Assembly: GCA_016713445.1 (NCBI GenBank)
Contig: JADJPB010000001.1
Coordinates: 726,572 to 790,571 of the forward strand
Length of the DNA: 64,000 nt
Source: Bacteroidota bacterium
GTDB taxonomy: Bacteria > Bacteroidota > Bacteroidia > AKYH767-A > OLB10
Direction: 5' to 3'
Part shown: positions 1-64,000 of the stretch, one piece after another
Layout of the letters: the number at the start of each line of letters is the position of its first letter
Position numbering within the stretch: the stretch's first letter is position 1
Notes under the pieces: generated by a model
What the model saw: only the letters and a program-made list of their open reading frames with translations
Told to the model about the DNA's origin: nothing
The model's database searches: none
Position numbers and translations under genes: made by a program

Positions 1-1
1 C

Positions 2-256
2 TGGACAGGTCTGCAATCGATTGATCTAAATGACATCACAATTTGGCCCAACCCTATCCAAAATTATTTTCAATTTAGCGCAAAGAAGCAAATAAATGAA
101 TTCACCATTTACGACAGCAGAGGCAAGTTAATTCTGAGTGAAAATGTTAATGCGGTGGAAGGCAGAATAGAATTTGATATACTCTCAGCCGGAATTTATT
201 TTGCTGTTTTTAGGAGGGAGAGGGATTTCTCGGTGCAGAAGTTTTTGAAATTTTAG
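2..256 (+). CDS. 3' end of a T9SS-secreted protein (C-terminal sorting domain only; gene continues upstream of the window)
   Basis: Frame 2 translates to ...WPNPIQNYFQFSAKKQINEFTIYDSRGKLILSENVNAVEGRIEFDILSAGIYFAVFRRERDFSVQKFLKF*, a typical Por/T9SS CTD pattern; stop TAG at 254-256. Confidence 0.6.
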   Translation, partial: WTGLQSIDLNDITIWPNPIQNYFQFSAKKQINEFTIYDSRGKLILSENVNAVEGRIEFDILSAGIYFAVFRRERDFSVQKFLKF

Positions 257-452
257 AGATAAAAAAACGCGCAGAGATAATTCTGTAGATAACCTAATTT
301 ATTTGTAACCTCGCCATTTATGGCGACGTTACCATTTGGATTTTAACTTTCAGTCTATCTGCTATTTTTGTTGAATCCTTAAGCTAGCTTAACATCGATT
401 CGATAAACCCTCGGAATAGGAACAAGTAATTATTTTTAATTCAATGAATTCC

Positions 453-1588
453 CTATTTCTTGAATATCGTAAAATATTCTTCGAATAGGAAAATTCTATT
501 TCTCTTAAATCCTGTTGCTTCTTTCAAGATTCCTTTAGTGATAAAATCATTTAGTAGTTTGTAACTCGATACCAATGACAAGCCCGTTGCTTTAGAAACA
601 TCCTCTGCATCTAAAACGGGTTGTTGAAATAAATAATCGAGCAGTACTTTTGCTACTTTGATCCTTTTTCCCAAAAGATAAATTCGATTTTCTTCGCATT
701 CTTTCTTGAGTTCAAGAATGGCTTGCAAGGAATTGATTGAACTTTGACTTGTTGCAATGACACCTTTCATGAAAAAAATTAGCCATCTACTTAGCTCATT
801 TTTCTCTCTTACTTGAGAGAGACAATCGAAATATTCCGTTCTGTTCTTTTCGAAATAGTCAGACAAATACAAAACAGGCTTTTTCAATACTGCATTGTCT
901 ACCAAGTAAAGGGTGATGAGCAATCTTCCCAATCTGCCATTCCCATCTAAAAAGGATGTATCGTCTCAAATTGATAATGTGCCAATGCAATCTTCATCAC
1001 ATGAGTTAATCCAGTATCGGTGTTATTCAGAAATTTTTCCAAATCACCCATTAATGAATTTACTTCTTGATGTATGGGTGGAATAAAGCTGCATTTTTTA
1101 GATTGCTCCCCTATCCAGTTTTGACTTCTACGATATTCACCAGGAAGTTTGTTTTCACCTCTTACACTTTGCATCAAATCAAAATGTACTTGTTTAAATA
1201 TTCTGGTAGAAAGCGGTAGTTTTGCTAACCCATTCAGTGCATTATTCATAGCGGCTACATAGTTATTCACTTCTTTCCAATCATCTCTCAACTCTGGTCT
1301 TATATCACTCTCCTTGTAAAGTGCTTCCTCCATGTTAGTTTGTGTACCTTCTATTCTACTGGAAATGGTTGCCTCTTTCAAGACATACATCCGAATAAAA
1401 TGGTCAATATTTGGCACCAATGAAGAATAGGCATCAAGTTGTCCTAATGCATGAACAGCTTGCTCCGACAACTTAGTCAACTCACGATTATCCCATGAAT
1501 AGATATTGTTTATTAATTGTGGATTAAATGACTTATATTCAATCTGATTAATAAATTTACCAGCGATAAATTTTTCTATCTTTAGCAT
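453..1588 (-). CDS. Fic/DOC family protein, split by a -1 frameshift at an A5 run (949-953, plus strand)
   Basis: The 213-aa ORF ends ...IHPF and the next ORF starts (L)DGNGRLGRLLITLYLV. Together they make the Fic HPFx(D/E)GNGR motif, which is restored by adding one base to the homopolymer. Confidence 0.8.
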
Positions 1589-1940
1589 TCTTCAAAGTTA
1601 ATTATAAGTTTTCATATTTAAGTTAATACCAGTAAAATTAATTAAGAAAATCCATATTTAACTTTACTGTGAATGCCAATCACTGCAGAAAAGAACTTAT
1701 TTAGGTTCAAAATTCAATAATGAGACTTGTAATAACTTTAGTTAAAGGCTTCACAAAAACTTTCAGTTTGATTTTTGCTATTCAACTAATTTTGCTAATT
1801 TTACAAGTAGCTTTCATTCAGTCAATTACATCCATCAACAAAAACACCCAATTGTTAAAAACATTGCAAATTCCCTTGTTGATGCCAATAAGCTTTCTTA
1901 TCTTTGCCCTCCTTAAAAAGTATATAAGCGGAAAAATATC

Positions 1941-2209
1941 ATGCTGTTAACATCTGAAGCGAAGAAAGCTATCTTCAAAAAACACGGTCAAAGTGAATCA
2001 AATACAGGTCATTCTGAAGGACAAATTGCAATGTTCACAGAGTGTATTAACCACCCAACCGAGCATTTAAAAACTTTAAAAAGGATTTCTCTACAGAGCG
2101 TTCTTTGATTAGTTTAGTAGGTAAACGTCGTAGTTTATTGGATTATCTTCATAAAAAAGATATCACTCGTTACAGAGCAATCATCAAAGAACTCGGTATA
2201 CGTAAGTAA
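1941..2209 (+). CDS. rpsO: 30S ribosomal protein S15, interrupted by a 1-bp deletion in an A run (2078-2082)
   Basis: MLLTSEAKKAIFKKHGQSESNTGHSEGQIAMFTECINHPTEHLKTLK then, after a +1 shift, KDFSTERSLISLVGKRRSLLDYLHKKDITRYRAIIKELGIRK*. Length is 89 aa if corrected; it lies upstream of pnp as in most bacteria. Confidence 0.85.
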
Positions 2210-2230
2210 TAGCCTCGAGCAGGCATCTCA

Positions 2231-2262
2231 TAAAAAGGCAATCTTCGAATTGCCTTTTTTTA
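2231..2262 (+). terminator. rho-independent terminator after rpsO
   Basis: aaggcaatcttcgaattgcctt hairpin followed by a T run. Confidence 0.6.
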
Positions 2263-2418
2263 TTTTTATAAAATCGTGTTTTTAAAATGAACCTTAAATC
2301 AAAGGTTGTTTTTAATGGAGTGAATACGGTTTTTTATCTCTTTCTTGGTGAGTAACGCCTCTAAGGAATTCCAAAATTGATCTATATAAAGTCTATAAAT
2401 AATTAAAGCTGTCAAAAA

Positions 2419-4570
2419 ATGCAACCAAAAGCTATTACCGTTTCATCTCCTCTATCCAATGGTAGGGAGATAATTATTGAAACCGGCCGACTTGCTAAGC
2501 AAGCGCACGGTTCTGTTGTTGTCCGCCAGGGCAATTGTATGTTACTCGCCACTGTCGTATCGTCTCAAGATGCGAAAGAAGGTGTTGATTTCCTTCCTTT
2601 AACTGTTGATTATCAAGAGAAATTTGCTGCCGCTGGTCGTATCCCCGGATCTTTCTTCCGACGTGAAGCTCGTCCAACAGAGCAGGAAATTTTAATTTGC
2701 CGTTTGATCGATCGCGCCATGCGCCCTATTTTCCCTTCCGATTATCACGCCGATATCCAAATCGCAGTGACTTTAATTTCTGCTGATATGGAAGTGTCTC
2801 CTGATAGCCTCGCTTGTCTAGCCGCTTCTGCTGCCGTAAGTATTTCCGATATTCCTTTTAACGGTCCAGTTTCTGAAGTTCGCGTTTGTAGAATAAACGG
2901 AACTTTTATGGTAAACCCTACCATCACTGAAGCAAAAGAAGCCGATATCGACCTGATTGTCGCCGGTACTGCGAAGGATATTTTAATGGTAGAAGGAGAA
3001 TGTAAAGAGGTGGACGAGAAGGACATGGCAGAAGCAATTAAAGTAGCACAAGAAGCTATTTTAATTCAATGCAAAGCCCAAGAAGAATTAGTGGCAAAGG
3101 TGGGTGTTACTAAACGTACCTATAGCCATGAAACACACGATGAAGAATTAAGAGAGCGTGTTACGAAGGCTTGCTACGATGGTGTTTATGCCGCAGCTCG
3201 TCAATGTAATCCCAATAAGAATGAGCGTAAAGTAGCTTTCAAAAAAGTGTTGGAAGATTTCTTGGCAACCATGAGTGAAGAAGAACGTGCTACTCAGGAG
3301 AAGTTGGTGAAGACTTATTATCACGATGTTGAGTTTGATGCCATGCGCGATATGATTCTAAAAGAGCGTATCCGTTTAGATGGTCGTGGTTTGACCGATA
3401 TCCGTCCAATCTGGAGTGAAATCGGTTACCTCCCTTCTGCTCACGGATCAGCGGTATTTACCCGTGGTGAGACGCAATCTTTAACTACGGTTACATTAGG
3501 AACGAAGTTGGATGAGCAATTGGTGGATCAAGCGATGGAAAAAGGATCAAATAATTTTATGTTACATTATAATTTTCCTGGTTTCAGCACCGGCGAAGTG
3601 AAGCCTAACCGTGGAACAAGTCGTCGTGAAGTGGGTCATGGTAACCTCGCTCACCGTTCTATTCGTCAAGTATTACCTGCTGAAGATTTGAATCCTTATA
3701 CCATCCGTATCGTTTCTGATATCTTAGAATCGAATGGTTCTTCGTCAATGGCTACAGTTTGTGCTGCGAGTTTATCGTTGATGGATGCAGGTATCAAAAT
3801 CACTGCTCCTATCTCAGGTATTGCTATGGGATTAATCACCGATGGTAAAGGAAATTTTGCTGTATTGAGTGATATCCTGGGCGATGAAGATCATTTGGGC
3901 GATATGGATTTCAAAGTTACAGGTACAGCTAAAGGAATTTGTGCGTGCCAGATGGATTTGAAGGTGGATGGACTTCCTTATGAAATCTTGATGGAAGCTT
4001 TGAATCAAGCACGCGCTGGACGTTTACATATCCTAGGAGAAATGAACAAGACGATCGCTGCGCCTGCAGAAGATTATAAGCCACATGCTCCAAGAATTGT
4101 GAAGTTACGTGTAGCGAAAGAATACATCGGTGCGATTATCGGACCAGGTGGAAAAATCATTCAGGAAATCCAACGTGTTACAGGCACTACCATCACTATT
4201 GAAGAGATCAATAACGAAGGTCATGTTGAGATTGCTTCTCCAGATAAAGCGTGTATCGATGCGGCTTTGGCTCGTATTCGTGGTATCGTTACAGAACCTG
4301 AAGTGGGTGAAGTGTACGATGGAAAAGTAAAGACCATTACAACTTTCGGGGCGTTCGTTGAGTTTTATGCCTGGTAAAGATGGACTTCTTCATATCTCTG
4401 AAATTTCTAACGAGCGCCTTGCTTCTATGGATGGCGTATTAAAAGAAGGGGATCCCATCCAAGTGAAATTAATTGAGATAGATAAGAAAACTGGTAAGTA
4501 TCGCTTGTCACGTAAGGTTTTGTTGACTAATCGTCCGGAAAGAACAACTCCAGCCGAAAACCAAGCTTAG
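2419..4570 (+). CDS. pnp: polyribonucleotide nucleotidyltransferase (PNPase), frameshifted near the S1 domain (extra T in the T run at 4364-4367)
   Basis: Two RNase PH domains, a KH domain and an S1 domain (…[20 protein letters not shown] | [18 protein letters not shown]…). The 652-aa and 70-aa ORFs join when one T is removed. Confidence 0.9.
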
Positions 4571-4596
4571 TCATATACCTAATTAAATTATTGAAA

Positions 4597-4632
4597 GCCT
4601 GCTAGTTATAGTGGGCTTTCTTTTTTTTCATT
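4597..4632 (+). terminator. rho-independent terminator after pnp
   Basis: aaagcctgctagttatagtgggcttt stem followed by T8. Confidence 0.55.
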
Positions 4633-4802
4633 CCACTTATATGGAATGTAATATAATCCCCTTAACTTTCCATTTCCCTTCATGTTTTTTAGTATTCGAC
4701 CATACTTTTCTAAACCTTACATGCTAATCACATCTTCCAAAAAAGATATCGCAACCACGAGCAATCAACCCTCGTTACGAAGCCATAATCTTTGAAAAAA
4801 TA

Positions 4803-5666
4803 ATGAGACAGTTAAAAATTACCAAGCAAGTCACTAATCGCGAAACCGCATCTTTAGATAAGTACTTGCAGGAAATTGGAAAGGTAGAATTACTGAAACC
4901 GGAAGAAGAAGTAAGTTTAGCAAGACGTATTAGAGAAGGTGATCGAACCGCTTTAGAACGCTTAACAAAGGCAAACTTGCGTTTCGTGGTTTCGGTAGCT
5001 AAGCAATACCAAAACCAAGGGTTAACATTAGGCGATTTGATTAATGAAGGAAACTTAGGACTTATTAAAGCAGCTCAACGTTTTGATGAAACCCGTGGAT
5101 TCAAATTCATTTCCTATGCTGTTTGGTGGATTCGTCAAAGTATTCTTCAAGCATTAGCTGAACAAGCCCGTATTGTTCGGTTACCCTTAAATAAGATTGG
5201 ATTTATCAATAAAATCAATCGCGCCTTTGCCAAGTTGGAGCAAGAATTTGAGCGCGAACCTACTAATGAGGAATTATCTACAATATTAAATATCTCTGTA
5301 GATGATGTGATGGATACTATGCGTTCTTCTGGCAGACATGTATCTATGGATGCACCTTTAATTCAAGGAGAAGATGGAACGTTAATGGATCTTATGCCTG
5401 GCGAGGAAGTAGCACCATCTCCAGAAAATAATTTAATTACCGAGTCATTGCGTCGCGAAATTGAACGTGCATTGTATACGCTGACTCCTCGTGAAGCGGA
5501 TGTGATTCGCCTATACTTTGGTCTGAACGATTCTCCCATGACCTTAGAAGAGATCGGAGAGCGTTTTGAATTGACTCGTGAGCGCGTACGTCAAATCAAA
5601 GAAAAAGCCATTCGCCGATTGAAACATACATCAAGAAGCAAAATCCTAAGAACCTACTTAGGATAA
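4803..5666 (+). CDS. rpoD: primary sigma factor, Bacteroidota short form of sigma-70 (287 aa)
   Basis: [27 protein letters not shown]… with regions 2-4 and the [28 protein letters not shown] helix-turn-helix. A TAATCTTTG (-7 TAnnTTTG-like) element lies about 15 bp upstream of the ATG. Confidence 0.9.
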
Positions 5667-5759
5667 AAGATACGCATTTTGGGTTTAGTAAATGATCCTC
5701 GTAGTTCAATCTGCGGGGATTTTTTATGGACGACGGGGGTTGTTTTGTGCTGCGGGGCC

Positions 5760-6060
5760 CCGGGGGGGTACGGATATCGGCATCATTATCGGATACTCGA
5801 TTCTGAACGAATATGAGATTGGAAATCGAGCATCAGATCAGTATCGAGATATCGAGCATCAATTATCGGAAATCGAGCATCGAACATCGGAAATCGAATA
5901 TCAAGTATCGGAAATCGAGCATCCAGAATCCAGAATCGAGTATCGAGTATCGAGCATCAATTATCGGAAATCGAGCATCGAACATCGGAAATCGAATATC
6001 AAGTATCGGAAATCGAGCATCCAGAATCCAGAATCGAGTATCGGATATCGAACGGTAAAC
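5760..6060. repeat. microsatellite-like tandem array of 6-8-bp ATCGAG/ATCGGA units, including two long duplicated blocks, upstream of a four-helix-bundle gene
   Basis: atcgagcatcgaacatcggaaatcgaatatcaagtatcggaaatcgagcatccagaatccagaatcgagtatcg occurs twice; the array has no stops in two frames, which creates the artefactual long ORFs 5692.. and 5813..6058. Confidence 0.8.
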
Positions 6061-6120
6061 ACTTATAGTCGTTTAAATACGAGTAATAAGAAATTATCAT
6101 GGAGCTTTGCAAAAAAAAAT

Positions 6121-6498
6121 ATGGTTAATTTTAAAAAATTAGTAATTTGGAATGAAAGTCTATTGCTTACTAAAGAAATTTATAAATTAAGTGCTGATTT
6201 TCCACGTGACGAAAAATATGGATTGACTAGTCAAATAAGAAGGGCGGTAGTTTCAATCCCATCAAACATTTCTGAGGGAAGCTCCAGAAAGTCGAGGAAA
6301 GAATTTTCACACTTTCTTGATATTGCTTTAGGTTCAAGTTATGAATTAAAAACACAGCTAACTATTGCTCAAGAATTAGGAATATTGAAAATTTCTGAAA
6401 CTAGCGTAATCTTAGATAAATTGAACAAAATCCAAGCTTCAATCAGCTCATACAATAAAAAATTGCTTTTAGACTCAGGAAAAGGCAAACTGAATTGA
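6121..6498 (+). CDS. four-helix-bundle protein (TIGR02436 / 23S rRNA IVS protein family; fold relative of DGR Avd)
   Basis: MVNFKKLVIWNESLLLTKEIYKLSADFPRDEKYGLTSQIRRAVVSIPSNISEGSSRKSRKEFSHFLDIALGSSYELKTQLTIAQELGIL…, about 125 aa, the typical family size. The reading frame upstream of this ATG is a translation of the repeats. Confidence 0.8.
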   Translation: MVNFKKLVIWNESLLLTKEIYKLSADFPRDEKYGLTSQIRRAVVSIPSNISEGSSRKSRKEFSHFLDIALGSSYELKTQLTIAQELGILKISETSVILDKLNKIQASISSYNKKLLLDSGKGKLN

Positions 6499-6564
6499 GC
6501 GGACACACTAAATTGTATAATTAAGCAAGGTCAAACCTACTTCCATCAAGTATAGGAGGTCAAA

Positions 6565-6795
6565 TATCGAGCATCGAGTATCGGAAATCAAGTATCGAGC
6601 ATCGAGTGTCGGAAATCAAGTATCGGATATCTAGTATCGGAAATCAAGAATCGAGCATCGAGTATCGGAAATCAAGTATCGAGCATCGAGTGTCGGAAAT
6701 CAAGTATCGGATATCTAGTATCGGAAATCAAGAATCGAGCATCGAGTATCGGAAATCAAGGATACAACATCAAGTATCGGAAATCAAGAATCCAT
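6565..6795. repeat. second tandem array of ATCGAG/ATCGGAAATCAAG units (a roughly 84-bp higher-order unit, two copies plus partials) downstream of the four-helix-bundle gene
   Basis: gtatcgagcatcgagtgtcggaaatcaagtatcggatatctagtatcggaaatcaagaatcgagcatcgagtatcggaaatcaa is repeated; same motif family as 5760-6060. Confidence 0.8.
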
Positions 6796-6864
6796 CGAAA
6801 GTCTAGTTGCTTGACAAATAATTCCATTTTTTTACGAAATTTGCCTTAAAGCCCTTCTCACATT

Positions 6865-7528
6865 ATGTCTGTACTCATTGCCCCTTCAGTCTTATCAGCC
6901 GATTTCGGAAATCTCGAGAGAGATATTAAAATGATTAATGACAGTAAAGCCGATTGGTTTCATGTGGATGTGATGGACGGAGTTTTTGTTCCCAATATTT
7001 CTTTCGGATTCCCTGTATTGAAAGCGGTAAAGAAGCATGCACGCAAGCCGCTGGATGTGCATTTGATGATTGTTAATCCCGATCAGTATTTAGCTGCTTT
7101 TGCAGATGCTGGTGCATCCATTATTTCGGTGCATTACGAAGCTTGCACGCATTTACACCGCACGATTCAAAAAATGCGTCAGTTAGGTATCTTAGCGGGT
7201 GTGGCGATTAATCCATACTCCTGTGAATGTATTGTCAGAAGTTATTTCAGCGATTGACGTGGTGGTACTGATGTCGGTGAACCCAGGCTTCGGCGGACAA
7301 AGTTTTATTCGCAATACCTTCAGTAAAACTGAAGAATTGAAAAATCTCATCATTCAGAAAAATTCAGGAGCCAAAATTGAAATTGATGGCGGCGTAGATC
7401 TAAAAAATGCATCTGAATTAGTACGTTGTGGTGCCGATATTTTGGTAGCCGGAAACACAGTGTTTAGTTCTACGTCTCCTTCTAATACGATTGCGATTTT
7501 GAAGGAAGCGTCGACACAGACGGCATAA
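6865..7528 (+). CDS. rpe: ribulose-phosphate 3-epimerase, split by a 1-bp deletion (CC for CCC at 7213-7214)
   Basis: MSVLIAPSVLSADFGNLERD…VHLMIVNPDQY…GVAINP | (H)TPVNVLSEVISAIDVVVLMSVNPGFGGQSF… is a full-length Rpe when one C is restored. Confidence 0.85.
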
Positions 7529-7559
7529 TAAATCCGTATTCTATTTTTTGCGGGCAAGT

Positions 7560-7700
7560 CATTATAAGAAGCCGCTGAGTTTCTCTTCGCCTAATGTGTT
7601 CTCGCAAAGTCGCTAAGAGCGCTAAGTTTCTCTTCGCTAAATTTCCCATCGATAGTTTCTCTTCGCAATTCTTTCTCGCTCGCGAGGCTTCGCGACCTCG
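7560..7700. repeat. intergenic direct repeats (GTTTCTCTTCGC x3) followed by the palindromic 16-mer TCGCGAGGCTTCGCGA
   Basis: gagtttctcttcgcc / aagtttctcttcgct / tagtttctcttcgca; the 16-mer at 7680-7695 recurs identically at 57629-57644. Confidence 0.5.
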
Positions 7701-8037
7701 GCAAGCTCAGGTTAAAAAGGCGCAGGGCGCAAAGTTTTCACTTACTCTTTTCATAGAATTTAAAGACAAAAATTAAGATTAAATGCTTGAATTATTTTAT
7801 GTAAAGAACTGAACTCTGAGATCTCCGTGAAAACCTCTGTGCACTCTGTGGTAAAAGAGGATCCGAATTAGAATCGTAATTTAATTACAACCAAAATAAA
7901 TTTCTAAATATGCATACAATCATTTTGTCTTAAGTAACTTTGCATAACTACTTTTGTCTCATAGAGACATCCTACTTCCTTTTCTAGAATCAAATTAAAG
8001 ATATGCTCATCAAAGTACTATTTTAATAGATTTCAAA

Positions 8038-9243
8038 TTAATCCGCCACATAATCACTCAAATATTCGAAGTGAGGCATGAGCTTTCCTTCTTTTGCAAT
8101 GGTAGCTCTTTGAATGAGTCCTTCATCGTTCCCTACCAATTGTGGAATTACGCGCTCTAGTAAATGCTTTCCAAATCCATCCGATGCATCACGTGGTAAT
8201 TCACAAGGCAAATTGTCTATAGCCATCACCGTTATAGTACTAGGAGCAAAAGCTTCGTCTATCTCTTCCGTGTTGGGATTGTAACCATAAAATTTATCTT
8301 CAATGGTTGTTGCTTTTATAGTGGATGGAATACTTCCATTCATATCGCAAGTAACATCGGCAATTACACTGATGTGAAATTTAGGATTACGCATTTGTTC
8401 AACTGTAAACAAAACCGGTGCTTTAGGATCCCAAAAAGTGCAATGGATTAATAAATCACAATAACTGGCAAATGAATTTCCCGTGGCAAAATGGCAATCA
8501 AATTTATCGGGGTGATGGTAAAACATCGATTTACTGAAATCGGATCCGTCTTTTGCTTTGTAATAATCTTCAGAATGCAGTTGGACATAAACCGGCTCTC
8601 GGAATGAATAATTTAAAAATTCAAATGCAGTAACTTTTCGAATACCCAATACACCCAAAGTTTCCATCGCTCCATTAGCTACTCTTCCTCCTCCGGTAAC
8701 TACAATTTTAAGATTCGGTAAATTGATTCGCTCCAACTCTTTAAAAACTTCCTTCTTATCATGACAAAGATGCGCGGGTTTAATATTAAAAAGGCCATAT
8801 TTCAATCCATATGCCATGATTCCATTATATGCCCCTACTAATCCAGCAAAACGACCAAAGCCGATTACCCGATTCTCATGCTGATCAACCATACATTCAT
8901 AGTCTATCATCTGGATTTTTTTCGCGATTATAGCTCTCAACAATTCACGATTATGTTTTTGCTTCTTGATGGTATGTGAAAAGAAAAGATATTTCTTTCC
9001 GGGAATTAAGAAATCCGTGGGAACTTCTTTTACGCCGATTAAAATATCGCAATCGCTTAAATCTTCCTGCAAGTTAATAGCATGCATTTTATATTCCTCA
9101 TTGGTAAAGCAGCGATGATCGCTTGGTTGCACCACTAATTGTACGCCTGGAAATTCTTTCAATAAAGCTTTACATTGTAAAGGTGTAAAAGCAACACGTT
9201 TATCGTGTGGTATCTTCTCTTCTCTGATCAATCCAATTTTCAT
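8038..9243 (-). CDS. AlaDH/PNT-family NAD-dependent oxidoreductase (alanine or saccharopine dehydrogenase-like)
   Basis: 401 aa; NAD-binding glycine-rich segment VVTGGGRVANGAMETLGVLGIRKV; intact ORF. Confidence 0.55.
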   Translation of the reverse strand: MKIGLIREEKIPHDKRVAFTPLQCKALLKEFPGVQLVVQPSDHRCFTNEEYKMHAINLQEDLSDCDILIGVKEVPTDFLIPGKKYLFFSHTIKKQKHNRELLRAIIAKKIQMIDYECMVDQHENRVIGFGRFAGLVGAYNGIMAYGLKYGLFNIKPAHLCHDKKEVFKELERINLPNLKIVVTGGGRVANGAMETLGVLGIRKVTAFEFLNYSFREPVYVQLHSEDYYKAKDGSDFSKSMFYHHPDKFDCHFATGNSFASYCDLLIHCTFWDPKAPVLFTVEQMRNPKFHISVIADVTCDMNGSIPSTIKATTIEDKFYGYNPNTEEIDEAFAPSTITVMAIDNLPCELPRDASDGFGKHLLERVIPQLVGNDEGLIQRATIAKEGKLMPHFEYLSDYVAD

Positions 9244-9314
9244 GGGGCAAAAGTAGGGTAATTAGAGACAATTAATCTATGAAAACAACATATTTTCTTA
9301 CTTAAAGCATCAAA

Positions 9315-9662
9315 TTAACCTTTGAAACAGCCGTGTTCATCGTCTTCTATTAATCTCACAAAATCGCTTAAATTTTTAATAGGATTCTTCGTTGGATAGT
9401 TATCCCAATTTAAGCTGGAACGCATCCAATATACTTTCCATGTTTTGTGTCTCCTAATAAAAGTTGTTTTTGCAAAATCAAACTGGATGAAAATTTCTGG
9501 ATTTTCAAAATTAGGGCAAATTTCAAAAATAATAACACTCAGCTTTTCAATTCTATACCCTATGTCCAATTTAGGCCGGATGTGTTCTGGCGGACGAATT
9601 TGAACCATATAGGCTTCCATTGTTTCAATAATTTCGAGCATTTCTGTTGGAGTAAATCCCAT
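9315..9662 (-). CDS. hypothetical protein (115 aa)
   Basis: Intact ORF; no motif I recognise. Confidence 0.4.
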   Translation of the reverse strand: MGFTPTEMLEIIETMEAYMVQIRPPEHIRPKLDIGYRIEKLSVIIFEICPNFENPEIFIQFDFAKTTFIRRHKTWKVYWMRSSLNWDNYPTKNPIKNLSDFVRLIEDDEHGCFKG

Positions 9663-9795
9663 TTCTTAGCAAATTTTAATTGTTAATTTAGTTCAGATTT
9701 TATTGAACATTTGATTCGATTTTAAAATCCAATTTTAAGAAAGTCAATTGTTTTTTAGATAAACAGTATCAAAGTTAACCTTCACTGTAGTTATG

Positions 9796-9990
9796 GTTAA
9801 CAAATTTAACCTTAATCAAGGCTAAAGTTAACAAAGTTAACCTTCGCTAGGGCTTCAGTTAACAAAGTTAACCTTCGCTAGGGCTTCAGTTAACAAAGTT
9901 AACCTTCGCTAGGCTTCAGTTAACAAAGTTAACCTTCGCTAGGGCTTCAGTTAACAAAGTTAACCTTCGCTAGGGCTTCAGTTAACAAAG
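9796..9990. repeat. about 6.3 tandem copies of a 31-bp unit GTTAACAAAGTTAACCTTCGCTAGGGCTTCA (two HpaI-type palindromes per unit)
   Basis: One degenerate first copy then five near-perfect copies; one copy lacks a G (ggg to gg). The last partial copy supplies the final codons (…F-V-N-stop) of the cyclase gene on the minus strand. Confidence 0.9.
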
Positions 9991-11939
9991 TACATATCAA
10001 TCTCACCTTTGTTTTTAGCATCTACTTTGCCTCGATAACTGCACTCAAATTTATTTTTCACCAAGGCATAAGTACTACCACTGATATTTACCTTTCCAGC
10101 TTCCCCACTCGACTCCATCCGTGATGCAACGTTTACGGTATCGCCCCAGATATCGTAAGCGAATTTTGGGATCCTACAATTCCTGCTACAACAGGTCCAG
10201 AATGAATACCAATTCGGATTTCAAAAGGAGTCTTTCCTTCTTTTTCACTCTTTTGCTTATGCGCCGACATATATTGTTGAATTTCCAATCCTGCCTTAAC
10301 CACATCTAAAGGATGCGAAGTATTGGAAATAGGAAGACCGCCAACACACATGTAGCTATCGCCCATCGTTTTTATCTTCTCGATTTTATGGCGAGTAATT
10401 ATATCATCAAACGCCTTGAAACAAGTATCAATTTCCGCAACCAACACTTCCGGACTCAATTTTTCACTAATTTGTGTGAAGTCTTTGAAGTCGGTGAACA
10501 TGACCGTCACACTTTCAAATTGTTTGGCCTCAGCACTTCCTTTTGACTTCAACTCTTCAGCTACTTCAAGTGGTAAAATATTTAAGAGTAAGTCATCACT
10601 TCTCTTTTTACCAGATCTGATTTTGTTACGTTGGTTTAAGAATATGATGGCAAATAATGCCACCACCGCAAATACAATCATTAAACCATCTCGAATTAAT
10701 TTCTGCTTTTGTATTTCTTTTTTTGCTAAGGCATCTTTTTTATCTTGTTCGGCTCTGGTTAAACTTTCCTTCTTATCAAAATCATATTGCATCTGCGCTT
10801 GCACCAATTTTCGGGTGTTTTCTTCACTAAATAAACTGTCGCGGGTGGAAATAAATAATTTGTAATGCGAAAAAGCATTTGCAAAGTCGCCTTTAGCACT
10901 ATCCAGCTTGACCAAAACTTCATAGTTGGATTTCAAATTATCTAAGCTTCCAATTTCTTTTGAAAGGTTTAGTGATTTAGTAAGGTAGTTTTCCGATTCC
11001 TTTAAATCTTTCTTTTTAAAATAGGCGGTACCAATATTTAAAAATGTTCCCGACATTCCTTCTTTATCTTCAATCTTAGTTTGATAGTTGACAGCTTCAA
11101 AAAGGTTTTTTAGGGCTTCATCATATTTTCCCAAGTTAATATAGATCTCTCCAATATTATTATAGGAGATGGATATTCCATCATCATTCTTCATTTCTTT
11201 CTGGAGAGCCAATGCATCTACATAGTACTGAAGTGCCTTTTCGTATTTGCCTTCATCTGCATAAACATTTCCTAAATTATTATAGGAGGAAGCAATGCCT
11301 TGTTTTTCACTAATCTCTTCAAATATTTTAAGTGAGGTTAGATAGTTTTTCTCAGCAGAAATCACATCGCCTTGCTCCACATTAATAATTCCAATATTTC
11401 CGTACAAGACAGCAATGCCATATTTATTTCCTATCTCCTCCATAGTTTTTAGAGAAGCTAAATAGTTTTCCAATGCTTTCGAATAATTTCCTTGATTCCA
11501 ATAAATGATTCCAATACTATTGTAACAGGCAGCAATGCTCGTTTTACTCCCGAGTTCTTTGTTTTGCTGCAATGATAAATTTTGGTGAGCAATTGCTGAT
11601 GGATAATCTCCTTTGTCCATAGCGATATTTCCAAAGCAATAATTTGCATTAGCAATACCTTGAGGATAATTTATTTTTCTGAAAGAGCCTTTAGTTGATG
11701 TGCGTAATCGATTGCTTTTTGAGGATCATTTCTAAGTAAGCTTTTGAAATGCTAAATAGAATTTTGGCCTTTGTTGAATCGAAAAGTGGAGTAATATCTT
11801 CGGAAGTTTTACTTTTTCGCTCATCGTGAGCTATGAGCTGTCTATTTAGTGAATCAAGCAGTCCTTTTTCTTGAGAAAATACGATGAGCGGAAAAAGAAT
11901 AAAAGCCAAGAATACGTAGATTTTTTTCATAGTGAACAA
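9978..11939 (-). CDS. signal peptide + TPR repeats + TM helix + class III adenylate/guanylate cyclase, with at least 4 frameshifts
   Basis: MFTMKKIYVFLAFILFPLIVFS signal peptide; many TPR units (…YNNLGNVYADEGKYEKALQYY…); a TM helix (LMIVFAVVALFAIIFL); a cyclase catalytic domain (FTDFKDFTQ…TMGDSYMCVGG…IRIGIHSGPVVAGIVG | IPKFAYDIWGDTVNVASRMESSGEAGKVNISGSTYALV…). Fragments are the 82-aa ORF, two short frame switches near 11640-11700, the 495-aa ORF, and a C-terminal extension beyond 10133 after a shift at about 10173. Confidence 0.8.
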
Positions 11940-11959
11940 ATATCATATTCTTAAATACT

Positions 11960-13482
11960 TCAACTTGTTTCTAAGGCATCATCATCTTTTTTAGAAGTTG
12001 AAGTGTCCTGCTTTTCATCACCTTTTAAATAGGTAGGTAGGTTTAGTCCAGCCATATTAAATAAATCATTTAATGGAGGTACTGTCTTCATCATTCCAGC
12101 AACAAAGTTTGCAGTGGATGTATTCCCATCACCATTTTGACCATTTCCTGAATCCCAAACTGTAATTTTATCAATTTTAATATTTTTAACAGCTTCTACC
12201 TGTGTTCTTACTAACTCGGGTAGTTTTTCAATTAAGAGTAATTGAAATGCTTTTGTTGGATCACCACCTGCTGCTGCCACTACTTCTTTATAACCTTCAG
12301 CTTGTTTCGTCAATATTTCAAATAAACCTTTTGCTTCTGCTTCCATCTTTGCAAATATGGCATCTGCTTCCCCTTTTGCATTTTCACGAATAGTTTCTGC
12401 TTGAGCTTGTGCTTCAATGATCGCTCTTTGCTTGGCTATTTCAGCAGGAACAACAATATTAGCGATCTGTGTGGAGCGCTCTCTTTCTGAACGTGCAAGT
12501 TCTGCTTTTTGCTCTGCAACATAGGATTCTTCCAAAGCTTTTGCTTGTTGAACTTTTCTGCTGTGATGGCAATACGTAACGATTCCGCTTCCTTTTCACG
12601 ACGTAAAGCTTCTGAATTAGCGATAGCAATTTTTGCTTCGTTTTCTCCCTTTATTGCTATAGCATTGGCTTCGGAAGTTTTTACACGTGTATCTCTATCT
12701 GCTTCTGCTTTTCCGATGGTTTCATCTTTTACAGCTGTTGCAATGCTAATTTCTTTATCTTTTTGAGTGATGGCAATTTTTACATCACGGTCTCTATGTG
12801 TTTCTGCAATCTGAGTATCTTTTTCTCTATCGGCGATTGCCTTCCCAGTTTCTCCAATCTTTTCTTGTTCCGCAACACTGATCTTAGCTTCGTTTATTGC
12901 TTTTGCAGCAGCCTCCTTTCCTAAAGCTTCAATATAACCTGATTCATCTTTAATATCCGTTACGTTAACGTTGATAAGTTTTAATCCGATCTTTTTGAGT
13001 TCGCTATCGACGTTCTTGGAAATATTGTCCAAAAATTTGTCTCTATCAGAATTGATTTCCTCGATGGTCATCGTGGCAATAACCAAACGTAATTGACCGA
13101 AAAGAATATCTTTTGCTAGTTCTTGAATTTGCTCCGAGGTTAATCCTAACAAACGCTCTGCAGCTGTATTCATACTATCAGCTTCAGTTGATATTGCAAT
13201 GGTAAATCGACAGGGAACATCAACACGAATATTTTGTCGACTTAACGCATTTGTTAAATTAGCTTCTATAGATAAAGGCTTCAAATCCAGAAATGCAAAA
13301 TCCTGGATCACCGGCCAAATAAAAGCGCCTCCTCCATGTACACACTTCGCGGAAGTACCACCTGTTCTACCATAAATGACTAAAATTTTATCGGATGGAC
13401 ATCTTTTATACCTTGAAACCAAGGCAGAAATGGTTACGAACAGAACAATTGCTGCAACAATAATGAGAATAATAGGAGACAT
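11960..13482 (-). CDS. flotillin-like SPFH/band-7 protein (YqiK/FloA family), frameshifted near 12480
   Basis: N-terminal TM segment then an SPFH domain (…VIYGRTGGTSAKCVHGGGAFIWPVIQDFAFLDLKPLSIEANL…), followed by a long A/E/K-rich coiled-coil tail that continues into the 191-aa ORF. Confidence 0.8.
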
Positions 13483-13525
13483 AATTTTAAATTTAAATTT
13501 TTTCTACAATAAGAATATTATTATT

Positions 13526-14070
13526 TTAAATTCGAACAACCTTTACCACTGAATTCGATGGAATGGAATCGCCTTCTGTTATTGCATCTAACTCATGAAA
13601 GGAACCTTTAACGCTGATCATGATTTTTCCCTTTCCAGATTTATTTCCAGGAATCGTTAAATAAACTTCAGCGGAATGATTTATCGTATTGGCAATTTGA
13701 AAAGAATTATCTTCTGCCAATCTTTGGACTTGCTTAATGATGGTGAGAAAAAAAGTAAGACAAATACAATTCCAATTACAAGTGATAGTACAATTAATAA
13801 GGTTTGATTCTGAATAGTCGAGTATAATGAAATTCCTGTCCAACTAAATCCCAATAGGAAATTTATTAAATTTCTAAAAGAAAAAAGTTGAAAAGGAGCA
13901 TGTTCACCCGTTAAGTCTCCATCAAAGTCTGCATTTATACCATCCGAAGTATCAGCCCCCGTAAAAGTCATTATTGATTGAATTACAAAAATAATACTTG
14001 TCGGAATAGCCACATACCAATAGGTCCTTAATAGCAACTCCATATTTTCAAAGATTTCCATACTTGTCAA
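13526..14070 (-). CDS. NfeD/YqiJ-like membrane protein, the usual partner of flotillin; frameshifted
   Basis: 129-aa membrane N-terminus plus a C-terminal OB-fold-like segment (…MISVKGSFHELDAITEGDSIPSNSVVKVVRI) in a second frame; lies immediately upstream of the flotillin gene, as in yqiJ-yqiK. Confidence 0.6.
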
Positions 14071-14355
14071 ATTTAGTTGATTTTCTCAATTGTTCAAATG
14101 TAAGATTGATATTATTATTACTTCTTGGCCAATTGTAGAATTGGCTTAAAAGTATCTAAAAATAAGAATAAATTGTGATTAGAACTCCTCTACAAATGGA
14201 CAATTTATCATTGGAATTGAGACATATAATAAGCTAATCAGTTATTTTTAGGATGCAAAAAGGCTGGATAATTTCAAAGTTAGACTTGTGTCCTGTTACC
14301 TTTTAGGGGAAATACATCAAGGGCCTTGTTCAAAAAAAAAGATATTACTCGATTA

Positions 14356-15417
14356 TTAGGATCTAATTTTCCGTCGATCTAACTCTCTCTGAAACTTACG
14401 AGCATTGATTAAATGTTGAATATAATTCTTGGCAAAAGAATGATATCCTGAAAAATCCTCCCGAGCACAGAAGAACATAAAATCATGTTTGGTATAATTT
14501 AGTACCGCATCTACAGATGATATGGCAGGCATACAGATGGGACCTGGCGGCAAACCCGTGTACAAATAGGTATTGTAAGGTGAATCGATTTCTTTATGTT
14601 CATTGAGTACCCTTCGAATGGTAAAATCGCCCGAGGCATAAACCAAAGTAGGATCTGCTTCCAACTTCCAGCCTTTCAAATATCGATTCATATATACACC
14701 CGCGATAATGGGTTTTTCGTCATTTCTTCTCGTTTCCTTGTCTACAATGGATGCCAATACGCAAACCTGACTTTGTGTTAAACCTATATTTTTTGCTTTT
14801 GCTTTTCGTTGATCGGTCCAAAACTTTTTATATTCTACACTCATCCTTTCAAAAAATTCTTCAGCAGATGTGTTCCACTTGAATTCATAAGTATTCGGAA
14901 TCATTAAGCATAAACTATTTTCCTGAGTCAATCCGTATTTTGCTAAATATGCTTTGTCTTTAAAAAGAAAAGCAATGGATGCTGAATCCGCCTCAATCTT
15001 CCCTCCTACAGCACCTGCTAAATCGTAGCTTGTTCTCAAATTGTTAAAAGTTAATTTGACCGGAATTTGCTTTCCCGACCGCAGTAAAGAAACAATCTCT
15101 TTATTGCTCATCTTATTTTTTAACTGATATTTTCCAGGCTTCACATGATTCGAATAGTTCATTTTTTGAGCTACCCACATGAAGGCTTCACTATCGTCAA
15201 CCAATCCTTCTTCCTCTAAATATTGAACTACATCATCAATGTTGGATCCAGTGGGAATATAAATGATTTGATCTTTCTTGTTATCAAAAATATTGGGTGC
15301 ATAAATTTTCTGATAGAAACCCCAACCAATAATGAAAATGGAGATAAGTATAACGGCTCCAAAAGCTTGAAGAAATCGCTTTCCCCCTTGACTCATCTTA
15401 CTTTTTTTCTTCGCCAC
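14356..15417 (-). CDS. mltG: endolytic murein transglycosylase MltG (YceG family)
   Basis: 353 aa; N-terminal TM segment; YceG-like fold (…YNTYLYTGLPPGPICMPAISSVDAVLN…). Confidence 0.75.
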   Translation of the reverse strand: MAKKKSKMSQGGKRFLQAFGAVILISIFIIGWGFYQKIYAPNIFDNKKDQIIYIPTGSNIDDVVQYLEEEGLVDDSEAFMWVAQKMNYSNHVKPGKYQLKNKMSNKEIVSLLRSGKQIPVKLTFNNLRTSYDLAGAVGGKIEADSASIAFLFKDKAYLAKYGLTQENSLCLMIPNTYEFKWNTSAEEFFERMSVEYKKFWTDQRKAKAKNIGLTQSQVCVLASIVDKETRRNDEKPIIAGVYMNRYLKGWKLEADPTLVYASGDFTIRRVLNEHKEIDSPYNTYLYTGLPPGPICMPAISSVDAVLNYTKHDFMFFCAREDFSGYHSFAKNYIQHLINARKFQRELDRRKIRS

Positions 15418-15425
15418 GCTGCAAT

Positions 15426-17431
15426 TTATTCTAAACTTTTGAGTGCGGCTTTCGCTTGTTGATTGCTCGGATTTATTTTCAACACCTGTTGCACGGACTT
15501 AATAGCCATCGCTTTATCGTTCTGTAACATATAAGCGTTGGCTTTATTCAACAAAGCTAATTCATAATCGGGATCTAATTTTAAAGCCTTATCAAAAAAC
15601 GATTGTGCCAGCTTTATATTTCTTTCTTGCATTAAAATAAAATACCCCATATTGCAAAAACCTGGTGAAAAGTAGGGATGCTCTTTATTCAGTAGCTGGA
15701 ATAGTTCTTTTGCACGAACAAAGTCACCTGTTTTGGCCAATGCATTCGCATATTTATTCGTAAATTCTGCAGATAAAGGCGCAAGTTGATAAGCATTTTT
15801 AAACCAAAGCAATGCATTTTTTGAAACTCCTAGGGATTGATATGATTCACCAATACGGTAGGATGTCCAAGCATCTTTATTAGCTAATGATGGCTTATTT
15901 AGTTTGCTCAGAAGATTAGGAATTCGTTCCACATACTTTGCAATTAACGGTGAATTTCCTTTTAAGTAGGCAATTTGCACCAACTGATGAATATTCTTTT
16001 CCAATGAAATTTCAGTTTCGTCACTCACATATTTTAATGCGGAATCCAATAAGCTTTTGTCTAATCCGAATTTTTCTACATAATTGATATAGGCTTGTGC
16101 TTTTACTTGATCTGAGGTTTCCTCATTATTGATACAGGCAATTCCAATAAACGCTCTTAGTTTACCTGGATCCACTACTACTTCTTTATGAACTCCAATG
16201 CGATGATCATGGACACTTACATGCGGAATATCCGTCGCACCATGTTGTGGCATGTGACAACTTATACAATTGTCGGCGTTCTTTTTTCTGACCTCCAATT
16301 TTTCAGTACACAATGGATCTTTTCCAATTTGATGGCAGTTCGAGCAGGCCGCATTGAAAATGGATTTATCCGTCTTTTTCACTGATACATGAGGATTGTG
16401 GCAAGTGATGCAGGTCAACCCATTTTTGAATGGATGAAGATCATTTTCTGAATGTTTTAATTTTTCTCTTGCCGAAACTGCCAAAAGCATTTGCTTAATT
16501 TCAATCTCTCCGCATGGGAAGCCATGATGTGCTGCTCTTCGTTGTCTTTATAAACGGGCATGAAAACATTCATTACTTCTGATAATTTCATTCCTGGCTT
16601 AAAATCAAAAAATGATTTTCCCTCATTCAATACCACGTTTCCTTGTATATGGCAACGTTGACATAAATCGAATTGTAAGTCAATGGGAAGTTTAGATGGA
16701 TTTACGATGGAATAATCAATGTACTTGGATGTATCAATCAGCATTCCAGACGATTTTTCTTTTACATGAATACTTCCTGGACCATGACAGCGTTCACAAT
16801 CAATTCAATTTTTCACGAGCTTAAATTTGTTTTCGGATCCAGGTACAAACTCCGGATATGCATTGTGACAACTCATGCATTCTAATCCAATTTTTCGTCC
16901 AAATCGAGTGTTGTTCCCATCTTCAAACCCAGGAGGTAAATCCCACTTCCCTTTTTGAGTATAGAATGTCATGGGCGCCTGAAATAAATAGCCATTGCTT
17001 TCCCATATATGCGAGTTAGTGTGTTGACCAGATCCTACAATGTATCGAATATTTTCTTCTCGACTAAAAATAGTGTCTCTCCCTTCCATTCTAAATTCTT
17101 TAAAAAAGAGAGAGTCGCCTTTCCAATAAGGGTGATAATATAAATTTTTAGCAGCATCATAAATTTGAGGATGTCCAGAAAAATTGCCAGAAGATTTTTT
17201 CTTACTTGCCACATCGAACGACATACCCATTCCAGTATGACTAAATGATTCATGAACTCCGCTGTGACAGCCTTTGCAGGTTTCCATACCTACGTACTTT
17301 GCAGAGTCACTCAACCCGGCATAAGTGGTTCGTTCTTTTCCTCTGTTTTTTCGGTGAATTACAATACCAATTAAAAAGCACAAGGAAAAAATAGTTAGGA
17401 CAAAACCAATAAATATAAGTTTCCTTTTCAA
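15426..17431 (-). CDS. multiheme c-type cytochrome with C-terminal TPR repeats (split into 3 ORFs by 2 frameshifts)
   Basis: Six CxxCH motifs (CKGCH, CMSCH, CQRCH, CITCH, CSNCH, CISCH); N-terminal TM segment; TPR-like C-terminus. ORFs 16805-17431, 16457-16744 and 15426-16490 are collinear. Confidence 0.75.
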
Positions 17432-17433
17432 GA

Positions 17434-17979
17434 TTATACAATTACGGAAGGTCGAATAAGTTGAAGTACGGTAACATTATGCCATTTGCCATCATACGCA
17501 ATCCAATCCCGCATCACTCCGCAAGTTCTGAATCCAACTTTAGAAAACAAACGTAAACTCCCTTCGTTTCGATTGTCGATATGGCAAAAAAGCTGATGTA
17601 AGTTGAGGGTATTAAAACTATGTTTCACCAATAGTGAAAGAGCTTCGGCAGCATATCCTTTTCTTCGTTGTGTTTTATCTCCGATTAAAATTCCTACGCC
17701 TGCACGACGATGGAGTTGGTCGAAATCAAATAAATCGATATATCCAATGGTCATTTCCATCCCTGGAACTTCGGTGATGATTTCAATAGCAAGTCTCAAT
17801 TGCTTGGCTACAAAAATATCTTGTGTTGCATTTGCGTAATATTGTTCTAACGTATATTTTGAATAAGGTGTCAACGTTCCACTCACCGGCCAAACTTCGG
17901 GGTCGTTTTCATAAATCATCATTAAATCGACGTCTTTCGGCTCCAGCGCTCTCAGTAATATGCTATTCCCTCTTATCAT
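17434..17979 (-). CDS. GNAT family N-acetyltransferase
   Basis: 181 aa; acyl-CoA N-acyltransferase motifs (…RRKGYAAEALSLLVKHSF…). Confidence 0.65.
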   Translation of the reverse strand: MIRGNSILLRALEPKDVDLMMIYENDPEVWPVSGTLTPYSKYTLEQYYANATQDIFVAKQLRLAIEIITEVPGMEMTIGYIDLFDFDQLHRRAGVGILIGDKTQRRKGYAAEALSLLVKHSFNTLNLHQLFCHIDNRNEGSLRLFSKVGFRTCGVMRDWIAYDGKWHNVTVLQLIRPSVIV

Positions 17980-18794
17980 AATTTTATGTTTCCTTCATAA
18001 ACAAAGGTGGCAGGTCCTACCAAGCGAATTTCTGTCAATGCATTTTCGCTTCTATTAAATGTTACTGTTAAGGAGCCTCCTAATGTTTTAATATTTACGG
18101 ATTCGATTTGCTTCTTTTGTTTATTAAATAAATCTGCACTGACTAATGCTGCGGCAGTAACACCTGTACCACAACTTAACGTTTCATCTTCCACACCACG
18201 TTCGTAAGTACGAACCATGATTCCATCTTTCTATTCTTCTACAAAATTAATATTGGTTCCTTCTTTTTTAAATTCATCATTATATCGCACTACTCTTCCT
18301 CCTTCTACTACATTCATCGACTCAATGTTTTTTACACGAGTAACATAGTGTGGAGAACCCGTATTTAAATAGTAATCTTTATTTCTTTTTTCGACTACTG
18401 AAACGTCGTTCATTCTTAGGGAAATAATATTTCCAGGAAGTACGTCTGCAGAATGTTCACCATCTATTGCCAGAAATTTAGTAGTCAATCCAATGTACTT
18501 TTTCGCAAAAGCAAAATGTACTAAACACCTGGCGCCATTTCCACACATGGAGCTGGGCAGCCCATCTGAATTGAAGTAGATCATTTCAAAATCATAGGAC
18601 GGGTGTTTTGTGATGATCATCAATCCATCGGCACCGATCCCAAATCTGCGGTCACAACAAAACTTCACTTGATCAACGGATAACGATATTTCTGTTTCCC
18701 ATCCGTCTAAAATAATAAAGTCGTTCCCAGTCCCTTGGTATTTATTAAAACTCAATTCCATCGTTGTAAAGTTAGTGATTTTTAAACATCTCAA
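17976..18794 (-). CDS. dapF: diaminopimelate epimerase, frameshifted near the C-terminus (about 18220)
   Basis: MELSFNKYQGTGNDFIILDG…MCGNGARC…; the C-terminal 80 aa (…SCGTGVTAAALV…) sit in a second frame. Confidence 0.85.
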
Positions 18795-18912
18795 GAGTGC
18801 TCAATCTCATAGACTTAATCTGTTAAATCCCTGTTAAATTCATTTTAGATTCATTTTTTTGAAAATATTTTTGCCACCGTAAACGTATTAAATAATATAA
18901 AAAAATAATATT

Positions 18913-20363
18913 ATGAAATCGAAATTAAACGGAGTTCTATTGGTTGCGCTTGCGCTTACCGCCGGAATGTTAGGAGCTGGAATTGTAAATCATTATGAAG
19001 ATCATTCAACAACTTCACATCAAGGGCTTGAGAAAAAGTATAGTCCGTTTCAGGCAGTAAATTATTCGGGACCATTATCGGCACCCACCGATTTTGTTAT
19101 TCCTGCGGAAGCTTCTGTTCCCACAGTCGTGCACGTCACCACTACTTATCCAAAACAAAGTGGATTTAATAATCAATTCATGGATCCCTTTAATTTCTTT
19201 TGGGGACAACCGAATCAAAGAGAAATGCCACAACAGCAAAGTACAGGATCAGGGGTGATCATTTCTGATGATGGGTACATCGTCACCAACAATCATGTAG
19301 TAGAAAATGGTGAAGAAGTGAATGTGACATTGGATAATAAAGAGTCGTACAAAGCAAAAGTCATCGGCTTAGACCCTTCTACCGATTTGGCGCTATTAAA
19401 AGTTGAAGCCCAAAACCTTCCTTATGCGGCATGGGGAAATTCTGATCAAGTGAAGGTGGGTGAATGGGTATTAGCGGTCGGAAATCCTTTTAATTTAACT
19501 TCTACTGTTACTGCTGGAATCATTTCCGCAAAAGCAAGAAACATACACATCTTACCTAACCAAAAATTTCCAATTGAGTCATTTATTCAAACGGATGCTG
19601 CTGTAAATCCAGGTAATTCAGGAGGTGCATTAGTCAATACCCGTGGTGAATTGATTGGAATTAATGCAGCCATTGCATCCAACACAGGTTCCTACTCAGG
19701 ATACTCATTTGCCATTCCTGTAAACATTGTGAAAAAGGTGGTGAATGATTTGATGGAATACGGGACCGTACAACGAGGATTCATTGGTGTCAGCATTCGC
19801 GATGTAGACGCACAATTTGCGAAGGAGAAAGAGTTAAAATCATTACAAGGAGTTTATATTAATGGATTGACAGAAGAGGGTGCCGCAGCTTCTGCTGGAA
19901 TAAAAGAAGGGGATGTGATAACATCCATCAATGGAATTCCAATTAAGACTTCTCCAGAATTGCAAGAGCAAGTTGGACGTTACCGCCCAGGGGATAAAAT
20001 TGATGTGACCGTGATGCGCAACGGAAACGAAAAGTATATGGGGTTACTCTTCGCAACAAGGATGGAAACACCAAAGTCGTGAAGAATGAATCCATTTCCC
20101 TCTTAGGGGCTACATTAACACCTCTTTCCGATAATGATTTAGATAAGTTAAAACTCTCTAAAGGGGTAAAAGTAAAGGATCTGACTACTGGTAAATTAAA
20201 AAGTGCTGGGATTAAGGAAGGATTTATCATCACATCTATCGACAATCAGCCTGTAGGAAGTGTTGAAGATTTGACAGATTATTTAAACAATAAAAAAGGC
20301 GGAGTTCTCATAGAAGGAATTTATCCAAATGGAATGAGAGCCTATTATGGATTCGGCATGTAA
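18913..20363 (+). CDS. htrA: periplasmic serine endoprotease DegP/HtrA (Do family) with two PDZ domains; frameshifted at about 20050
   Basis: Signal/TM segment; trypsin-like domain (GSGVIISDDGYIVTNNHVV, GNSGGALVN); the first PDZ is in the 389-aa ORF and the second in the 94-aa ORF. Confidence 0.85.
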
Positions 20364-20382
20364 TTTGAGGTCGGGGTATTTG

Positions 20383-20413
20383 AAAAGGACGCTTCTTAGC
20401 GTCCTTTTTTTAT
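20383..20413 (+). terminator. rho-independent terminator after htrA
   Basis: aaaggacgcttcttagcgtcctttttttattt. Confidence 0.6.
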
Positions 20414-20503
20414 TTCCATCCTTTGGACGATTATAATATTTTTCACCTATATTTGTTTTACACAACAGCCACGACAATTTTAGTTTTTAAAAATATCACT
20501 AAA

Positions 20504-21369
20504 ATGCGTCAATTAAAAATTAGTAAGTCGATCACCAATCGGGAGAGTGCTTCTTTAGAGAAGTATCTTGCCGATATTGGAAAAGAACCAATGATCCCTG
20601 CTGAGGAAGAAGTTCGATTAGCAAAACTCATTAGAGAGGGTGATGAGGAAGCTTTTGATAAATTAACACGAGCTAATCTACGCTTTGTTGTTTCTGTAGC
20701 TAAGCAGTATCAAAACCAAGGGTTGAGTTTGCGGATCTTATTAATGAAGGGAACTTGGGTTTGATTAAATCTGCAAAACGTTTTGATGAAACGCGAGGAT
20801 TTAAATTTATTTCATATGCAGTTTGGTGGATTCGACAACGTATTTTGCAAGCGATTGCTGAACAAAGTCGTATTGTGCGATTGCCCTTAAATCAAATTGG
20901 TTCGCTTAGTCGAATCAGTAAAGCCTTTAGTAAACTGGAGCAAGAGTACGAACGTGAACCATCGTACGAAGAGATTGCAAAACTAACTGACTTACCTCTT
21001 GATAAAATAACAGATGCCTTGAGAATTTCAGGTCGACATGTTTCGATGGATGCGCCATTTGTACAGGGGGAGGACAATACTTTGCTGGATGTCATCGAAA
21101 ACCACGAATCACCCAGTGCCGACGTGCAATTAATAAATGAATCCTTGCGAAAAGAAATAGAACGTTCTTTAAGTGTTTTAACAGAAAGAGAATGTGAAGT
21201 AGTAAAATTATTTTTTGGTATTGGGGTTGGACACGGATTAACATTGGAGGAAATTGGTGATAAATATGGAATCACCAGAGAACGTGTTCGACAGATAAAA
21301 GAAAAAGCACTTCGTCGACTTCGACATAAAAGCAAGAATAATATTTTGAAATCATTTTTGGGAGATTAA
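20504..21369 (+). CDS. second sigma-A-type (group 1-like, short-form) sigma-70 paralog, with a 1-bp deletion (gg to g, about 20737)
   Basis: [29 protein letters not shown]…[14 protein letters not shown] | (A)[35 protein letters not shown]…[27 protein letters not shown]. Roughly 70-75% identical to rpoD at 4803. Confidence 0.85.
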
Positions 21370-21395
21370 TTAAAATTATTGTTCCTCCCAAATTC

Positions 21396-21432
21396 CCATA
21401 AAAAAAGGCTGGCGAACCTCGACAGCCTTTTT
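21396..21432. terminator. bidirectional rho-independent terminator between the sigma paralog and the gap-like gene
   Basis: aaaaaaaggctggcgaacctcgacagcctttttttat. Confidence 0.55.
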
Positions 21433-21448
21433 TTATACTAGTTGGTGT

Positions 21449-22924
21449 TTAGTAATAGGTGAAACGAATTACATCTGCTAAATATTTAGCAAAACGAACT
21501 ACTTGTCGACTGTATCCATATTCGTTATCATACCAGATATAAAGAACCATACTCTTTTTATCCTTTGAAACGATGGTCGCAGGGGAATCGACAATGGATG
21601 CACATGGATTACCGATCAAATCAGAAGATACTAATTCATTCGAGCTAGAATATTGAATTTGTTCAATCAAATTACCACGCAAAGCTCCGTCCTTCAATAT
21701 ATCATTCACTTCATCTTTACTAACACCTTTCTTCATGGTCAAGTTTAAAATCGCCAAAGAAACATCAGGTGTGGGTACACGGACTGCATTACCCGTTAAT
21801 TTTCCTTCTAAAACTGGAAGTACTTTCGCTACAGCTTTATCTGCACCAGTCTCCGTAATAACCATGTTCATAGCGGCAGAACGTCCACGACGATATTTGC
21901 TATGATAGTTATCCAATACGTTTTGGTCATTGGTATACGAGTGAATGGTTTCAATATGTCCTCTTTCAATTCCTAAAGTACTTTCTATAACTGACAAGAT
22001 TGGAACAATAGCGTTTGTTGTACATGAAGCAGCAGAAAAGATCTTCTCATCATCAGCATGGTTCTTTTCATTGACACCATAAACTACATTTGGAATATCC
22101 CCTTTTCCAGGAGCTGTCAATAATACTTTGTCCACACCTTTTGCTCGCAAGTGCTTACTCAATCCTTCGCGATCTCGTGATACTCCGGTATTGTCAATTA
22201 ATAAAGCGTTGTTTATTCCCAAAGCCGCATAATCTACATCTTCAGGATTTTTAGCATCGATTACATAAATAGTATGTCCATTTACAATTAATGCTGATTT
22301 CTCATGGTCTTCGATTACCGTTCCTGGAAAAGGTCCATGTACAGAATCATTTCTTAATAACTCGGCACGCTTGCTTAAATCATCATCCGAACGTTTTCTT
22401 ACTACTATAGCACGTAATCGTAATTGCTCGCCTTTTCCGGCTTGTCCTACTAATTCTCGAGCTAAAATTCGACCGATACGACCAAAACCGTAAAGAATAA
22501 CATCTCTTGGGATCATCTTACGGCGATCTTTACCAATGAAATCACCAATTTTGCTAACTAAGAATGCATTTGTATCGTTGTTAAAGTCATTCTTTTCTGC
22601 TAACCACTCTGCTGCTATCTTTCCAATATCCAAACGAGAGGGAGCTAGATCCATTTCATTGATGGCGCGAGCTAAGGCCAAAGTATCAATCACAGAAATT
22701 GGCTTCTTTACGATATCGTGTGCATATTGATGTAAATTTAAAATCTGACTTGCACTGCGATCCACTAGTTGATTTCTGAAAATAATTAACTCAACCGATT
22801 TATTGAACCACAAAGAACCTGTTATGTGAATAAGTTCAATCGCCGCTTTTTCAAGTTCGATCCAATCGATCAGTTGCTTTTCATAATTTTCTTGACCAAT
22901 AGTAGGTGCTGTAGTTGTTGCCAT
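21449..22924 (-). CDS. glyceraldehyde-3-phosphate dehydrogenase family protein with an N-terminal extension of about 140 aa
   Basis: 491 aa; Rossmann segment VILYGFGRIGRILAREL; catalytic SCTTNAIVPILSVIE (Cys-containing) motif. Confidence 0.75.
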   Translation of the reverse strand: MATTTAPTIGQENYEKQLIDWIELEKAAIELIHITGSLWFNKSVELIIFRNQLVDRSASQILNLHQYAHDIVKKPISVIDTLALARAINEMDLAPSRLDIGKIAAEWLAEKNDFNNDTNAFLVSKIGDFIGKDRRKMIPRDVILYGFGRIGRILARELVGQAGKGEQLRLRAIVVRKRSDDDLSKRAELLRNDSVHGPFPGTVIEDHEKSALIVNGHTIYVIDAKNPEDVDYAALGINNALLIDNTGVSRDREGLSKHLRAKGVDKVLLTAPGKGDIPNVVYGVNEKNHADDEKIFSAASCTTNAIVPILSVIESTLGIERGHIETIHSYTNDQNVLDNYHSKYRRGRSAAMNMVITETGADKAVAKVLPVLEGKLTGNAVRVPTPDVSLAILNLTMKKGVSKDEVNDILKDGALRGNLIEQIQYSSSNELVSSDLIGNPCASIVDSPATIVSKDKKSMVLYIWYDNEYGYSRQVVRFAKYLADVIRFTYY

Positions 22925-23126
22925 TTTTTTCTTTTTTAATGAGATTGCAAAGATAAATCTATGATATGGATTCTGAAATCTATTTTGCTAAATGTAATTG
23001 TAAATTCTTAACACCATCTAAAAAACGTTAATAAATTCGATTTCTCATTTGAAATATCTAAATAGAACATTCAAAAACAGTAAGATATAAAAAAACCGGA
23101 GGCAAATTAATTGACTCCGGCTTTAG

Positions 23127-23201
23127 GGTGAATGAAGGGTTTCGAACCCTCGACCTCTAGATCCACAAACTAGCGCTCTAACCAACTGAGCTACATCCAC
23201 C
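23127..23201 (-). tRNA. tRNA-His (GTG)
   Basis: Minus-strand sequence GGTGGATGTAGCTCAGTTGGTTAGAGCGCTAGTTTGTGGATCTAGAGGTCGAGGGTTCGAAACCCTTCATTCACCC: extra 5' G(-1) pairing with C73, anticodon loop TTGTGGA, TTCGAAA T-loop; close to E. coli tRNA-His. Confidence 0.85.
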
Positions 23202-23295
23202 ATTTTGAAGGCTGCAAATGTAGTTAACTAGATCTTTGAAGCCAAAATGAATTGTAAATTTATTCGTTGTCATTTTTGCTCGTTACCTTTACACC

Positions 23296-25443
23296 ATGCC
23301 AAAAAAAATTCAACTTTCTGTTTCTGGAATGACTTGCGCCAGTTGTGCACAAAGCATTAGTAGAAAGTTGGAGTCGAATGGATTAAAGGATGTCTTAGTA
23401 AACTATAATAGTGGAGACGTTGAGTTTGAGACCATTGATGGAATTTCTACGGAACAAATTATTTCTGATATCAATGGATTAGGTTTCAAAGCTTCCATTT
23501 ATCAAGAAAAAAGTGCGAGTGACTTAAAAAAATGGAATTGGAATTCCACTGAAACTCTATTTTTAATTTCCGCCATATTCACCATTCCTTTATTATTACA
23601 TATGTTTATCCCTTTTCACCTTTTTCATCTTCCCCTTTTCCAATTCTTCATGACGTTGCCTGTAATGTTCATCGGTTTAAAACATTTTGGAAGGAGCGCC
23701 TGGGGTTCTGTTAAGACACGACATTTGAATATGGATGTGCTGATCAGTTTAGGATCCATCTCTTCCTTTGTTTATTCCATACTTTCTTGGTACTTTTTTT
23801 ATGGATCACCTAGCATTTCCAGTCAACTTTATTTCGAAACTGCGGCTACAATTATCACATTGGTATTGCTAGGAAATATTATCGAAAAAGGAAGTTTAAA
23901 GAAAACACAGTCTTCATTAACCCATCTCACAAAAATTCAACCTTTAAAGGCAAGAAAAATTGAGAATGCACTTACCGACAATGAATCGCTTGTAAATTTG
24001 TTAGCGCATCAGCTTAAATTGAATGATTTAATTCTGGTAAATACTGGCGATAAAATCCCTGCTGATGGACTTATTTACGAGGGAGAAGTAGAAGTTGATG
24101 AGTCGATGATGACTGGCGAAAGTTTACCCATAAAAAAAACAATAAATGATTATGTGCTTAGTGGAACCATCGTACTAAGTGGGTATATTAAAGTGATTGT
24201 AAAAGAGTCAGGAAGTAGTACCGTACTCAGCAAGATGATTGAAGTTGTTAAGACATCCGCTTTGCGTAAACCGGAAATTCAACGTCTGGGAGATGTGGTT
24301 AGCTCGTTCTTTGTTCCCGTCGTGGTATTCATTTCTTTTGTCACTTTCTTTATATCCTATTTTAATTTAGAATTATCTTTTTCCGATGCCTTATTAAGAA
24401 GTATTGCTGTATTAGTAATATCTTGCCCTTGTGCCATGGGATTAGCTACTCCCACCGCAGTGGCAGTTGGAATTGGACGAGCAGCAAGAAGTGGAGTATT
24501 AGTAAAAGGAGGCGATACATTAGAAAAGTTGAGTGGGATAAAACAAATTATTTTCGACAAGACGGGGACTCTAACACAAGGGAAAATTTCGGTGAAGGAA
24601 ATTAATTACATACATTCAGATAAAAAAAGGACCGAATTTTTGATGAGTATTATGGAAAAGTATTCGAATCATCCCTACGCAAAAGTTTTATCTGAAAAGT
24701 TTGCGGACGTACCTTATCTGCCCATTCAATTTCAGGAGATCAACGAAGTTGCGGGCCATGGAGTTTTTGCAAAAGACAAAGAGCAAAATATTTATAAAAT
24801 CGGATCGCAACGATTTACTGAAGCTCCGGTTTCTATTGAAGGCCATCAAGTGTATGTGAGTATAAACAGTCAAATTATTGCAACTGTTGATTTCGAAGAT
24901 CCGGTTCGGGACGATGCATTATCTATGGTAACTTTTTTTAAAGAGCAAGGAATAAAAACCATTCTTTTAAGTGGCGACCTTCCGAAAATTTGTGATTCGA
25001 TCGGGCAATACTTAGGGGTTGACGAAATTTATTCATCTCAACTTCCACAAATGAAAGTTGATGTTGTAGAAAAGTATCAACTCCAAGGTAAAACCGCTAT
25101 GGTGGGGGATGGAATCAATGACGCGCCCGCTTTAGCGATCGCAGAAGTAGGAATTGCAGTTAATTCAGGAACACAAATAGCCATACAAACGGCTGATATT
25201 GTTTTATTAAGTCAGCATGAATTAAATGGTTTGAGCTTAGCTTATTCTATCTCCAAAGAAACTTTACGAACCATAAAACAGAATTTATTTTGGGCTTTAG
25301 GCTATAATGTTGTAGCGATTCCTTTAGCCGCTTTAGGATATTTAAATCCGATGCTTGCCTCATTGTCTATGGCTTTTTCAGATGTAGTAGTAATTGGCAA
25401 TTCCTTACGCATTCATTTTAAAAAACTTCCTTTAATAAGTTAA
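23296..25443 (+). CDS. heavy-metal (Cu+-type) P1B-type translocating ATPase
   Basis: N-terminal HMA domain GMTCASCAQ; CPC motif (VISCPCAMGLATP); DKTGTLT phosphorylation site; GDGINDAPAL hinge. Confidence 0.85.
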   Translation: MPKKIQLSVSGMTCASCAQSISRKLESNGLKDVLVNYNSGDVEFETIDGISTEQIISDINGLGFKASIYQEKSASDLKKWNWNSTETLFLISAIFTIPLLLHMFIPFHLFHLPLFQFFMTLPVMFIGLKHFGRSAWGSVKTRHLNMDVLISLGSISSFVYSILSWYFFYGSPSISSQLYFETAATIITLVLLGNIIEKGSLKKTQSSLTHLTKIQPLKARKIENALTDNESLVNLLAHQLKLNDLILVNTGDKIPADGLIYEGEVEVDESMMTGESLPIKKTINDYVLSGTIVLSGYIKVIVKESGSSTVLSKMIEVVKTSALRKPEIQRLGDVVSSFFVPVVVFISFVTFFISYFNLELSFSDALLRSIAVLVISCPCAMGLATPTAVAVGIGRAARSGVLVKGGDTLEKLSGIKQIIFDKTGTLTQGKISVKEINYIHSDKKRTEFLMSIMEKYSNHPYAKVLSEKFADVPYLPIQFQEINEVAGHGVFAKDKEQNIYKIGSQRFTEAPVSIEGHQVYVSINSQIIATVDFEDPVRDDALSMVTFFKEQGIKTILLSGDLPKICDSIGQYLGVDEIYSSQLPQMKVDVVEKYQLQGKTAMVGDGINDAPALAIAEVGIAVNSGTQIAIQTADIVLLSQHELNGLSLAYSISKETLRTIKQNLFWALGYNVVAIPLAALGYLNPMLASLSMAFSDVVVIGNSLRIHFKKLPLIS

Positions 25444-25448
25444 TTTTA

Positions 25449-26741
25449 ATGATAAATATTTTCAAAAAACTATCCATCACAAATGGATTCCAAATCTTTC
25501 AAATGCTAAGGTTTGCAGCTTTATTAGTTTCAGGAATTCTTCTTTCTAAAAGTGACATTTCCATTAGTGCTATAGGGACCTATGAAGGGTTGATTTTCTT
25601 GAGTGGAGCTTTGAGTTTTTTTTGGGTAAATGGTATATTGAATACACTTTTGAGTCATTACAAAGTGAACGAAAACAATAATAAATCATTTTTATTTAAT
25701 ACAGTATTTCTTTTAATTGCAATGAGTGCTTTCTTAATATTAATTTTAATGATTTTTAGAAATGCGGCTTCAAATTTCCTGCCTGATTGCACTCCAGAAT
25801 TATTCACATTACTGTTGACTTATATTTTTCTGAACAATCCAACTTTTCTTCTTGAGCACATTTTTCTATTGAAAAATAAAGTGAACCATTTAATTAGTTA
25901 TGGTGTATTTCATTTTCTTGGATATATAGCTGCAGTTACATTGCCTGTATGGATGGGATTCGAAATTACGTACAGTTTATACGGACTCATTCTACTCTCA
26001 ACCATTAAATTTATATTGTTAGGATTCATTGTTCATAAAGAAGATCCTTGCAACTTTGATAAAAATACAATTCTGAAATTAATTTCATTTGCTTCTCCTT
26101 TGATACTAAGTTTTGCAATAGCAGGTTGTGCTGAATATATTGATGGATTTTTGGTAAGTACACATTTTGGAAGCGATCAATTTGCCATCTTTCGATACGG
26201 CGCTCGTGAATTACCTTTAGCCGTTTTGCTTTCTAGCTCTTTAAGTACATCTTTTATTCCTCGATTGCAACCACTTAACAATACGTTTGAGCTCGGAAAT
26301 TTGAGAAAAGAAGCTGGAAAATTGATGCATGTACTTTTCCCCATTAGCATACTTTTACTTTTTTTTAGCGATGAATTCTACCCTATTATTTTTAGAGCTG
26401 AATTTGTTGCCAGTGCTCCTATTTTCAATACTTATATTCTTCTTTTGGTGAGTAGAGTTTTGTTTCCTCAAACACTAATATTAGCTTCGGGCAAAACGAA
26501 AGTCATACTTGGAATTGCCTTAGTTGAATTAGCAATTAAGTTTTCATGTAGTTATTTTTTAATGCTAAATTTTGGACTTATTGGAATTGCTGCGGGTACT
26601 GTAATAGCATTTTATGCTGAAAAAATAATTTTGATAATTTATGTAAAAAGAAAATTAGGCATTGCTATTTCCAATTATTTACCTATTAATCGATGGATTT
26701 TCTATTCTTCTTTGCTACTTCTTATCTATTTTTTTAACTAA
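25449..26741 (+). CDS. polysaccharide/oligosaccharide flippase family membrane protein (Wzx/MOP superfamily)
   Basis: 430 aa with about 12-14 hydrophobic segments; typical flippase topology; no catalytic motifs. Confidence 0.5.
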   Translation: MINIFKKLSITNGFQIFQMLRFAALLVSGILLSKSDISISAIGTYEGLIFLSGALSFFWVNGILNTLLSHYKVNENNNKSFLFNTVFLLIAMSAFLILILMIFRNAASNFLPDCTPELFTLLLTYIFLNNPTFLLEHIFLLKNKVNHLISYGVFHFLGYIAAVTLPVWMGFEITYSLYGLILLSTIKFILLGFIVHKEDPCNFDKNTILKLISFASPLILSFAIAGCAEYIDGFLVSTHFGSDQFAIFRYGARELPLAVLLSSSLSTSFIPRLQPLNNTFELGNLRKEAGKLMHVLFPISILLLFFSDEFYPIIFRAEFVASAPIFNTYILLLVSRVLFPQTLILASGKTKVILGIALVELAIKFSCSYFLMLNFGLIGIAAGTVIAFYAEKIILIIYVKRKLGIAISNYLPINRWIFYSSLLLLIYFFN

Positions 26742-26981
26742 CAACTGTTAATAGTTAACTACAAATTACTAAATTTCAGCTATATAGATAATCTAATTCC
26801 AAAAATGAATTCTATCGAAAATGAAGAAAGTTCGATACTTGATTTTTTTTATGCTAAATTCTACTACTTTTGTGGGAGGAATGTAAAATTTATTGTTTTG
26901 ACTACCTAAATATCTGTTAAAGTAGTTAATTTTACAATTGCACAAAATAACCTCTGTTAAACCTATAAACAAATTAAAAAA

Positions 26982-28948
26982 ATGAAAAAACTACTACTAA
27001 GTATTATGGCGGTGGGCTTGATGACTTCTGGTGCATCTGCACAAGCAGTGAGTTCGTCAACCAAAATTGCCAAAGCAAATTTTAAAGAAGAAATTAAGCG
27101 TGCTTATGTGCCAACTGAAAAAGCATCTTCTACAACTCCAAAAGCTGTAGTAAATCGTCCGAAAAGCACCAAAGTTAACCCGAACGCGCAGAAAGCTGCC
27201 GTTGTAGGTAAATCATCAATCTCTACTACTCATAACATTTATGGAAGTTTAGTATCAGAAGGTGGTTTATTAAATTACAATCCACAATTAAATGTTTTGT
27301 CTTATACGGATAGAAAGCCTATCGGTGTAGTTGATGCCACTTTAATGTATAATAGCGGTACTGTTGTTACAAGAACTTCAACAAATGGAGGAACCACATG
27401 GGACACTACGTTAGTAGTTCTACATAATACTACTTCCTTTACGCGTTACCCACAAGGAGCTATTTTAAATCCTCCTGGAAACATGGTTGTTCTTGATGCT
27501 TATGCTGCTGCTACTGCGCCATTGATTAACGGAACAATTTGGGATGGTATCGCTATTGGTTCTATTAAGCTTGATGGAACTAATAAAGTTCAGTATGATA
27601 TCCCTGCTTCTATCGCTACAGTACAACAAGACATGCCTCGTTTAGGTATGAACGCTGATTCAAATGGTCATGCTTATTCATTAGGAAGTAATTATGATTT
27701 CGATGCAACCGTTCCTTATTTTGATGGATTTGTTGTAAATCGTGCGGTTTGGAATTCAGTGAATAGCAGTGTTGATTGGGATCATACAAATATTTATCAT
27801 GCTTTCTCACATGATCCAATTGATGATAGCCAAAATTTCTCTTCATTAGGAAATATGGCATTTTCACCAGATGGATTAACTGGCTATGTTCTAACTATTG
27901 GTCGTGATTCATTGAATGATTATTTAGCGCCAATGCCTATCATTTACCGTACTACTGATGGTGGAGCTACTTGGTCATTCTATAGTGCGTTGGATTATTC
28001 TCCTATTTTTGCTAATGTATTTACGCCAAACGGTGCAGGTACTCGTCCATTCTATACTGCAAAAAATGGATTTGACGTAGCAGTAGATGGAAATGGAAAA
28101 ATCCACATTTTATGTGAGGTAGCTCAAGCAGCTTCAAATCATCCTGATTCTTTAAACTGGGCTGGTTTCAATGGTGATTTGTATGATACTTATGAAGATG
28201 CTAATGGTTTATGGGGTGCTGTTAAAGTTGGAACTGTAGTTGCTGAGCCAGCTGAAGATCCAAATTCATTAGGTTGGGCTGTAACCTGGGATGCTCGTGC
28301 ACAAATCTGTGCTAACTCTACAGGTATGAAAATGGCTTATACTTGGATGGATACTGATGTAACAATTTTTACAGCCTTCAATGAGAATCCAAATATCAAA
28401 GGTGCTTCTGCAGATTTCTCTAGTAATTTATCGTCAAATGAAATTAACTTTACTGAAGGTACTGCTTGGGATGCAAATAACTATTGGATTTATGTTTCTA
28501 ATTTAGGATGGGATAACGGAACTGATTTTATTGTTCCTGTAAAATCAGCAGTTCCATTAAATTCTGGTGCCCTTGATACTGACCCATGGTTACATGAATA
28601 CGTTTCAGGAATTCAATACGCCCCTGCTGATTATGTGAATCCACTTCCTCCTACTTTCTCTCTTACTGGAATTAATGAAATTCAAAATGCAACTATTGCT
28701 AAATTGATCTATCCAAATCCAGCTACTGAAAAGGCTACAGTTACTCTTAACCTTTAAACAAACGCTAATGTTTCAGTTTCAGTAATGAACGTTATGGGTC
28801 AAGCTGTTAAAACTGCTACAATCGGTAACTTAAGTACTGGTGTTCAAACATTCTCAGTTGATGTTGCAGATCTTTCTACAGGTTTATATATCGTAAATGT
28901 AACTGTTGGAACTCAGGTTATTTCTCAGAAATTAAACATTCAACGTTA
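26982..28948 (+). CDS. BNR/Asp-box repeat secreted protein with a T9SS C-terminal sorting domain, interrupted by an in-frame TAA (28755-28757) and a 1-bp deletion (TT for TTT at about 28921)
   Basis: Signal peptide MKKLLLSIMAVGLMTSGASAQA; Asp-box-like STNGGTTWD and TTDGGATWS; then …IYPNPATEKATVTLNL*TNANVSVSVMNVMGQAVKTATIGNLSTGVQTFSVDVADLSTGLYIVNVTVGTQVI… The canonical CTD end …SQKLNIQR* appears only after restoring one T. Confidence 0.75.
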
Positions 28949-28972
28949 ATTTTTTAACTTAATTCACAAAAA

Positions 28973-29008
28973 AAACCCAGCTAATTAGCTGGGTTTTTTT
29001 TGTGAATT
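28973..29008. terminator. bidirectional rho-independent terminator
   Basis: aaaaaaaacccagctaattagctgggttttttttgtg. Confidence 0.7.
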
Positions 29009-29013
29009 GTTTT

Positions 29014-29730
29014 TTATCTGATATCGAATAATGAAATTAAACCAATTGTTCTTTCTACTGTAAAGCCTTCTGCATACTGAAATCCTGATTGTCTTCCCAT
29101 TTCTATTGATCTCCCATATAAAAATTCCAGAAAATCTTTAGAAGAAATTGCTGTCTCCGGCTCGTTTGATTGCGGGTCATAAAATTGACTTTTAAATGCC
29201 ATAACTGCTTTCATTTTAACTTCCATATGATCAGTAATGTCTACAACAAAATCTGGATGTATATGTCGATCTTGAATATAATGATAGATGGCTTTAGGCC
29301 TCCAAGGAGTTTGTTTCATTCCGTTAAATGAAGTACTAACTTTCACTAAACCACTTAAAAAAATAGCGTCCGAAACTAATTTACTACCTTTTCCATGATC
29401 TGGATGTCGATCGTTGATAGCATTACACAAAATAATTTCTGGCTGAAATAAGCGTATTTGTTGTACCAAGGCCATTTGATGTATCTCATCATTGCTGAAA
29501 AATCCATCTTTGAAACCCATGTTTACACGAAATTCAAGGCCCAAAAAGGATGCACTTTCTGCAGCTTCTAAATCGCGTAATTCGGCAGAACCTCTAGTTC
29601 CAAGCTCGCCTCTTGTCAAATCTATAATACCTACTTTCCGTCCAGCAGCAATTTCTTTGCTTACAGTTCCTCCAGCACCTAATTCAACATCATCTGGATG
29701 TGCTCCAATTGCTAATATGTCTATTTTCAT
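29014..29730 (-). CDS. bshB1: PIG-L/LmbE family deacetylase, bacillithiol biosynthesis deacetylase BshB1-like
   Basis: MKIDILAIGAHPDDVELGAGGTV…, the characteristic N-terminal metal-binding motif. Confidence 0.7.
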   Translation of the reverse strand: MKIDILAIGAHPDDVELGAGGTVSKEIAAGRKVGIIDLTRGELGTRGSAELRDLEAAESASFLGLEFRVNMGFKDGFFSNDEIHQMALVQQIRLFQPEIILCNAINDRHPDHGKGSKLVSDAIFLSGLVKVSTSFNGMKQTPWRPKAIYHYIQDRHIHPDFVVDITDHMEVKMKAVMAFKSQFYDPQSNEPETAISSKDFLEFLYGRSIEMGRQSGFQYAEGFTVERTIGLISLFDIR

Positions 29731-29806
29731 AAAATCTTATTTATTAGAATGACCAAAAATAATAGAACTAACCAATAACGATAAAAAAATAACGAATTTT
29801 GCAACA

Positions 29807-30472
29807 ATGAAAGTAGTCCTCAAACAATATTTCCATCTAGTAAATCATGAATTACGCTTAGAGTTTAACAATCAGCATGCCTTGATGAGTTTATTGGTTT
29901 ATTCTTTAGCTACTATTTTTATCGCTTACATTAGTTATCGTCAGTCGCTAGATCCAATTACTTGGAATGCACTGTTTTGGATAATCATGCTCTTTGCTGC
30001 TACCAATGCTATTGCAAGAAGCTTTATTCAAGAGAGTAAAGGACTCCAGTTGTTTCATTATACTTTTATGAACCCATCGGTCGTAATTCTTGCAAAAACA
30101 ACCTATAACGTCCTCCTTCTTTCATTCCTTGGTGTGATCAATCTTGTCGCATTTTCGCTTTTCTTTTCCCTTGACATCAATGATTTTGGGCAATTCATCC
30201 TTGGACTTCTTCTCGGCAGTTTTGGTTTGTCGGCAGTATTGACACTTGTGTCTGGAATCGTTTCTAAAGCACACAATCAATCAGCTCTGGTGGCTATATT
30301 AGGGTTTCCTTTGCTTTTCCCTCTTCTTATTACCATCATTAAATTTTCTGGAAATGCCATTCGAGGCGTTGAATGGACTTTAAATCAACCTAATTTTTTT
30401 CTCCTAATTGCGTTGAATAGTATAATTGTAGCCCTCTCCTTTCTCTTGTTTCCCTACCTTTGGAGAGATTAA
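29807..30472 (+). CDS. ccmB: heme exporter permease CcmB (System I cytochrome c maturation)
   Basis: 221 aa, 6-TM; position and size match CcmB, immediately upstream of ccmC. Confidence 0.6.
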   Translation: MKVVLKQYFHLVNHELRLEFNNQHALMSLLVYSLATIFIAYISYRQSLDPITWNALFWIIMLFAATNAIARSFIQESKGLQLFHYTFMNPSVVILAKTTYNVLLLSFLGVINLVAFSLFFSLDINDFGQFILGLLLGSFGLSAVLTLVSGIVSKAHNQSALVAILGFPLLFPLLITIIKFSGNAIRGVEWTLNQPNFFLLIALNSIIVALSFLLFPYLWRD

Positions 30473-31164
30473 AATTGGATAAAGTGAAGTCTACAATTGC
30501 AAGATCTTGGTGGTGGAAAATCACCGCCCTCGTCCTTCTTTTTTACACCTACTATGAAGGTTTTTTGGGGGAAGTTCCACGAATGCCAATTCTAAATGAA
30601 ACGATTAGGAATTTATACTTCCATGTTACCATGTGGATGGCAATGTTGGTATTAATGATTTGCAATGCTTTTTATGGGATCATCTATTTGAACAAGTCGG
30701 ATTTGCATTTTGACCTAGTTGCTGAAGAATCTGGCCGTATGGCAATGATTTTTGGAATTGCTGGACTTATCACAGGCATGGTATGGGCGAATTACACCTG
30801 GGGGGCTCCTTGGGTGAATGACCCTCAATTAAATGGAACTGCGGCCTCCTTACTGGTTTACGCAGCCTATTTTATATTAAGAAATGCACTTCCAGATAGT
30901 ACCAAGCGTGCTCGATTAGCAGCTGTGTATGGTATCTTTGCGTTTGTAATGATGATTGTATTCATTATGGTGCTTCCAAAAATGTCCGATTCGTTGCATC
31001 CTGGAAAAGGAGGAAATCCAGGGTTCAATAAGTACGATTTGGATGCAAATATGAGAATGGTCTTTTATCCAGCAGTAATTGGCTGGACATTGCTGGGCGT
31101 TTGGATGATGAGTTTACGAGTGCGTTTTCGAAAAATGGAATTGAAAAATGAAGATCAACAATAA
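30460..31164 (+). CDS. ccmC: heme exporter protein CcmC
   Basis: Trp-rich WWD-type motif (…ANYTWGAPWVNDPQLNG…); 234 aa; overlaps ccmB by 13 nt. Confidence 0.75.
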   Translation: MERLKLDKVKSTIARSWWWKITALVLLFYTYYEGFLGEVPRMPILNETIRNLYFHVTMWMAMLVLMICNAFYGIIYLNKSDLHFDLVAEESGRMAMIFGIAGLITGMVWANYTWGAPWVNDPQLNGTAASLLVYAAYFILRNALPDSTKRARLAAVYGIFAFVMMIVFIMVLPKMSDSLHPGKGGNPGFNKYDLDANMRMVFYPAVIGWTLLGVWMMSLRVRFRKMELKNEDQQ

Positions 31165-31375
31165 TATGAAACAATATTTAGTCCTGTTTGTATTCCTAAT
31201 AATAAACCTTCCTTCAGCAGTTGCACAAGAAGTTGAGATGGGGGATGTAATGCGTTCTGAAGGAAAAATATATGTAGTAGTAGCTGTAGCATTTATCGCG
31301 CTCGCCATCTTGAGCTTCTACATGATTCGCATTGATAGGAAAGTTTCCAAATTAGAAAAAGAATTGAATAAGTAA
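31148..31375 (+). CDS. ccmD: CcmD-family small membrane protein (Bacteroidota type)
   Basis: 75 aa; signal/TM segment, then …MRSEGKIYVVVAVAFIALAILSFYMIRIDRKVSKLEKEL; position between ccmC and ccmE. Confidence 0.55.
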   Translation: MKINNNMKQYLVLFVFLIINLPSAVAQEVEMGDVMRSEGKIYVVVAVAFIALAILSFYMIRIDRKVSKLEKELNK

Positions 31376-31386
31376 AATTAAATAGC

Positions 31387-31806
31387 ATGAAGAAAGTTCA
31401 TATCATCGGAATAGTAGTTATTGCAATAGCACTAGCGGTGATAGTTAGCACCATCAGTAATTCGAGTACCTACGCACCGTTCAGAACAGCTATTGAAAAT
31501 GAAGGTAGTACTTTCCATATTGTGGGCAAGTTAAATAAAGACAAAGAATTTATTTATAATCCTGAAGTCAATGCAAATCTTTTTGGGTTTTATTTAGTCG
31601 ATAATGAAGGTCTGGAGAAAAAAGTTTTATTCAACGGAAGCAAACCGCAAGATTTTGAACGCTCAGAACAAATAGTTGTCATAGGGAAAATGAGCGGGGA
31701 TGAATTTCATGCTAGTCAAATTTTGATGAAGTGTCCTTCTAAGTATAACGGTAATCAGCAAGATCAATTGAATGCTGTTTCAGATGAATCAGAAACGGAG
31801 AGTTAA
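31387..31806 (+). CDS. ccmE: cytochrome c maturation heme chaperone CcmE
   Basis: N-terminal TM anchor plus OB-fold (…FHIVGKL…LVDNEGLEKKVLFNGSKPQDF…VVIGKM…FHASQILMKCPSKY). Confidence 0.65.
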   Translation: MKKVHIIGIVVIAIALAVIVSTISNSSTYAPFRTAIENEGSTFHIVGKLNKDKEFIYNPEVNANLFGFYLVDNEGLEKKVLFNGSKPQDFERSEQIVVIGKMSGDEFHASQILMKCPSKYNGNQQDQLNAVSDESETES

Positions 31807-31823
31807 ATTAAAATAATTAAATA

Positions 31824-34247
31824 ATGGAAATACAATACCAAGGAGAGCATCTTGGATTCGGAATACTTGGTAATATTTTAATTATAATTTCTTTTACCAC
31901 TGCCCTATTATCTGCTATCTCTTATTATTTTTCTTTTAAAAATAAATCGGATTTAATAAATTCTTGGAATCCACTAGCACGTATTAGTTTTTCATTGCAT
32001 GCTTTCTCTGTGTTAGGTATAATTGTCTTGATTTATTATCTGATTCATGGTCATTTTTTTGAATATTATTATATATGGCAACATTCGAATTCAGTATTAC
32101 CGCTGAAGTATATGTGGGCTTGTTTATGGGAAGGACAAGAAGGAAGTTTTTTAATTTGGAGTTTTTGGCATGTGATTTTATCTTTTTTCATCATTCATAA
32201 AGCTGGATCATGGGAAGCTCCTGTAATGTTTATTATAATGGTGATTCAAGTTTTTTTGACTTCGATGTTGTTGGGTTTGGAATTAGATGGAATTAAGATT
32301 GGTTCGAATCCATTTATCCTGTTAAGAAATCATCCTGATTTTGCAAACCTTCCTTTTATTCAGATGTCCGATTACCTAGCAAAAATTAAAGACGGACGAG
32401 GATTAAACCCTCTCTTGCAGAATTATTGGATGGTCATCCACCCACCTACTCTTTTCCTTGGATTTGCTGCAACGGCTGTTCCTTTTGCTTACGCTATAGG
32501 TGGACTCTTAACAGGTCGTGTAAGGGAATGGGTAAAGCCAGCTCTTCCCTGGACATTGTTCGGAATATTAATCTTAGGAACAGGAGTGTTGATGGGTGGT
32601 GCATGGGCTTATGAATCTTTAAGCTTTGGCGGATTCTGGGCTTGGGATCCTGTTGAAAATGCAAGTTTAGTCCCGTGGTTGGTATTAGTTGGAGCATTGC
32701 ATGTGATGATTATTTTCAACAAGAACGGTACTTCTTTACATAGTTCTTATCTTCTTTGCACATTTTCATTCATTCTTGTATTATATTCAACTTTTTTAAC
32801 CAGAAGTGGAATATTAGGAGATACTTCTGTGCATGCTTTCACTGATTTAGGGATGAAAGGCCAGTTAATTATTTATTTGATTTTCTTTTTAGTATTGACA
32901 ATTTTATTAAGCTTTAAGAATAGAAAATTACTTGCTGCCCCCTCAGAAGAAGATCCTGTAAGTAGTCGTGAATTCTGGATGTTTATGGGAATGCTTATCC
33001 TGATCATTTCAGCCATTCAAATTAGCATTACCACATCGGTTCCGGTCATCAATAAATTATTCAATCTCAAACTTGCTCCACCTGCGGATGCAGTTGACTT
33101 TTATAATTCTTGGCAAATTCCGTTAGCGGCCGTCATTGCCTTGTTGATGGCAGTGGGACTTTATTTTAAATGGAAACAAACCGATCTGAAAAGCATGTCT
33201 AAAAAGCTTATGCTTTCATTGGTAGCATCTTTAATCATAACCGTTGCTATACACTACTATTTTCAATTTGCTCGCGTACAACTCGTCTTATTACTTTTTA
33301 CTTCCATTTGGGCTTTTGCAGCCAACCTCGATTATCTTATTCGAGTTTTAAAAGGAAATATTGCTAAGTCAGGAGCGAGCATTGCACATATGGGTATTGC
33401 CTTTATTCTTTTAGGTTCATTGATTGCCAACAGTGAAAAAATTGTCATCAGTCAGAATCGTCTGAATGTTGATTTGGGAAAGGATTTCCCAAATAATGAG
33501 AATATCCTTTTGTATCAGGGCGACACTTTACCCATGGGAGAGTATTATGTAACCTATAAGGACAAAATAAAAGACGGCATTCACATTCGTTACGAAGTAG
33601 AATATTTAAAGGCAAATCATTCTACAGGTCAATTGCGAAAGGAGTTTAGCCTTTTCCCATTTGTTCAATTAAATGAAAGAATGGGAAACGTGAGCGAGCC
33701 CAGCACAAAACATTTTGTAGAAAGGGATATTTATACCCATGTTACATATGCTGAGCTAGACGACAAAGAAGAAGCTAAGAAAGAAAACGAAGGTTATAAG
33801 CCAGGTAAGAAATACCAATTAAGCATATGCGATACCATCACCACCAGCAATAGCTTAGTGGTTTTGCAAAGTCTTAATAAAGATGTCGACAAGAATCTTT
33901 TGATGCTTCAGGAAACTGATTTAGCCGTGGCTGCAAATATCTTAGTGATGGATGTCAATAAAAAATTGCACCAAGCAAATCCAGTATTTATATTACGAGG
34001 AAGTGAAGCATTCAATCGTCCCGTAGAAATTACAGAACTCGGTTTGCGTTTTGCATTTATCAAAATCATTCCAGAGGAAAACAAATTCGAAATCGAAGTT
34101 TCTGAGAAAGTAGGTAATTCGCGTGAATTCATTATTATGAAGGCTATTATCTTCCCTTACATAAATATCTTATGGATTGGATGTTTACTAATGATTGTTG
34201 GGACTTGGATAGCTATTGTAAAACGAATCAAAAAACTGCGTAGTTAA
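31824..34247 (+). CDS. ccmF: cytochrome c-type biogenesis heme lyase CcmF (long Bacteroidota form)
   Basis: 807 aa polytopic protein; WWD motif WAYESLSFGGFWAWDPVEN; conserved His residues. Confidence 0.8.
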   Translation: MEIQYQGEHLGFGILGNILIIISFTTALLSAISYYFSFKNKSDLINSWNPLARISFSLHAFSVLGIIVLIYYLIHGHFFEYYYIWQHSNSVLPLKYMWACLWEGQEGSFLIWSFWHVILSFFIIHKAGSWEAPVMFIIMVIQVFLTSMLLGLELDGIKIGSNPFILLRNHPDFANLPFIQMSDYLAKIKDGRGLNPLLQNYWMVIHPPTLFLGFAATAVPFAYAIGGLLTGRVREWVKPALPWTLFGILILGTGVLMGGAWAYESLSFGGFWAWDPVENASLVPWLVLVGALHVMIIFNKNGTSLHSSYLLCTFSFILVLYSTFLTRSGILGDTSVHAFTDLGMKGQLIIYLIFFLVLTILLSFKNRKLLAAPSEEDPVSSREFWMFMGMLILIISAIQISITTSVPVINKLFNLKLAPPADAVDFYNSWQIPLAAVIALLMAVGLYFKWKQTDLKSMSKKLMLSLVASLIITVAIHYYFQFARVQLVLLLFTSIWAFAANLDYLIRVLKGNIAKSGASIAHMGIAFILLGSLIANSEKIVISQNRLNVDLGKDFPNNENILLYQGDTLPMGEYYVTYKDKIKDGIHIRYEVEYLKANHSTGQLRKEFSLFPFVQLNERMGNVSEPSTKHFVERDIYTHVTYAELDDKEEAKKENEGYKPGKKYQLSICDTITTSNSLVVLQSLNKDVDKNLLMLQETDLAVAANILVMDVNKKLHQANPVFILRGSEAFNRPVEITELGLRFAFIKIIPEENKFEIEVSEKVGNSREFIIMKAIIFPYINILWIGCLLMIVGTWIAIVKRIKKLRS

Positions 34248-34260
34248 TTCTCTTGATCAA

Positions 34261-34717
34261 ATGAAACTGAAAATTGGAATCGTTGGCTCTGGAAATCTTG
34301 CAACTCATTTAGCAAAAGGAATTATAGAGAGTGGGTTTTCTTTAGAATTTATTTATAGTAGAAATAAAAAAACGGGACGTTCCTTATCTAAAAAATTACA
34401 AGTTAAATTTGAAGTTGAACTACCTGATGCTACTTCAAATCCATATTTGTTGTTTATCTGTACCGGAGATTCCGCTATACAAGAGTTATTTACTCAATTT
34501 GAAAGCAAGGGTATTTTTAATTCACTCCCTGGAAGGCCTCATCTTGCAAACCGCTCGTAACGCTACACAACAAAAGCCGTCAGTGGTACAAACGGGGCCT
34601 GCTAAACGCAAAGACATGAAAACGATCAAAGAACACAGGAAGCTTCTCGAAGGAAAATTAAAAGAGTTAAAAGTTTATAATTTAATGACAGATTGGCTAT
34701 TAACTGCTAACCATTAA
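34261..34717 (+). pseudogene. Rossmann-like/DUF2520 family gene remnant: N-terminal about 90 aa and C-terminal about 55 aa present, the middle roughly 100 aa missing, plus a frame switch
   Basis: MKLKIGIVGSGNLATHLAKG… (NAD(P)-binding GxGxxA) in frame 1; …LILQTARNATQQKPSVVQTGPAKRKDMKTIKEHRKLLEGKL… (DUF2520 C-terminal signature VQTGPAxRxD) in frame 2. Total is about 150 aa against about 255 aa for the family. Confidence 0.55.
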
Positions 34718-34885
34718 CATTTATTTTTTGGGGGGTGGATTGCATCTTTTATTAAGTTGCTAATTCGCTCTTAATCTTTCAACTCATAATATATTTATTC
34801 AAAAAAATTACTTCCCTCCTCCTAATGGAAAAATATTTTTAGGTGATCAAGTCGACCAGTTGATGACCTTGGAAAAACACCATGA

Positions 34886-35404
34886 CTAACCGTGCGAATA
34901 TCCTCGATTGAATAAAGGCATTAGGATTGTGTTGTTCGATAATTTTCTAACCACCAAAATGTCTTTTCGTTTTACAACTGTCAATATTACTTTAACGGGA
35001 CCTTTAGAACCTGTAGCATCCATAGTAGTAATTCCGAAATTTTTATCCGTTAAAGAAACGATTAATTCATTAGCATTTCGCTGTGTGATGATTCGCATCA
35101 CTTGCAACCCAAGCGCAAGTCGTTCTTCAATTCTAATACCCACAAATATCCCCATCGAATACCCCGTAGCATAGGCCAAAAAGCAAACGGGATTATGTAA
35201 ATTTCTCATAATTTGTGAGATGGCCAATAACCATATCAAAGCTTCAATAAATCCTAAAAATGGAACGATATACTTAATGGATTTACTCAGAAAAATATTA
35301 CGCAATGTAGCCAAACATACATCGCACATTCTTGCTAAAAAGATAAGAAAAGGTAATATGACCCATTGGAATAAATCAGAAGTTATTAATTCACTACTAA
35401 ACAT
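34886..35404 (-). CDS. UPF0316/DUF2179 family membrane protein
   Basis: 172 aa; N-terminal TM helices (…CDVCLATLRNIF…FLGFIEALIWLLAISQIM…) and C-terminal DUF2179-like (…VSLTDKNFGITTMDATGSKGPVKVILTVVKRKD…). Confidence 0.6.
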   Translation of the reverse strand: MFSSELITSDLFQWVILPFLIFLARMCDVCLATLRNIFLSKSIKYIVPFLGFIEALIWLLAISQIMRNLHNPVCFLAYATGYSMGIFVGIRIEERLALGLQVMRIITQRNANELIVSLTDKNFGITTMDATGSKGPVKVILTVVKRKDILVVRKLSNNTILMPLFNRGYSHG

Positions 35405-36089
35405 AGGCTTTCAATATTTTATTTACAATTAATGGTACACCTTCAGTAGCATTTTGTGCAACAACTGTAAAATAATCTGGCAATTGCTGCGCATCCGCAT
35501 TGGGATCTACTAAAATTGTTGTTGCGTTCGCTTTAGTAAACTGGATTAAACTAGCAGCAGGATATACCGCAAGCGAAGTCCCTATGATTATAAAAATATC
35601 TGCACCTTGAGTAATGGAAATGGCCTCTTCCATCATAGGTACAGCTTCACCAAACCAAACGATATGTGGCCGTAATTGGCTTCCTTTTTCGCATTTATCA
35701 CCGATAAGAATACAATCACTTTGTAATGCATAGATCAATGAAGCATTGATGGTACTTCTCGATTTCATGATTTCTCCGTGCAAATGAACTATATGAGAAG
35801 AACCAGCACGTTCATGTAAATCATCAATGTTTTGAGTGATGATAGTGACATCAAACTCTTTCTCTAGTTCCACTAATGCTTTGTGTGCTGCATTTGGTGT
35901 TGCTTGGATGATTTGTTTTCTTCTTTGGTTGTAAAATTCCAATACCATTTCAGGATTCTTATACCATGCCTGTGGAGTAGCCACATCCTCTACAGCATAA
36001 TTTTCCCAAAGTCCGTCACTATCACGAAATGTTTTTATTCCACTTTCAGCAGAAATTCCAGCACCCGTAAATACTACGATTCGTTTCAC
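35397..36089 (-). CDS. cobB: NAD-dependent protein deacylase (Sir2 family)
   Basis: MKRIVVFTGAGISAESGIKTFRDSDGLWENY…; Zn-ribbon region; HG motif (…IVHLHGEIM…). Confidence 0.8.
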   Translation of the reverse strand: MKRIVVFTGAGISAESGIKTFRDSDGLWENYAVEDVATPQAWYKNPEMVLEFYNQRRKQIIQATPNAAHKALVELEKEFDVTIITQNIDDLHERAGSSHIVHLHGEIMKSRSTINASLIYALQSDCILIGDKCEKGSQLRPHIVWFGEAVPMMEEAISITQGADIFIIIGTSLAVYPAASLIQFTKANATTILVDPNADAQQLPDYFTVVAQNATEGVPLIVNKILKAYV

Positions 36090-36163
36090 GTTGCAAAGGT
36101 GATTAATTAAGAATAGGCAATTCTGCGCGGATTAATAAAAATATTAACGATTGAACGTTAACA

Positions 36164-36854
36164 TCAAAGGATAACAGCATTTGGCGAAAACACAAATCCA
36201 CTTAACAATTCATGCGTTTTCATTCTTTTCTTGCCTGGAACTTGTATTTCTACGACATTGATAAATCCATCTGCAGCACTAATTTTAAGCACTTTCTTTC
36301 CATCGGTGATCAATTCATGTGTTAAAACGGTACCTCCAGGCTCGGGAATAGCTTGTAATATTTTGATTGCAGAGATACTGTTGTCAGGCATTTTTATCTC
36401 GAAATATGCACCTGGATAGGGACTTAAACCACGAATCTGATTGTGTAAAACAACGATTGATTTAGAAAAATCTAATTTTCCATCTTCCTTGAATAATTTA
36501 GGAGCTTCTATTATTTTTTCTCCTGTTTTTAGAAAGGAATGCTGAGTATGCACCACTACATTTCCTTTTTCAATAGCATTTACGGTTTTTAAAACCAAAG
36601 CAGCACCTTCTACCTTCATCCTATCATGCAGCTCCCCTACATTCTCATTGTCGCCAATTTCCATTTCTTGTCTGAAAATAATATTGCCTGTATCAATTTC
36701 GTGCTTCAAAAAGAAAGTGGTAAGTCAGTTTCTGTCCGCGCCCAGAAGGTTTATCAGGAGCGGTAATCACTCCTACTATATCATATCCATTCTCAACTAA
36801 AATTTGCAATGAATTGACCGCAAATTCAGGCGTCCCTAAAAATATAATTTTCAT
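36164..36854 (-). pseudogene. fmt: methionyl-tRNA formyltransferase with an internal deletion of about 270 bp and a frame change
   Basis: N-terminus MKIIFLGTPEFAVNSLQILVENGYDIVGVITAPDKPSGRGQKLT joins directly to TTFFLKHEIDTGNIIFRQEMEI… (the conserved GxTTFxL / HEID motif). The roughly 85-90 aa that normally separate these, including the SLLPxxRG catalytic region, are absent. 230 aa encoded against about 310. Confidence 0.7.
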
Positions 36855-37093
36855 TTACCTAGCAATTTAATATCCAACAAGTCGATTTTTTGGCCGTGCA
36901 TGCAAATGCTCATTTGATTCTTTGAAACTTGATACTTCACAAATACCTTTAAATTATTTTGGAAAAACATAGGATCCATTTGAACTGGCTCAAAAAAAAC
37001 TGAGTCCTTATTCATCAGTAAAAACCCACATGCATCTAACTCATGATAATCTTTTACCGTCATAAGTACATAACCTTCCGGAATTACGATCAC
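36851..37093 (-). CDS. hypothetical small protein, translationally coupled to fmt (ATGA overlap)
   Basis: 80-aa ORF whose TGA overlaps the fmt ATG. Confidence 0.35.
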   Translation of the reverse strand: MIVIPEGYVLMTVKDYHELDACGFLLMNKDSVFFEPVQMDPMFFQNNLKVFVKYQVSKNQMSICMHGQKIDLLDIKLLGK

Positions 37094-37176
37094 GGGTTCA
37101 ACCTCTAACGATATTATACTTTCTTTTTTTGCCTTACATTATGTTGCTACCATCATGAAAAATAATAAAGAAGAGA

Positions 37177-38517
37177 TCAATTGTATTTCCTTGCCAATTC
37201 TTGCCATTTTCCAGTACGAAGATAAGCGTAACCAATTAAACCGAGAGTTGTCCAATATAAAACCTCTGCAAACCAAACGATTTCCAAAGTAGAAGGATGT
37301 ATATGTGTAAATAAAAAGACATAACTCAAATAAAGACACAAACTCACCATTTCGATCTTCATAACAGCCTTCGTTGCTCCGGTGCCCGAAATGCAGGCAA
37401 TAGCAATCATAGCCAAGCTAAAGGAAAGTGTAGCAAAGCAAATGACATAAAAGCTTCCTTCTGCGGCAGCATTTAACAATTCATCTGACGACACCAATTG
37501 AAATAGAATATCCTTCAAAAACACGCATATTAGGACAATCCCTCCCGTTCCCAGAAAAGAGAATTTCATGATTTTATGAGCCAAAGGAATGACATCCGAG
37601 CTTCTTTTTTGTCCAAGTAGATTTGACACCATACTATTACTGCATTCTGAAAATCCCCAAACTGGAGTCATGAGCAACATATAAACACCACGAAGAATAT
37701 TGGAAATAGCTAATTCTCGAGATCCTAACTTTTCAATCATCAGAAAGAAAATAAACCATGATCCCATTGAAAAAATATGTTGCACCATTATAGGTGTCGA
37801 CAACGTTAGAATTTGCTTGAATGTATTTAGCTTTAACGAACTGAATTTAAGGAGTTGAAATTCTTTGAACCTAGAACGTGACAAAGCATAAATCAAGGCA
37901 TAAATTGCTGCTGCAGATTCGGACAAAGCAGATGCTATACCAGCTCCAAAAATTCCAAGCGCAGGGCAACCCCAATTACCAAATACAAACAAATAATTAA
38001 ATAAAACATTCAACAACATCATCAACACGGTGGAATATGTGATGATTCGAGTTAAAGTAATTCCAGAATAAAAAGCCCGCAGGGCAACGAAAAGTGCCAT
38101 AAACGGCAAACCCCAAATTCGGCCTTTTAAATATTCTAGTACGAATTCCACAACAAATTCATCTTTCACAACCATCGACATCAGCGACGGAATAAATCGA
38201 AACATAAAGGCGCTCATCAACAACGAAAAGGAAAGAAGCAATATCAAACTATGGTCAAATAAATTTCCAATTAACTTATTTTGACCTTCTCCTGCTTTAC
38301 GAGCAATTAAAATTTGAGAGCCAATTCCGATAGCCACTGCAATCATAATTAGCAAAAAATAAAAGACTCCACCAAGTGCAGATGCAGCCAATTCCTTTTC
38401 ACCAAGGCGTGAAACAAAGGCTACATCTGTAAAATTTATTACCGTACTTGCTAGACTACTTAAAATAATGGGCCAAGCAATTCGCCAAATCTCGGAATAG
38501 GTTGTCTGTACTTTCAT
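37177..38517 (-). CDS. MATE family efflux transporter
   Basis: 446 aa, 12-TM; N-terminal MATE signature (…WRIAWPIILSSLASTVINFTDVAFVSRLGEKELAASALGG…). Confidence 0.75.
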   Translation of the reverse strand: MKVQTTYSEIWRIAWPIILSSLASTVINFTDVAFVSRLGEKELAASALGGVFYFLLIMIAVAIGIGSQILIARKAGEGQNKLIGNLFDHSLILLLSFSLLMSAFMFRFIPSLMSMVVKDEFVVEFVLEYLKGRIWGLPFMALFVALRAFYSGITLTRIITYSTVLMMLLNVLFNYLFVFGNWGCPALGIFGAGIASALSESAAAIYALIYALSRSRFKEFQLLKFSSLKLNTFKQILTLSTPIMVQHIFSMGSWFIFFLMIEKLGSRELAISNILRGVYMLLMTPVWGFSECSNSMVSNLLGQKRSSDVIPLAHKIMKFSFLGTGGIVLICVFLKDILFQLVSSDELLNAAAEGSFYVICFATLSFSLAMIAIACISGTGATKAVMKIEMVSLCLYLSYVFLFTHIHPSTLEIVWFAEVLYWTTLGLIGYAYLRTGKWQELARKYN

Positions 38518-38577
38518 ACTACTACTTGCAAAAATCAGAAAATAGTGATAGTGAATTCAACAACTTTTAAAAACTTG

Positions 38578-38979
38578 TTAAGAATTATTCTGATTCTTCA
38601 ACGAAAGATCTCCATTATATACCATTTTATAATGTGGAATATTGGCCTCATAAAATAGCTCACCTTCTTCCACAAACCCTGTCCGCTTATATAGGTTCAT
38701 CGCAGCAACTTGTGCATGTAAATAGATTTTTTTTTGATGAGGGATTACATCTTCCAAAACCGCTTTTACCAGTGAAGTACCTGCACCTTCATTTCTAAAT
38801 TTAGGTAACACAGCAAATCGTTCAAGTTTGATTCCATTTTTGGTAAAGCGCCAGCGGGCTGTTCCCGCCGGCTGCTTTTCCACCAACAGCATATAATGCA
38901 TGCTTTCATCCTCATAATCATCGTACTCTTCTTCGTGAGACTTTTTGCTCATCAACAAAAACACATTTACGAATTTCAA
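38578..38979 (-). CDS. GNAT family N-acetyltransferase (small)
   Basis: …LERFAVLPKFRNEGAGTSLVKAVLE…LHAQVAAMNLYKRTGF, a GNAT acetyl-CoA-binding core. Confidence 0.6.
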   Translation of the reverse strand: MKFVNVFLLMSKKSHEEEYDDYEDESMHYMLLVEKQPAGTARWRFTKNGIKLERFAVLPKFRNEGAGTSLVKAVLEDVIPHQKKIYLHAQVAAMNLYKRTGFVEEGELFYEANIPHYKMVYNGDLSLKNQNNS

Positions 38980-39070
38980 AAACGATGGAGGCCTTTTCTT
39001 GATCTTCTGTATTAAACTTAATTACTTCGTACATACATTCCAAATTATTCCCGAATGTATAAAAAATATT

Positions 39071-41739
39071 CTATTGTGTCAGCATTATTTTTTCATACCA
39101 TTTATTTCCAGCTGCATTTGTTAATTCCAACATATACACGCCTGAAGTAATTGATTTTTCTAAATTGAATTGGTTTGGTGATGTGTTGGATAGCCACATT
39201 GAGGAAGTGGCCACTATTTTTCCACTCAAATCCATCAGTTGGACTTGAATATTTTCTTGTTGTAATTCGTCAATGGAAAATGTGATAATTCCATTGGTTA
39301 CCGGATTCGGATAAACATTCATGATTGATTTTCTAAAGTTCACCACTCTCACATCTGAAAATTCAAATATTCCATTGCGATCCACTTGTTTCAAACGATA
39401 ATAGTTATTTCCTAATGATGGATTAACATCCCTAAACACATACGAAAGCAACGTAGTAGAGAATCCAGCTGCATTCAATTTTCCGATAGGTATAAATTCA
39501 ATGGCATCATTGCTTTTTCGACAATGAAATAATCTGAATTTACCTCGGAAGCAGTACTCCACTTTACGTCAACAAAATTTCCATTTGCTTGAGCCTCAAA
39601 TGAAGTATATTCTACAGGAAGTGGGTTTATTCCTCCAGTGGCATTGGCAAGGGTAAAGTAAGTATTAAACCCATTGAAATTATTTGAAGTGATACTACCT
39701 GATCCTGCCGATGTACCTGTTCCACCCAAATCAAGCCATGTTGAAGCCCCATTATCTCTTGCTACTCGAAGGTTTGCGGGATCCGTTACATAATCATCAG
39801 CACCATACGTTAGTGTAATTCGAGCATTGCTGAGGTTGGCGATTGCAGATCTTGTGAGATTAAAATAACGCACATCGGAAACCCATCCTAAGGATGGGGG
39901 CAATGCATAACTCATTGCACGTGGTGAAATATTCCAAACTTCTGAAACATAACTTACGGGTGTGGCATTGGTATGCTGAACAGCAAGAATAATTGGACGG
40001 AAAGAACCATTTTTCCCAATCGGCAGATTCAATGTTTGTGCAGAAGTTGAAGCTACTACTTGTTCAAAAGGTCCATCTACATAAGAAATAGACGAACCTA
40101 AGTTCGAAGAAGCTCCAGCTAAGGCCGTTACTTGCGAGCCAGGAGTGGAATACAGCACACCGTTGAGTAGTAATAGCTGATTGCTTATATTTATGTTTTG
40201 AGCTAATGCCAATCCAAAACTATTGTCCAAGTTTAGGTTGTAAAATGTAGTAGTAGTGGTTCCGCCAATCCAAAGCCCTTCGGCACCTTGAAAAGTAACT
40301 GTGCCATTTCTTGGGATGAAATTACCATTATTATAAAATGTATTCAACCCATCAAAATTACTTAATAGTCTCATGTTTTTGGTATCACCAACTACTCCTG
40401 TGATGGATCGGATATCGAATGTTTTATTCGGATCAATGTTCAAACTATTTAACACAAAGTCATCTGTTGAACCGTTACTTGTTTGAAGTGTTATAGCGGC
40501 TCCTGCTGGACCTGTTACTTTAAAATTTGGTTGCGTAGCTCCAGCATAAGGTGTGAAATTGAATACGGATCCTGATGAAGTAAATAAATTTCCAAATTCA
40601 ACAGTTCCTCCCGTAAAAGTTATATTTCCTATTCCACCACAGATATTAAAATCGCTAAGCACTCCCAAAGTACTATTCGGTTTTTGTAAAATAATATTTC
40701 CACCACTCATCGTGAAACGAGAGGAGGTGGAATTGTTTATTCTAAAAAGTTCTAGGTTGGATCCAGGCCACCCTGTGTTCAGCAACACACTTCCTCCAGA
40801 CTGTGTAAAGCGAAGTGGGTCGGTAGCATAACCCGAGCGATAGGTTATACCACCGTACACTTGCAATGATCCTCCAGCAATATCAATTACTGGAATTTTT
40901 GTAGGATTTGATTTATAGCGAATTCCTTGAAATCCTTGACTTCGACCAATACGCATTGTTCCACCTACTATGTTTAATTCACCTTCTAAATATACATAGT
41001 CTGAGTTTGGAGCAAGATGCAAAACACCTTGCTGTACTTTTATAATGGCATTTTGAGGAACTGTGAAATTTCCAATGGTTGGATTTACTAAATATGTTTT
41101 TTTATTATTGTGTATAAATGTACCATAGGTAACGATAAGCTCTCGAATGGCTAATTCAAAGTCGTGCACTGCTGCATTCAAATAGTAAGTTGTAAATTTA
41201 GATTTCACTAAACTTACACGATTTAGATCCCATGTACCCGTTCCTGAAATATTTGAATTGATGGCAGAGTTAAATGTTAGATTTACATAATCATTTACAT
41301 CCACATATAAATCAATGTCACCATAATTAACAATACTTCCGCTTATGTATAAATTATGCATTCGGGATGAGTTAGCAGCATAGCCGAAAGTTGCCCCATT
41401 ATTCACTGTTAAATTTCCAGCAATTACCATCAAAAAGGTGAGGTAATTTGAATAGAGCAATGAACCTGAAGTACCTTGTCCGACAGTAACACTTGCCGTA
41501 ACAGAATTTACATTCATAGTTATATTATGCCCATCACCTATATAAACAACGTCTCCATTGCGAGGATAGGTGCCTGTATTTACAGGATTACCAGAACCTA
41601 CAGTCGACCAAGTTGTTTTTACACTCCATAGGCCACTTTGTCTAGTAGAATAATTAATTGCACTGCTTTCGTAGAAGAGTGACATCAAGACAAGAAGAAT
41701 ACATCCTGATTCTCGGACTGTGTTGAATAAATTACACAT
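39071..41739 (-). CDS. large T9SS-secreted protein (predicted beta-helical/adhesin-like) with a C-terminal sorting domain; frameshifted near 39500
   Basis: N-terminal signal region; long N/G/T/S-rich repeats; C-terminal …NVYPNPVTNGIITFSI…SGVYMLELTNAAGNKWYEKIMLTQ* Por/T9SS CTD in the 163-aa ORF, which continues from the 754-aa ORF. Confidence 0.65.
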
Positions 41740-41922
41740 GATATGCTATTATAAACTGTAAGTTGGTGAAACAAATATGCTACCAACGCCAGAAAATAAA
41801 TTAACTAAAGCATGTAAATCTTACATCACATTACAAGGATCATGAGAATTCATTTCCCGTGTGTACTTTTTAAACATCAATTTTAAAAACACAAAAAAAA
41901 TCATGTTTAATCACTCAATTTA

Positions 41923-42798
41923 TTACAAAGTCGACAAACGGTCTAATGTCATTTTGATCAATCGGTGCATAGAACCTTCAGCATCCTTAGCATATTTTTG
42001 AGTAATGCGATTGGCAACAATCACGTTTACAGCACAACATTGATGACCTAAAAGAGAAGCCAGTCCGAACATTGCTCCTGTTTCCATTTCGAAATTCGTG
42101 ATGCGGTGTTCTCCAAAACGAAATGAATTTAAGCGATCAATCATATCTAGGCGAGCAGGTTCTAAGCGTAATTGACGCATTTGAGGGCCGTAAAAACCGG
42201 AACAAGAAGCAGTAATTCCTGCAAACGAATCAAGAGAAAGCAGATCAAATAATTTATCCGAAGATTTAGAAATATAAGACTGAGGCAAAACACCATGGTT
42301 GGGGTAATGTTTCCTAAATGCATGAATAATTTCTTCTTCTTCTTGAGTATTAGCTAGTTTATAAAAGTTCAATAATCCATCCAAGCCTAGCCCAAAGCGT
42401 GAACAAACGAAATGATCTACTTCAATTTCAGCTTGAAGAGCACCTGAAGTACCAATTCGAACCAAATCCAAGGAAGTTAGCTTTTCTTTGATGGTTCGGG
42501 TTTTTAAATCAATATTTACTAATGCGTCCAGCTCATTATAGACAATATCAATATTATCAGTACCTATACCTGTGGAAATCACAGACATGCGCTTACCTTT
42601 ATAAGTGCCTGTATGTGTAACGAACTCTCGCTTTTGCTTCTTAATTTCAATTTTTTCAAAATAATTGCTCACCATAGAAACTCGGTCGGGATCACCGACA
42701 TTGATGATAACAGGCGCTATTTCATAGGGATGCAGGTTTAAATGATAAACACTACCATCATGATTTAAAATCAATTCAGATTCAGGGATTTGTGACAT
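41923..42798 (-). CDS. nucleoside phosphorylase (PNP/UDP phosphorylase family)
   Basis: 291 aa; …HTGTYKGKRMSVISTGIGTDNIDIVYNEL… and …NFEMETGAMFGLASLLGHQCCAV… are typical family-1 phosphorylase motifs. Confidence 0.65.
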   Translation of the reverse strand: MSQIPESELILNHDGSVYHLNLHPYEIAPVIINVGDPDRVSMVSNYFEKIEIKKQKREFVTHTGTYKGKRMSVISTGIGTDNIDIVYNELDALVNIDLKTRTIKEKLTSLDLVRIGTSGALQAEIEVDHFVCSRFGLGLDGLLNFYKLANTQEEEEIIHAFRKHYPNHGVLPQSYISKSSDKLFDLLSLDSFAGITASCSGFYGPQMRQLRLEPARLDMIDRLNSFRFGEHRITNFEMETGAMFGLASLLGHQCCAVNVIVANRITQKYAKDAEGSMHRLIKMTLDRLSTL

Positions 42799-42851
42799 AT
42801 ACTTTTATCAAATAATTTTGCCTCCAACAAATATAAAAGAATCCATTAGAC

Positions 42852-43733
42852 ATGAGTATTGAAAAGAGGAATATTATTGTGCCCATTGATTTTAGTGAGC
42901 AATCGAAAATTGCTTTAAGCCAGACGTATAATCTTGCAAAAATGGCCAAAGCCGATATTACATTATTACATGTTATTGACGAAGCTTTGTTTGAATCCAT
43001 CTTACATTTATTTAAAAATAATGAAGAGCATGAAAACATGATTAGAAAGGAGGCCCTAGAAAAACTGGAAACGCTTGCACTTGAAGCTAGGTCTAAGTCA
43101 GGTTTAGTATTTAATTGTCGTGTAGAGAAAGGGAAAATTTACGAGACTGTAACTGAAATAGCTGAAGAACTAGAAGCCATGTTTATTGTGATGGGCACTG
43201 CTGGGGAATCCTCCATCAAAAAGAAATTTATTGGTTCAAATGCAGTCCGTGTTATTGGCGATGCCCATTGCCCGGTAATTACAATAAAAGGGCAACAGCA
43301 TCGTTCGGGATGTGATATTATTTTACTACCTTTAGACCTTTCGAAGGAAACAAAAGAAAAAGTTGTTAAATGCGTTGAGATCGCGAAGTTCTTTCAGTCA
43401 GTTATAAAAGTAATAACCATTGTTACCACCTCAGATGAATTCCTGATCAATAAAATGGAACGACAAATGGACCAAGTTCTTAATTTCATAAAAGATCATA
43501 CAGTTGAATGCACAGGCGAATTTATAAAAGGAAATGATATTTCAGATGGCGTATTAGCACATGCCCAAGAAATCAACGCTGATCTAATAATTATAATGAC
43601 ACAACAAGAATTAGAATGGACAGAATATTTCATCGGAACAGAATCACAGCAAATTATTAATAATTCGGAAATCCCTGTTTGCTCCATTCGACCTATTAAA
43701 AGAAAAGATACCACCGAATACGTACTCTCCTAG
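42852..43733 (+). CDS. universal stress protein with tandem UspA domains
   Basis: Two USP domains (…IIVPIDFSEQSKIAL…LLHVID… and …MGTAGESSIKKKFIGSNAVRVIGDAHCPVITIK…). Confidence 0.75.
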   Translation: MSIEKRNIIVPIDFSEQSKIALSQTYNLAKMAKADITLLHVIDEALFESILHLFKNNEEHENMIRKEALEKLETLALEARSKSGLVFNCRVEKGKIYETVTEIAEELEAMFIVMGTAGESSIKKKFIGSNAVRVIGDAHCPVITIKGQQHRSGCDIILLPLDLSKETKEKVVKCVEIAKFFQSVIKVITIVTTSDEFLINKMERQMDQVLNFIKDHTVECTGEFIKGNDISDGVLAHAQEINADLIIIMTQQELEWTEYFIGTESQQIINNSEIPVCSIRPIKRKDTTEYVLS

Positions 43734-43831
43734 AACTAAAAAAATAATTGTTATGCATAAAGATCTTGTCATAAAAAATTCTGATTCCATACGATTTTTC
43801 TGAAACTTCTGATTTAAGTTTAGAGCATGGA

Positions 43832-44627
43832 GTGTTCATGGCCAAACTTATGAAGGCTGAAATTTGTTTACTCCATATAGTGGAAACCACAACATTCCCT
43901 AGTTCTATTTCGCATGCTTTTTCAGGATTTGAAAAAAAAGTGGAAGAAGCATCTAATGAAAATTTAAAGGCATTGGCGGATAAATTACATACTAACCATG
44001 GAATTCCGGTGAGTATAATTACCGAAGTTGGAAAAATTTACAAACGCATCGTACATGTAGCAAAACAAGCGCATATTGATATTATCATTATGGGTACATG
44101 GTGCTGGTGGACATAGTTACATCATCGGAAGTAACACAACTCGTGTGGTGCAAGAAGCTCCATGTCCAGTGATCTCAGTGCAAACACACGCTACTAAAGT
44201 TGGATTTACTAAAATTGCTGTTCCAATTGATGATTCTGTTGAATCGCGTCAAAAAGTAAATTTTGCTTTAGAGATTGCCAGAAAATACAATTCCAACGTG
44301 GTTGTAATTGGTTTAATGAAAAATGGCAATGAAGATTACGAACGTAAGTTTAAAATCAAGATTGAGCAAGTAGAAAAGTTTTTACTGGATCATGGTATTC
44401 ATACAGAAGTTATCTACAAGCAGGGAGAAGATCTTTCAAAAGGAACTTTACATTCTGCAGAAGAAATTGATGCAGATTTGGTGATGATTATGACTGAACA
44501 AGAGCCTAGTATTACTGGCTTGTTGATGGGTTCATACGCGACCAAAGTAATCAATGGTTCCAAGATACCTGTGATGACCATTCGTCCAGCTGAGATCGAT
44601 CCTGAGCGCTTAACTGTTACCTTTTAA
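43832..44627 (+). CDS. universal stress protein with tandem UspA domains, frameshifted at about 44090
   Basis: …AHIDIIIMGT | HGAGGHSYIIGSNTTRVVQEAPCPVISV… spans the 94-aa and 183-aa ORFs. Confidence 0.7.
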
Positions 44628-44654
44628 TTAAATTTCAAAAAAAAAGTCTTTAAA

Positions 44655-44690
44655 ACATCGATCGCTAACGGTCGATGTTTTATTTTTATA
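44655..44690 (+). terminator. rho-independent terminator
   Basis: aacatcgatcgctaacggtcgatgtttt followed by atttttat. Confidence 0.55.
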
Positions 44691-44692
44691 GC

Positions 44693-46603
44693 ATGAGCCA
44701 TATCCATCAAATATTAGCGCAGTATTGGGGATACACTCAATTTCGTCCTTTGCAAGAGGACATCATCCGATCGGTGATGTCGGGTCGGGATACTTTAGCT
44801 TTACTTCCAACAGGAGGCGGGAAATCGTTGTGCTTTCAAGTACCCGCAATGAGTCAACCTGGCTTATGTCTTGTGATTTCGCCTCTCATCGCGCTGATGA
44901 AGGATCAAGAAGAAAATTTGTTAAAAAAAGGAATACGTGCACATGCAATTGTGAGTGGAATGAAGAAGAGTGAGGTGGAGAGAGCCTTGAACAATTGCAT
45001 TTATGGAGATTACAAGTTCCTGTATGTCTCACCGGAGCGACTCCTCTCGCCTATTTTCAAGGAGTATCTATTACAAATGAAATTAAACATGATTGCTGTA
45101 GATGAGGCGCATTGTATCTCTCAATGGGGTTATGATTTTCGTCCACCCTACCTTCAAATTGCAGAAATTCGTGAACATTTTCCTAAAGTGCCCATCCTTG
45201 CCCTTACTGCTTCTGCTACACCGGAAGTGAAAGAGGATATTATAGAGAAATTAGAGATGACTAACGTTGCTGTCTATGCGAAAAGCTCTGCACGCTCCAA
45301 CACTTCTTATCTTGTACGTCAAACAGAAGATAAGATGGCGCATCTTTTCAAGGTGCTTGACAACATGCCAGGATCTTCAATTGTTTATGTACGCAACCGC
45401 CGCAAGACACAGGAAATTGCCAATGCCATTCGCAACCATGGGTTCTCAGCTAATTTTTATCATGCAGGACTCAATCATCAGGCTCGTGCTGAGCGGCAAG
45501 AGCAATGGAAGACCGATAAAACCCGCGTTATCGTTGCGACGAATGCATTTGGGATGGGGATTGACAAACCCAATGTGCGATCCGTAATTCACATGGATTT
45601 GCCTGATGATTTAGAGAGTTATTATCAAGAAGCTGGACGTGCTGGGCGTGATAGAAAACCAAGTTATGCGGTAGTGCTGTACGATAAAAGTGATTTTCTA
45701 AGCAAGGATAAACGTCTGCTTCTAGACTTCCCCCCTCGTGATGAGATCAGAAGAGTGTATAAAGCGTTGGGAAATTATTTGCAAATCCCGTTGCATACTG
45801 GTAAAGATGTAATGCATTCCTTTGATTTAGTCGAATTTTGCCAATTTTACTCTTTCGATAATTTCTTAACTTATAATTGCTTGAAAATTTTGGAGATGGC
45901 AGATTATATTTGCCTAAGTGAATCGATCTTTCTCCCTGCACGCTTAAGAATATTAACGAACTCCAATGATCTTTATGTTTTTCAAGTTCAACAACAGAAA
46001 TTCGACCATCTTATCAAAATTATTTTGCGATCTTATACCGGACTCTTTGACGATTATGTACATTTTAGTGAAACCGAATTGGCTCAACGAGCAGGCATTT
46101 CGAATTCAGAATTGATTCAGCAATTGAATTACTTGCAAAAAGTAGATGTGTTAGAATATATTCCTACCATTGACAAACCACAACTTTCATTTACACAAGA
46201 TCGTGTAGATGAAAAAGAAGTTATTATTTCGAAAGCCATTCTAGAAGAACGAAAGGAACGATTTGTAATCAGAGCACAAGCTTTTAAAAATTTTTTAATC
46301 AATCAACACGAATGTCGGAGTATGATGTTGTTGAATTATTTTGGAGAAAATCAGTTGGTACGATGCGGTACTTGTGACTATTGCCGTGATCGAAATAAAA
46401 TCGAATTAAACGATATGGAGATGGAGGAACTTTGCCATCAGATTCGTCACACACTCATACAATCGCCGATGGATCCTGATCAACTCAGCGATCAATTTAA
46501 ACATATTCCACTTGACCATTTTAAAACGGTATTAAAATGGTTATTGGATACTGAGGAGTTGGGTATCGATATTGTGGGTAAGGTCTATTGTAAGTTAGAT
46601 TAG
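44693..46603 (+). CDS. recQ: ATP-dependent DNA helicase RecQ
   Basis: MSHIHQILAQYWGYTQFRPLQEDII…LLPTGGGKSLCFQVPA… (Q motif, Walker A); DEAH box (VDEAHCISQWG); RQC/Zn region and HRDC-like C-terminus. The most likely start is ATG 44693, after the terminator. Confidence 0.9.
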   Translation: MSHIHQILAQYWGYTQFRPLQEDIIRSVMSGRDTLALLPTGGGKSLCFQVPAMSQPGLCLVISPLIALMKDQEENLLKKGIRAHAIVSGMKKSEVERALNNCIYGDYKFLYVSPERLLSPIFKEYLLQMKLNMIAVDEAHCISQWGYDFRPPYLQIAEIREHFPKVPILALTASATPEVKEDIIEKLEMTNVAVYAKSSARSNTSYLVRQTEDKMAHLFKVLDNMPGSSIVYVRNRRKTQEIANAIRNHGFSANFYHAGLNHQARAERQEQWKTDKTRVIVATNAFGMGIDKPNVRSVIHMDLPDDLESYYQEAGRAGRDRKPSYAVVLYDKSDFLSKDKRLLLDFPPRDEIRRVYKALGNYLQIPLHTGKDVMHSFDLVEFCQFYSFDNFLTYNCLKILEMADYICLSESIFLPARLRILTNSNDLYVFQVQQQKFDHLIKIILRSYTGLFDDYVHFSETELAQRAGISNSELIQQLNYLQKVDVLEYIPTIDKPQLSFTQDRVDEKEVIISKAILEERKERFVIRAQAFKNFLINQHECRSMMLLNYFGENQLVRCGTCDYCRDRNKIELNDMEMEELCHQIRHTLIQSPMDPDQLSDQFKHIPLDHFKTVLKWLLDTEELGIDIVGKVYCKLD

Positions 46604-46718
46604 TAAAGACTTTTAAGGTTAAGTAAATATAAGGTGAAACTTACATTTACACTTGTTAACAGTCTCACTGGAAGCTCACCTAGTCAAAAGCGATCGAAAC
46701 GAAAAATAATTACTAGAT

Positions 46719-47528
46719 TTGGAAACAAGAATTATGGAGCTATTTCATATCGATTTTTTAAGCGTAAGACTACTGGATATATTGGATATCTTGCTGGTCG
46801 GTTTTCTATTGTACAAGATTTATCAATTGTTGAAAGGTGGTGCTGCGATGAGTATTTTTATTGGTATCGTAGCAATTTATGTATTATGGTGGTTGTTTGT
46901 GAAAATTTTGGATATGCAATTGTTGGGTGCTTTACTAGGACAATTTATGAGCGTTGGAGTATTAGCCCTTATTATCGTTTTTCAGCAGGAGGTTCGTCGA
47001 TTTTTGTTGATCGTCGGAAGCAATCGTTTTACGGGAAAAGGCAGTATCTCCAAAAAGATATTACCTTGGCATTGGAAAGCACCTTCTGCAATTCCCATCA
47101 ACATAACACCCATCGTGAAGGCCTGTATTTCAATGTCAAAAACTAAAACAGGTGCTATCATTATCATTGGACGTTCGAGCGACTTAAAGTTTTACGAAAG
47201 TACTGGTGATTTAATGGATGCTGATGTGTCGAAACGTTTACTGGAGTCTATTTTTTTCAAAGGATCACCGATGCATGACGGCGCAGTCATTATCGAAAAC
47301 AATAAAGTAAAAGCAGCTAGATGTGTCCTACCTGTAACTGAGAACTCGGATCTCCCAGCACATTATGGAATGCGTCATCGTGCTGCGTTAGGAATTACTG
47401 AACAAAGTGATGCGATTTCGATTATTGTTTCTGAAGAAACTGGATTTATTTCTTTAGCGATTGATGGGAAGATGCATTATAATATTTCAAGCGATGAGCT
47501 CGAAAAACTTTTAGGGAAGATGATTTAG
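46719..47528 (+). CDS. cdaA: diadenylate cyclase (c-di-AMP synthase) CdaA
   Basis: 3 N-terminal TM helices plus a DAC domain with DGA (…MHDGAVII…) and RHRAA (…GMRHRAALG…) motifs. Confidence 0.85.
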   Translation: METRIMELFHIDFLSVRLLDILDILLVGFLLYKIYQLLKGGAAMSIFIGIVAIYVLWWLFVKILDMQLLGALLGQFMSVGVLALIIVFQQEVRRFLLIVGSNRFTGKGSISKKILPWHWKAPSAIPINITPIVKACISMSKTKTGAIIIIGRSSDLKFYESTGDLMDADVSKRLLESIFFKGSPMHDGAVIIENNKVKAARCVLPVTENSDLPAHYGMRHRAALGITEQSDAISIIVSEETGFISLAIDGKMHYNISSDELEKLLGKMI

Positions 47529-47559
47529 TTACGTATTGTAATTGTAGTTGCGTAATGTT

Positions 47560-47642
47560 TATTCCTCGCTTTTTTAGGCTTCTAGCTTCTGGCTGCTAGT
47601 TTTTTTTAGCTGCTAGCTTCTAGCTATCTTCTATATTTTTGT
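47560..47642. repeat. GCTAGC/GCTGCTAG-rich simple repeat at the 3' flank of a four-helix-bundle gene
   Basis: ggcttctagcttctggctgctagttttttttagctgctagcttctagct; reverse-complementary to the repeat at 48163-48188. Confidence 0.7.
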
Positions 47643-47960
47643 AGTTCTTAGTTTTATCAAATAGCTATTAATCATTCTTTGAATTTGGTCTAGTTTTACT
47701 AGCAATTTTTCATGTTCAAACTCACTAATGTAATTTAAACGAAGGAATAAGTGAATTTGAGTTTCTAGTTCGAATGAAGATCCCATTGAAATTTCAACAA
47801 ATCGTGCTTTATCTTTCTCAGATTGTCTCGAACAGCCTTCAGCAATGTTGGATGGTATGGAAACAGAACATCTTCTCATTTGATTAGTCAATCCATAGAT
47901 TTCTGAAATTGGCAATTTTGTTGTTATTTGATAAGTTGATTCTACCAATTCAATTCCCAA
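47631..47960 (-). CDS. four-helix-bundle protein (TIGR02436 / 23S rRNA IVS / Avd-like), second copy
   Basis: MGIELVESTYQITTKLPISEIYGLTNQMRRCSVSIPSNIAEGCSRQSEKDKARFVEISMGSSFELETQIHLFLRLNYISEFEHEKLLVKLDQIQRMINSYL; the family motif SIPSNIAEGxxR is present. Confidence 0.8.
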   Translation of the reverse strand: MGIELVESTYQITTKLPISEIYGLTNQMRRCSVSIPSNIAEGCSRQSEKDKARFVEISMGSSFELETQIHLFLRLNYISEFEHEKLLVKLDQIQRMINSYLIKLRTTKI

Positions 47961-48162
47961 ATTTTTAATTTCTTAAAATTTATCATATTATTACTTTTTT
48001 GCAAAGTTGATATAAGAAAAATAGATAGTCGTATAATAAATACTTATACGTTTTGCAAATAACTAATCGTCCTTAAGCTTTAACAATCAACCAGAAAAAC
48101 TTTTAAAAATTTGTAGTAAAAAACAAATTAAACCATAAGAAAACACTTCTCAATAAAATTTT

Positions 48163-48188
48163 CGATCAGCTAGCAGCTAGCAGCCATA
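48163..48188. repeat. GCTAGCAGC repeat at the 5' flank of the four-helix-bundle gene, inverted relative to 47560-47642
   Basis: gatcagctagcagctagcagcc. Confidence 0.7.
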
Positions 48189-48244
48189 AGCTAAACCAAA
48201 TTTCGGAGCCAAATCTCTACTATGAAACAAACTCTATCTACTTA

Positions 48245-50157
48245 CTCACACTATTCGCGAGTTCAAAATACTTCGCTGCCATCGCTTCATTGCCTTTATT
48301 GCGCCAGGTTACTCTAAAAGTAATAAGCTTGCGTAAGATTTGGATTAATTTGTACCGCTCGCTCGAGGTTAGTGATGGCCATATCATAGCCCGCCTACTC
48401 CGTAACACGATCCGATATTCATATAAGCATCAGCATAATCAGGTTTGTATTTTACGGCTTGTTGATATCGTTTTAAGGCTTCGTTGTAGTTTTGCATATC
48501 GAAATATACTGAACCAGAATTGTTGAGCACAACAGGATCATAAGGATTTAATTTTATGGCTTCGTCGTAGTATTTCAATGCTTCTGGATAATTTTTAACT
48601 CGGTAACTGGCTATTCCAAGTTGGGTCCATGCATCGGTGAAATATGGGTATAATTCAGTCGATTGTTGTAGATGGGAAACACCATCGTTGAATGCGGCAT
48701 CACGTTGATTTTCGGGAAGTGTTTCGAGGTAGTCGGGTTTTACTTTGTAAAGACCTACGTAATAATGTACGCGTGCCGAATTCGGCGCTGAGCTGAGACC
48801 GCTATTGTACACAACGTCTCGTTGCTCTTCCAAACTGGATTTCGTGTTATGGTGAGCCCTGAGAAGAGCAGTACAACAATTCCTGTGAATGACGCCGCCG
48901 GCACAGCAATGGTTTTTGATTCTACTAAATTTTTATCGAGAAATTTTAATATTAATGATGCGAAAAATAAAATAATTCCGAAAGAAGGCACATACATCAA
49001 ACGCTCTCCGTAATGTGTACCAATTCGCATGAAGATGTTAGAGGAAACAGAAACGGTTATGAAAAAGAAGAACAAGGCAAAACTAATCAGAGTCCCTTTC
49101 TTAAAATCCTTGATTGCCCATCCGAGGAGAGTTAGCAAAAGAACAGCCGATACCATAAATTTCCAATCACTTATTTTTGCTGAGAAACTTCAGGAAACGA
49201 TAAGTCAAAACTCAGGTTGTTGGGAACAACTAATTTGTAAAGATACAATCCCAACATAGCCACGGCACCGGTTATTTGAGTCAAGGTGTCTTTAGCGTAC
49301 ATCAATGCATTGTCAGCAACGGAGGGTGGTGCCGCCGTGAACATCTCGGAACTATTTAAGCCGTTGTGACGGATGAAGAGGAGAAGGATGGTGGGGATGA
49401 GCATCCATTGCGTGCCAACGAGCGAGGAACGGATTGTAGAAGTGTCTGAAGAATGAAAACGAAAATAAACCAATAACGGAAATATAGGTAAAAAGGTTAT
49501 GCTACTTTCTTTGCATAGGTAAGCGGCGAAGAATAAAATCATCGCTAGAATAATATTCATCGCTTTCCCTTGATCCTTGTAGGTTAAATATTGATTGAGG
49601 CTCAGTAGACAAAAGAGGAACGCTAATATTTCATCTAAGCTTTTAATGTTGGCCACAACTTCGGTGTGGATGGGATGGACGGCGAATATTAATGCGGTGA
49701 GTAACGCTAACTTTTGTTGATTCGGAAACCATTTGCTTAATAATCGGAAGATGAAAAAGCAAGTGAATGCAAAAAGCAAGACGTTGAGAAGATGTCCGGG
49801 TGTGGCGTTGTTTGGAAACCAATCCCAGAAAATAGCAAAGATTGCCTTAGGCAAAGGACGATACAACTCATCGGCAAGGAGAATGTAACCATAACGGTAA
49901 CTTGTGGAAAAGATTTCACCTAAGGCTGCTATTCCCTTTTGCGTACTGGTGTTTTCTAGGATTGCAGCATAATCATCTAATACAAATCCGAAGTCCAATG
50001 TGTTCGCATAAACTAAAAAACCAAGGATTGCCGGCAACCATGCCCACCATTTTGGATAATCTACTTTAGGGACAGATGATAGTACACCACTCTCTTTGGC
50101 TTTCGCCGTAGCAGCAAATTTTTCTTTTTTATTTAGTTTCTTCGCCGACATGGTCAC
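48245..50157 (-). CDS. TMTC-like protein: polytopic N-terminal membrane domain (DUF1736/PMT-like) plus C-terminal TPR repeats; split into at least 4 fragments by frameshifts
   Basis: 328-aa membrane ORF (…WWAWLPAILGFLVYANTLDFGFVLDDYAAILENTSTQKGIAALGEIFSTSYRYGY…); a further membrane segment in 48755-49156; TPR units in 48384-48833 continuing in shifted frames to about 48245 (…AMAAKYFELANSVSK*). Confidence 0.6.
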
Positions 50158-50164
50158 ATTTATT

Positions 50165-50630
50165 TTACATCGGCAGCGAATCGCTCACCGTCATTCCATT
50201 TTGCTTTTCGAACATCTCTATCAATGCTTCCGGCGACAGACTTAATTGTTGCAATAACATTCTGCAATCGTTCGCTAACACATGCTCGGGATATTTCTCC
50301 AAAAATTTTTGATAAAACACTTTTGCTTGTTCTACATCTTGCTTGTGATTTTCTGCTACGAAGCCTTGCATAAACAAAGCCGATCCGGCTTTATTGGAAT
50401 TGGGATAACGCTGCACTTTTCCAAACAAATCAATGGAATCATCAAACTTTCCTATGGAAATATTCAATTCTCCAGCCTTGAATAAATAAGCGGGTGATAT
50501 AATCGAGGTCGAGCGCTTTCTCTTTCTCCGAAATTTTCTCCTGAAGACTAACTTGAGGACGAGAGCAAGCCATCAATGAGCAAACACACATCAACAAAAA
50601 CCAAATTTTTAGATTCATACTTTTCATTTT
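50165..50630 (-). CDS. small TPR-like lipoprotein (frameshifted)
   Basis: Lipoprotein signal MKSMNLKIWFLLMCVCSLMAC; C-terminal helical repeat region (…GSALFMQGFVAENHKQDVEQAKVFYQKFLEKYPEHVLANDCRML…) in a second frame. Confidence 0.45.
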
Positions 50631-50655
50631 TATATTCAATATTTTTTTTTGAATG

Positions 50656-51462
50656 TTACTTAAACGGCGATCCCGGTTCCTTTGCCATATGTTTATAGAC
50701 AAGTTTATCCATCAGTGAGGGAAAGAATTTATTCATCAAAACTGTCAATCTTCCATTAAAAGTTAATACTAGATCACGTTTACGTTTTATAACGGCTTCC
50801 GTAATTTCGCGAGCTACGGTTTGTGCCGACATCATTTTATTCTCTTCCCTAGGACTTTCTCCCTGCGCACTACCATCAGCAGAAAGTGAAGAAATGCGAA
50901 TATCTGAAGCGGTAAATCCGGGGCAAACGATCAATACATGTAAATCTTTTTTTAGATTTTCAATCCGTAAAGTTTCCAGAAATCCTTCCAATGCAAACTT
51001 CGAAGCGGAATATCCAGTTCGTCCGGGCAAGCCTTTCTTTCCAGCGATGGAAGAAATTCCAACCACACTTCCCTTCGCCTCCAACAAATACGGCAATGCG
51101 TACTTCGTACAATACACTGCACCCCAAAAGTTCGTATCCATCAACCTTTTTAGTACGGATAAATCCATCTCATCGAAAAGAGCCCGCATGGATATGCCTG
51201 CATTATTAATCAGCACATCAATACGCCCAAACTTAACGATCGTTTCTTCAATAATTCGCTTGCTATCTTCTTCAACACTCACATCAGCCTGTACCGCCAA
51301 GATATGCTCTGATGATCCTTTAAACTCTGTAATTACCTCTTGCAATTTATCCAACCGACGTCCTGAAATCACAACGCGATACCCGCGCGCCAAAAAAGTG
51401 GCTGCACATGCTTTTCCAATTCCTGTTCCCCCTCCTGTAATGACGACTACTTTCGATTGCAT
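50656..51462 (-). CDS. SDR family short-chain dehydrogenase/reductase
   Basis: TGGGTGIGKACA Rossmann motif; NNAG; catalytic YxxxK (YSASKFAL). Confidence 0.8.
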   Translation of the reverse strand: MQSKVVVITGGGTGIGKACAATFLARGYRVVISGRRLDKLQEVITEFKGSSEHILAVQADVSVEEDSKRIIEETIVKFGRIDVLINNAGISMRALFDEMDLSVLKRLMDTNFWGAVYCTKYALPYLLEAKGSVVGISSIAGKKGLPGRTGYSASKFALEGFLETLRIENLKKDLHVLIVCPGFTASDIRISSLSADGSAQGESPREENKMMSAQTVAREITEAVIKRKRDLVLTFNGRLTVLMNKFFPSLMDKLVYKHMAKEPGSPFK

Positions 51463-51560
51463 CTTGCAAATCTAAAAAAGGAAGGAAGATGGGCGCTTGA
51501 TCTTCGCAACAACCATCGCCTTCTATGAAAATTATTGTAAATATGATTTCTGCAGTCGCT

Positions 51561-51633
51561 ATCCAGTAGGAAAAATCTTAAAAAAGATTATCCTACTGGA
51601 TTACCTAAATTAGTCTAAAGACTAATTTAGGTA
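51561..51633. promoter_or_regulatory. two adjacent long palindromes in the divergent intergenic region (candidate operators)
   Basis: ATCCAGTAGGAAAAATCTTAAAAAAGATTATCCTACTGGAT at 51561-51601 and TACCTAAATTAGTCTAAAGACTAATTTAGGTA at 51602-51633, which has perfect 14-bp arms. Both lie about 20-90 bp upstream of the likely ATG at 51655. Confidence 0.5.
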
Positions 51634-51636
51634 GAT

Positions 51637-52822
51637 TTGCAAAAAACATCAAGTATGCGCTTACAGGTAGTCGTGGGAAAAGAACTTATTCATCAATTTC
51701 ATCAAATTCCCTATTCCATCTATAACAACGATCCACATTGGGTGCCTCATATAATTCAAGACATCGAGAAAGTTTTTGATCCAGCTAAGAACAAGCTTTT
51801 TAAGGAAGGAGCTACGGCCATTCGTTGGATACTTCTCAATGATACAGGTGAAAAAATTGGACGAATCGCAGCATTCATCAATCCGAAAGATGTAGACACC
51901 ACGAAATACAAGACGGGCGGACTCGGATTTTTTGAATGTATCAACGATCCGTTGGCGGCACATTTCCTATTTGACGCAGGCAAAGAATGGCTCGCTAAAC
52001 AAGGGATGGAAGCCATGGACGGCCCCATCAACTTCGGCGACCGCAGTCAATTTTGGGGTTGTCAGGTTACCAATTGGAACGAGCCCGGCATCTATCCCAT
52101 GAACTACAATCCGCCTTACTACCAAGAACTTTTCCTTAGCTATGGCTTTGGCGTTTATTTCAACCAGCATATTTACTGGCGTAGTTTAGAAATTCCAGCG
52201 CAAGCCATTTTTCACCGCAAATACAACAATTTAAAGAGCGATCCAAAATTCAAGGTTTGCAATATTGAAAGTATATCGGTGGAGCAAGCGGCTGAAAACT
52301 TCCAAATCGTTTATAATGCAGCTTGGGGCGGACATTCCCACTTTAAGGAGATGAGTTCGTCGGCAGCGCAGAAAGTATTCAGGGCCATTAAACCCGTATT
52401 AGATCCACGGGCTATTATCTTCGCTTATTACGATGATGCCCCCATTGGGGGTATTCTTATGTATACCCGAGTTAAACCAGATCTTCAAACATGTAAATGG
52501 GAACTTAAATGCCATAGGAAAAATAAAATTCCTATATCACAAGCTACGTCGCACTAGTACTCGACTTGTAGGGGCGGTATTTGGAGTGATTCGTGAATGG
52601 CATGGGAAAGGCGTAGAAGCCGCTTTAGTCGTTGAGGGCGAGATCAGTATCAAATCACGTAGAGTGTACAAAGACTTTGTCATTACCTGGATTGGCGACT
52701 TTAACCCCAAAATGATCAAAGTAGCCGAAAACCTTGATACTCAACTCTGGAGAACATTACAAACCTATCGTTACACCTTCGACCGAAGTATTCCATTTGA
52801 AAGGTGTCCAGTTGTTGAATAA
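51637..52822 (+). CDS. hypothetical protein (possibly acyl-CoA N-acyltransferase-like), frameshifted at about 52450-52550
   Basis: 306-aa ORF plus an overlapping 129-aa ORF collinear in another frame; I cannot assign a family with confidence. Confidence 0.35.
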
Positions 52823-52950
52823 CTACTCAAAATATTCATTAACAATTTTTTAAGATGTGTTTAAAAAAAACCTCTTCTTTGCTTGTCTAAATGAAAACAT
52901 AAAGACTATTTTTGCACCCCGTTTAAGACAATACTAGTTGAAGACGGAAC

Positions 52951-53023
52951 GATTCCGTAGCTCAGTTGGTAGAGCAATACACTTTTAATGTATGGGCCCT
53001 GGGTTCGAGTCCCAGCGGAATCA
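52951..53023 (+). tRNA. tRNA-Lys (TTT)
   Basis: GATTCCGTAGCTCAGTTGGTAGAGCAATACACTTTTAATGTATGGGCCCTGGGTTCGAGTCCCAGCGGAATCA: 7-bp acceptor stem, anticodon loop CTTTTAA, TTCGAGT T-loop. Confidence 0.9.
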
Positions 53024-53039
53024 CTAGTAAATGCAAAGG

Positions 53040-53062
53040 AAGGCCCTCTACGAGGGCCTTTT
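53040..53062 (+). terminator. hairpin with T run immediately 3' of tRNA-Lys
   Basis: aggccctctacgagggcctttt. Confidence 0.55.
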
Positions 53063-53072
53063 GATTTTAGGA

Positions 53073-54735
53073 AATCTGCCCAAGCTTGCTTGGAAGCAGA
53101 TTATGAAAATCAAAAAATGCGGAGCATTCGCTTTGCTTTTTCCACTCGGAGCTAAATGGGTCCGCCAAACAGCTTTAGCTGGTTGGCACTCCCAGTTTTT
53201 CTGCCCAAGCTTGCTTGGAAGCAGATGACAAAAAACAAAATTCGCAGCTTTAGCTGCGTTGCTTTCTATTTTCAGAATGGAGACTAATGGGTCCGTCTCG
53301 TCGTGTTGCTTGCAACATGACGAGACATTCCCAGTTTTCTCTGCCCAAGCTTGCTTGGAAGCAGATGACAAAAAACAAAATTCGCAGCTTTAGCTGCGTT
53401 GCTTTCTATTTTCAGAATGGAGACTAATGGGTCCGTCTCGTCGTGTTGCTTGCAACATGACGAGACATTCCCAGTTTTTTTCTGCCCAAGCTTGCTTGGA
53501 AGCAGATGACAAAAAACAAAATTCGCAGCTTTAGCTGCGTTGCTTTCTATTTTCAGAATGGAGACTAATGGGTCCAACGAATAAAATCATATTGCTTGCA
53601 ATGTGATTTTATTCGTCAATCCCAGCGAGATCATTAATAATTGCAAAGCGAAGGCCCTCTCCAAGGTCGCGTTTTTGTTTTAGGGCATCTGCCCAAGCTT
53701 GCTTTCCCCACTCTCCCCTCGACAGGCTCATGGAGCATATTCTTTTAATTTAAATAATAACACTCTGTTCACTCATTCTCATTCTCATTCTCTCTCCTAT
53801 ATGGGTCCGTCTCGTCGTGTTGCTTGCAACATGACGAGACATTCCCAGTTTTTTTCTGCCCAAGCTTGCTTGGAAGCAGATGACAAAAAACAAAATTCGC
53901 AGCTTTAGCTGCGTTGCTTTCTATTTTCAGAATGGAGACTAATGGGTCCAACCGATAAAATCATATTGCTTGCAATGTGATTTTATTCGTCAATCCCAGC
54001 GAGATCACTAATAATTGCAAAGCGAATGCCCTCTCCAAGGTCGCGTTTTTGTTTTAAGGCATTTGCGCAAGCTTGCTTGCCCTACTCTCCCCTCGACAGG
54101 CTCAGGGAGCATACTCTTTTAATTTAAATAATAACACTCTGTTCACTCATTCTCATTCTCATTCTCTCTCTCCTATATGGGTCCGTCTCGTCGTGTAGCT
54201 TGCAACATGACGAGACATTCCCAGTTTTTTTCTGCCCAAGCTTGCTTGGAAGCAGATGACAAAAAACAAAATTCGCAGCTTTAGCTGCGTTGCTTTCTAT
54301 TTTCAGAATGGAGACTAATGGGTCCAACCGATAAAATCGTATTGCTTGCAATGTGATTTTATTCGTCAATCCAAGCGAGATCACTAATAATTGCAAAGCG
54401 AATGCTCTCTCTCAAGGTCGCGTTTTTGTTTTAGGATTGCATTTGCGCAAGCTTGCTTTCCCTACTCTCCCTCGACAGGCTCTGGGAGCATTCTCTTTTA
54501 ATTTAAATAATAACACTCTGTTCACTCATTCTCATTCTCTCTCTCCTTCTCATTCTCATTCTCTCTCTCCTATATGGGTCCGTCTCGGCGTGTTGCTGAC
54601 AACATGCAAAGATATTCCCGGATTTTTTCTGCCCAAGCTTGCTTCTCCTACTCTCCCCTCTACAGGCTCAGGGAGCATTCTCTTTTAATTTAAATAATAA
54701 CACTCTGTTCACTCATTCTCATTCTCCCTCTCCTT
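53073..54735. repeat. composite non-coding tandem array: three units of about 130-140 bp, then three units of about 375 bp, then a degenerate tail; built from hairpin modules P, Q, H1, H2 and S
   Basis: P = CTGCCCAAGCTTGCTTGGAAGCAG (imperfect palindrome), 10 occurrences; Q = 70-bp block with a GCAGCTttaGCTGC hairpin; H1 = GTCTCGTCGTGTTGCTTGCAACATGACGAGAC + ATTCCCAG + T7; H2 = CGAATAAAATCATATTGCTTGCAATGTGATTTTATTCG followed by an approximately 80%-identical copy of the tRNA-Lys 3' end and its 3' flank; S = 120-bp block with a variable (CATTCT)n(CT)n microsatellite. Confidence 0.9.
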
Positions 54736-54949
54736 TTTGCAGTACACACTCTCTAAAATTACTAAGATTCATTTTAACTTCAGGGTTCTGCTAGACTGAT
54801 GGACAAATATCTAACAGTCTAAATTGCTGTTTTAGCGAATCATTTTAATTGAGAATGATTATTTTCACGGAGTGAAATATGAGAAATAGTAATGAGTTTG
54901 GAGGTTAAAAACTCTAACTTTTATACTTCGCTCTTAAAGAATTAATACC

Positions 54950-55630
54950 ATGTCAGAAAACAACACCAAATACGAAAAGCAATTAGGCATCCTCAATTTA
55001 TTGGTAATCATCTTAACCTTTTATGTGTTGGGTGCCATAGTGGTAGATACCATCTACCCCCTTGATAAGGAAACTTCTACTTTATTGCATGATATTGATA
55101 TTGCCATTTGTATTTTCTTCTTGGGCGAATTTTCGGTTCGCTTTTATAGGGCAGAGAATAAATGGAAGTTTATGAAATGGGGGTGGATCGATTTATTATC
55201 CAGCATTCCTATGATTGAGCCCTTAAGAGCAGGTCGAATGCTTCGCTTGTTCCGATTACTTCGCATTGTGAGGGCTTTTCGGTCGACCCATCATTTGGTA
55301 CACCATGTTTTCAAAAATAAAATAAAGGGCACACTCACATCGGCAGTTATCTTTGCAGTGCTCATTATTATTTTTTCCTCCATTGCCATCTTACAGGTAG
55401 AGCATCATCCAAATAGCAATATTCTCACTGCTGAAGATGCTTTATGGTGGGCTTATGTTACAATTACCACTGTAGGTTATGGTGATTTGTATCCGGTAAC
55501 TACAGAAGGTCGGATCATTGCAGCCCTCTTAATGACTACAGGAGTAGGTTTGTTTGGGACATTTACTGCTTATGTTTCTTCTTTGTATGTGATAAGCCAG
55601 AAAAAAGATGAAGAAAACGGCGATAGATAA
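54950..55630 (+). CDS. voltage-gated potassium channel (compact 6-TM Kv-like)
   Basis: S4 voltage sensor RAGRMLRLFRLLRIVRAFR; selectivity filter TTVGYGD; 226 aa. Confidence 0.8.
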   Translation: MSENNTKYEKQLGILNLLVIILTFYVLGAIVVDTIYPLDKETSTLLHDIDIAICIFFLGEFSVRFYRAENKWKFMKWGWIDLLSSIPMIEPLRAGRMLRLFRLLRIVRAFRSTHHLVHHVFKNKIKGTLTSAVIFAVLIIIFSSIAILQVEHHPNSNILTAEDALWWAYVTITTVGYGDLYPVTTEGRIIAALLMTTGVGLFGTFTAYVSSLYVISQKKDEENGDR

Positions 55631-55695
55631 CATGACTAAACACTGAATTCAATATTTATTCTATTAAAAAAACTTTATTTTTTAAATACTTAACA

Positions 55696-57057
55696 TTAAG
55701 AATATAACAAACTACCCTTCCAATTTTGCTCAGCACATAAATTCCCAGATTTTGTTTGTTGAATTTTCGGGATAGAAAACGTAAATGTAGATCCTTCATT
55801 CAAGTTAGAAGAAACTTTAATTTTCCCACCGTAATTGTCCATCATCTTTTTTGCAACGGCTAAACCTGCTCCAGTGGATTCAAATGCATCTCGAGGGTTG
55901 ATAGTTTGAAAAATCACAAAGATTTTATCGAAATACTTTTCTTCAATTCCAATTCCATTGTCACTTACACTAAAATGACAATACTCCTCCTCCTCTTTAC
56001 AAGAAACTTTAATTTCACATTGTGATTTATCATTAAACTTGATGGCATTGTCTATAAGAATTTCCATTACCGATTTCCAAACGAACTCGTCCGTCTTCAC
56101 CAATGGCAATTTACTTTCTATTTTAATTTTGTAATTCCGATTGCTCGGCAACAATGATAATACTTGCTCCATTAAAACCTCTGTGTCTACTTCCTTTATT
56201 TGATTATCTCTTCGGTCTACTTTCGAATAGTTCAACAAAGCATCCAATAGCAATTCCATTCGCTGTACTCTGTTTTTAATCGTCAATAAATTTCTTCTTG
56301 TTTCCTCATTCAGATTATCTTCTAAGTCCATCTCCAAAAAATCAGCTAACGTACCAATAGCCCTCAAGGGTGCTTTGAGATCGTGAGAAGCTACGGAGGC
56401 AAATTTATCTAACTCCTTATTCGACTTTTCCAAGTTTTTAGTGTACCGTTGAAGTAGAAGGTTCGATTCCTCCAATAATTTATTTTTCTCCTCTAATTCA
56501 CGTTTTGATTTTTCCAAGCGTTGGATAATGATATTTTTACCGCTCTGTAAATAATTTCCTTGACTCGCTATGAGATAAAAAGAAAAAAGCGCATTCACAA
56601 TAAAATCCTGATTGATTAAATCCACATCGTCCTTAAACATGGCGAAGGAAGTCCAGTTTGTAAATTCAGAAATTAAATAAAAATAGATCGCATTTAACGC
56701 AAATAAAACAGTGAAAAATCGACCTCCATTTTTGCCTAACATTAAATAGGCATATAAAATAATGACACCATGATACAACAATCCTCCAGTACGAATTCCG
56801 CCACAGGAATAAGCCACGAAATGCAATAAGGCGAAAGAGGAAATTAATAGTATTCGATAAGAAATTAGTAATCGATCAATAGTGGCTATGAAAAAATAAT
56901 TGGTTAACATTAATGCTCCAAGCGATAAGATGACCCAAGGTAAGATTCCTGCTTGCGGAATTGTTGCCAACATTTTAGATGCCACTGCCAAACAAAACCA
57001 AGGCACCTGAAATAGAAAAGATCCGAAAGAGTACAAATCGTTGTTTATCGACAACAT
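55696..57057 (-). CDS. sensor histidine kinase (polytopic N-terminal sensor domain, HisKA, HATPase_c)
   Basis: H-box ASVASHDLKAPLRAIGTLADFLE; N, G1 and G2 boxes (…DNGIGIEEKYFDKIF…GTGAGLAVAKK…); coiled-coil linker. Confidence 0.8.
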   Translation of the reverse strand: MLSINNDLYSFGSFLFQVPWFCLAVASKMLATIPQAGILPWVILSLGALMLTNYFFIATIDRLLISYRILLISSFALLHFVAYSCGGIRTGGLLYHGVIILYAYLMLGKNGGRFFTVLFALNAIYFYLISEFTNWTSFAMFKDDVDLINQDFIVNALFSFYLIASQGNYLQSGKNIIIQRLEKSKRELEEKNKLLEESNLLLQRYTKNLEKSNKELDKFASVASHDLKAPLRAIGTLADFLEMDLEDNLNEETRRNLLTIKNRVQRMELLLDALLNYSKVDRRDNQIKEVDTEVLMEQVLSLLPSNRNYKIKIESKLPLVKTDEFVWKSVMEILIDNAIKFNDKSQCEIKVSCKEEEEYCHFSVSDNGIGIEEKYFDKIFVIFQTINPRDAFESTGAGLAVAKKMMDNYGGKIKVSSNLNEGSTFTFSIPKIQQTKSGNLCAEQNWKGSLLYS

Positions 57058-57522
57058 CTTCTTCGGGAATTGATGCGACTATATGTTCTCTAGAAAGAGC
57101 AGACAATATTGGTTTCATAGTGGTCTTAGTAAAAATAGTATACGAAGTAAAATACAAAGGGTTGCAAAGTCACTATTAAAGAGATAGAAATTCATTGAAA
57201 AAAAGCCTCACTAAGCATGGCTGTTCAGCATTAACAATATTTTCAAATGAAGACTCAAGCCCAATTTATAGATTATTAGATTGTAAGTAAATCCGATAAA
57301 ATTTGATTTCTCCTATTTATCAGTGTTCATTTTGAAATTTGAATGTATAGTTTAATTCATAGTCTGATAAGAACCCATAATAAACCTGTCCCGCAGCATT
57401 GCGCATTGTAGTTAGGCTGATTTGAGGCTATAACAACATTATGCAAAAATATTAAGGGGAAAAACTTATAGGATTTGGGCGCAAAATATTGCGTCCCTAC
57501 ATGAATTCAACAATTTACTAAA

Positions 57523-57644
57523 GCTCGCGTGCCATAAAATTGGATGATATCCAATTTTATGGCACGCGAGCTCTTTCTAGGGGGTGAATTTTTGTAGAGA
57601 CGCCATTAATGGCGTCTCTACAATTTGGTCGCGAGGCTTCGCGA
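57523..57644. repeat. cluster of three strong palindromes/hairpins in a 0.7-kb intergenic region
   Basis: 57523-57571 GCTCGCGTGCCATAAAATTGGAT-gat-ATCCAATTTTATGGCACGCGAGC (perfect 23-bp arms); 57594-57621 GTAGAGACGCCATTAATGGCGTCTCTAC; 57629-57644 TCGCGAGGCTTCGCGA (identical to 7680-7695). Confidence 0.7.
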
Positions 57645-57790
57645 TTTCCGATTAAAATATCCGTGAACTGTTATTATACCTTTAGCTTAGCCTGACGTCC
57701 ATGGGCAGCAGTGCGGGGTCATGACCCATCATGGAAATCCGTGTTCAATTCCATTGTTTAATCTATGAATCATTATATTTGACAAGCAAA

Positions 57791-58641
57791 ATGATTCAAA
57801 TGATTCCAATTCATGACTTAGAAGAGCACGAGAAAAAGGAAATCAAGATGATCGAGTTGGACAAGGCGCTCAAGAACGACGCTACCGAGCCACACCGACA
57901 TCATTATTTCGAGTGCTTTGTGTTTTTGAAAGGAGGAGGAACTCATATTGTCGATTTTGTAGAGTTTCCTATCGAATCGAATTCCATTCATATTGTTACG
58001 CCCGGACAAGTACATAAGGTAAAAAGGAAAATTAAATTCGACAGGCTTTGTATTTCTTTTGATATGTTCCACTTCGATCAGAAAAACAAATTGAACAATT
58101 ATTATTCGATCATACTTGCTTTGATGTAAACGAGTTTTCGCCGAGCTATCATTTTGAAGATGCTTTTACTGTTGAATTGAAGAACATAATCTCGCAAGCC
58201 TGGAATGAATTTAATTCACAAAGTCTATTGAAAAATCAAATTGTGTTGAATCAATTAACCTTACTTCTACTCTACTGTTTGCGACTTCGTGGTGAGAATA
58301 TATCAACGGAAGGTCAAGGAAAGGCTACAGGGCTTTATTCGGCGTTTAGGAGGCTTATGCATAACGAGTATAAATCACTTAAAAAGGTGAAAGATTATGC
58401 GGCTAGTTTGAATGTTACAGAGAAGTACTTAAATGATGAAGTGATGCAAAAATGTGGCGAAACGGTGAGTGCGGTCATTAGTCGACATCTTATTTTGGAA
58501 GCCAAGCGTTTATTGAATACGGGTGTCTCGGCGAAGGAAGTTAGTTATGAACTCAATTTTACGGATCCAGCTCATTTTAGTAAGTTTTTCAAGACACAAA
58601 CAGGTTTTTCACCCAGCGAATTCAAAAATATACATGAATAA
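57791..58641 (+). CDS. AraC family transcriptional regulator (cupin-like N-terminal domain plus HTH_18), frameshifted at about 58100-58180
   Basis: N-terminus …HRHHYFECFVFLKGGGTHIVDFVEFPIESNSIHIVTPGQVH…; C-terminus …VKDYAASLNVTEKYLNDEVMQKCGETVSAVISRHLILEAKRLLNTGVSAKEVSYELNFTDPAHFSKFFKTQTGFSPSEF…. Confidence 0.75.
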
Positions 58642-58706
58642 GTCGGAATTATACATGGTCTCTTCTTTTTAGATGGGCTATTTTTGTTTCATCAAATTCC
58701 TAGATC

Positions 58707-59969
58707 ATGAAAAAAATTCAACTTCTACTTGTTTTTGCACTTTCTTTTTCCACTCTTCAAGCGCAACCTCAAAACTGGTTTCAAATCTCGAGTGGCACAA
58801 CAAAAAACTTAAATACAATTCATTTCCCATCTCCATGGGTGGGTTACATTGGAGGCGACGACAGTTTACTTTTAAAAACGACAGACGGAGGTCTCACTTG
58901 GAACTCAATGAATCCATCGGGAATAAATTTCTTGAGTTGGAATGCGAATATCATCAATCTGCAATTCCTCACCGATTCTATCGGATACCTCACCATTGGT
59001 CCGTACGCGACTAGTTACAAAACTGTCGATGGTGGATTGCACTGGACATCGAATAATTTATTTGGAAACAATTGTTATAATCATGGACTCTTTTTCTTTG
59101 ATCCTGATAACGGTTTCATTGGCGGATCGGGTTGTTTTCAAGGAGAACTTATTTCGAAATTAACAGCAGGTATTTGGAGTCAAGCTACGATGAATAGTTC
59201 AACTTGGGATTCTCAGAACATGATCGTTGATATTGATTTCTTCAATACGCAACTTGGCTTAGCGGCCAGCACAAGCGGACTTATTTTCCGTACCACAGAT
59301 GGAGGATTCACCTGGGACAGTATTCCTTCCAATCCCTCCATGAACCCGCTTACTTCTGTGTTAATGGTCAACGACACCTTGGCTTATGCAGGGTATCAAT
59401 CATTGAGTGTTGGCTTTGGATTGTATATTTCTACCGATGGTGGATTAACATGGGCTGAAGATCTTAATTCAGCTACTTTTTTCTATCCAGATTTTTTGTC
59501 ATTGCATCAATCAGGAAGTGGTGAAATCTTTTCGGGTGGAATTTCACAAGGTGGAATAGATGGTTTAATATTTAATAGCCCCGGTGATATAATAAGTTGG
59601 AATTTTGCAGTGGTTGATCAGCAAATCAATTCCATCTCTTCGAACAACGATTCAACCGTATTTGCTGTAGGTGATAGTGGATATATAGTAGTCAATAAAA
59701 TATTGACTGGATTACTTTCCCATAATGCTCCACAGTTGGTAGAAATAAAAATTTCACCGAATCCGACGAATCAATATTTTCGGTTAGAATTTCCGCAGCA
59801 TATCAATACTTCGAACATCACTACCAAAATTTATTCATTGCTTGGTGAATTGGTGCAAGTCGAAACGAATGCTACAACTATTGACATTCGCAAATTAGCT
59901 GCTGGTGTTTATGTAATAGAAGCTTTTGCAGATGGGTTTGTGGGGAGAAGTAAATTGGTGGTGGAATAG
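58707..59969 (+). CDS. BNR/Asp-box repeat protein with a T9SS C-terminal sorting domain
   Basis: Signal peptide MKKIQLLLVFALSFSTLQA; four xxDGGxxW Asp-boxes (TTDGGLTWN, TVDGGLHWT, TTDGGFTWD, STDGGLTWA); CTD …ISPNPTNQYFRLEF…AAGVYVIEAFADGFVGRSKLVVE*. Confidence 0.75.
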   Translation: MKKIQLLLVFALSFSTLQAQPQNWFQISSGTTKNLNTIHFPSPWVGYIGGDDSLLLKTTDGGLTWNSMNPSGINFLSWNANIINLQFLTDSIGYLTIGPYATSYKTVDGGLHWTSNNLFGNNCYNHGLFFFDPDNGFIGGSGCFQGELISKLTAGIWSQATMNSSTWDSQNMIVDIDFFNTQLGLAASTSGLIFRTTDGGFTWDSIPSNPSMNPLTSVLMVNDTLAYAGYQSLSVGFGLYISTDGGLTWAEDLNSATFFYPDFLSLHQSGSGEIFSGGISQGGIDGLIFNSPGDIISWNFAVVDQQINSISSNNDSTVFAVGDSGYIVVNKILTGLLSHNAPQLVEIKISPNPTNQYFRLEFPQHINTSNITTKIYSLLGELVQVETNATTIDIRKLAAGVYVIEAFADGFVGRSKLVVE

Positions 59970-60035
59970 ATTTAGTAGCGTATAAAGCTCATGTTTTAGA
60001 CCCTGCTTGCGCTGAAGCTTCATCAGGCAGGCATG

Positions 60036-60170
60036 GATGACACGGATTAAACGGATTTCCACGGATTTTCCTATGTAAAGTTGAATTCACAACCACATTA
60101 TAACTTCTTGTTGTTGAAAATGTATATAATTGTTAGAGCAATCCAGATTTATTATTTTAATCCGTGTCAT
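60036..60170. repeat. 13-bp perfect inverted repeat (GATGACACGGATT … AATCCGTGTCATC) enclosing about 109 bp with three ACGGATT direct repeats
   Basis: Lies in a convergent intergenic region. Confidence 0.5.
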
Positions 60171-60258
60171 CAGTGTTCCCTTTTCTCATCTTTTAACGAG
60201 TTTACTTTATTAACTTTTGTCAAATTAATAAAACCAGACACTTTTAAAATCTAACTTC

Positions 60259-60588
60259 TCAAAGCATCTCATAAACTCCATAGCTCAACACCAGCAAACC
60301 CACAATGGTAAAACCATATAAAAAGAAATCGAAGTTATGATCATTATGAAACAGAATTACTGTCATAATGATTCCAAAAAGCATAATAATTCCACCAACA
60401 ACAATGATGATGCCTGCTCTACCCTTTCGTTTTTTGTAAATCAATAACTTTAGTTTGCATAAAGCTTCAGTAAGCATTACTTCATTTAAACCTTCTTTTT
60501 TAAGGATGCTTTGAATAGCATCTATAGGATATCCTTCTCGATGCAATTTTAAAGCTTTGTTCCAATAAAGCGTAGCGTTTTGATCCAT
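60259..60588 (-). CDS. hypothetical small membrane protein
   Basis: 109 aa; C-terminal two TM helices. Confidence 0.35.
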   Translation of the reverse strand: MDQNATLYWNKALKLHREGYPIDAIQSILKKEGLNEVMLTEALCKLKLLIYKKRKGRAGIIIVVGGIIMLFGIIMTVILFHNDHNFDFFLYGFTIVGLLVLSYGVYEML

Positions 60589-60893
60589 GCTATTTCTTTA
60601 AGGGCTAAAGATGAAAAACTTTTATACCTTTAAAAATGACTTAAATCAGTTCAAAAATCACATTCCATACTAAGTACATAATTGAATTCTTGCTTAGTCA
60701 AGATGAGACATTTGCCAGCATAACACCAAATAAATAATAATATTTCAAACCACTAAAAACGAAATTATGTTTGTTTTATTATTGAATAACAATAAGTTAC
60801 TTGCAATTTTAGTTTATAATCCTGCATCACTTAATTTACATTCGAAATTGATATATAAATAAACCTTGACATTAAATTGCGGGATTTCTACAT

Positions 60894-61775
60894 TTGAGAA
60901 CATCAAAATCATATACTATGAAATCGAAACTCTACTTAATCATTGTATTACTCTTTGCTTCATTCATTAGCTATGCACAAAATCCAGTACCAAATCCAGG
61001 TTTTGAAACTTGGAACAATGGAAATGCAACCGATTGGGTAAGCAATAATGTTCCAGGCTTATATACTCCCGTTACACAATCTACTTCCGCACATTTAGGT
61101 GGCTCATCTGTAAAGGGAGATGTAGTAAATTATTCAGGAACTAACATTCCACCTCTTTTGTATAGCGCTCCAGTAGGGTCACAAAGTGGATTTCCAATCA
61201 CTACGTCGTACAATGTTTTAAGATTTTATTATAAATTTGTTTCAAGTGTAGCTAATGACGTACTAACAACTTTTGTAAGTTTTCAGGATATAAATAATAA
61301 TACAGTTGCGTATGGGGCAGGAAATTTATCAGTTGTATCAAATGCATGGACATTAGGAGAGATTCCACTTAATTATACAGGTACTAATCCTACCAATGCT
61401 GTTATATCATTTTCAATTAGCAATAACACAGGAAACATTCCCGCTATTGGTACCTATTTCCTCATTGATGATGTTTCACTTGATATTTCATCAGGTCTTT
61501 CAGAAGCCAATAATCTGAGCATCGGAAATTTGTATCCAAATCCAACAGAGCAACAAATTAATTTACCATTTCACTTAAATCAATCGGGTCAAACAAAACT
61601 GCAAATAGTCGATCTGCAAGGACGTGTTATTTATACGTTGCTTGATCAGTACTTGCCTGCTGGCGATTATCGAATTCAAGAAGATTTTGAAATATTGGAA
61701 AGTGGTTGTTATTTATTTCAATTGCAGTTTGAGAATAATATCGTGAGCAAGTTATTTCAAATTCATCAAAATTAA
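60894..61775 (+). CDS. secreted protein with a T9SS C-terminal sorting domain (function unknown)
   Basis: Signal peptide MKSKLYLIIVLLFASFISYAQ; CTD …LYPNPTEQQINLPF…GCYLFQLQFENNIVSKLFQIHQN*. Confidence 0.65.
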   Translation: MRTSKSYTMKSKLYLIIVLLFASFISYAQNPVPNPGFETWNNGNATDWVSNNVPGLYTPVTQSTSAHLGGSSVKGDVVNYSGTNIPPLLYSAPVGSQSGFPITTSYNVLRFYYKFVSSVANDVLTTFVSFQDINNNTVAYGAGNLSVVSNAWTLGEIPLNYTGTNPTNAVISFSISNNTGNIPAIGTYFLIDDVSLDISSGLSEANNLSIGNLYPNPTEQQINLPFHLNQSGQTKLQIVDLQGRVIYTLLDQYLPAGDYRIQEDFEILESGCYLFQLQFENNIVSKLFQIHQN

Positions 61776-61800
61776 TAAATGGGTTAAAAAATGCCCCCTT

Positions 61801-62424
61801 TCAACTCAACGTAAAATACTCAGGCTTTTCAATGTCATATACTCGGATAACTCCAAGTGAAATTAGGTTGACAACAATTCTTTGCGCTCGCCATCTTGAA
61901 ATATTGATCAACTTACAATATTCTTTCAAAGTAATACGTGGGTTTTCTTTAAGATAATCGAGCAATGCTTTTTCCTTGCTGGTAAATTCAACAACCGTAT
62001 GATTTGACGAGCTTTTTCTCTTCAATACTTCTACTACGACTTTGCTGGCGAGAAGACTTTGATCTTTTTGTCGGATATACACCCATTTCTTCCCTACTTC
62101 GTCTATCGCATAAAACGGTTTATCCTTTCCTTCTGGAACTAATACTTCCAAAATTACTTTTCCCCTGACATTCCATTCATGAATACGAAGATCGATATTG
62201 GGATGACACAAAGACATTGCCGCCTTTTCCAACATAAACTTTTCTTCCTCTGCTTTTATTCCGCAGATGCTTCCATCATCCCGAACACCCACTAACAAAG
62301 TTCCACCACGATGATTGGCGAAAGAGACCATCGTCTTCGCAATTCGATGCGCATTACTGATTTCTTTCTTGAAATCGAGCATATCGCCCTCGCCTTGATC
62401 AATGATATTCTGGATGCGTTTCAC
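61801..62424 (-). CDS. AlbA_2 (divergent AAA / Schlafen-like) domain putative DNA-binding protein
   Basis: …ESDMLDFKKEISNAHRIAKTMVSFANHRGGTLLVGVRDDGSICGI… is characteristic of PF04326; C-terminal HTH-like region. Confidence 0.55.
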   Translation of the reverse strand: MKRIQNIIDQGEGDMLDFKKEISNAHRIAKTMVSFANHRGGTLLVGVRDDGSICGIKAEEEKFMLEKAAMSLCHPNIDLRIHEWNVRGKVILEVLVPEGKDKPFYAIDEVGKKWVYIRQKDQSLLASKVVVEVLKRKSSSNHTVVEFTSKEKALLDYLKENPRITLKEYCKLINISRWRAQRIVVNLISLGVIRVYDIEKPEYFTLS

Positions 62425-62723
62425 GTGACAAGTATATAAAAATCATTTTAGATTCTTGTTGAATTTCTGTAAACTGAACAATACAATCAGGGATTAAAAT
62501 CATTTTCTGATTAGAGACTACCAATTAACACGGAGGAAACTGAGTTTTCCACAAAGGTCACTATGTTCTTTTAAGTAAAATTAAACTGTGTTCTCTGTGT
62601 AAATCTTTGTGAACGCTGTCGTTAATGATGATTTATAAAGTGACCATCAATTAATTTTAACTTGGAATATTGCAGAGTCTAATGAATGAAAAGTATCTAT
62701 ACGAACCTAGAAATGAAAGGAAA

Positions 62724-63617
62724 TTAATTCGCAATAATGGTATCATAACTTGCCGTATAAGTTGCAAACAATCCTCTTCCTCCAGTAATGTTCGATTTTA
62801 CATTAGAAGGAACTGCAAAAGGACTTCCATTACTCGAAACTTGATTTTCTGCATCACGCCAGAATTCATAAGTTGCAAAATCGGTGGAACAAAATTTCAC
62901 AACAATAGTATCCCCCTTCTTATAAAATCCTGCTTCTTCATTATTATCTTCTTCTGCTTCCGAATTTTGTATCTCTCCGCGATTATATGGAAAGTTAAAT
63001 GAACGACCATTAATAAATCTATCTTCGAAGATCGATCCTAAAGGTGCAATAAAAAAATCATCTTTGTTCAATCGCTTTGCAAACCATCGATATGAATTAC
63101 CCAAAGTATCTGGATCCGTAAGTCGAGCCCAAGCCCAACCTAAGCTATCCAAATCTTCTTGTACTTTAAACCATGTACTATCAAGTGGAACGGGCATTGG
63201 AAGCAATGCTGATGCAGTTAATTGCTCTCCAGAATTCGTGCTAATGCTCAACTGATAAGTGGTTCCCGGTGTTCCAATCATGGTAGGAAGAAAAGTTACC
63301 GAATCAAGAGCTACATAAAATCCACCTAGAGATACTCCATTTACAGTGGTATCAATTTCTGTAAGCTTAACCGTATCGATGCCATTGCTGATGTAAACAG
63401 AAGCGCCACGAACCGGTAAATTGTTGATGGTATTTTGTCCTATGGGATCAAAGTACGGTTCCGTACGACTAAGAATCACATAAGGAGGTAATCCATTTTC
63501 CACATATCCTTCAACCACTACTTTTTGATCGATAGGTGGCAAATCCAAATTAATATTTTTCTCGCATGAACTTATCATGACAACACTAAGAATTACGAAT
63601 AACAAATACTTCTTCAT
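62724..63617 (-). CDS. DUF4249 family lipoprotein (typical downstream partner of a TonB-dependent receptor)
   Basis: Lipoprotein signal MKKYLLFVILSVVMISSC; 297 aa; lies directly downstream of a TonB-dependent receptor C-terminus. Confidence 0.5.
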   Translation of the reverse strand: MKKYLLFVILSVVMISSCEKNINLDLPPIDQKVVVEGYVENGLPPYVILSRTEPYFDPIGQNTINNLPVRGASVYISNGIDTVKLTEIDTTVNGVSLGGFYVALDSVTFLPTMIGTPGTTYQLSISTNSGEQLTASALLPMPVPLDSTWFKVQEDLDSLGWAWARLTDPDTLGNSYRWFAKRLNKDDFFIAPLGSIFEDRFINGRSFNFPYNRGEIQNSEAEEDNNEEAGFYKKGDTIVVKFCSTDFATYEFWRDAENQVSSNGSPFAVPSNVKSNITGGRGLFATYTASYDTIIAN

Positions 63618-63619
63618 GG

Positions 63620-64000
63620 TTAAAATTTAAAATTATAAGTAACTGATGGAATCACACTGAAGAGTGATACTTGTTTAGCTTGTACTTTTTGATTTCCGTC
63701 TTGACTATTTCCTTGCACATCGAAATAAATGAAATATGGATTTTGTCGACCGTAGAAATTATAAACGGCAAACACCCATTCTGTCTCGTAGTTGCGTTGC
63801 TTTTGACTTCTTAACGTTGCGGAAAAATCAAGTCGGTGATATGCTTTTTGTCTAAAATCATTTCGTTTATCGTATCCGCTAAGGATGTAAAAATTGTTAT
63901 TCACGCCAATCTCACCATTTGTATTAATATCTACTGGGGGGCCTGCCGACATAAAATACCTTTCCGCAGGTAGTGTTAATGCATCACCGGTAGCATACAC
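63620..64000 (-). CDS. TonB-dependent receptor, C-terminal beta-barrel portion (gene continues beyond the window)
   Basis: Ends …SLFSVIPSVTYNFKF* with a terminal aromatic residue and alternating beta-strand pattern. Confidence 0.55.
   Translation of the reverse strand: MYATGDALTLPAERYFMSAGPPVDINTNGEIGVNNNFYILSGYDKRNDFRQKAYHRLDFSATLRSQKQRNYETEWVFAVYNFYGRQNPYFIYFDVQGNSQDGNQKVQAKQVSLFSVIPSVTYNFKF

Follow-up and report, generated by a model that had tools for sequence, protein, structure and literature searches.

A PF05635 gene between inverted heptamer arrays in a Bacteroidota genome: a probable IVS-type cassette outside rRNA

Intervening sequences (IVSs) of rRNA lie inside the 23S (or 16S) gene, where they replace the tip of helix 9, 25 or 45, and those of Coxiella burnetii and Leptospira, with an open reading frame (ORF) of the S23p/PF05635 family, are found at helix 45. 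The family takes its name from a handful of these rRNA insertions, and we know of no function for it. In Coxiella, the IVS carries two to three GACAGAT heptamers, depending on the strain, and the 5' cut made by RNase III maps to the first GACAGAT repeat of the stem (PMC4990558). Heptamer arrays have also been described in other settings. The STRR (short tandemly repeated repetitive) class, defined in heterocystous cyanobacteria, consists of tandem 7-nt units that are intergenic, capable of forming hairpins and of unknown function (PMC2670836), and TAACTGA and other intergenic heptamer direct repeats occur in Beggiatoaceae, Cyanobacteria and some Bacteroidetes (MacGregor 2015, PMC4679880). The arrays of the latter study are often just 5' of start codons, vary between close relatives and are absent from orthologous spacers in related genomes; the study followed the direct repeats of one particular heptamer, proposed a role in translational regulation, and contains no occurrence of 23S IVSs or of four-helix-bundle genes (PMC4679880).

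Here we consider a PF05635 gene in a different setting, within a 64-kb stretch of Bacteroidota DNA that was analysed as a whole and that we call the window (Table 1). Positions 47560-48200 probably represent an IVS-type cassette outside rRNA, the arms of which would pair in a read-through transcript. As in the 23S rRNA IVSs, a PF05635-family protein is encoded in the loop, the element measures ~430-640 nt, its complementary termini are able to form a stem enclosing the ORF, and its distribution is sporadic, suggesting lateral transfer. The same architecture is present in L110, a true 23S rRNA IVS with a PF05635 ORF on the Azospirillum lipoferum plasmid AZO_p2: this ORF sits inside an LSU rRNA (Rfam RF02541, 2529 bits) between the arms TCAGAGGACGGATGACAGAGGACGG... 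and ...CCGTCCTCTGTCTTCTGTCATCCGTCTTCTGA, built from the units GACAGAG/GACGGAT. Like the IVSs of Coxiella and L110, the window cassette has a stem of tandem heptamers with a variable copy number, here seen as a one-unit indel relative to the related genome L006. Unlike the 23S rRNA IVSs, it lies between protein-coding genes and not in an rRNA gene, and an extra conserved leader separates its 5' arm from the ATG.

Table 1. Parts of the PF05635 cassette and of the first family copy in the window
Feature	Position	Strand	Description
5' arm	48163..48193	-	gene sense TTTAGCTTATGGCTGCTAGCTGCTAGCTG; ~4 units of 7 nt, type AGCTKCT
Leader	47987..48162	-	conserved, non-coding, ~176 nt; separates 5' arm from ATG
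PF05635/TIGR02436 gene	47631..47986	-	ancestrally 120 aa; 23S rRNA IVS protein family
3' arm	47565..47632	-	gene sense GAAGATAGCTAGAAGCTAGCAGCT-A8-CTAGCAGCCAGAAGCTAGAAGCC; two blocks, AGMAGCT-type heptamers
High-identity tract	47480..48340	.	94-100% identity to L006 genome
Copy 1, whole	5787..6792	+	first family member; layout [X][X']-ORF-[X']
Copy 1, short 5'-type inverted patch	5787-5805	+	TATCGGATACTCGATTCTG
Copy 1, first array	5821-6050	+	230 bp; ATCGAGY/ATCGGAA heptamers
Copy 1, ORF	6121-6498	+	125 aa
Copy 1, second array	6544-6792	+	250 bp; ATCGAGY/ATCGGAA units, orientation as in first array

The cassette is neighboured by cdaA and a PMT_2/TPR gene. Its 5' arm starts 45 nt past the stop of the PMT_2/TPR gene (48238-48240), which lies upstream and is co-directional, and the end of its 3' arm is at a distance of 37 nt from the stop of cdaA (47526-47528), which is convergent. 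On the plus strand, the left flank reads GGCTTCTAGCTTCTGGCTGCTAG (47577-47599), T8 and AGCTGCTAGCTTCTAGCTATCTTC (47608-47632), and the right flank CAGCTAGCAGCTAGCAGCCATAAGC (48163-48190); in gene sense these become a 5' arm of the form (AGCTKCT)n and a 3' arm, complementary to it, of the form (AGMAGCT)n. Tandem Repeats Finder (TRF) reports a period of 7 at 47578-47625 and 48167-48184, and the GCTAGC palindrome within the arms is incidental, the repeat unit being 7 nt. Within the window, runs of at least three heptamer units occur only beside the two PF05635 genes, and GCTAGCAGC, allowing up to one mismatch, is found 11 times in the 64 kb, seven of them inside the two flank patches, against 4.9 +/- 2.1 per whole window in shuffled sequence.

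The original prediction held that these repeats bracket the gene in inverted orientation and could pair into a long-range stem around it, and both points were borne out. Three inverted pairs join the flanks: 22 nt at 86% (47604-47625 / 48168-48189), 17 nt at 94% (47583-47599 / 48177-48193) and 12 nt at 100%. The folding that had been proposed as a check gave the same answer, with both flanks paired in the minimum-energy and centroid folds of 47540-48210, whichever strand is folded. The arm-arm RNA duplex reaches -46.5 kcal/mol, a value attained by none of 300 duplexes in which the 5' arm was shuffled (-18.8 +/- 4.5), while the stability of the whole-cassette fold does not differ significantly from shuffles (z -1.6 and -1.4). 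The stem geometry gains further support from the arms being kept in orthologs and in a copy at a second locus, and absent at empty sites. Chance or simple low complexity as the source of the arms is ruled out by the motif counts and duplex shuffles, together with the family controls described below.

As to the gene itself, its predicted membership of the family stands: the window ORF matches PF05635 with an E-value of 1.1e-33 (116 bits, cut-off 33.8), and P0001, an intact ortholog of 120 aa that is 98% identical, scores 119.6 bits against TIGR02436 (cut-off 24) and has 2GSC/XCC0516 as its nearest solved structure (E 6.9e-22). The predicted extent of 47631-47960 on the minus strand, however, covers a residual ORF only, with 109 aa and a TTG start, whereas the ancestral start is at 47986 (MINFKKLKIW...). 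At ~47951-47960, one of two tandem TTGGGAA units has dropped out, which shifts the frame of the gene after codon 11. M1, F4 and W10 are invariant in the family alignment; P0001 is intact in this respect, and the window copy is not full-length, its residual ORF being without F4 and W10 and its PF05635 profile match beginning at position 10. Because of this 7-nt slippage deletion, the protein gene in the window is probably dead. Among the homologues L006, L009 and L007, dN/dS is 0.09-0.12.

The description of the gene as Avd-like was correct at the level of the superfamily, since it shares the four-helix bundle with the Avd proteins of diversity-generating retroelements (DGRs; bAvd), with a weak PF22296 match (E 3.5e-5) and a match to NF033474. 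This latter match, at 26 bits, falls below the equivalog cut-off of 80, and the Pfam lists contain no RVT domain within ~6 kb of the syntenic loci L006, L009 and L001. A DGR component is ruled out by this sub-cut-off Avd score together with the lack of a listed reverse transcriptase within ~6 kb.

The leader, aligned with those of L006, L009 and L007/L008, contains a near-invariant block, TATTTGCAAA(C)G(A)GTATAA..TTATACGACTA, capable of folding into a small hairpin that is present in the computed folds of the cassette, and it carries CTTTGCAAAAAA shortly 5' of the start codon; CTTTGCAAAAAAAAA, found in this leader, also precedes the ATG of copy 1. Leader identity is 97.8% to L006 and 76% to L009, dS at such divergence being 0.7-1.0. 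Promoter or translation signals of the gene itself are probably located in the leader. A sigma-70 scan, with a consensus that is wrong for Bacteroidota, returned three promoter matches against 5.1 expected, and no Bacteroidota -33/-7 promoter could be placed in the leader with confidence. There may be a promoter in the leader, 3' of the 5' arm, and its transcripts would be without that arm, which counts against an enclosing stem. At the Rfam gathering threshold, no family matches the cassette, and the window yields two tRNAs only.

As a whole, the ~640-bp block has been inserted where the PMT_2/TPR gene and cdaA converge. Exact-sequence look-ups with the window's IVP, copy-1 IVP, cdaA and recQ proteins gave no match, and relatives were reached via a sigma factor and via homolog ids. 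A comparison with the empty site, one of the checks originally proposed, was available in seven of them (L090, L093 and L095-L099), which keep the recQ-cdaA/PMT-TPR synteny and have neither the gene nor the arrays, their two stop codons lying 5-30 nt apart. The converse case, relatives with the gene in the same place and no inverted repeats, did not turn up: the syntenic L006 and L009 carry the gene along with its arms. Both arms are likewise kept in L007/L008, in which a copy with 81% amino acid identity is located between lepA and a CotH gene, with arms of AGCTTCT/AGAAGCT and a leader that also matches that of the window. The arms thus travel together with the gene. They are common to this close subfamily (L007 and the window) and different in every other family member.

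The cassette also differs from its surroundings in its degree of conservation. Between the window and L006 it is 97.8% identical, while SDR, PMT, cdaA, recQ and Usp reach only 74-80%; this high-identity island rests on one assembly pair, of which the L006 member was assembled from a metagenome. For L006 against L009, the values are 80% for the cassette and 75-83% for the hosts. Surrounded by host DNA with 70-82% identity, the tract of high identity takes in the cassette together with ~50-100 nt of either flanking gene; recent lateral exchange or gene conversion is our reading of it. Two exact 7-nt indels separate the window from L006, one of them a single unit in the 3' arm. No target-site duplication could be defined, the empty sites being too diverged, and neither a transposase nor a recombinase was seen near the cassettes looked at in detail; to our knowledge, no transposase partner of heptamer-arm cassettes has been described.

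Copy 1, which comes first in the window, departs from a simple inverted pair: its two long arrays are in direct orientation and only a short patch is inverted. The length and sequence of these arrays vary among the near-identical strains L001-L003, which have an identical sigma-factor protein. A copy-1 array also forms an open frame.

How far does this layout extend across the family? PF05635-type proteins number at least 1,862 at E <= 1e-10, and we surveyed 81 gene copies from 80 GTDB species genomes, picked on protein similarity only. Counts of 7-mers shared between flanks were dropped, as they were confounded by low complexity and had a cross-locus background of 30%, in favour of Smith-Waterman local alignment of the 5' flank with the reverse complement of the 3' flank. 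At a score of at least 30, the flanks are reverse-complementary in 68% of the 81 copies, compared with 0.5% of displaced controls, which are mostly coding and not intergenic DNA (p 4e-34); the same flanks in direct orientation reach this score in 20%. Autocorrelation peaks at lags of 7, 14 and 21 in both flanks only, and arrays with a period that is a multiple of 7 are enriched 7-fold near the gene (0.82/kb, against 0.11/kb elsewhere). The inverted-arm layout around PF05635 genes occurs in many bacterial phyla.

That each cassette has a repeat signature of its own, as originally noted for the two in the window, holds generally across the family: the units are locus-specific yet complementary, as in ATAGGAA/TTCCTAT, AGCCTTA/CTTAAGG or GTTGATG/CCATCAA. 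The accompanying idea, with self-complementary hexamers as the building blocks of the motifs, does not extend beyond the window, since units elsewhere are mostly non-palindromic (AGACACA, ATAGGAA, GTTGATG), and the property they have in common is the 7-nt period. We also considered this period as a device for stopping translation in every one of the three frames. Such a full set of stops is present in 42% of the 5' arms (21% in shuffles) and in 29% of the 3' arms (11%), and we regard it as a by-product of the period and no rule.

The cassettes are oriented with respect to their hosts. They are co-directional with the upstream gene in 94% of cases and with the downstream gene in 90%, against a baseline of 77% (p 4e-5 and 0.004), although in the window cdaA, on the downstream side, is convergent. 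Of 51 cases, 39 have a purine-rich 5' arm (p 2e-4), and RNAduplex gives a weak signal favouring the sense over the antisense strand (51:30, p 0.01). The pattern has its exceptions: ~16-32% of family loci have no clear arms by alignment score, the period is 8 at some loci (L109, Gemmatirosa), and others have the layouts [X][X']-ORF-[X'] or [X]-ORF-[X][X'] (copy 1 of the window, L109 and L027), for which one stem around the ORF cannot fully account. At L027, hairpins that lack an ORF but have the same unit, and share their loop, recur in three neighbouring spacers next to an ORF-bearing one.

No rRNA was found at loci L001-L102; neither the 80 genome loci nor the window's syntenic relatives lie in rRNA, and for this reason we regard residence in rRNA as the exception for the PF05635 family. 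Outside rRNA, the closest resemblance in kind, though not in sequence, is to the STRRs, as the window arms too are tandem 7-nt units that are intergenic and hairpin-capable. PF05635 genes on cyanobacterial plasmids are flanked by inverted heptamer arrays of the STRR kind, examples being those of Geminocystis (AGGGAAA/TTTCCCT), N. punctiforme (AGGAGTC) and Anabaena sp. 90 (GGTGACA.../GTCACCT, around a gene between cas6 and cas4). By contrast, no gene was associated with STRRs when they were described, and the window has a Bacteroidota host and other units. The TAACTGA-type arrays share the 7-nt unit and the intergenic position, but here the units are locus-specific and form inverted pairs around one gene family. 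The literature searched, in which subscription journals fell outside the coverage, contained no link between STRRs and PF05635, nor any between PF05635 genes outside rRNA and inverted heptamer arrays.

In the mechanism that we favour, read-through from the PMT_2/TPR gene would place both arms on one RNA, where they would form an imperfect duplex of ~25-30 bp around the leader and ORF; because the heptamers are in tandem, they could pair in several registers. A stem of this geometry would, as in the 23S rRNA IVS, be a substrate of RNase III, and its cleavage would separate the ORF RNA from the host transcript. The arms change as 7-nt units are gained and lost by slippage, and a stem would be kept despite this fast turnover. 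Lateral exchange among related genomes moves the cassette, arms included, and apparently proceeds by recombination across the flanking genes. For the window locus, we infer co-transcription of both arms, their pairing as RNA and cleavage by RNase III, and likewise the role of the encoded protein.

Much of this could also be accommodated if the arms acted as DNA, either as terminal inverted repeats or as the cruciform or hairpin ends of a small MITE- or IS-like element or recombination hot spot, where they would drive its insertion, excision or recombination, with the RNA stem as a by-product. Presence/absence polymorphism with clean empty sites, the occurrence of one cassette at an unrelated locus as well (L007/L008) and the 97.8%-identity island in a background of ~78% all fit such an element, as do the ORF-less hairpins of L027, which resemble non-autonomous copies. 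Small intergenic insertions with inverted-repeat ends and ORF-less copies, lying inside operons with a possible effect on mRNA processing, are indeed features of MITEs and of REP/BIME elements. Arm mismatches of the G:U-compatible type are not in excess over those of the A:C type (85 vs 99, p 0.34) and give no strand signal; pairing at the DNA level is therefore compatible with them. We nevertheless consider this reading unlikely. The cassette arms are locus-specific heptamer arrays and not a conserved terminal inverted repeat, and since the unit sequences differ from locus to locus they offer no common transposase site; there is neither a mobility enzyme beside the cassettes looked at in detail nor a definable target-site duplication. 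Moreover, an orientation tied to host transcription, together with a purine-rich 5' arm, would not be expected of symmetric DNA ends, and the stem of the homologous rRNA IVS is known to work in RNA (PMC4990558).

Perhaps, instead, the arrays are binding sites of the encoded four-helix-bundle protein, a homopentamer homologous to DGR Avd, for autoregulation, protection of the RNA or propagation of the array, with complementarity a secondary matter. Its Avd relatives work with a reverse transcriptase on nucleic acid, which we count in favour, and a fixed 7-nt period with a free unit sequence suggests a ruler; the arrays are tightly and exclusively tied to the gene in the window and enriched around it family-wide, and the ORF-less hairpins of L027 cluster beside the ORF-bearing one. 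Sequence-specific recognition is, however, hard to reconcile with units that vary freely while the conserved surface motif SIPSNIAEG is invariant, and binding would not need the inverted orientation that is so clearly preferred over the direct one, which makes this explanation improbable. That the arrays are independent terminators or insulators of cdaA and the PMT_2/TPR gene, complementary only through the palindromic GCTAGC core, is very improbable: a weak terminator-like hairpin followed by T8 does lie just 3' of cdaA (plus strand, 47582-47607), and the palindromic GCTAGC and AGCT partly confound direct and inverted readings, but gene-less relatives have no such arrays after cdaA or PMT/TPR, the arrays accompany the gene to another locus, arms elsewhere in the family are complementary without being palindromic, and the right-hand array has no T-run.

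Returning to an IVS-type cassette that pairs as RNA, we can tentatively speculate on a wider picture, which seems to us possible rather than likely. PF05635 genes with inverted heptamer arms could be widespread, operon-embedded and laterally exchanged hairpin cassettes, of which the 23S rRNA IVS would be the special case that landed in rRNA, while the cyanobacterial STRR hairpins and the ORF-less hairpins of L027 would represent arms of such cassettes or non-autonomous forms derived from them. The Avd-like pentamer might then be a factor that the element itself supplies, with heptamer-repeat nucleic acid as its target and a part in spread, in the upkeep of arm complementarity or in the control of RNase III processing. 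We found no description of such a widespread class of PF05635 hairpin cassettes in the literature searched.

Should the rRNA IVS be one case of a general cassette, ordinary comparative genomics could address how it arises and moves, since filled and empty sites are visible, as are exchange tracts, one of them here. The rule of such a cassette would be a 7-nt period, complementary arms, a free unit sequence and sense orientation inside transcription units, and it would offer a candidate origin for the STRR repeats of cyanobacteria and for the heptamer arrays of Beggiatoa and Bacteroidetes. The 'CRISPR-associated' label of the PF05635 family may in that case reflect short-repeat-flanked cassettes inside cas operons; in Anabaena sp. 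90, the order is cas6-IVP-cas4. Finally, RNase III or another double-strand RNase would be predicted to cut polycistronic mRNAs at these sites, and the cassettes would serve as operon-splitting modules.

The cassette at 47560-48200 carries a minus-strand PF05635 gene, bracketed as the original prediction had it by inverted GCTAGC-rich repeats (see table). These repeats had been taken for hexamers, but TRF shows a 7-nt unit repeated in tandem (period 7), reading in the sense of the gene (AGCTKCT)n in the 5' arm and (AGMAGCT)n in the 3' arm, and the idea of motifs built from self-complementary hexamers does not hold. That the motif differs from the one around the window's other PF05635 gene (copy 1, with ATCGAGY/ATCGGAA) was correct. 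Runs of at least three heptamers occur in the 64 kb only beside these two genes, and Rfam found no rRNA anywhere in the 64-kb window. The suggested folding was borne out: the two arms pair in both the minimum-energy and centroid folds, on either strand, with a duplex energy of -46.5 kcal/mol against -18.8 +/- 4.5 for shuffles. None of 300 shuffles was as strong. Chance is excluded as the source of the complementarity. A conserved leader of ~176 nt, between the 5' arm and the ATG, adds to the earlier description of the cassette.

Features of the window discussed in the text
Feature	Position	Strand	Remarks
Residual ORF, 109 aa	47631-47960	minus	PF05635 (23S_rRNA_IVP), E 1.1e-33
GCTAGC-rich repeats	47577-47632 and, inverted, 48163-48190		Flanks of minus-strand gene; sequence inspection, repeat search
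Copy 1 ORF	6121-6498	plus	45% identical to second PF05635 protein
rpe, split	6865-7528		221 aa in relatives
Usp-domain gene, split	43832-44627		292 aa in relatives
PMT_2/TPR gene, split	48238-50157		638 aa in relatives
Tandem array	9796-9991		31-nt unit GTTAACAAAGTTAACCTTCGCTAGGGCTTCA, 6.4 copies, 93% match; two GTTAAC palindromes per unit; unrelated to heptamer arrays
Large tandem repeat	53190-54571		Periods 140 and 374 nt, ~3 copies, 96-98% identical; just downstream of tRNA (52951-53023); contains GC-rich hairpin (GGGTCCGTCTCGTCGTGTTGC..GCAACATGACGAGAC) and CTCATT hexamer runs

A PF05635 ORF is present where predicted, but the gene extends further and is frameshifted: its true start is the ATG at 47986, upstream of the residual ORF, which opens MINFKKLKIWE... 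in another frame (three-frame translation). The intact ortholog P0001 (120 aa, 98% identical to the window protein) scores 119.6 bits against TIGR02436 ('four helix bundle protein'), and its closest solved structure is XCC0516 (2GSC). Ortholog alignment shows that the window gene is broken into different frames because only one of two tandem TTGGGAA units remains. With dN/dS of 0.09-0.12 at dS 0.7-1.0, the protein by this measure is evolving under purifying selection, and the window copy is probably a decaying one. The 7-nt frameshift may instead be an assembly error: rpe, Usp and PMT/TPR are also split in the window, into two or three ORFs each, where relatives have them intact, and rpe is 2 nt short of its counterpart in the retrieved locus L001 (query position 415, about window 7214). 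These splits in housekeeping genes reflect either assembly frameshifts or gene decay, and they bear on whether the deletion is real.

The suggested comparison with empty sites could be made. Seven relatives with the recQ-cdaA/PMT-TPR synteny (L090, L093 and L095-L099, from a metagenome scan with cdaA) lack both the PF05635 gene and the heptamer arrays, and their cdaA and PMT/TPR stop codons lie 5-30 nt apart. In L006, a syntenic MAG contig (GCA_016717725.1), and in L009, which is more distant (79% amino-acid identity), the gene occupies this site, between PMT_2/TPR and the convergent cdaA, with arms and leader retained. An 81% identical gene of L007/L008 lies elsewhere, between lepA and a CotH gene, and shares both the leader and the AGCTTCT/AGAAGCT arms, the latter expanded. 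Judging from these comparisons, the window cassette is an insertion that brings its arms along. In L091, the closest 'empty' relative (cdaA 86% identical), a 250-nt spacer replaces the cassette (3890-3990); it holds GCAAAGA-type repeats, after which come a GCGGCCGATAGCTATCGGCC hairpin and a CCTTTGCG complement, and it may be a cassette remnant, or a different small hairpin element.

The cassette also appears to move between lineages. Between the window and L006, a metagenome-assembled genome, host genes (SDR, PMT, cdaA, recQ, Usp) share 74-80% nucleotide identity and the cassette 97.8% over 634 nt; between L006 and L009, the values are 75-83% for the same genes and 80% for the cassette, arm to arm. 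In a sliding-window comparison with L006, identity stays at 94-100% from ~47480 to 48340 and falls off over ~100 nt into each flanking gene. Most of the difference between these two cassettes comes down to a pair of exact 7-nt indels, of which one lies in the ORF and the other in the 3' arm. Host genes place the three lineages at roughly equal distances, yet two of them share a near-identical cassette at one site; we interpret this as a recent transfer in which recombination ran through the flanks, with the caveat that L006 is a metagenome assembly.

The inverted heptamer layout is a property of the whole PF05635 family. We sampled 80 loci, one genome per GTDB species, by a protein-alignment scan that picked on protein similarity alone; most are Bacteroidota, with Clostridia, three CPR lineages, Blastocatellia, Planctomycetota, Desulfobacteraceae, Ignavibacteriaceae, Balneolaceae and KSB1 also represented. 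Directly up- and downstream of nearly every gene, TRF found arrays of period 7 (or 14 or 21), a sevenfold enrichment of such periods near the gene, with a locus-specific unit whose 3' version is the reverse complement of the 5' one (ATAGGAA/TTCCTAT, AGCCTTA/CTTAAGG, AGCTGTC/AGCTGAC, GTTGATG/CCATCAA, AGATTTT/CTAAAAT and AGACACA/GTCTTGT, for example). When the 5' flank (200 nt) was aligned locally with the reverse-complemented 3' flank of equal length, 68% of 81 units scored at least 30, against 0.5% of displaced controls of the same geometry (p 4e-34) and 20% when these flanks were compared in direct orientation. In the same 81 units, the autocorrelation of both flanks has peaks at lags 7, 14 and 21 that the gene and the controls lack. 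The typical arm is ~32 nt long, with median distances of 34 nt from the end of the 5' arm to the ATG and of 14 nt from the stop to the 3' arm.

A family likeness to rRNA intervening sequences (IVSs) had been proposed for the window cassette, and this kinship stands. A tblastn search of plasmids returned PF05635 mostly from cyanobacterial ones; a non-cyanobacterial match, L110 (Azospirillum lipoferum AZO_p2), is an ORF that falls within a 23S rRNA gene (Rfam RF02541, 2529 bits). The rRNA sequence is broken there by TCAGAGGACGGATGACAGAGGACGGAGGACAGA, the ORF and TCCGTCCTCTGTCTTCTGTCATCCGTCTTCTGA, in that order, which repeats the inverted heptamer arrangement of the window cassette. In the Coxiella burnetii IVS, tandem GACAGAT heptamers, two or three depending on the strain, precede the S23p start; this IVS has a 28-bp terminal stem, is cut in vitro by RNase III of both Coxiella and E. 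coli, and has its 5' processing site at the first GACAGAT repeat (PMC4990558). No other retrieved locus contained rRNA, so residence in rRNA is the exception for the family.

Cyanobacterial copies carry classic STRR-like heptamers on both sides in inverted orientation, such as AGGGAAA and TTTCCCT in Geminocystis, or the AGGAGTC unit in N. punctiforme. In Anabaena sp. 90 pANA02 (L108, 1120-2000), long GGTGACA/GGGAACA arrays face a (GTCACCT)4 3' arm, and the cassette separates cas6 from cas4 in a type I-D CRISPR-Cas operon. That PF05635 genes had turned up in cas loci before (PMC3936711; PMC10910872) is consistent with plain insertion of heptamer-armed cassettes into operons, and cassettes such as this one could explain the family's 'CRISPR-associated' label. 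STRR hairpins of 7-bp repeats are common in Nostoc operon spacers, their function unknown (PMC2670836); a study of TAACTGA repeats in Beggiatoaceae, cyanobacteria and Bacteroidetes, which does not mention PF05635, found variable intergenic heptamer arrays to be missing from orthologous spacers of relatives (PMC4679880). Plasmids gamma (L104) and alpha (L105) of Nostoc PCC 7120 hold two identical PF05635 genes that keep a (CTTCTGC/CCTCTGC)n 3' arm and have no clear 5' arm. An annotated ISL3 transposase gene ends ~80 nt before the L104 ORF, and unannotated DNA upstream in L105 is nearly identical to the 3' end of that gene; the 5' arm was probably broken by IS insertion.

Some layouts are not fully covered by this simple model. 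Copy 1 (5787-6792) has much longer arrays than the second cassette, one of 230 bp and one of 250 bp, which flank the ORF as direct repeats, and a short 5'-type patch (5787-5805) complementary to both, giving [X][X']-ORF-[X']. Its ORF is 95-98% conserved, against 85-92% for its flanks, and its arrays, which vary in length and sequence among L001-L003, are unalignable between strains that have a 100% identical protein for the adjacent sigma factor; metagenome contigs often terminate within them. Gemmatirosa kalamazoonensis plasmid 1 (L109, 1300-1900) repeats this layout in a GC-rich genome with 8-nt units, GGGCAGGA / CTCCTGCC, and so departs from a strict period of 7; 16 period-8 arrays lie near genes among the 80 loci (TRF). 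L027 (Ignavibacteriaceae), within a chemotaxis/two-component operon, is [X]-ORF-[X][X'], and spacers of that operon hold ORF-less inverted-heptamer hairpins (1842-2007, 3410-3490, 4033-4101, 6022-6086), three of which, in neighbouring spacers, combine the AGGCAAT unit of its PF05635 cassette with a common loop, AAAGTTTTTGTTTTTAC. These look like miniature, non-autonomous cassettes. The variant layouts would allow alternative pairings, as a local hairpin or an ORF-enclosing stem, and suggest ORF-less derivatives in parallel to ORF-less rRNA IVSs.

We are highly confident that 47560-48200 is an IVS-type cassette, a laterally exchanged insertion in which inverted heptamer arrays enclose a PF05635 gene with its leader, and that it is equivalent in architecture to the ORF-bearing 23S rRNA IVSs. 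As for function, we lean slightly towards a scheme in which transcription would read through from the PMT_2/TPR gene into the cassette, the arms would pair in the read-through RNA, and RNase III would cut them, by homology and from orientation bias and arm asymmetry; the explanation overall we hold to be reasonably likely. Its main rival, that the arms serve mobility at the DNA level, seems unlikely. Cassettes occupy short intergenic gaps and are co-directional with the upstream gene in 94% of cases and the downstream gene in 90%, above the 77% of the remaining neighbouring ORF pairs of these loci (p 4e-5 and 0.004), and the 5' arm is purine-rich in 39/51 cases (G 24%, C 12%; p 2e-4); this dependence on transcription direction is hard to square with a purely symmetric DNA element. 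A test for RNA-level selection on the arms gave no signal (85 G:U-compatible against 99 A:C-type mismatches), and the sense-strand preference in RNAduplex is modest (51:30, p 0.01). That the arrays are binding sites for the encoded protein is more doubtful still, and that they are independent terminators is very improbable.

In the literature searched, with subscription journals outside it, we found no general inverted-heptamer rule around PF05635 genes, though it may have been described before. This simple, family-wide rule connects rRNA IVSs with the unexplained STRR-type heptamer repeats and with a very large protein family whose function is unknown, and it opens these questions to testing.

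Follow-up and report, generated by a model that had tools for sequence, protein, structure and literature searches.

A gene-less tandem array behind tRNA-Lys in a Bacteroidota genome, probably a local satellite of the tRNA 3' end and its native flank

Islander-type tDNA islands (Williams 2002 sublocations; PMC4383910) present an intact tRNA gene followed by copies of its 3' end in direct orientation, and the same arrangement is found at the locus described here, where a 1.7-kb array without genes (53025-54735) lies 3' of tRNA-Lys(UUU). Furthermore, this same tRNA-Lys holds integrase islands in relatives. The array differs from such islands in having neither integrase nor cargo between the copies, in its intervals of 374 bp instead of kilobases, and in copies that are duplicates of one unit and include approximately 70 nt of native flank. 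Nor is the tRNA followed by element DNA, the flank being homologous to that of a relative (L082) up to position 53160. CIMEs and their accretion are likewise established concepts (PMC5704250, PMC3146451). They resemble the array in being gene-poor or integrase-less units between att-like copies of a tRNA or tmRNA 3' end, arranged in tandem at a hotspot, and the array units are themselves without genes and bounded by tRNA 3' copies or by repeats of a hairpin, here called TL. However, CIMEs are kilobase-sized and carry recognizable ICE/IME sequence, whereas the array units are 140-374 bp of the locus's own sequence. Comparison of the array with the element in relative L081, with phages and with plasmids revealed no similarity and no detectable residual ICE/IME sequence.

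Other described repeats share single traits with the array. Enterobacterial BIMEs/REP sequences occur in hundreds of dispersed copies with alternating orientation; they too are composite extragenic arrays with strong palindromic modules and conserved linkers, situated 3' of transcription units, but the modules of the array are found at one locus within the sequence searched and in a single orientation. Integron attC sites are characterized by R''/R' core motifs (RYYYAAC/GTTRRRY), cassette ORFs and IntI. Arrays of attC and CALINs are similar in their run of hairpins, whose base is conserved and whose palindromic interior varies, and recombination at hairpins is conceivable, but the hairpin bases here are TGGGTCC and ATTCCCAG, and as there are no core motifs, cassette ORFs or IntI, this assignment was rejected. 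Tandem intrinsic terminators behind stable-RNA operons also place GC-rich hairpins and T-runs directly after a tRNA gene, but the at least 19 hairpins found over the 1.7 kb, decayed tRNA fragments among them, far exceed what termination needs. In a comparison with tRNA pseudogenes, 3' ends and variable-loop/T-stem motifs were clear in the units. A MITE was rejected since H1 ... TAATGGGTCC, the ends of the unit, do not form inverted repeats, those found all being internal hairpins; a CRISPR array was rejected since the inter-repeat sequences are themselves repeated, with 96-100% identity; and an iteron or origin was rejected on anatomy.

The window, i.e. the whole 64-kb stretch of DNA that was analyzed, has the following features at this locus, where P is a palindrome, h and TL (variants H0, H1 and H2) are hairpins, and A and S are further modules:

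52907-52914, plus strand: -7 promoter motif TATTTTTG of the tRNA, with TTG 21 nt upstream
52951-53024, plus strand: intact tRNA-Lys(UUU), identified by ARAGORN and Rfam (tRNA-Lys(ttt), 75 bits)
53040-53070, plus strand: terminator T1, AAGGCCCTC-TAC-GAGGGCCTT followed by a T-tract
53056-53115, no strand assigned: extended palindrome around the first P (53075-53100) with T-tract/A-tract pairing, covarying arms and an apex, CAAGCTTGCTTG, that relatives conserve
53101-53199, plus strand: A0, ancestral "unit-1", with hairpin h (53119-53131), spacer, TL(H0) (53157-53195) and T-run
53200-53339, plus strand: first 140-bp unit, with P (53200-53225), A-rich stretch, hairpin h and TL(H1) (53288-53334) with T-run
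53340-53480, plus strand: second 140-bp unit, with P (53340-53365) and TL(H1) (53428-53474) with T7 run
53427-53800, plus strand: first 374-bp unit, with TL(H1), T-run, P (53481-53506), A, TL(H2) (53569-53625), tRNA 3' copy and flank, half-P and S1
53620-53687, plus strand: first displaced tRNA 3' end copy, TCCCAGCGAGATCA, then 3' flank and decayed terminator
53688-53704, plus strand: first half-P, TCTGCCCAAGCTTGCTT, broken just beyond the palindrome centre
53705-53800, plus strand: first S block, with a (CTCATT)n(CT)n microsatellite (53772-53792)
53801-54176, plus strand: second 374-bp unit, with TL(H1) (53802-53848), P (53855-53880), TL(H2) (53943-53999), tRNA 3' copy (53994-54061), half-P (54062-54079) and S2 (54080-54176)
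54177-54573, plus strand: third 374-bp unit (397 bp), with TL(H1) (one mismatch; 54178-54224), P (54231-54256), TL(H2) (54319-54375), tRNA 3' copy (54370-54441; TCCAAGCGAGATCA), half-P (54442-54458) and S3, whose microsatellite is expanded (54525-54571)
54574-54735, plus strand: terminal degenerate partial unit, with decayed TL(H1) (54575-54621), T-run, half-P (54628-54644) and S4 (54645-54735); end of the array
54950-55630, plus strand: K+ channel gene (Ion_trans, Ion_trans_2), outside the array

By employing TRF, we found a 140-bp period (2.8 copies, 98% matches, 53190-53575), a 374-bp period (3.0 copies, 96%, 53427-54539) and (CTCATT)n microsatellites of varying length. The array is made up of 2.8 copies of the 140-bp unit, three of the 374-bp unit and a degenerate edge copy, numbers that rest on one long-read MAG assembly in which homopolymer lengths may be wrong, given its origin and several frameshifted genes nearby. 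Palindrome P has six exact occurrences against zero expected and H1 has four, module counts well above chance. All modules are co-oriented, with TTGCTT found 22 times on the plus strand and 0 times on the minus strand, and TGGGTCC nine and 0 times, respectively, the latter motif having a single occurrence in the remaining 62 kb. ORFs within the array are not credible and matched no Pfam domain. The sequence-only reading, i.e. an earlier interpretation of the bare DNA, had described a non-coding tandem array with a length-variable microsatellite between tRNA-Lys(TTT) and a K+ channel gene. All of this holds, as supported by the Pfam search for the ORFs, the two TRF periods for the tandem structure, the (CTCATT)n repeats for the microsatellite, ARAGORN and Rfam for the tRNA, and Ion_trans for the channel. 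The channel gene is possibly old island cargo; tRNA-Lys lies upstream in only one of 80 K+ channel loci.

The tRNA 3' end recurs in three decayed copies, each with about 70 nt of flank, which lie in direct orientation downstream of the intact tRNA and start in its T-stem region. Their spacing of 374 and 376 bp agrees with the three tandem copies at roughly 375 bp proposed earlier. They read TCCCAGCGAGATCA at 53620 and 53994 and TCCAAGCGAGATCA at 54370, and match TCCCAGCGGAATCA of the tRNA in 12, 12 and 11 out of 14 positions, respectively. Each continues into duplicated 3' flank with a decayed terminator, up to and including the first half of P, and over approximately 85 nt the copies with their flank are 75-82% identical to the real one. 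Copies of the last ~17 nt with some 80% identity had been noticed earlier, but they read CGAGATCA and not CG(G/A)AATCA. Terminator and P had also been described as duplicated, but the terminator copies have lost their 3' arm and of P only half was copied. The acceptor 3' strand of the tRNA itself is CGGAATC in the window versus CGGGATC in all relatives. An element-supplied origin of the current 3' end (CGGAATCA) was rejected, its sole other occurrence being in an unrelated phage-encoded tRNA. Part of the S block (approximately 53726-53752) bears a weak resemblance to two arms of tRNA-Lys, the D-arm and the anticodon arm (p 0.005-0.05 in shuffles), and neither relaxed ARAGORN nor a tRNA-Lys nhmmer profile detected a tRNA in it. 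The A units were rejected as decayed tRNAs, as the part upstream of ATGGGTCC has no significant similarity (p 0.4-0.8), and a cloverleaf-like fold for them, which depends on A/T-run pairing, was dropped.

Relatives show where the modules come from. Their order is tRNA, terminator, palindrome P and unit-1 (hairpin h, TL, T-run), and the native flank of the window (52801-53160, with terminator, P and the start of unit-1) is 81% identical to that of L082, an un-invaded relative, with A0 homologous as far as the end of this segment. Downstream of tRNA-Lys, L082, L091, L094 and L107 all have the P apex (CAAGCTTGCTTG) and a TL-like hairpin, as does a Flavobacterium MAG (L068) downstream of a tRNA-Lys/Lys/Leu operon; among 166 loci, the apex motif is restricted to those of tRNA-Lys. 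The P arms have compensatory changes in 11 out of 21 pairs across six lineages. TL is a two-tier hairpin in which tRNA variable-loop/T-stem sequence (ATGGGTCC ... TCCCAG) surrounds a long inner hairpin; it folds in this way in all lineages, its outer stem matching the T-stem of the adjacent tRNA. H1 had been described as followed by a T7 run, which is present, but ATTCCCAG intervenes between the two and pairs with the upstream TGGG, extending the H1 stem. The tRNA-His gene in the same window is followed by a plain terminator alone, so P and TL hairpins do not belong to tRNA flanks in general. One neighboring protein is 80% identical in the nearest other genome. Roughly one quarter of the surveyed loci have smaller gene-less tandem units that start with tRNA-Lys 3' copies. 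Tandem units in relatives measure 97 bp in 2.7 copies (L091), 124 bp in 2.3 (L082), 133 bp in two (L111), 116 bp in 2.9 (L132) and 164 bp in two (L108). Unit number is one, two and two in three close genomes, a picture of independent amplification in relatives. No further copies of P, H1 or the whole array were found in the other 62 kb of the window, and searches of 185,579 species genomes, JGI metagenomes and IMG/VR gave no P.

Within the array, divergence is unevenly distributed. The five P-A segments are 100% identical, and the unit alignment has one variable column in columns 1-152 versus about 20 in columns 153-320. At the left edge, A0 has 67-69% identity to the inner units, the third 374-bp unit has 90-92% identity to the first and second, and the last unit is degenerate. 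This homogeneous centre with diverged edges shows what looks like a signature of concerted evolution. The 100% identity of the 140-bp units, within hosts diverged by 4-10%, is equally compatible with recent insertion or with selection instead of gene conversion.

With a probability of roughly 0.58, we read the array as a locus-specific, non-coding mosaic satellite, derived from the 3' part of tRNA-Lys and its native 3' flank and amplified locally. A segment that begins in the T-arm region, comprises the acceptor 3' strand, flank and terminator and reaches as far as the centre of P would have been duplicated downstream, and so would the P-h-TL units in this lineage. The resulting direct repeats (TL, P and tRNA 3' copies) would favor unequal crossing-over or replication slippage, by which the 140-bp and 374-bp units may have been amplified, the inner copies staying homogeneous while the edges decayed. 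The first duplication presumably started at the T-arm/3' end, through a tRNA-Lys-specific tyrosine integrase active at this hotspot or through template switching at hairpins. Out of three earlier candidates, a satellite originating from the tRNA locus has the strongest support, because all modules but part of S are native to the locus in relatives and because of the homogeneous-centre, diverged-edge pattern. The covarying P arms, the two-tier TL, the restriction of the modules to one strand and one locus, the independent amplification and the integration hotspot in relatives, and the negative searches for internal promoters, Rfam families, Pfam domains and an integrase also speak for it.

We consider it unlikely that the array instead serves an RNA-level function under selection, i.e. 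as a stack of terminator, processing or stabilizer hairpins or as a structured read-through RNA transcribed from the tRNA promoter. The conservation and covariation of P and TL from Flavobacterium to the lineage of the window speak for a function, as does the plain terminator after tRNA-His. Further points in its favor are the apex G-CTTG-C, found in P, H1 and H2 on the plus strand only, the stem imperfections, which are G-T and not A-C pairs (in H1, H2, h of A0 and the TL of L068), and the 13 terminator-like sites versus 2.5 expected, with T-runs after h and TL. Plus-strand-specific G(CUUG)C loops, G-T mismatches and T-runs, together with a P apex invariant across families, hint at a constraint on the RNA level. 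However, a double-stranded DNA site predicts palindrome covariation equally well, common descent of the hairpins can explain the shared apex, and the folding energy of the plus strand is not consistently better than that of the minus strand. Moreover, TATTTTTG is the sole Bacteroidetes-type promoter on the plus strand within 52700-55000, and neither TAnnTTTG nor another promoter of this type occurs inside the intact units, so any RNA must pass the intact T1. The terminator copies in the units are decayed, the L091 units lack T-runs, and the Rfam 15 covariance models gave no family for the array, tRNA alone being significant in the window and two relatives. The suggestion of an array of small RNA genes fails on the same two points, i.e. 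no promoter in intact units and no Rfam match.

In relatives, tRNA-Lys is an integration hotspot. A tyrosine integrase is found directly 3' of it in L081, L083 and L084, repeat-bounded islands with exact 25-nt repeats occupy it in L108 and L094, and IMG/VR contains proviruses at the same tRNA. Homology in the invaded relatives ends at the tRNA end, the integrase junctions replacing the native flank. The L108 island is integrase-less and 1.36 kb long, has an exact 25-nt repeat and is followed by the 164-bp units, each of which starts with the last 8 nt of the tRNA, while in L082 a direct repeat of about 75 nt containing TL flanks a 1.3-kb HicAB-like cassette plus an inverted 27-nt tRNA-Lys fragment. 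These integrases, proviruses, islands and repeats would fit a reading of the 140-bp unit (H1-CCCAG-T-run-P-A-ATGGGTCC) as a miniature non-autonomous integrative element, a mini-CIME close to a bare attachment site, stacked by tandem accretion through tRNA-Lys tyrosine integrases acting in trans with crossover at TL. We find this quite unlikely. It would fit with the ATGGGTCC repeat inside TL, which bounds each copy, and with unit copies that are 99-100% identical next to pseudo-3'-end and S segments with differences of 4-10%. Nevertheless, the unit has no copy in the window beyond the array, P was not found in any of the genome, metagenome and virus collections named above, there is no resemblance to the L081 element, phages or plasmids, and tblastn with the integrase of a relative gave no match in the whole 64 kb. 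A 140-bp circle is mechanically implausible, which we count against this explanation as well. Furthermore, the duplicates carry native flank, which true integrase junctions replace, and the centre-to-edge divergence gradient fits unequal exchange. Serial integration of a miniature element, as suggested by the sequence-only reading, is thus borne out as far as the hotspot and the gene-less mini-units in relatives are concerned, but in the window it is disfavored, since the three copies arose recently by tandem duplication of one 374-bp unit, and not in three separate events, and since they carry native flank, unlike the integrase junctions in relatives, and since integrase and dispersed copies are absent. 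The absence of integrase and cargo genes had itself been observed correctly, as judged by tblastn over the 64 kb and by the Pfam search of the array ORFs.

More speculatively, and in our judgment improbably, the TL hairpins, with their T-stem base and variable palindromic interior, and P in the same system, could be recombination sites of a miniature cassette system conserved across Flavobacteriia. Tyrosine recombinases specific for tRNA-Lys would then act at T-arm-like hairpins, where gene-less 140-bp units, and now and then a small gene cassette like the HicAB-like pair of L082, would be inserted, excised and stacked in a way that would resemble attC-based cassette capture.

An assembly artefact behind the copy number and structure is very improbable, for although the contig comes from an NCBI MAG of apparently long-read metagenome origin, at least three nearby genes are frameshift-split compared to relatives and the short-read contigs of a related species break in the equivalent region, the units differ in substitutions, indels and microsatellite lengths along an ordered gradient, which is not expected from artefactual expansion of one unit, and analogous arrays exist in independent assemblies of other species.

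To return to the satellite derived from the tRNA locus, its modules are of local origin, its structure is tandem, its copies diverge in a gradient and its pattern recurs in relatives. The array is probably without autonomous activity, and its role is at most a passive one, with terminator-like hairpins stacked after a tRNA that is strongly expressed, and with a run of pseudo-attachment sites. It is an unusually large case of scarring and local duplication at a tRNA gene often targeted by mobile elements, none of the evidence marks it as a new mobile element or RNA gene, and the earlier statement that it matches no known element class was overstated. If the satellite reading is true, the array records the ageing of a tRNA integration hotspot, where leftover tRNA 3' fragments, terminators and palindromes would become substrates for repeated local duplication. 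This would yield a satellite that evolves fast, disrupts assemblies from short reads and can pass for a mobile element or an RNA gene. The same pattern at this locus in roughly one in four of the Bacteroidota relatives examined makes it usable as a natural system for tandem-repeat dynamics beside tRNA genes. Lastly, P and the two-tier TL, both absent from Rfam, may merit description as a terminator-like motif of tRNA-Lys operons.

The tRNA-Lys(UUU) gene has a sole Bacteroidetes-type promoter at 52907 (TTG, 21 nt, TATTTTTG). The stretch from 53025 to about 54735 contains no ORF with a family match and is a tandem mosaic. With the tRNA itself, the order is:

52951-53024, + strand, tRNA-Lys(UUU) (ARAGORN, Rfam), then its terminator T1 and the 26-bp palindrome P
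53101-53199, the first unit, A0, with TL(H0)
two 140-bp units, P-A-TL(H1)
three 374-bp units, P-A-TL(H2)-tRNA 3' copy-flank-decayed terminator-half P-S-TL(H1)
a degenerate end unit

The array claimed by the sequence-only reading is real, with TRF reporting a 140-bp period (53190-53575, 2.8 copies, 98%), a 374-bp period (53427-54539, 3.0 copies, 96%) and (CTCATT)n microsatellites that vary in length. There are six exact copies of P, where none is expected, and four additional half copies; the inner hairpin H1 has four copies and a further, decayed one. Three tandem copies of the tRNA 3' end (TCCCAGCGAGATCA or TCCAAGCGAGATCA) are likewise present at 53620, 53994 and 54370, matching the tRNA at 11-12 of 14 positions. 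Each is followed by the tRNA 3' flank, with 75-82% identity to the real copy over ~85 nt; of the terminator and palindrome said to close each unit, the former is decayed and only the first half of the latter is there.

The recurring key module, TL, is a two-tier stem-loop found nine times in the window, (A)TGGG-TCC-inner hairpin (H0, H1 or H2)-A(T/C)T-CCCA-G, usually with a T-run on its 3' side. The T-run previously reported to follow H1 does exist, but 8 nt intervene, which supply the 3' side of TL's outer stem. TL is flanked by ATGGGTCC and TCCCAG, which the tRNA-Lys of relatives has in its variable loop and T-stem (ATGGGTCC-TGGGTTCGAG-TCCCAG). The S block in the 3' part of the 374-bp units holds GCTCA(G)GGAGCATACTCTTTTAATTTA and resembles the tRNA-Lys D and anticodon arms (p 0.005-0.05 versus shuffles); since neither relaxed ARAGORN nor a tRNA-Lys profile detected a tRNA in this block, the likeness is only a hint that whole-gene copies may once have been involved.

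The units themselves speak against serial integration at the tRNA att site, one of the candidates proposed earlier: the three tRNA 3' copies are not three integrations but parts of 374-bp units with 90-96.5% mutual identity. Identity among the five P-A segments is 100%, and the unit alignment has one variable column in columns 1-152 as opposed to ~20 in columns 153-320. Most diverged are the copies at both edges, since A0 shares only 67-69% identity with the inner units and the unit at the other end is degenerate. Such a pattern is typical of a tandem array under concerted evolution, by unequal exchange or conversion. A0, at the array edge, is the ancestral copy, orthologous to unit-1 of the syntenic related locus L082. 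The duplicated tRNA ends carry native flank, whereas the integrase junctions of relatives do not. Because the copies share native flank and diverge from centre to edge, with the ancestral A0 at the edge, a satellite derived from the tRNA locus, also among the earlier candidates, is favoured. The first duplication would have started from the T-arm/3' end region and the P centre, through an integrase at the tRNA-Lys hotspot or through hairpin-mediated template switching; TL, P and the tRNA 3' copies would then have served as sites of unequal crossing-over or slippage that amplified the units.

The protein of the gene upstream of the tRNA has a 100% identical match in an NCBI MAG (locus tag IPK10_) and its next best relative at 80% identity. 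A species whose neighbouring gene is 72% identical shares the upstream synteny and tRNA-Lys, with two kinds of alleles. In three contigs a 393-aa tyrosine integrase (Arm-DNA-bind_5, SAM_5, Phage_integrase) lies directly 3' of the tRNA and homology to the window ends at the tRNA end; tRNA-Lys is thus a genuine integration hotspot. The uninvaded allele (two contigs) stays homologous (81%) up to window position 53160, past the terminator and P and into unit-1, and then bears its own array, 124 bp x 2.3, of different TL and P-like modules; by this homology, the first part of the window array is native and vertically inherited. IMG/VR contains proviruses at tRNA-Lys in which an element-supplied terminator and repeats of the arm type precede the integrase gene. 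Short-read contigs of the related species (L084, L085, L086 and L087) stop within ~330 bp 3' of tRNA-Lys, which fits repeats or strain heterogeneity breaking assemblies at this site.

An active 140-bp mini-element would agree with the perfect identity of the 140-bp units within diverged hosts, their ATGGGTCC boundaries and the TL-module repeat around a HicAB-like cassette in L082, but neither the mobility nor the cognate integrase envisaged earlier was found: the modules have no copy in the rest of the 64-kb window, P has none in genome, metagenome and viral contig collections, and no integrase lies within the 64 kb. The array also lacks sequence derived from the relative's integrase element, phages or plasmids, and shows the centre-to-edge gradient of divergence. 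In L082 (11905-13345), a ~75-nt direct repeat of the TL-containing module stands on both sides of a 1.3-kb segment with a HicA-like/HicB-like pair and an inverted 27-nt tRNA-Lys 3' fragment (12038-12063).

A function at the RNA level, or the array of small RNA genes considered earlier, has to contend with the absence of internal promoters, an intact T1 upstream of the array, decayed terminator copies inside the units and an Rfam scan without match. It would nevertheless explain the G-CTTG-C apex common to P, H1 and H2 on the + strand only, G(CUUG)C being a stable RNA tetraloop, as well as the G-T pairs that make up the stem imperfections, the enrichment of terminator-like sites (13 versus 2.5 expected) and the conservation of P and TL. 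A miniature cassette system that recombines at TL hairpins is improbable. The units differ from one another in an ordered way and have independent parallels in relatives, which makes an assembly artefact unlikely.

Among 36 distinct loci sharing the gene-tRNA-Lys arrangement, six had tandem repeats (period of 40 bp or more) immediately 3' of the tRNA, and in five the tRNA 3' end was copied in direct orientation less than 2.5 kb away. Three close genomes have 1, 2 and 2 units, and the window array is the largest case seen.

Repeats 3' of tRNA-Lys in related Bacteroidota loci
L091: three 97-bp h-TL units (h, a small hairpin)
L111: two 133-bp units, each opening with CCCCAGCGGGGTCAC and terminator; a decayed third core comes next
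L132: 116-bp units x 2.9
L108: 1.36-kb integrase-less island with an exact 25-nt repeat; 3' of it, two 164-bp units opening with the tRNA's last 8 nt; a third core carries a native-flank copy with compensatory terminator changes
L119: decayed second tRNA-like copy with a hairpin in place of the T-loop

In L068, a Flavobacterium MAG, tRNA-Lys, tRNA-Lys and tRNA-Leu are followed by a palindrome with 26-bp arms and the apex TCAAGCTTGCTTGA as in the window, and also by a TL-like hairpin with T-run. Over six lineages the P arms covary (11/21 pairs compensatory) around an invariant apex. Such a palindrome, with apex CAAGCTTGCTTG, and a two-tier hairpin (GGG-3 nt-GNC...GNC-AAT-CCC) with T-run, which closes the tRNA-Lys(-Leu) operon, are found within 9105-9230 in L068 and just 3' of tRNA-Lys in L082, L091, L094 and L107. 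Neither has an Rfam match, and both are conserved, undescribed motifs. In L082, L091 and L107, the h hairpin and the interiors of TL repeatedly contain GCGAAGC / CGAAG triloop mini-hairpins; as single-stranded DNA, d(GCGAAGC) forms a hairpin of unusual stability.

Upstream of the tRNA, the gene at 51637-52822 is broken into two ORFs that overlap (306 aa and 129 aa). Its homologue in relatives is a single 388-aa protein without Pfam match, a GNAT-superfamily acetyltransferase according to some sources, and the split is probably a frameshift, from an indel error in the long reads or because the gene is a pseudogene. Two further genes look frameshifted versus relatives (within 48384-50157 and 57731-58641), which suggests residual indel errors of about one per few kb; a TPR protein gene (630 aa in relatives) lies in three ORFs, and an AraC-type regulator gene (282-285 aa in L082) is divided between a Cupin_2 ORF and an HTH_18 ORF. 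The intergenic region before the latter (57488-57625) holds two long near-perfect palindromes unrelated in sequence to the array modules, one with ~26-bp arms centred near 57547 and one at 57592-57623. A perfect palindrome with 24-bp arms at 28961-29008 (AATTCACAAAAAAAACCCAGCTAA / TTAGCTGGGTTTTTTTTGTGAATT) is probably a bidirectional terminator. A K+ channel gene lies just 3' of the tRNA-Lys operon in the window (within 54950-57057) and in L068 (within 8799-10648), and not at the other 79 channel loci; at the corresponding position L082 has neither channel nor histidine kinase, a pair that an old island at the hotspot may have brought in.

Integron, CRISPR array and described RNA families were rejected as identities for the array. 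Like BIMEs it is a palindrome mosaic, but its modules are not dispersed within the 64 kb and do not alternate in orientation. The sequence-only reading could match it to no known element class; it does resemble tDNA islands, with which it shares displaced tRNA fragments (PMC4383910), CIME accretion (PMC5704250) and the tandem ssrA islands of Dehalococcoides (PMC3146451), although it lacks their defining integrase, foreign flank or residual element DNA. We class the array as tRNA-hotspot scarring turned satellite.
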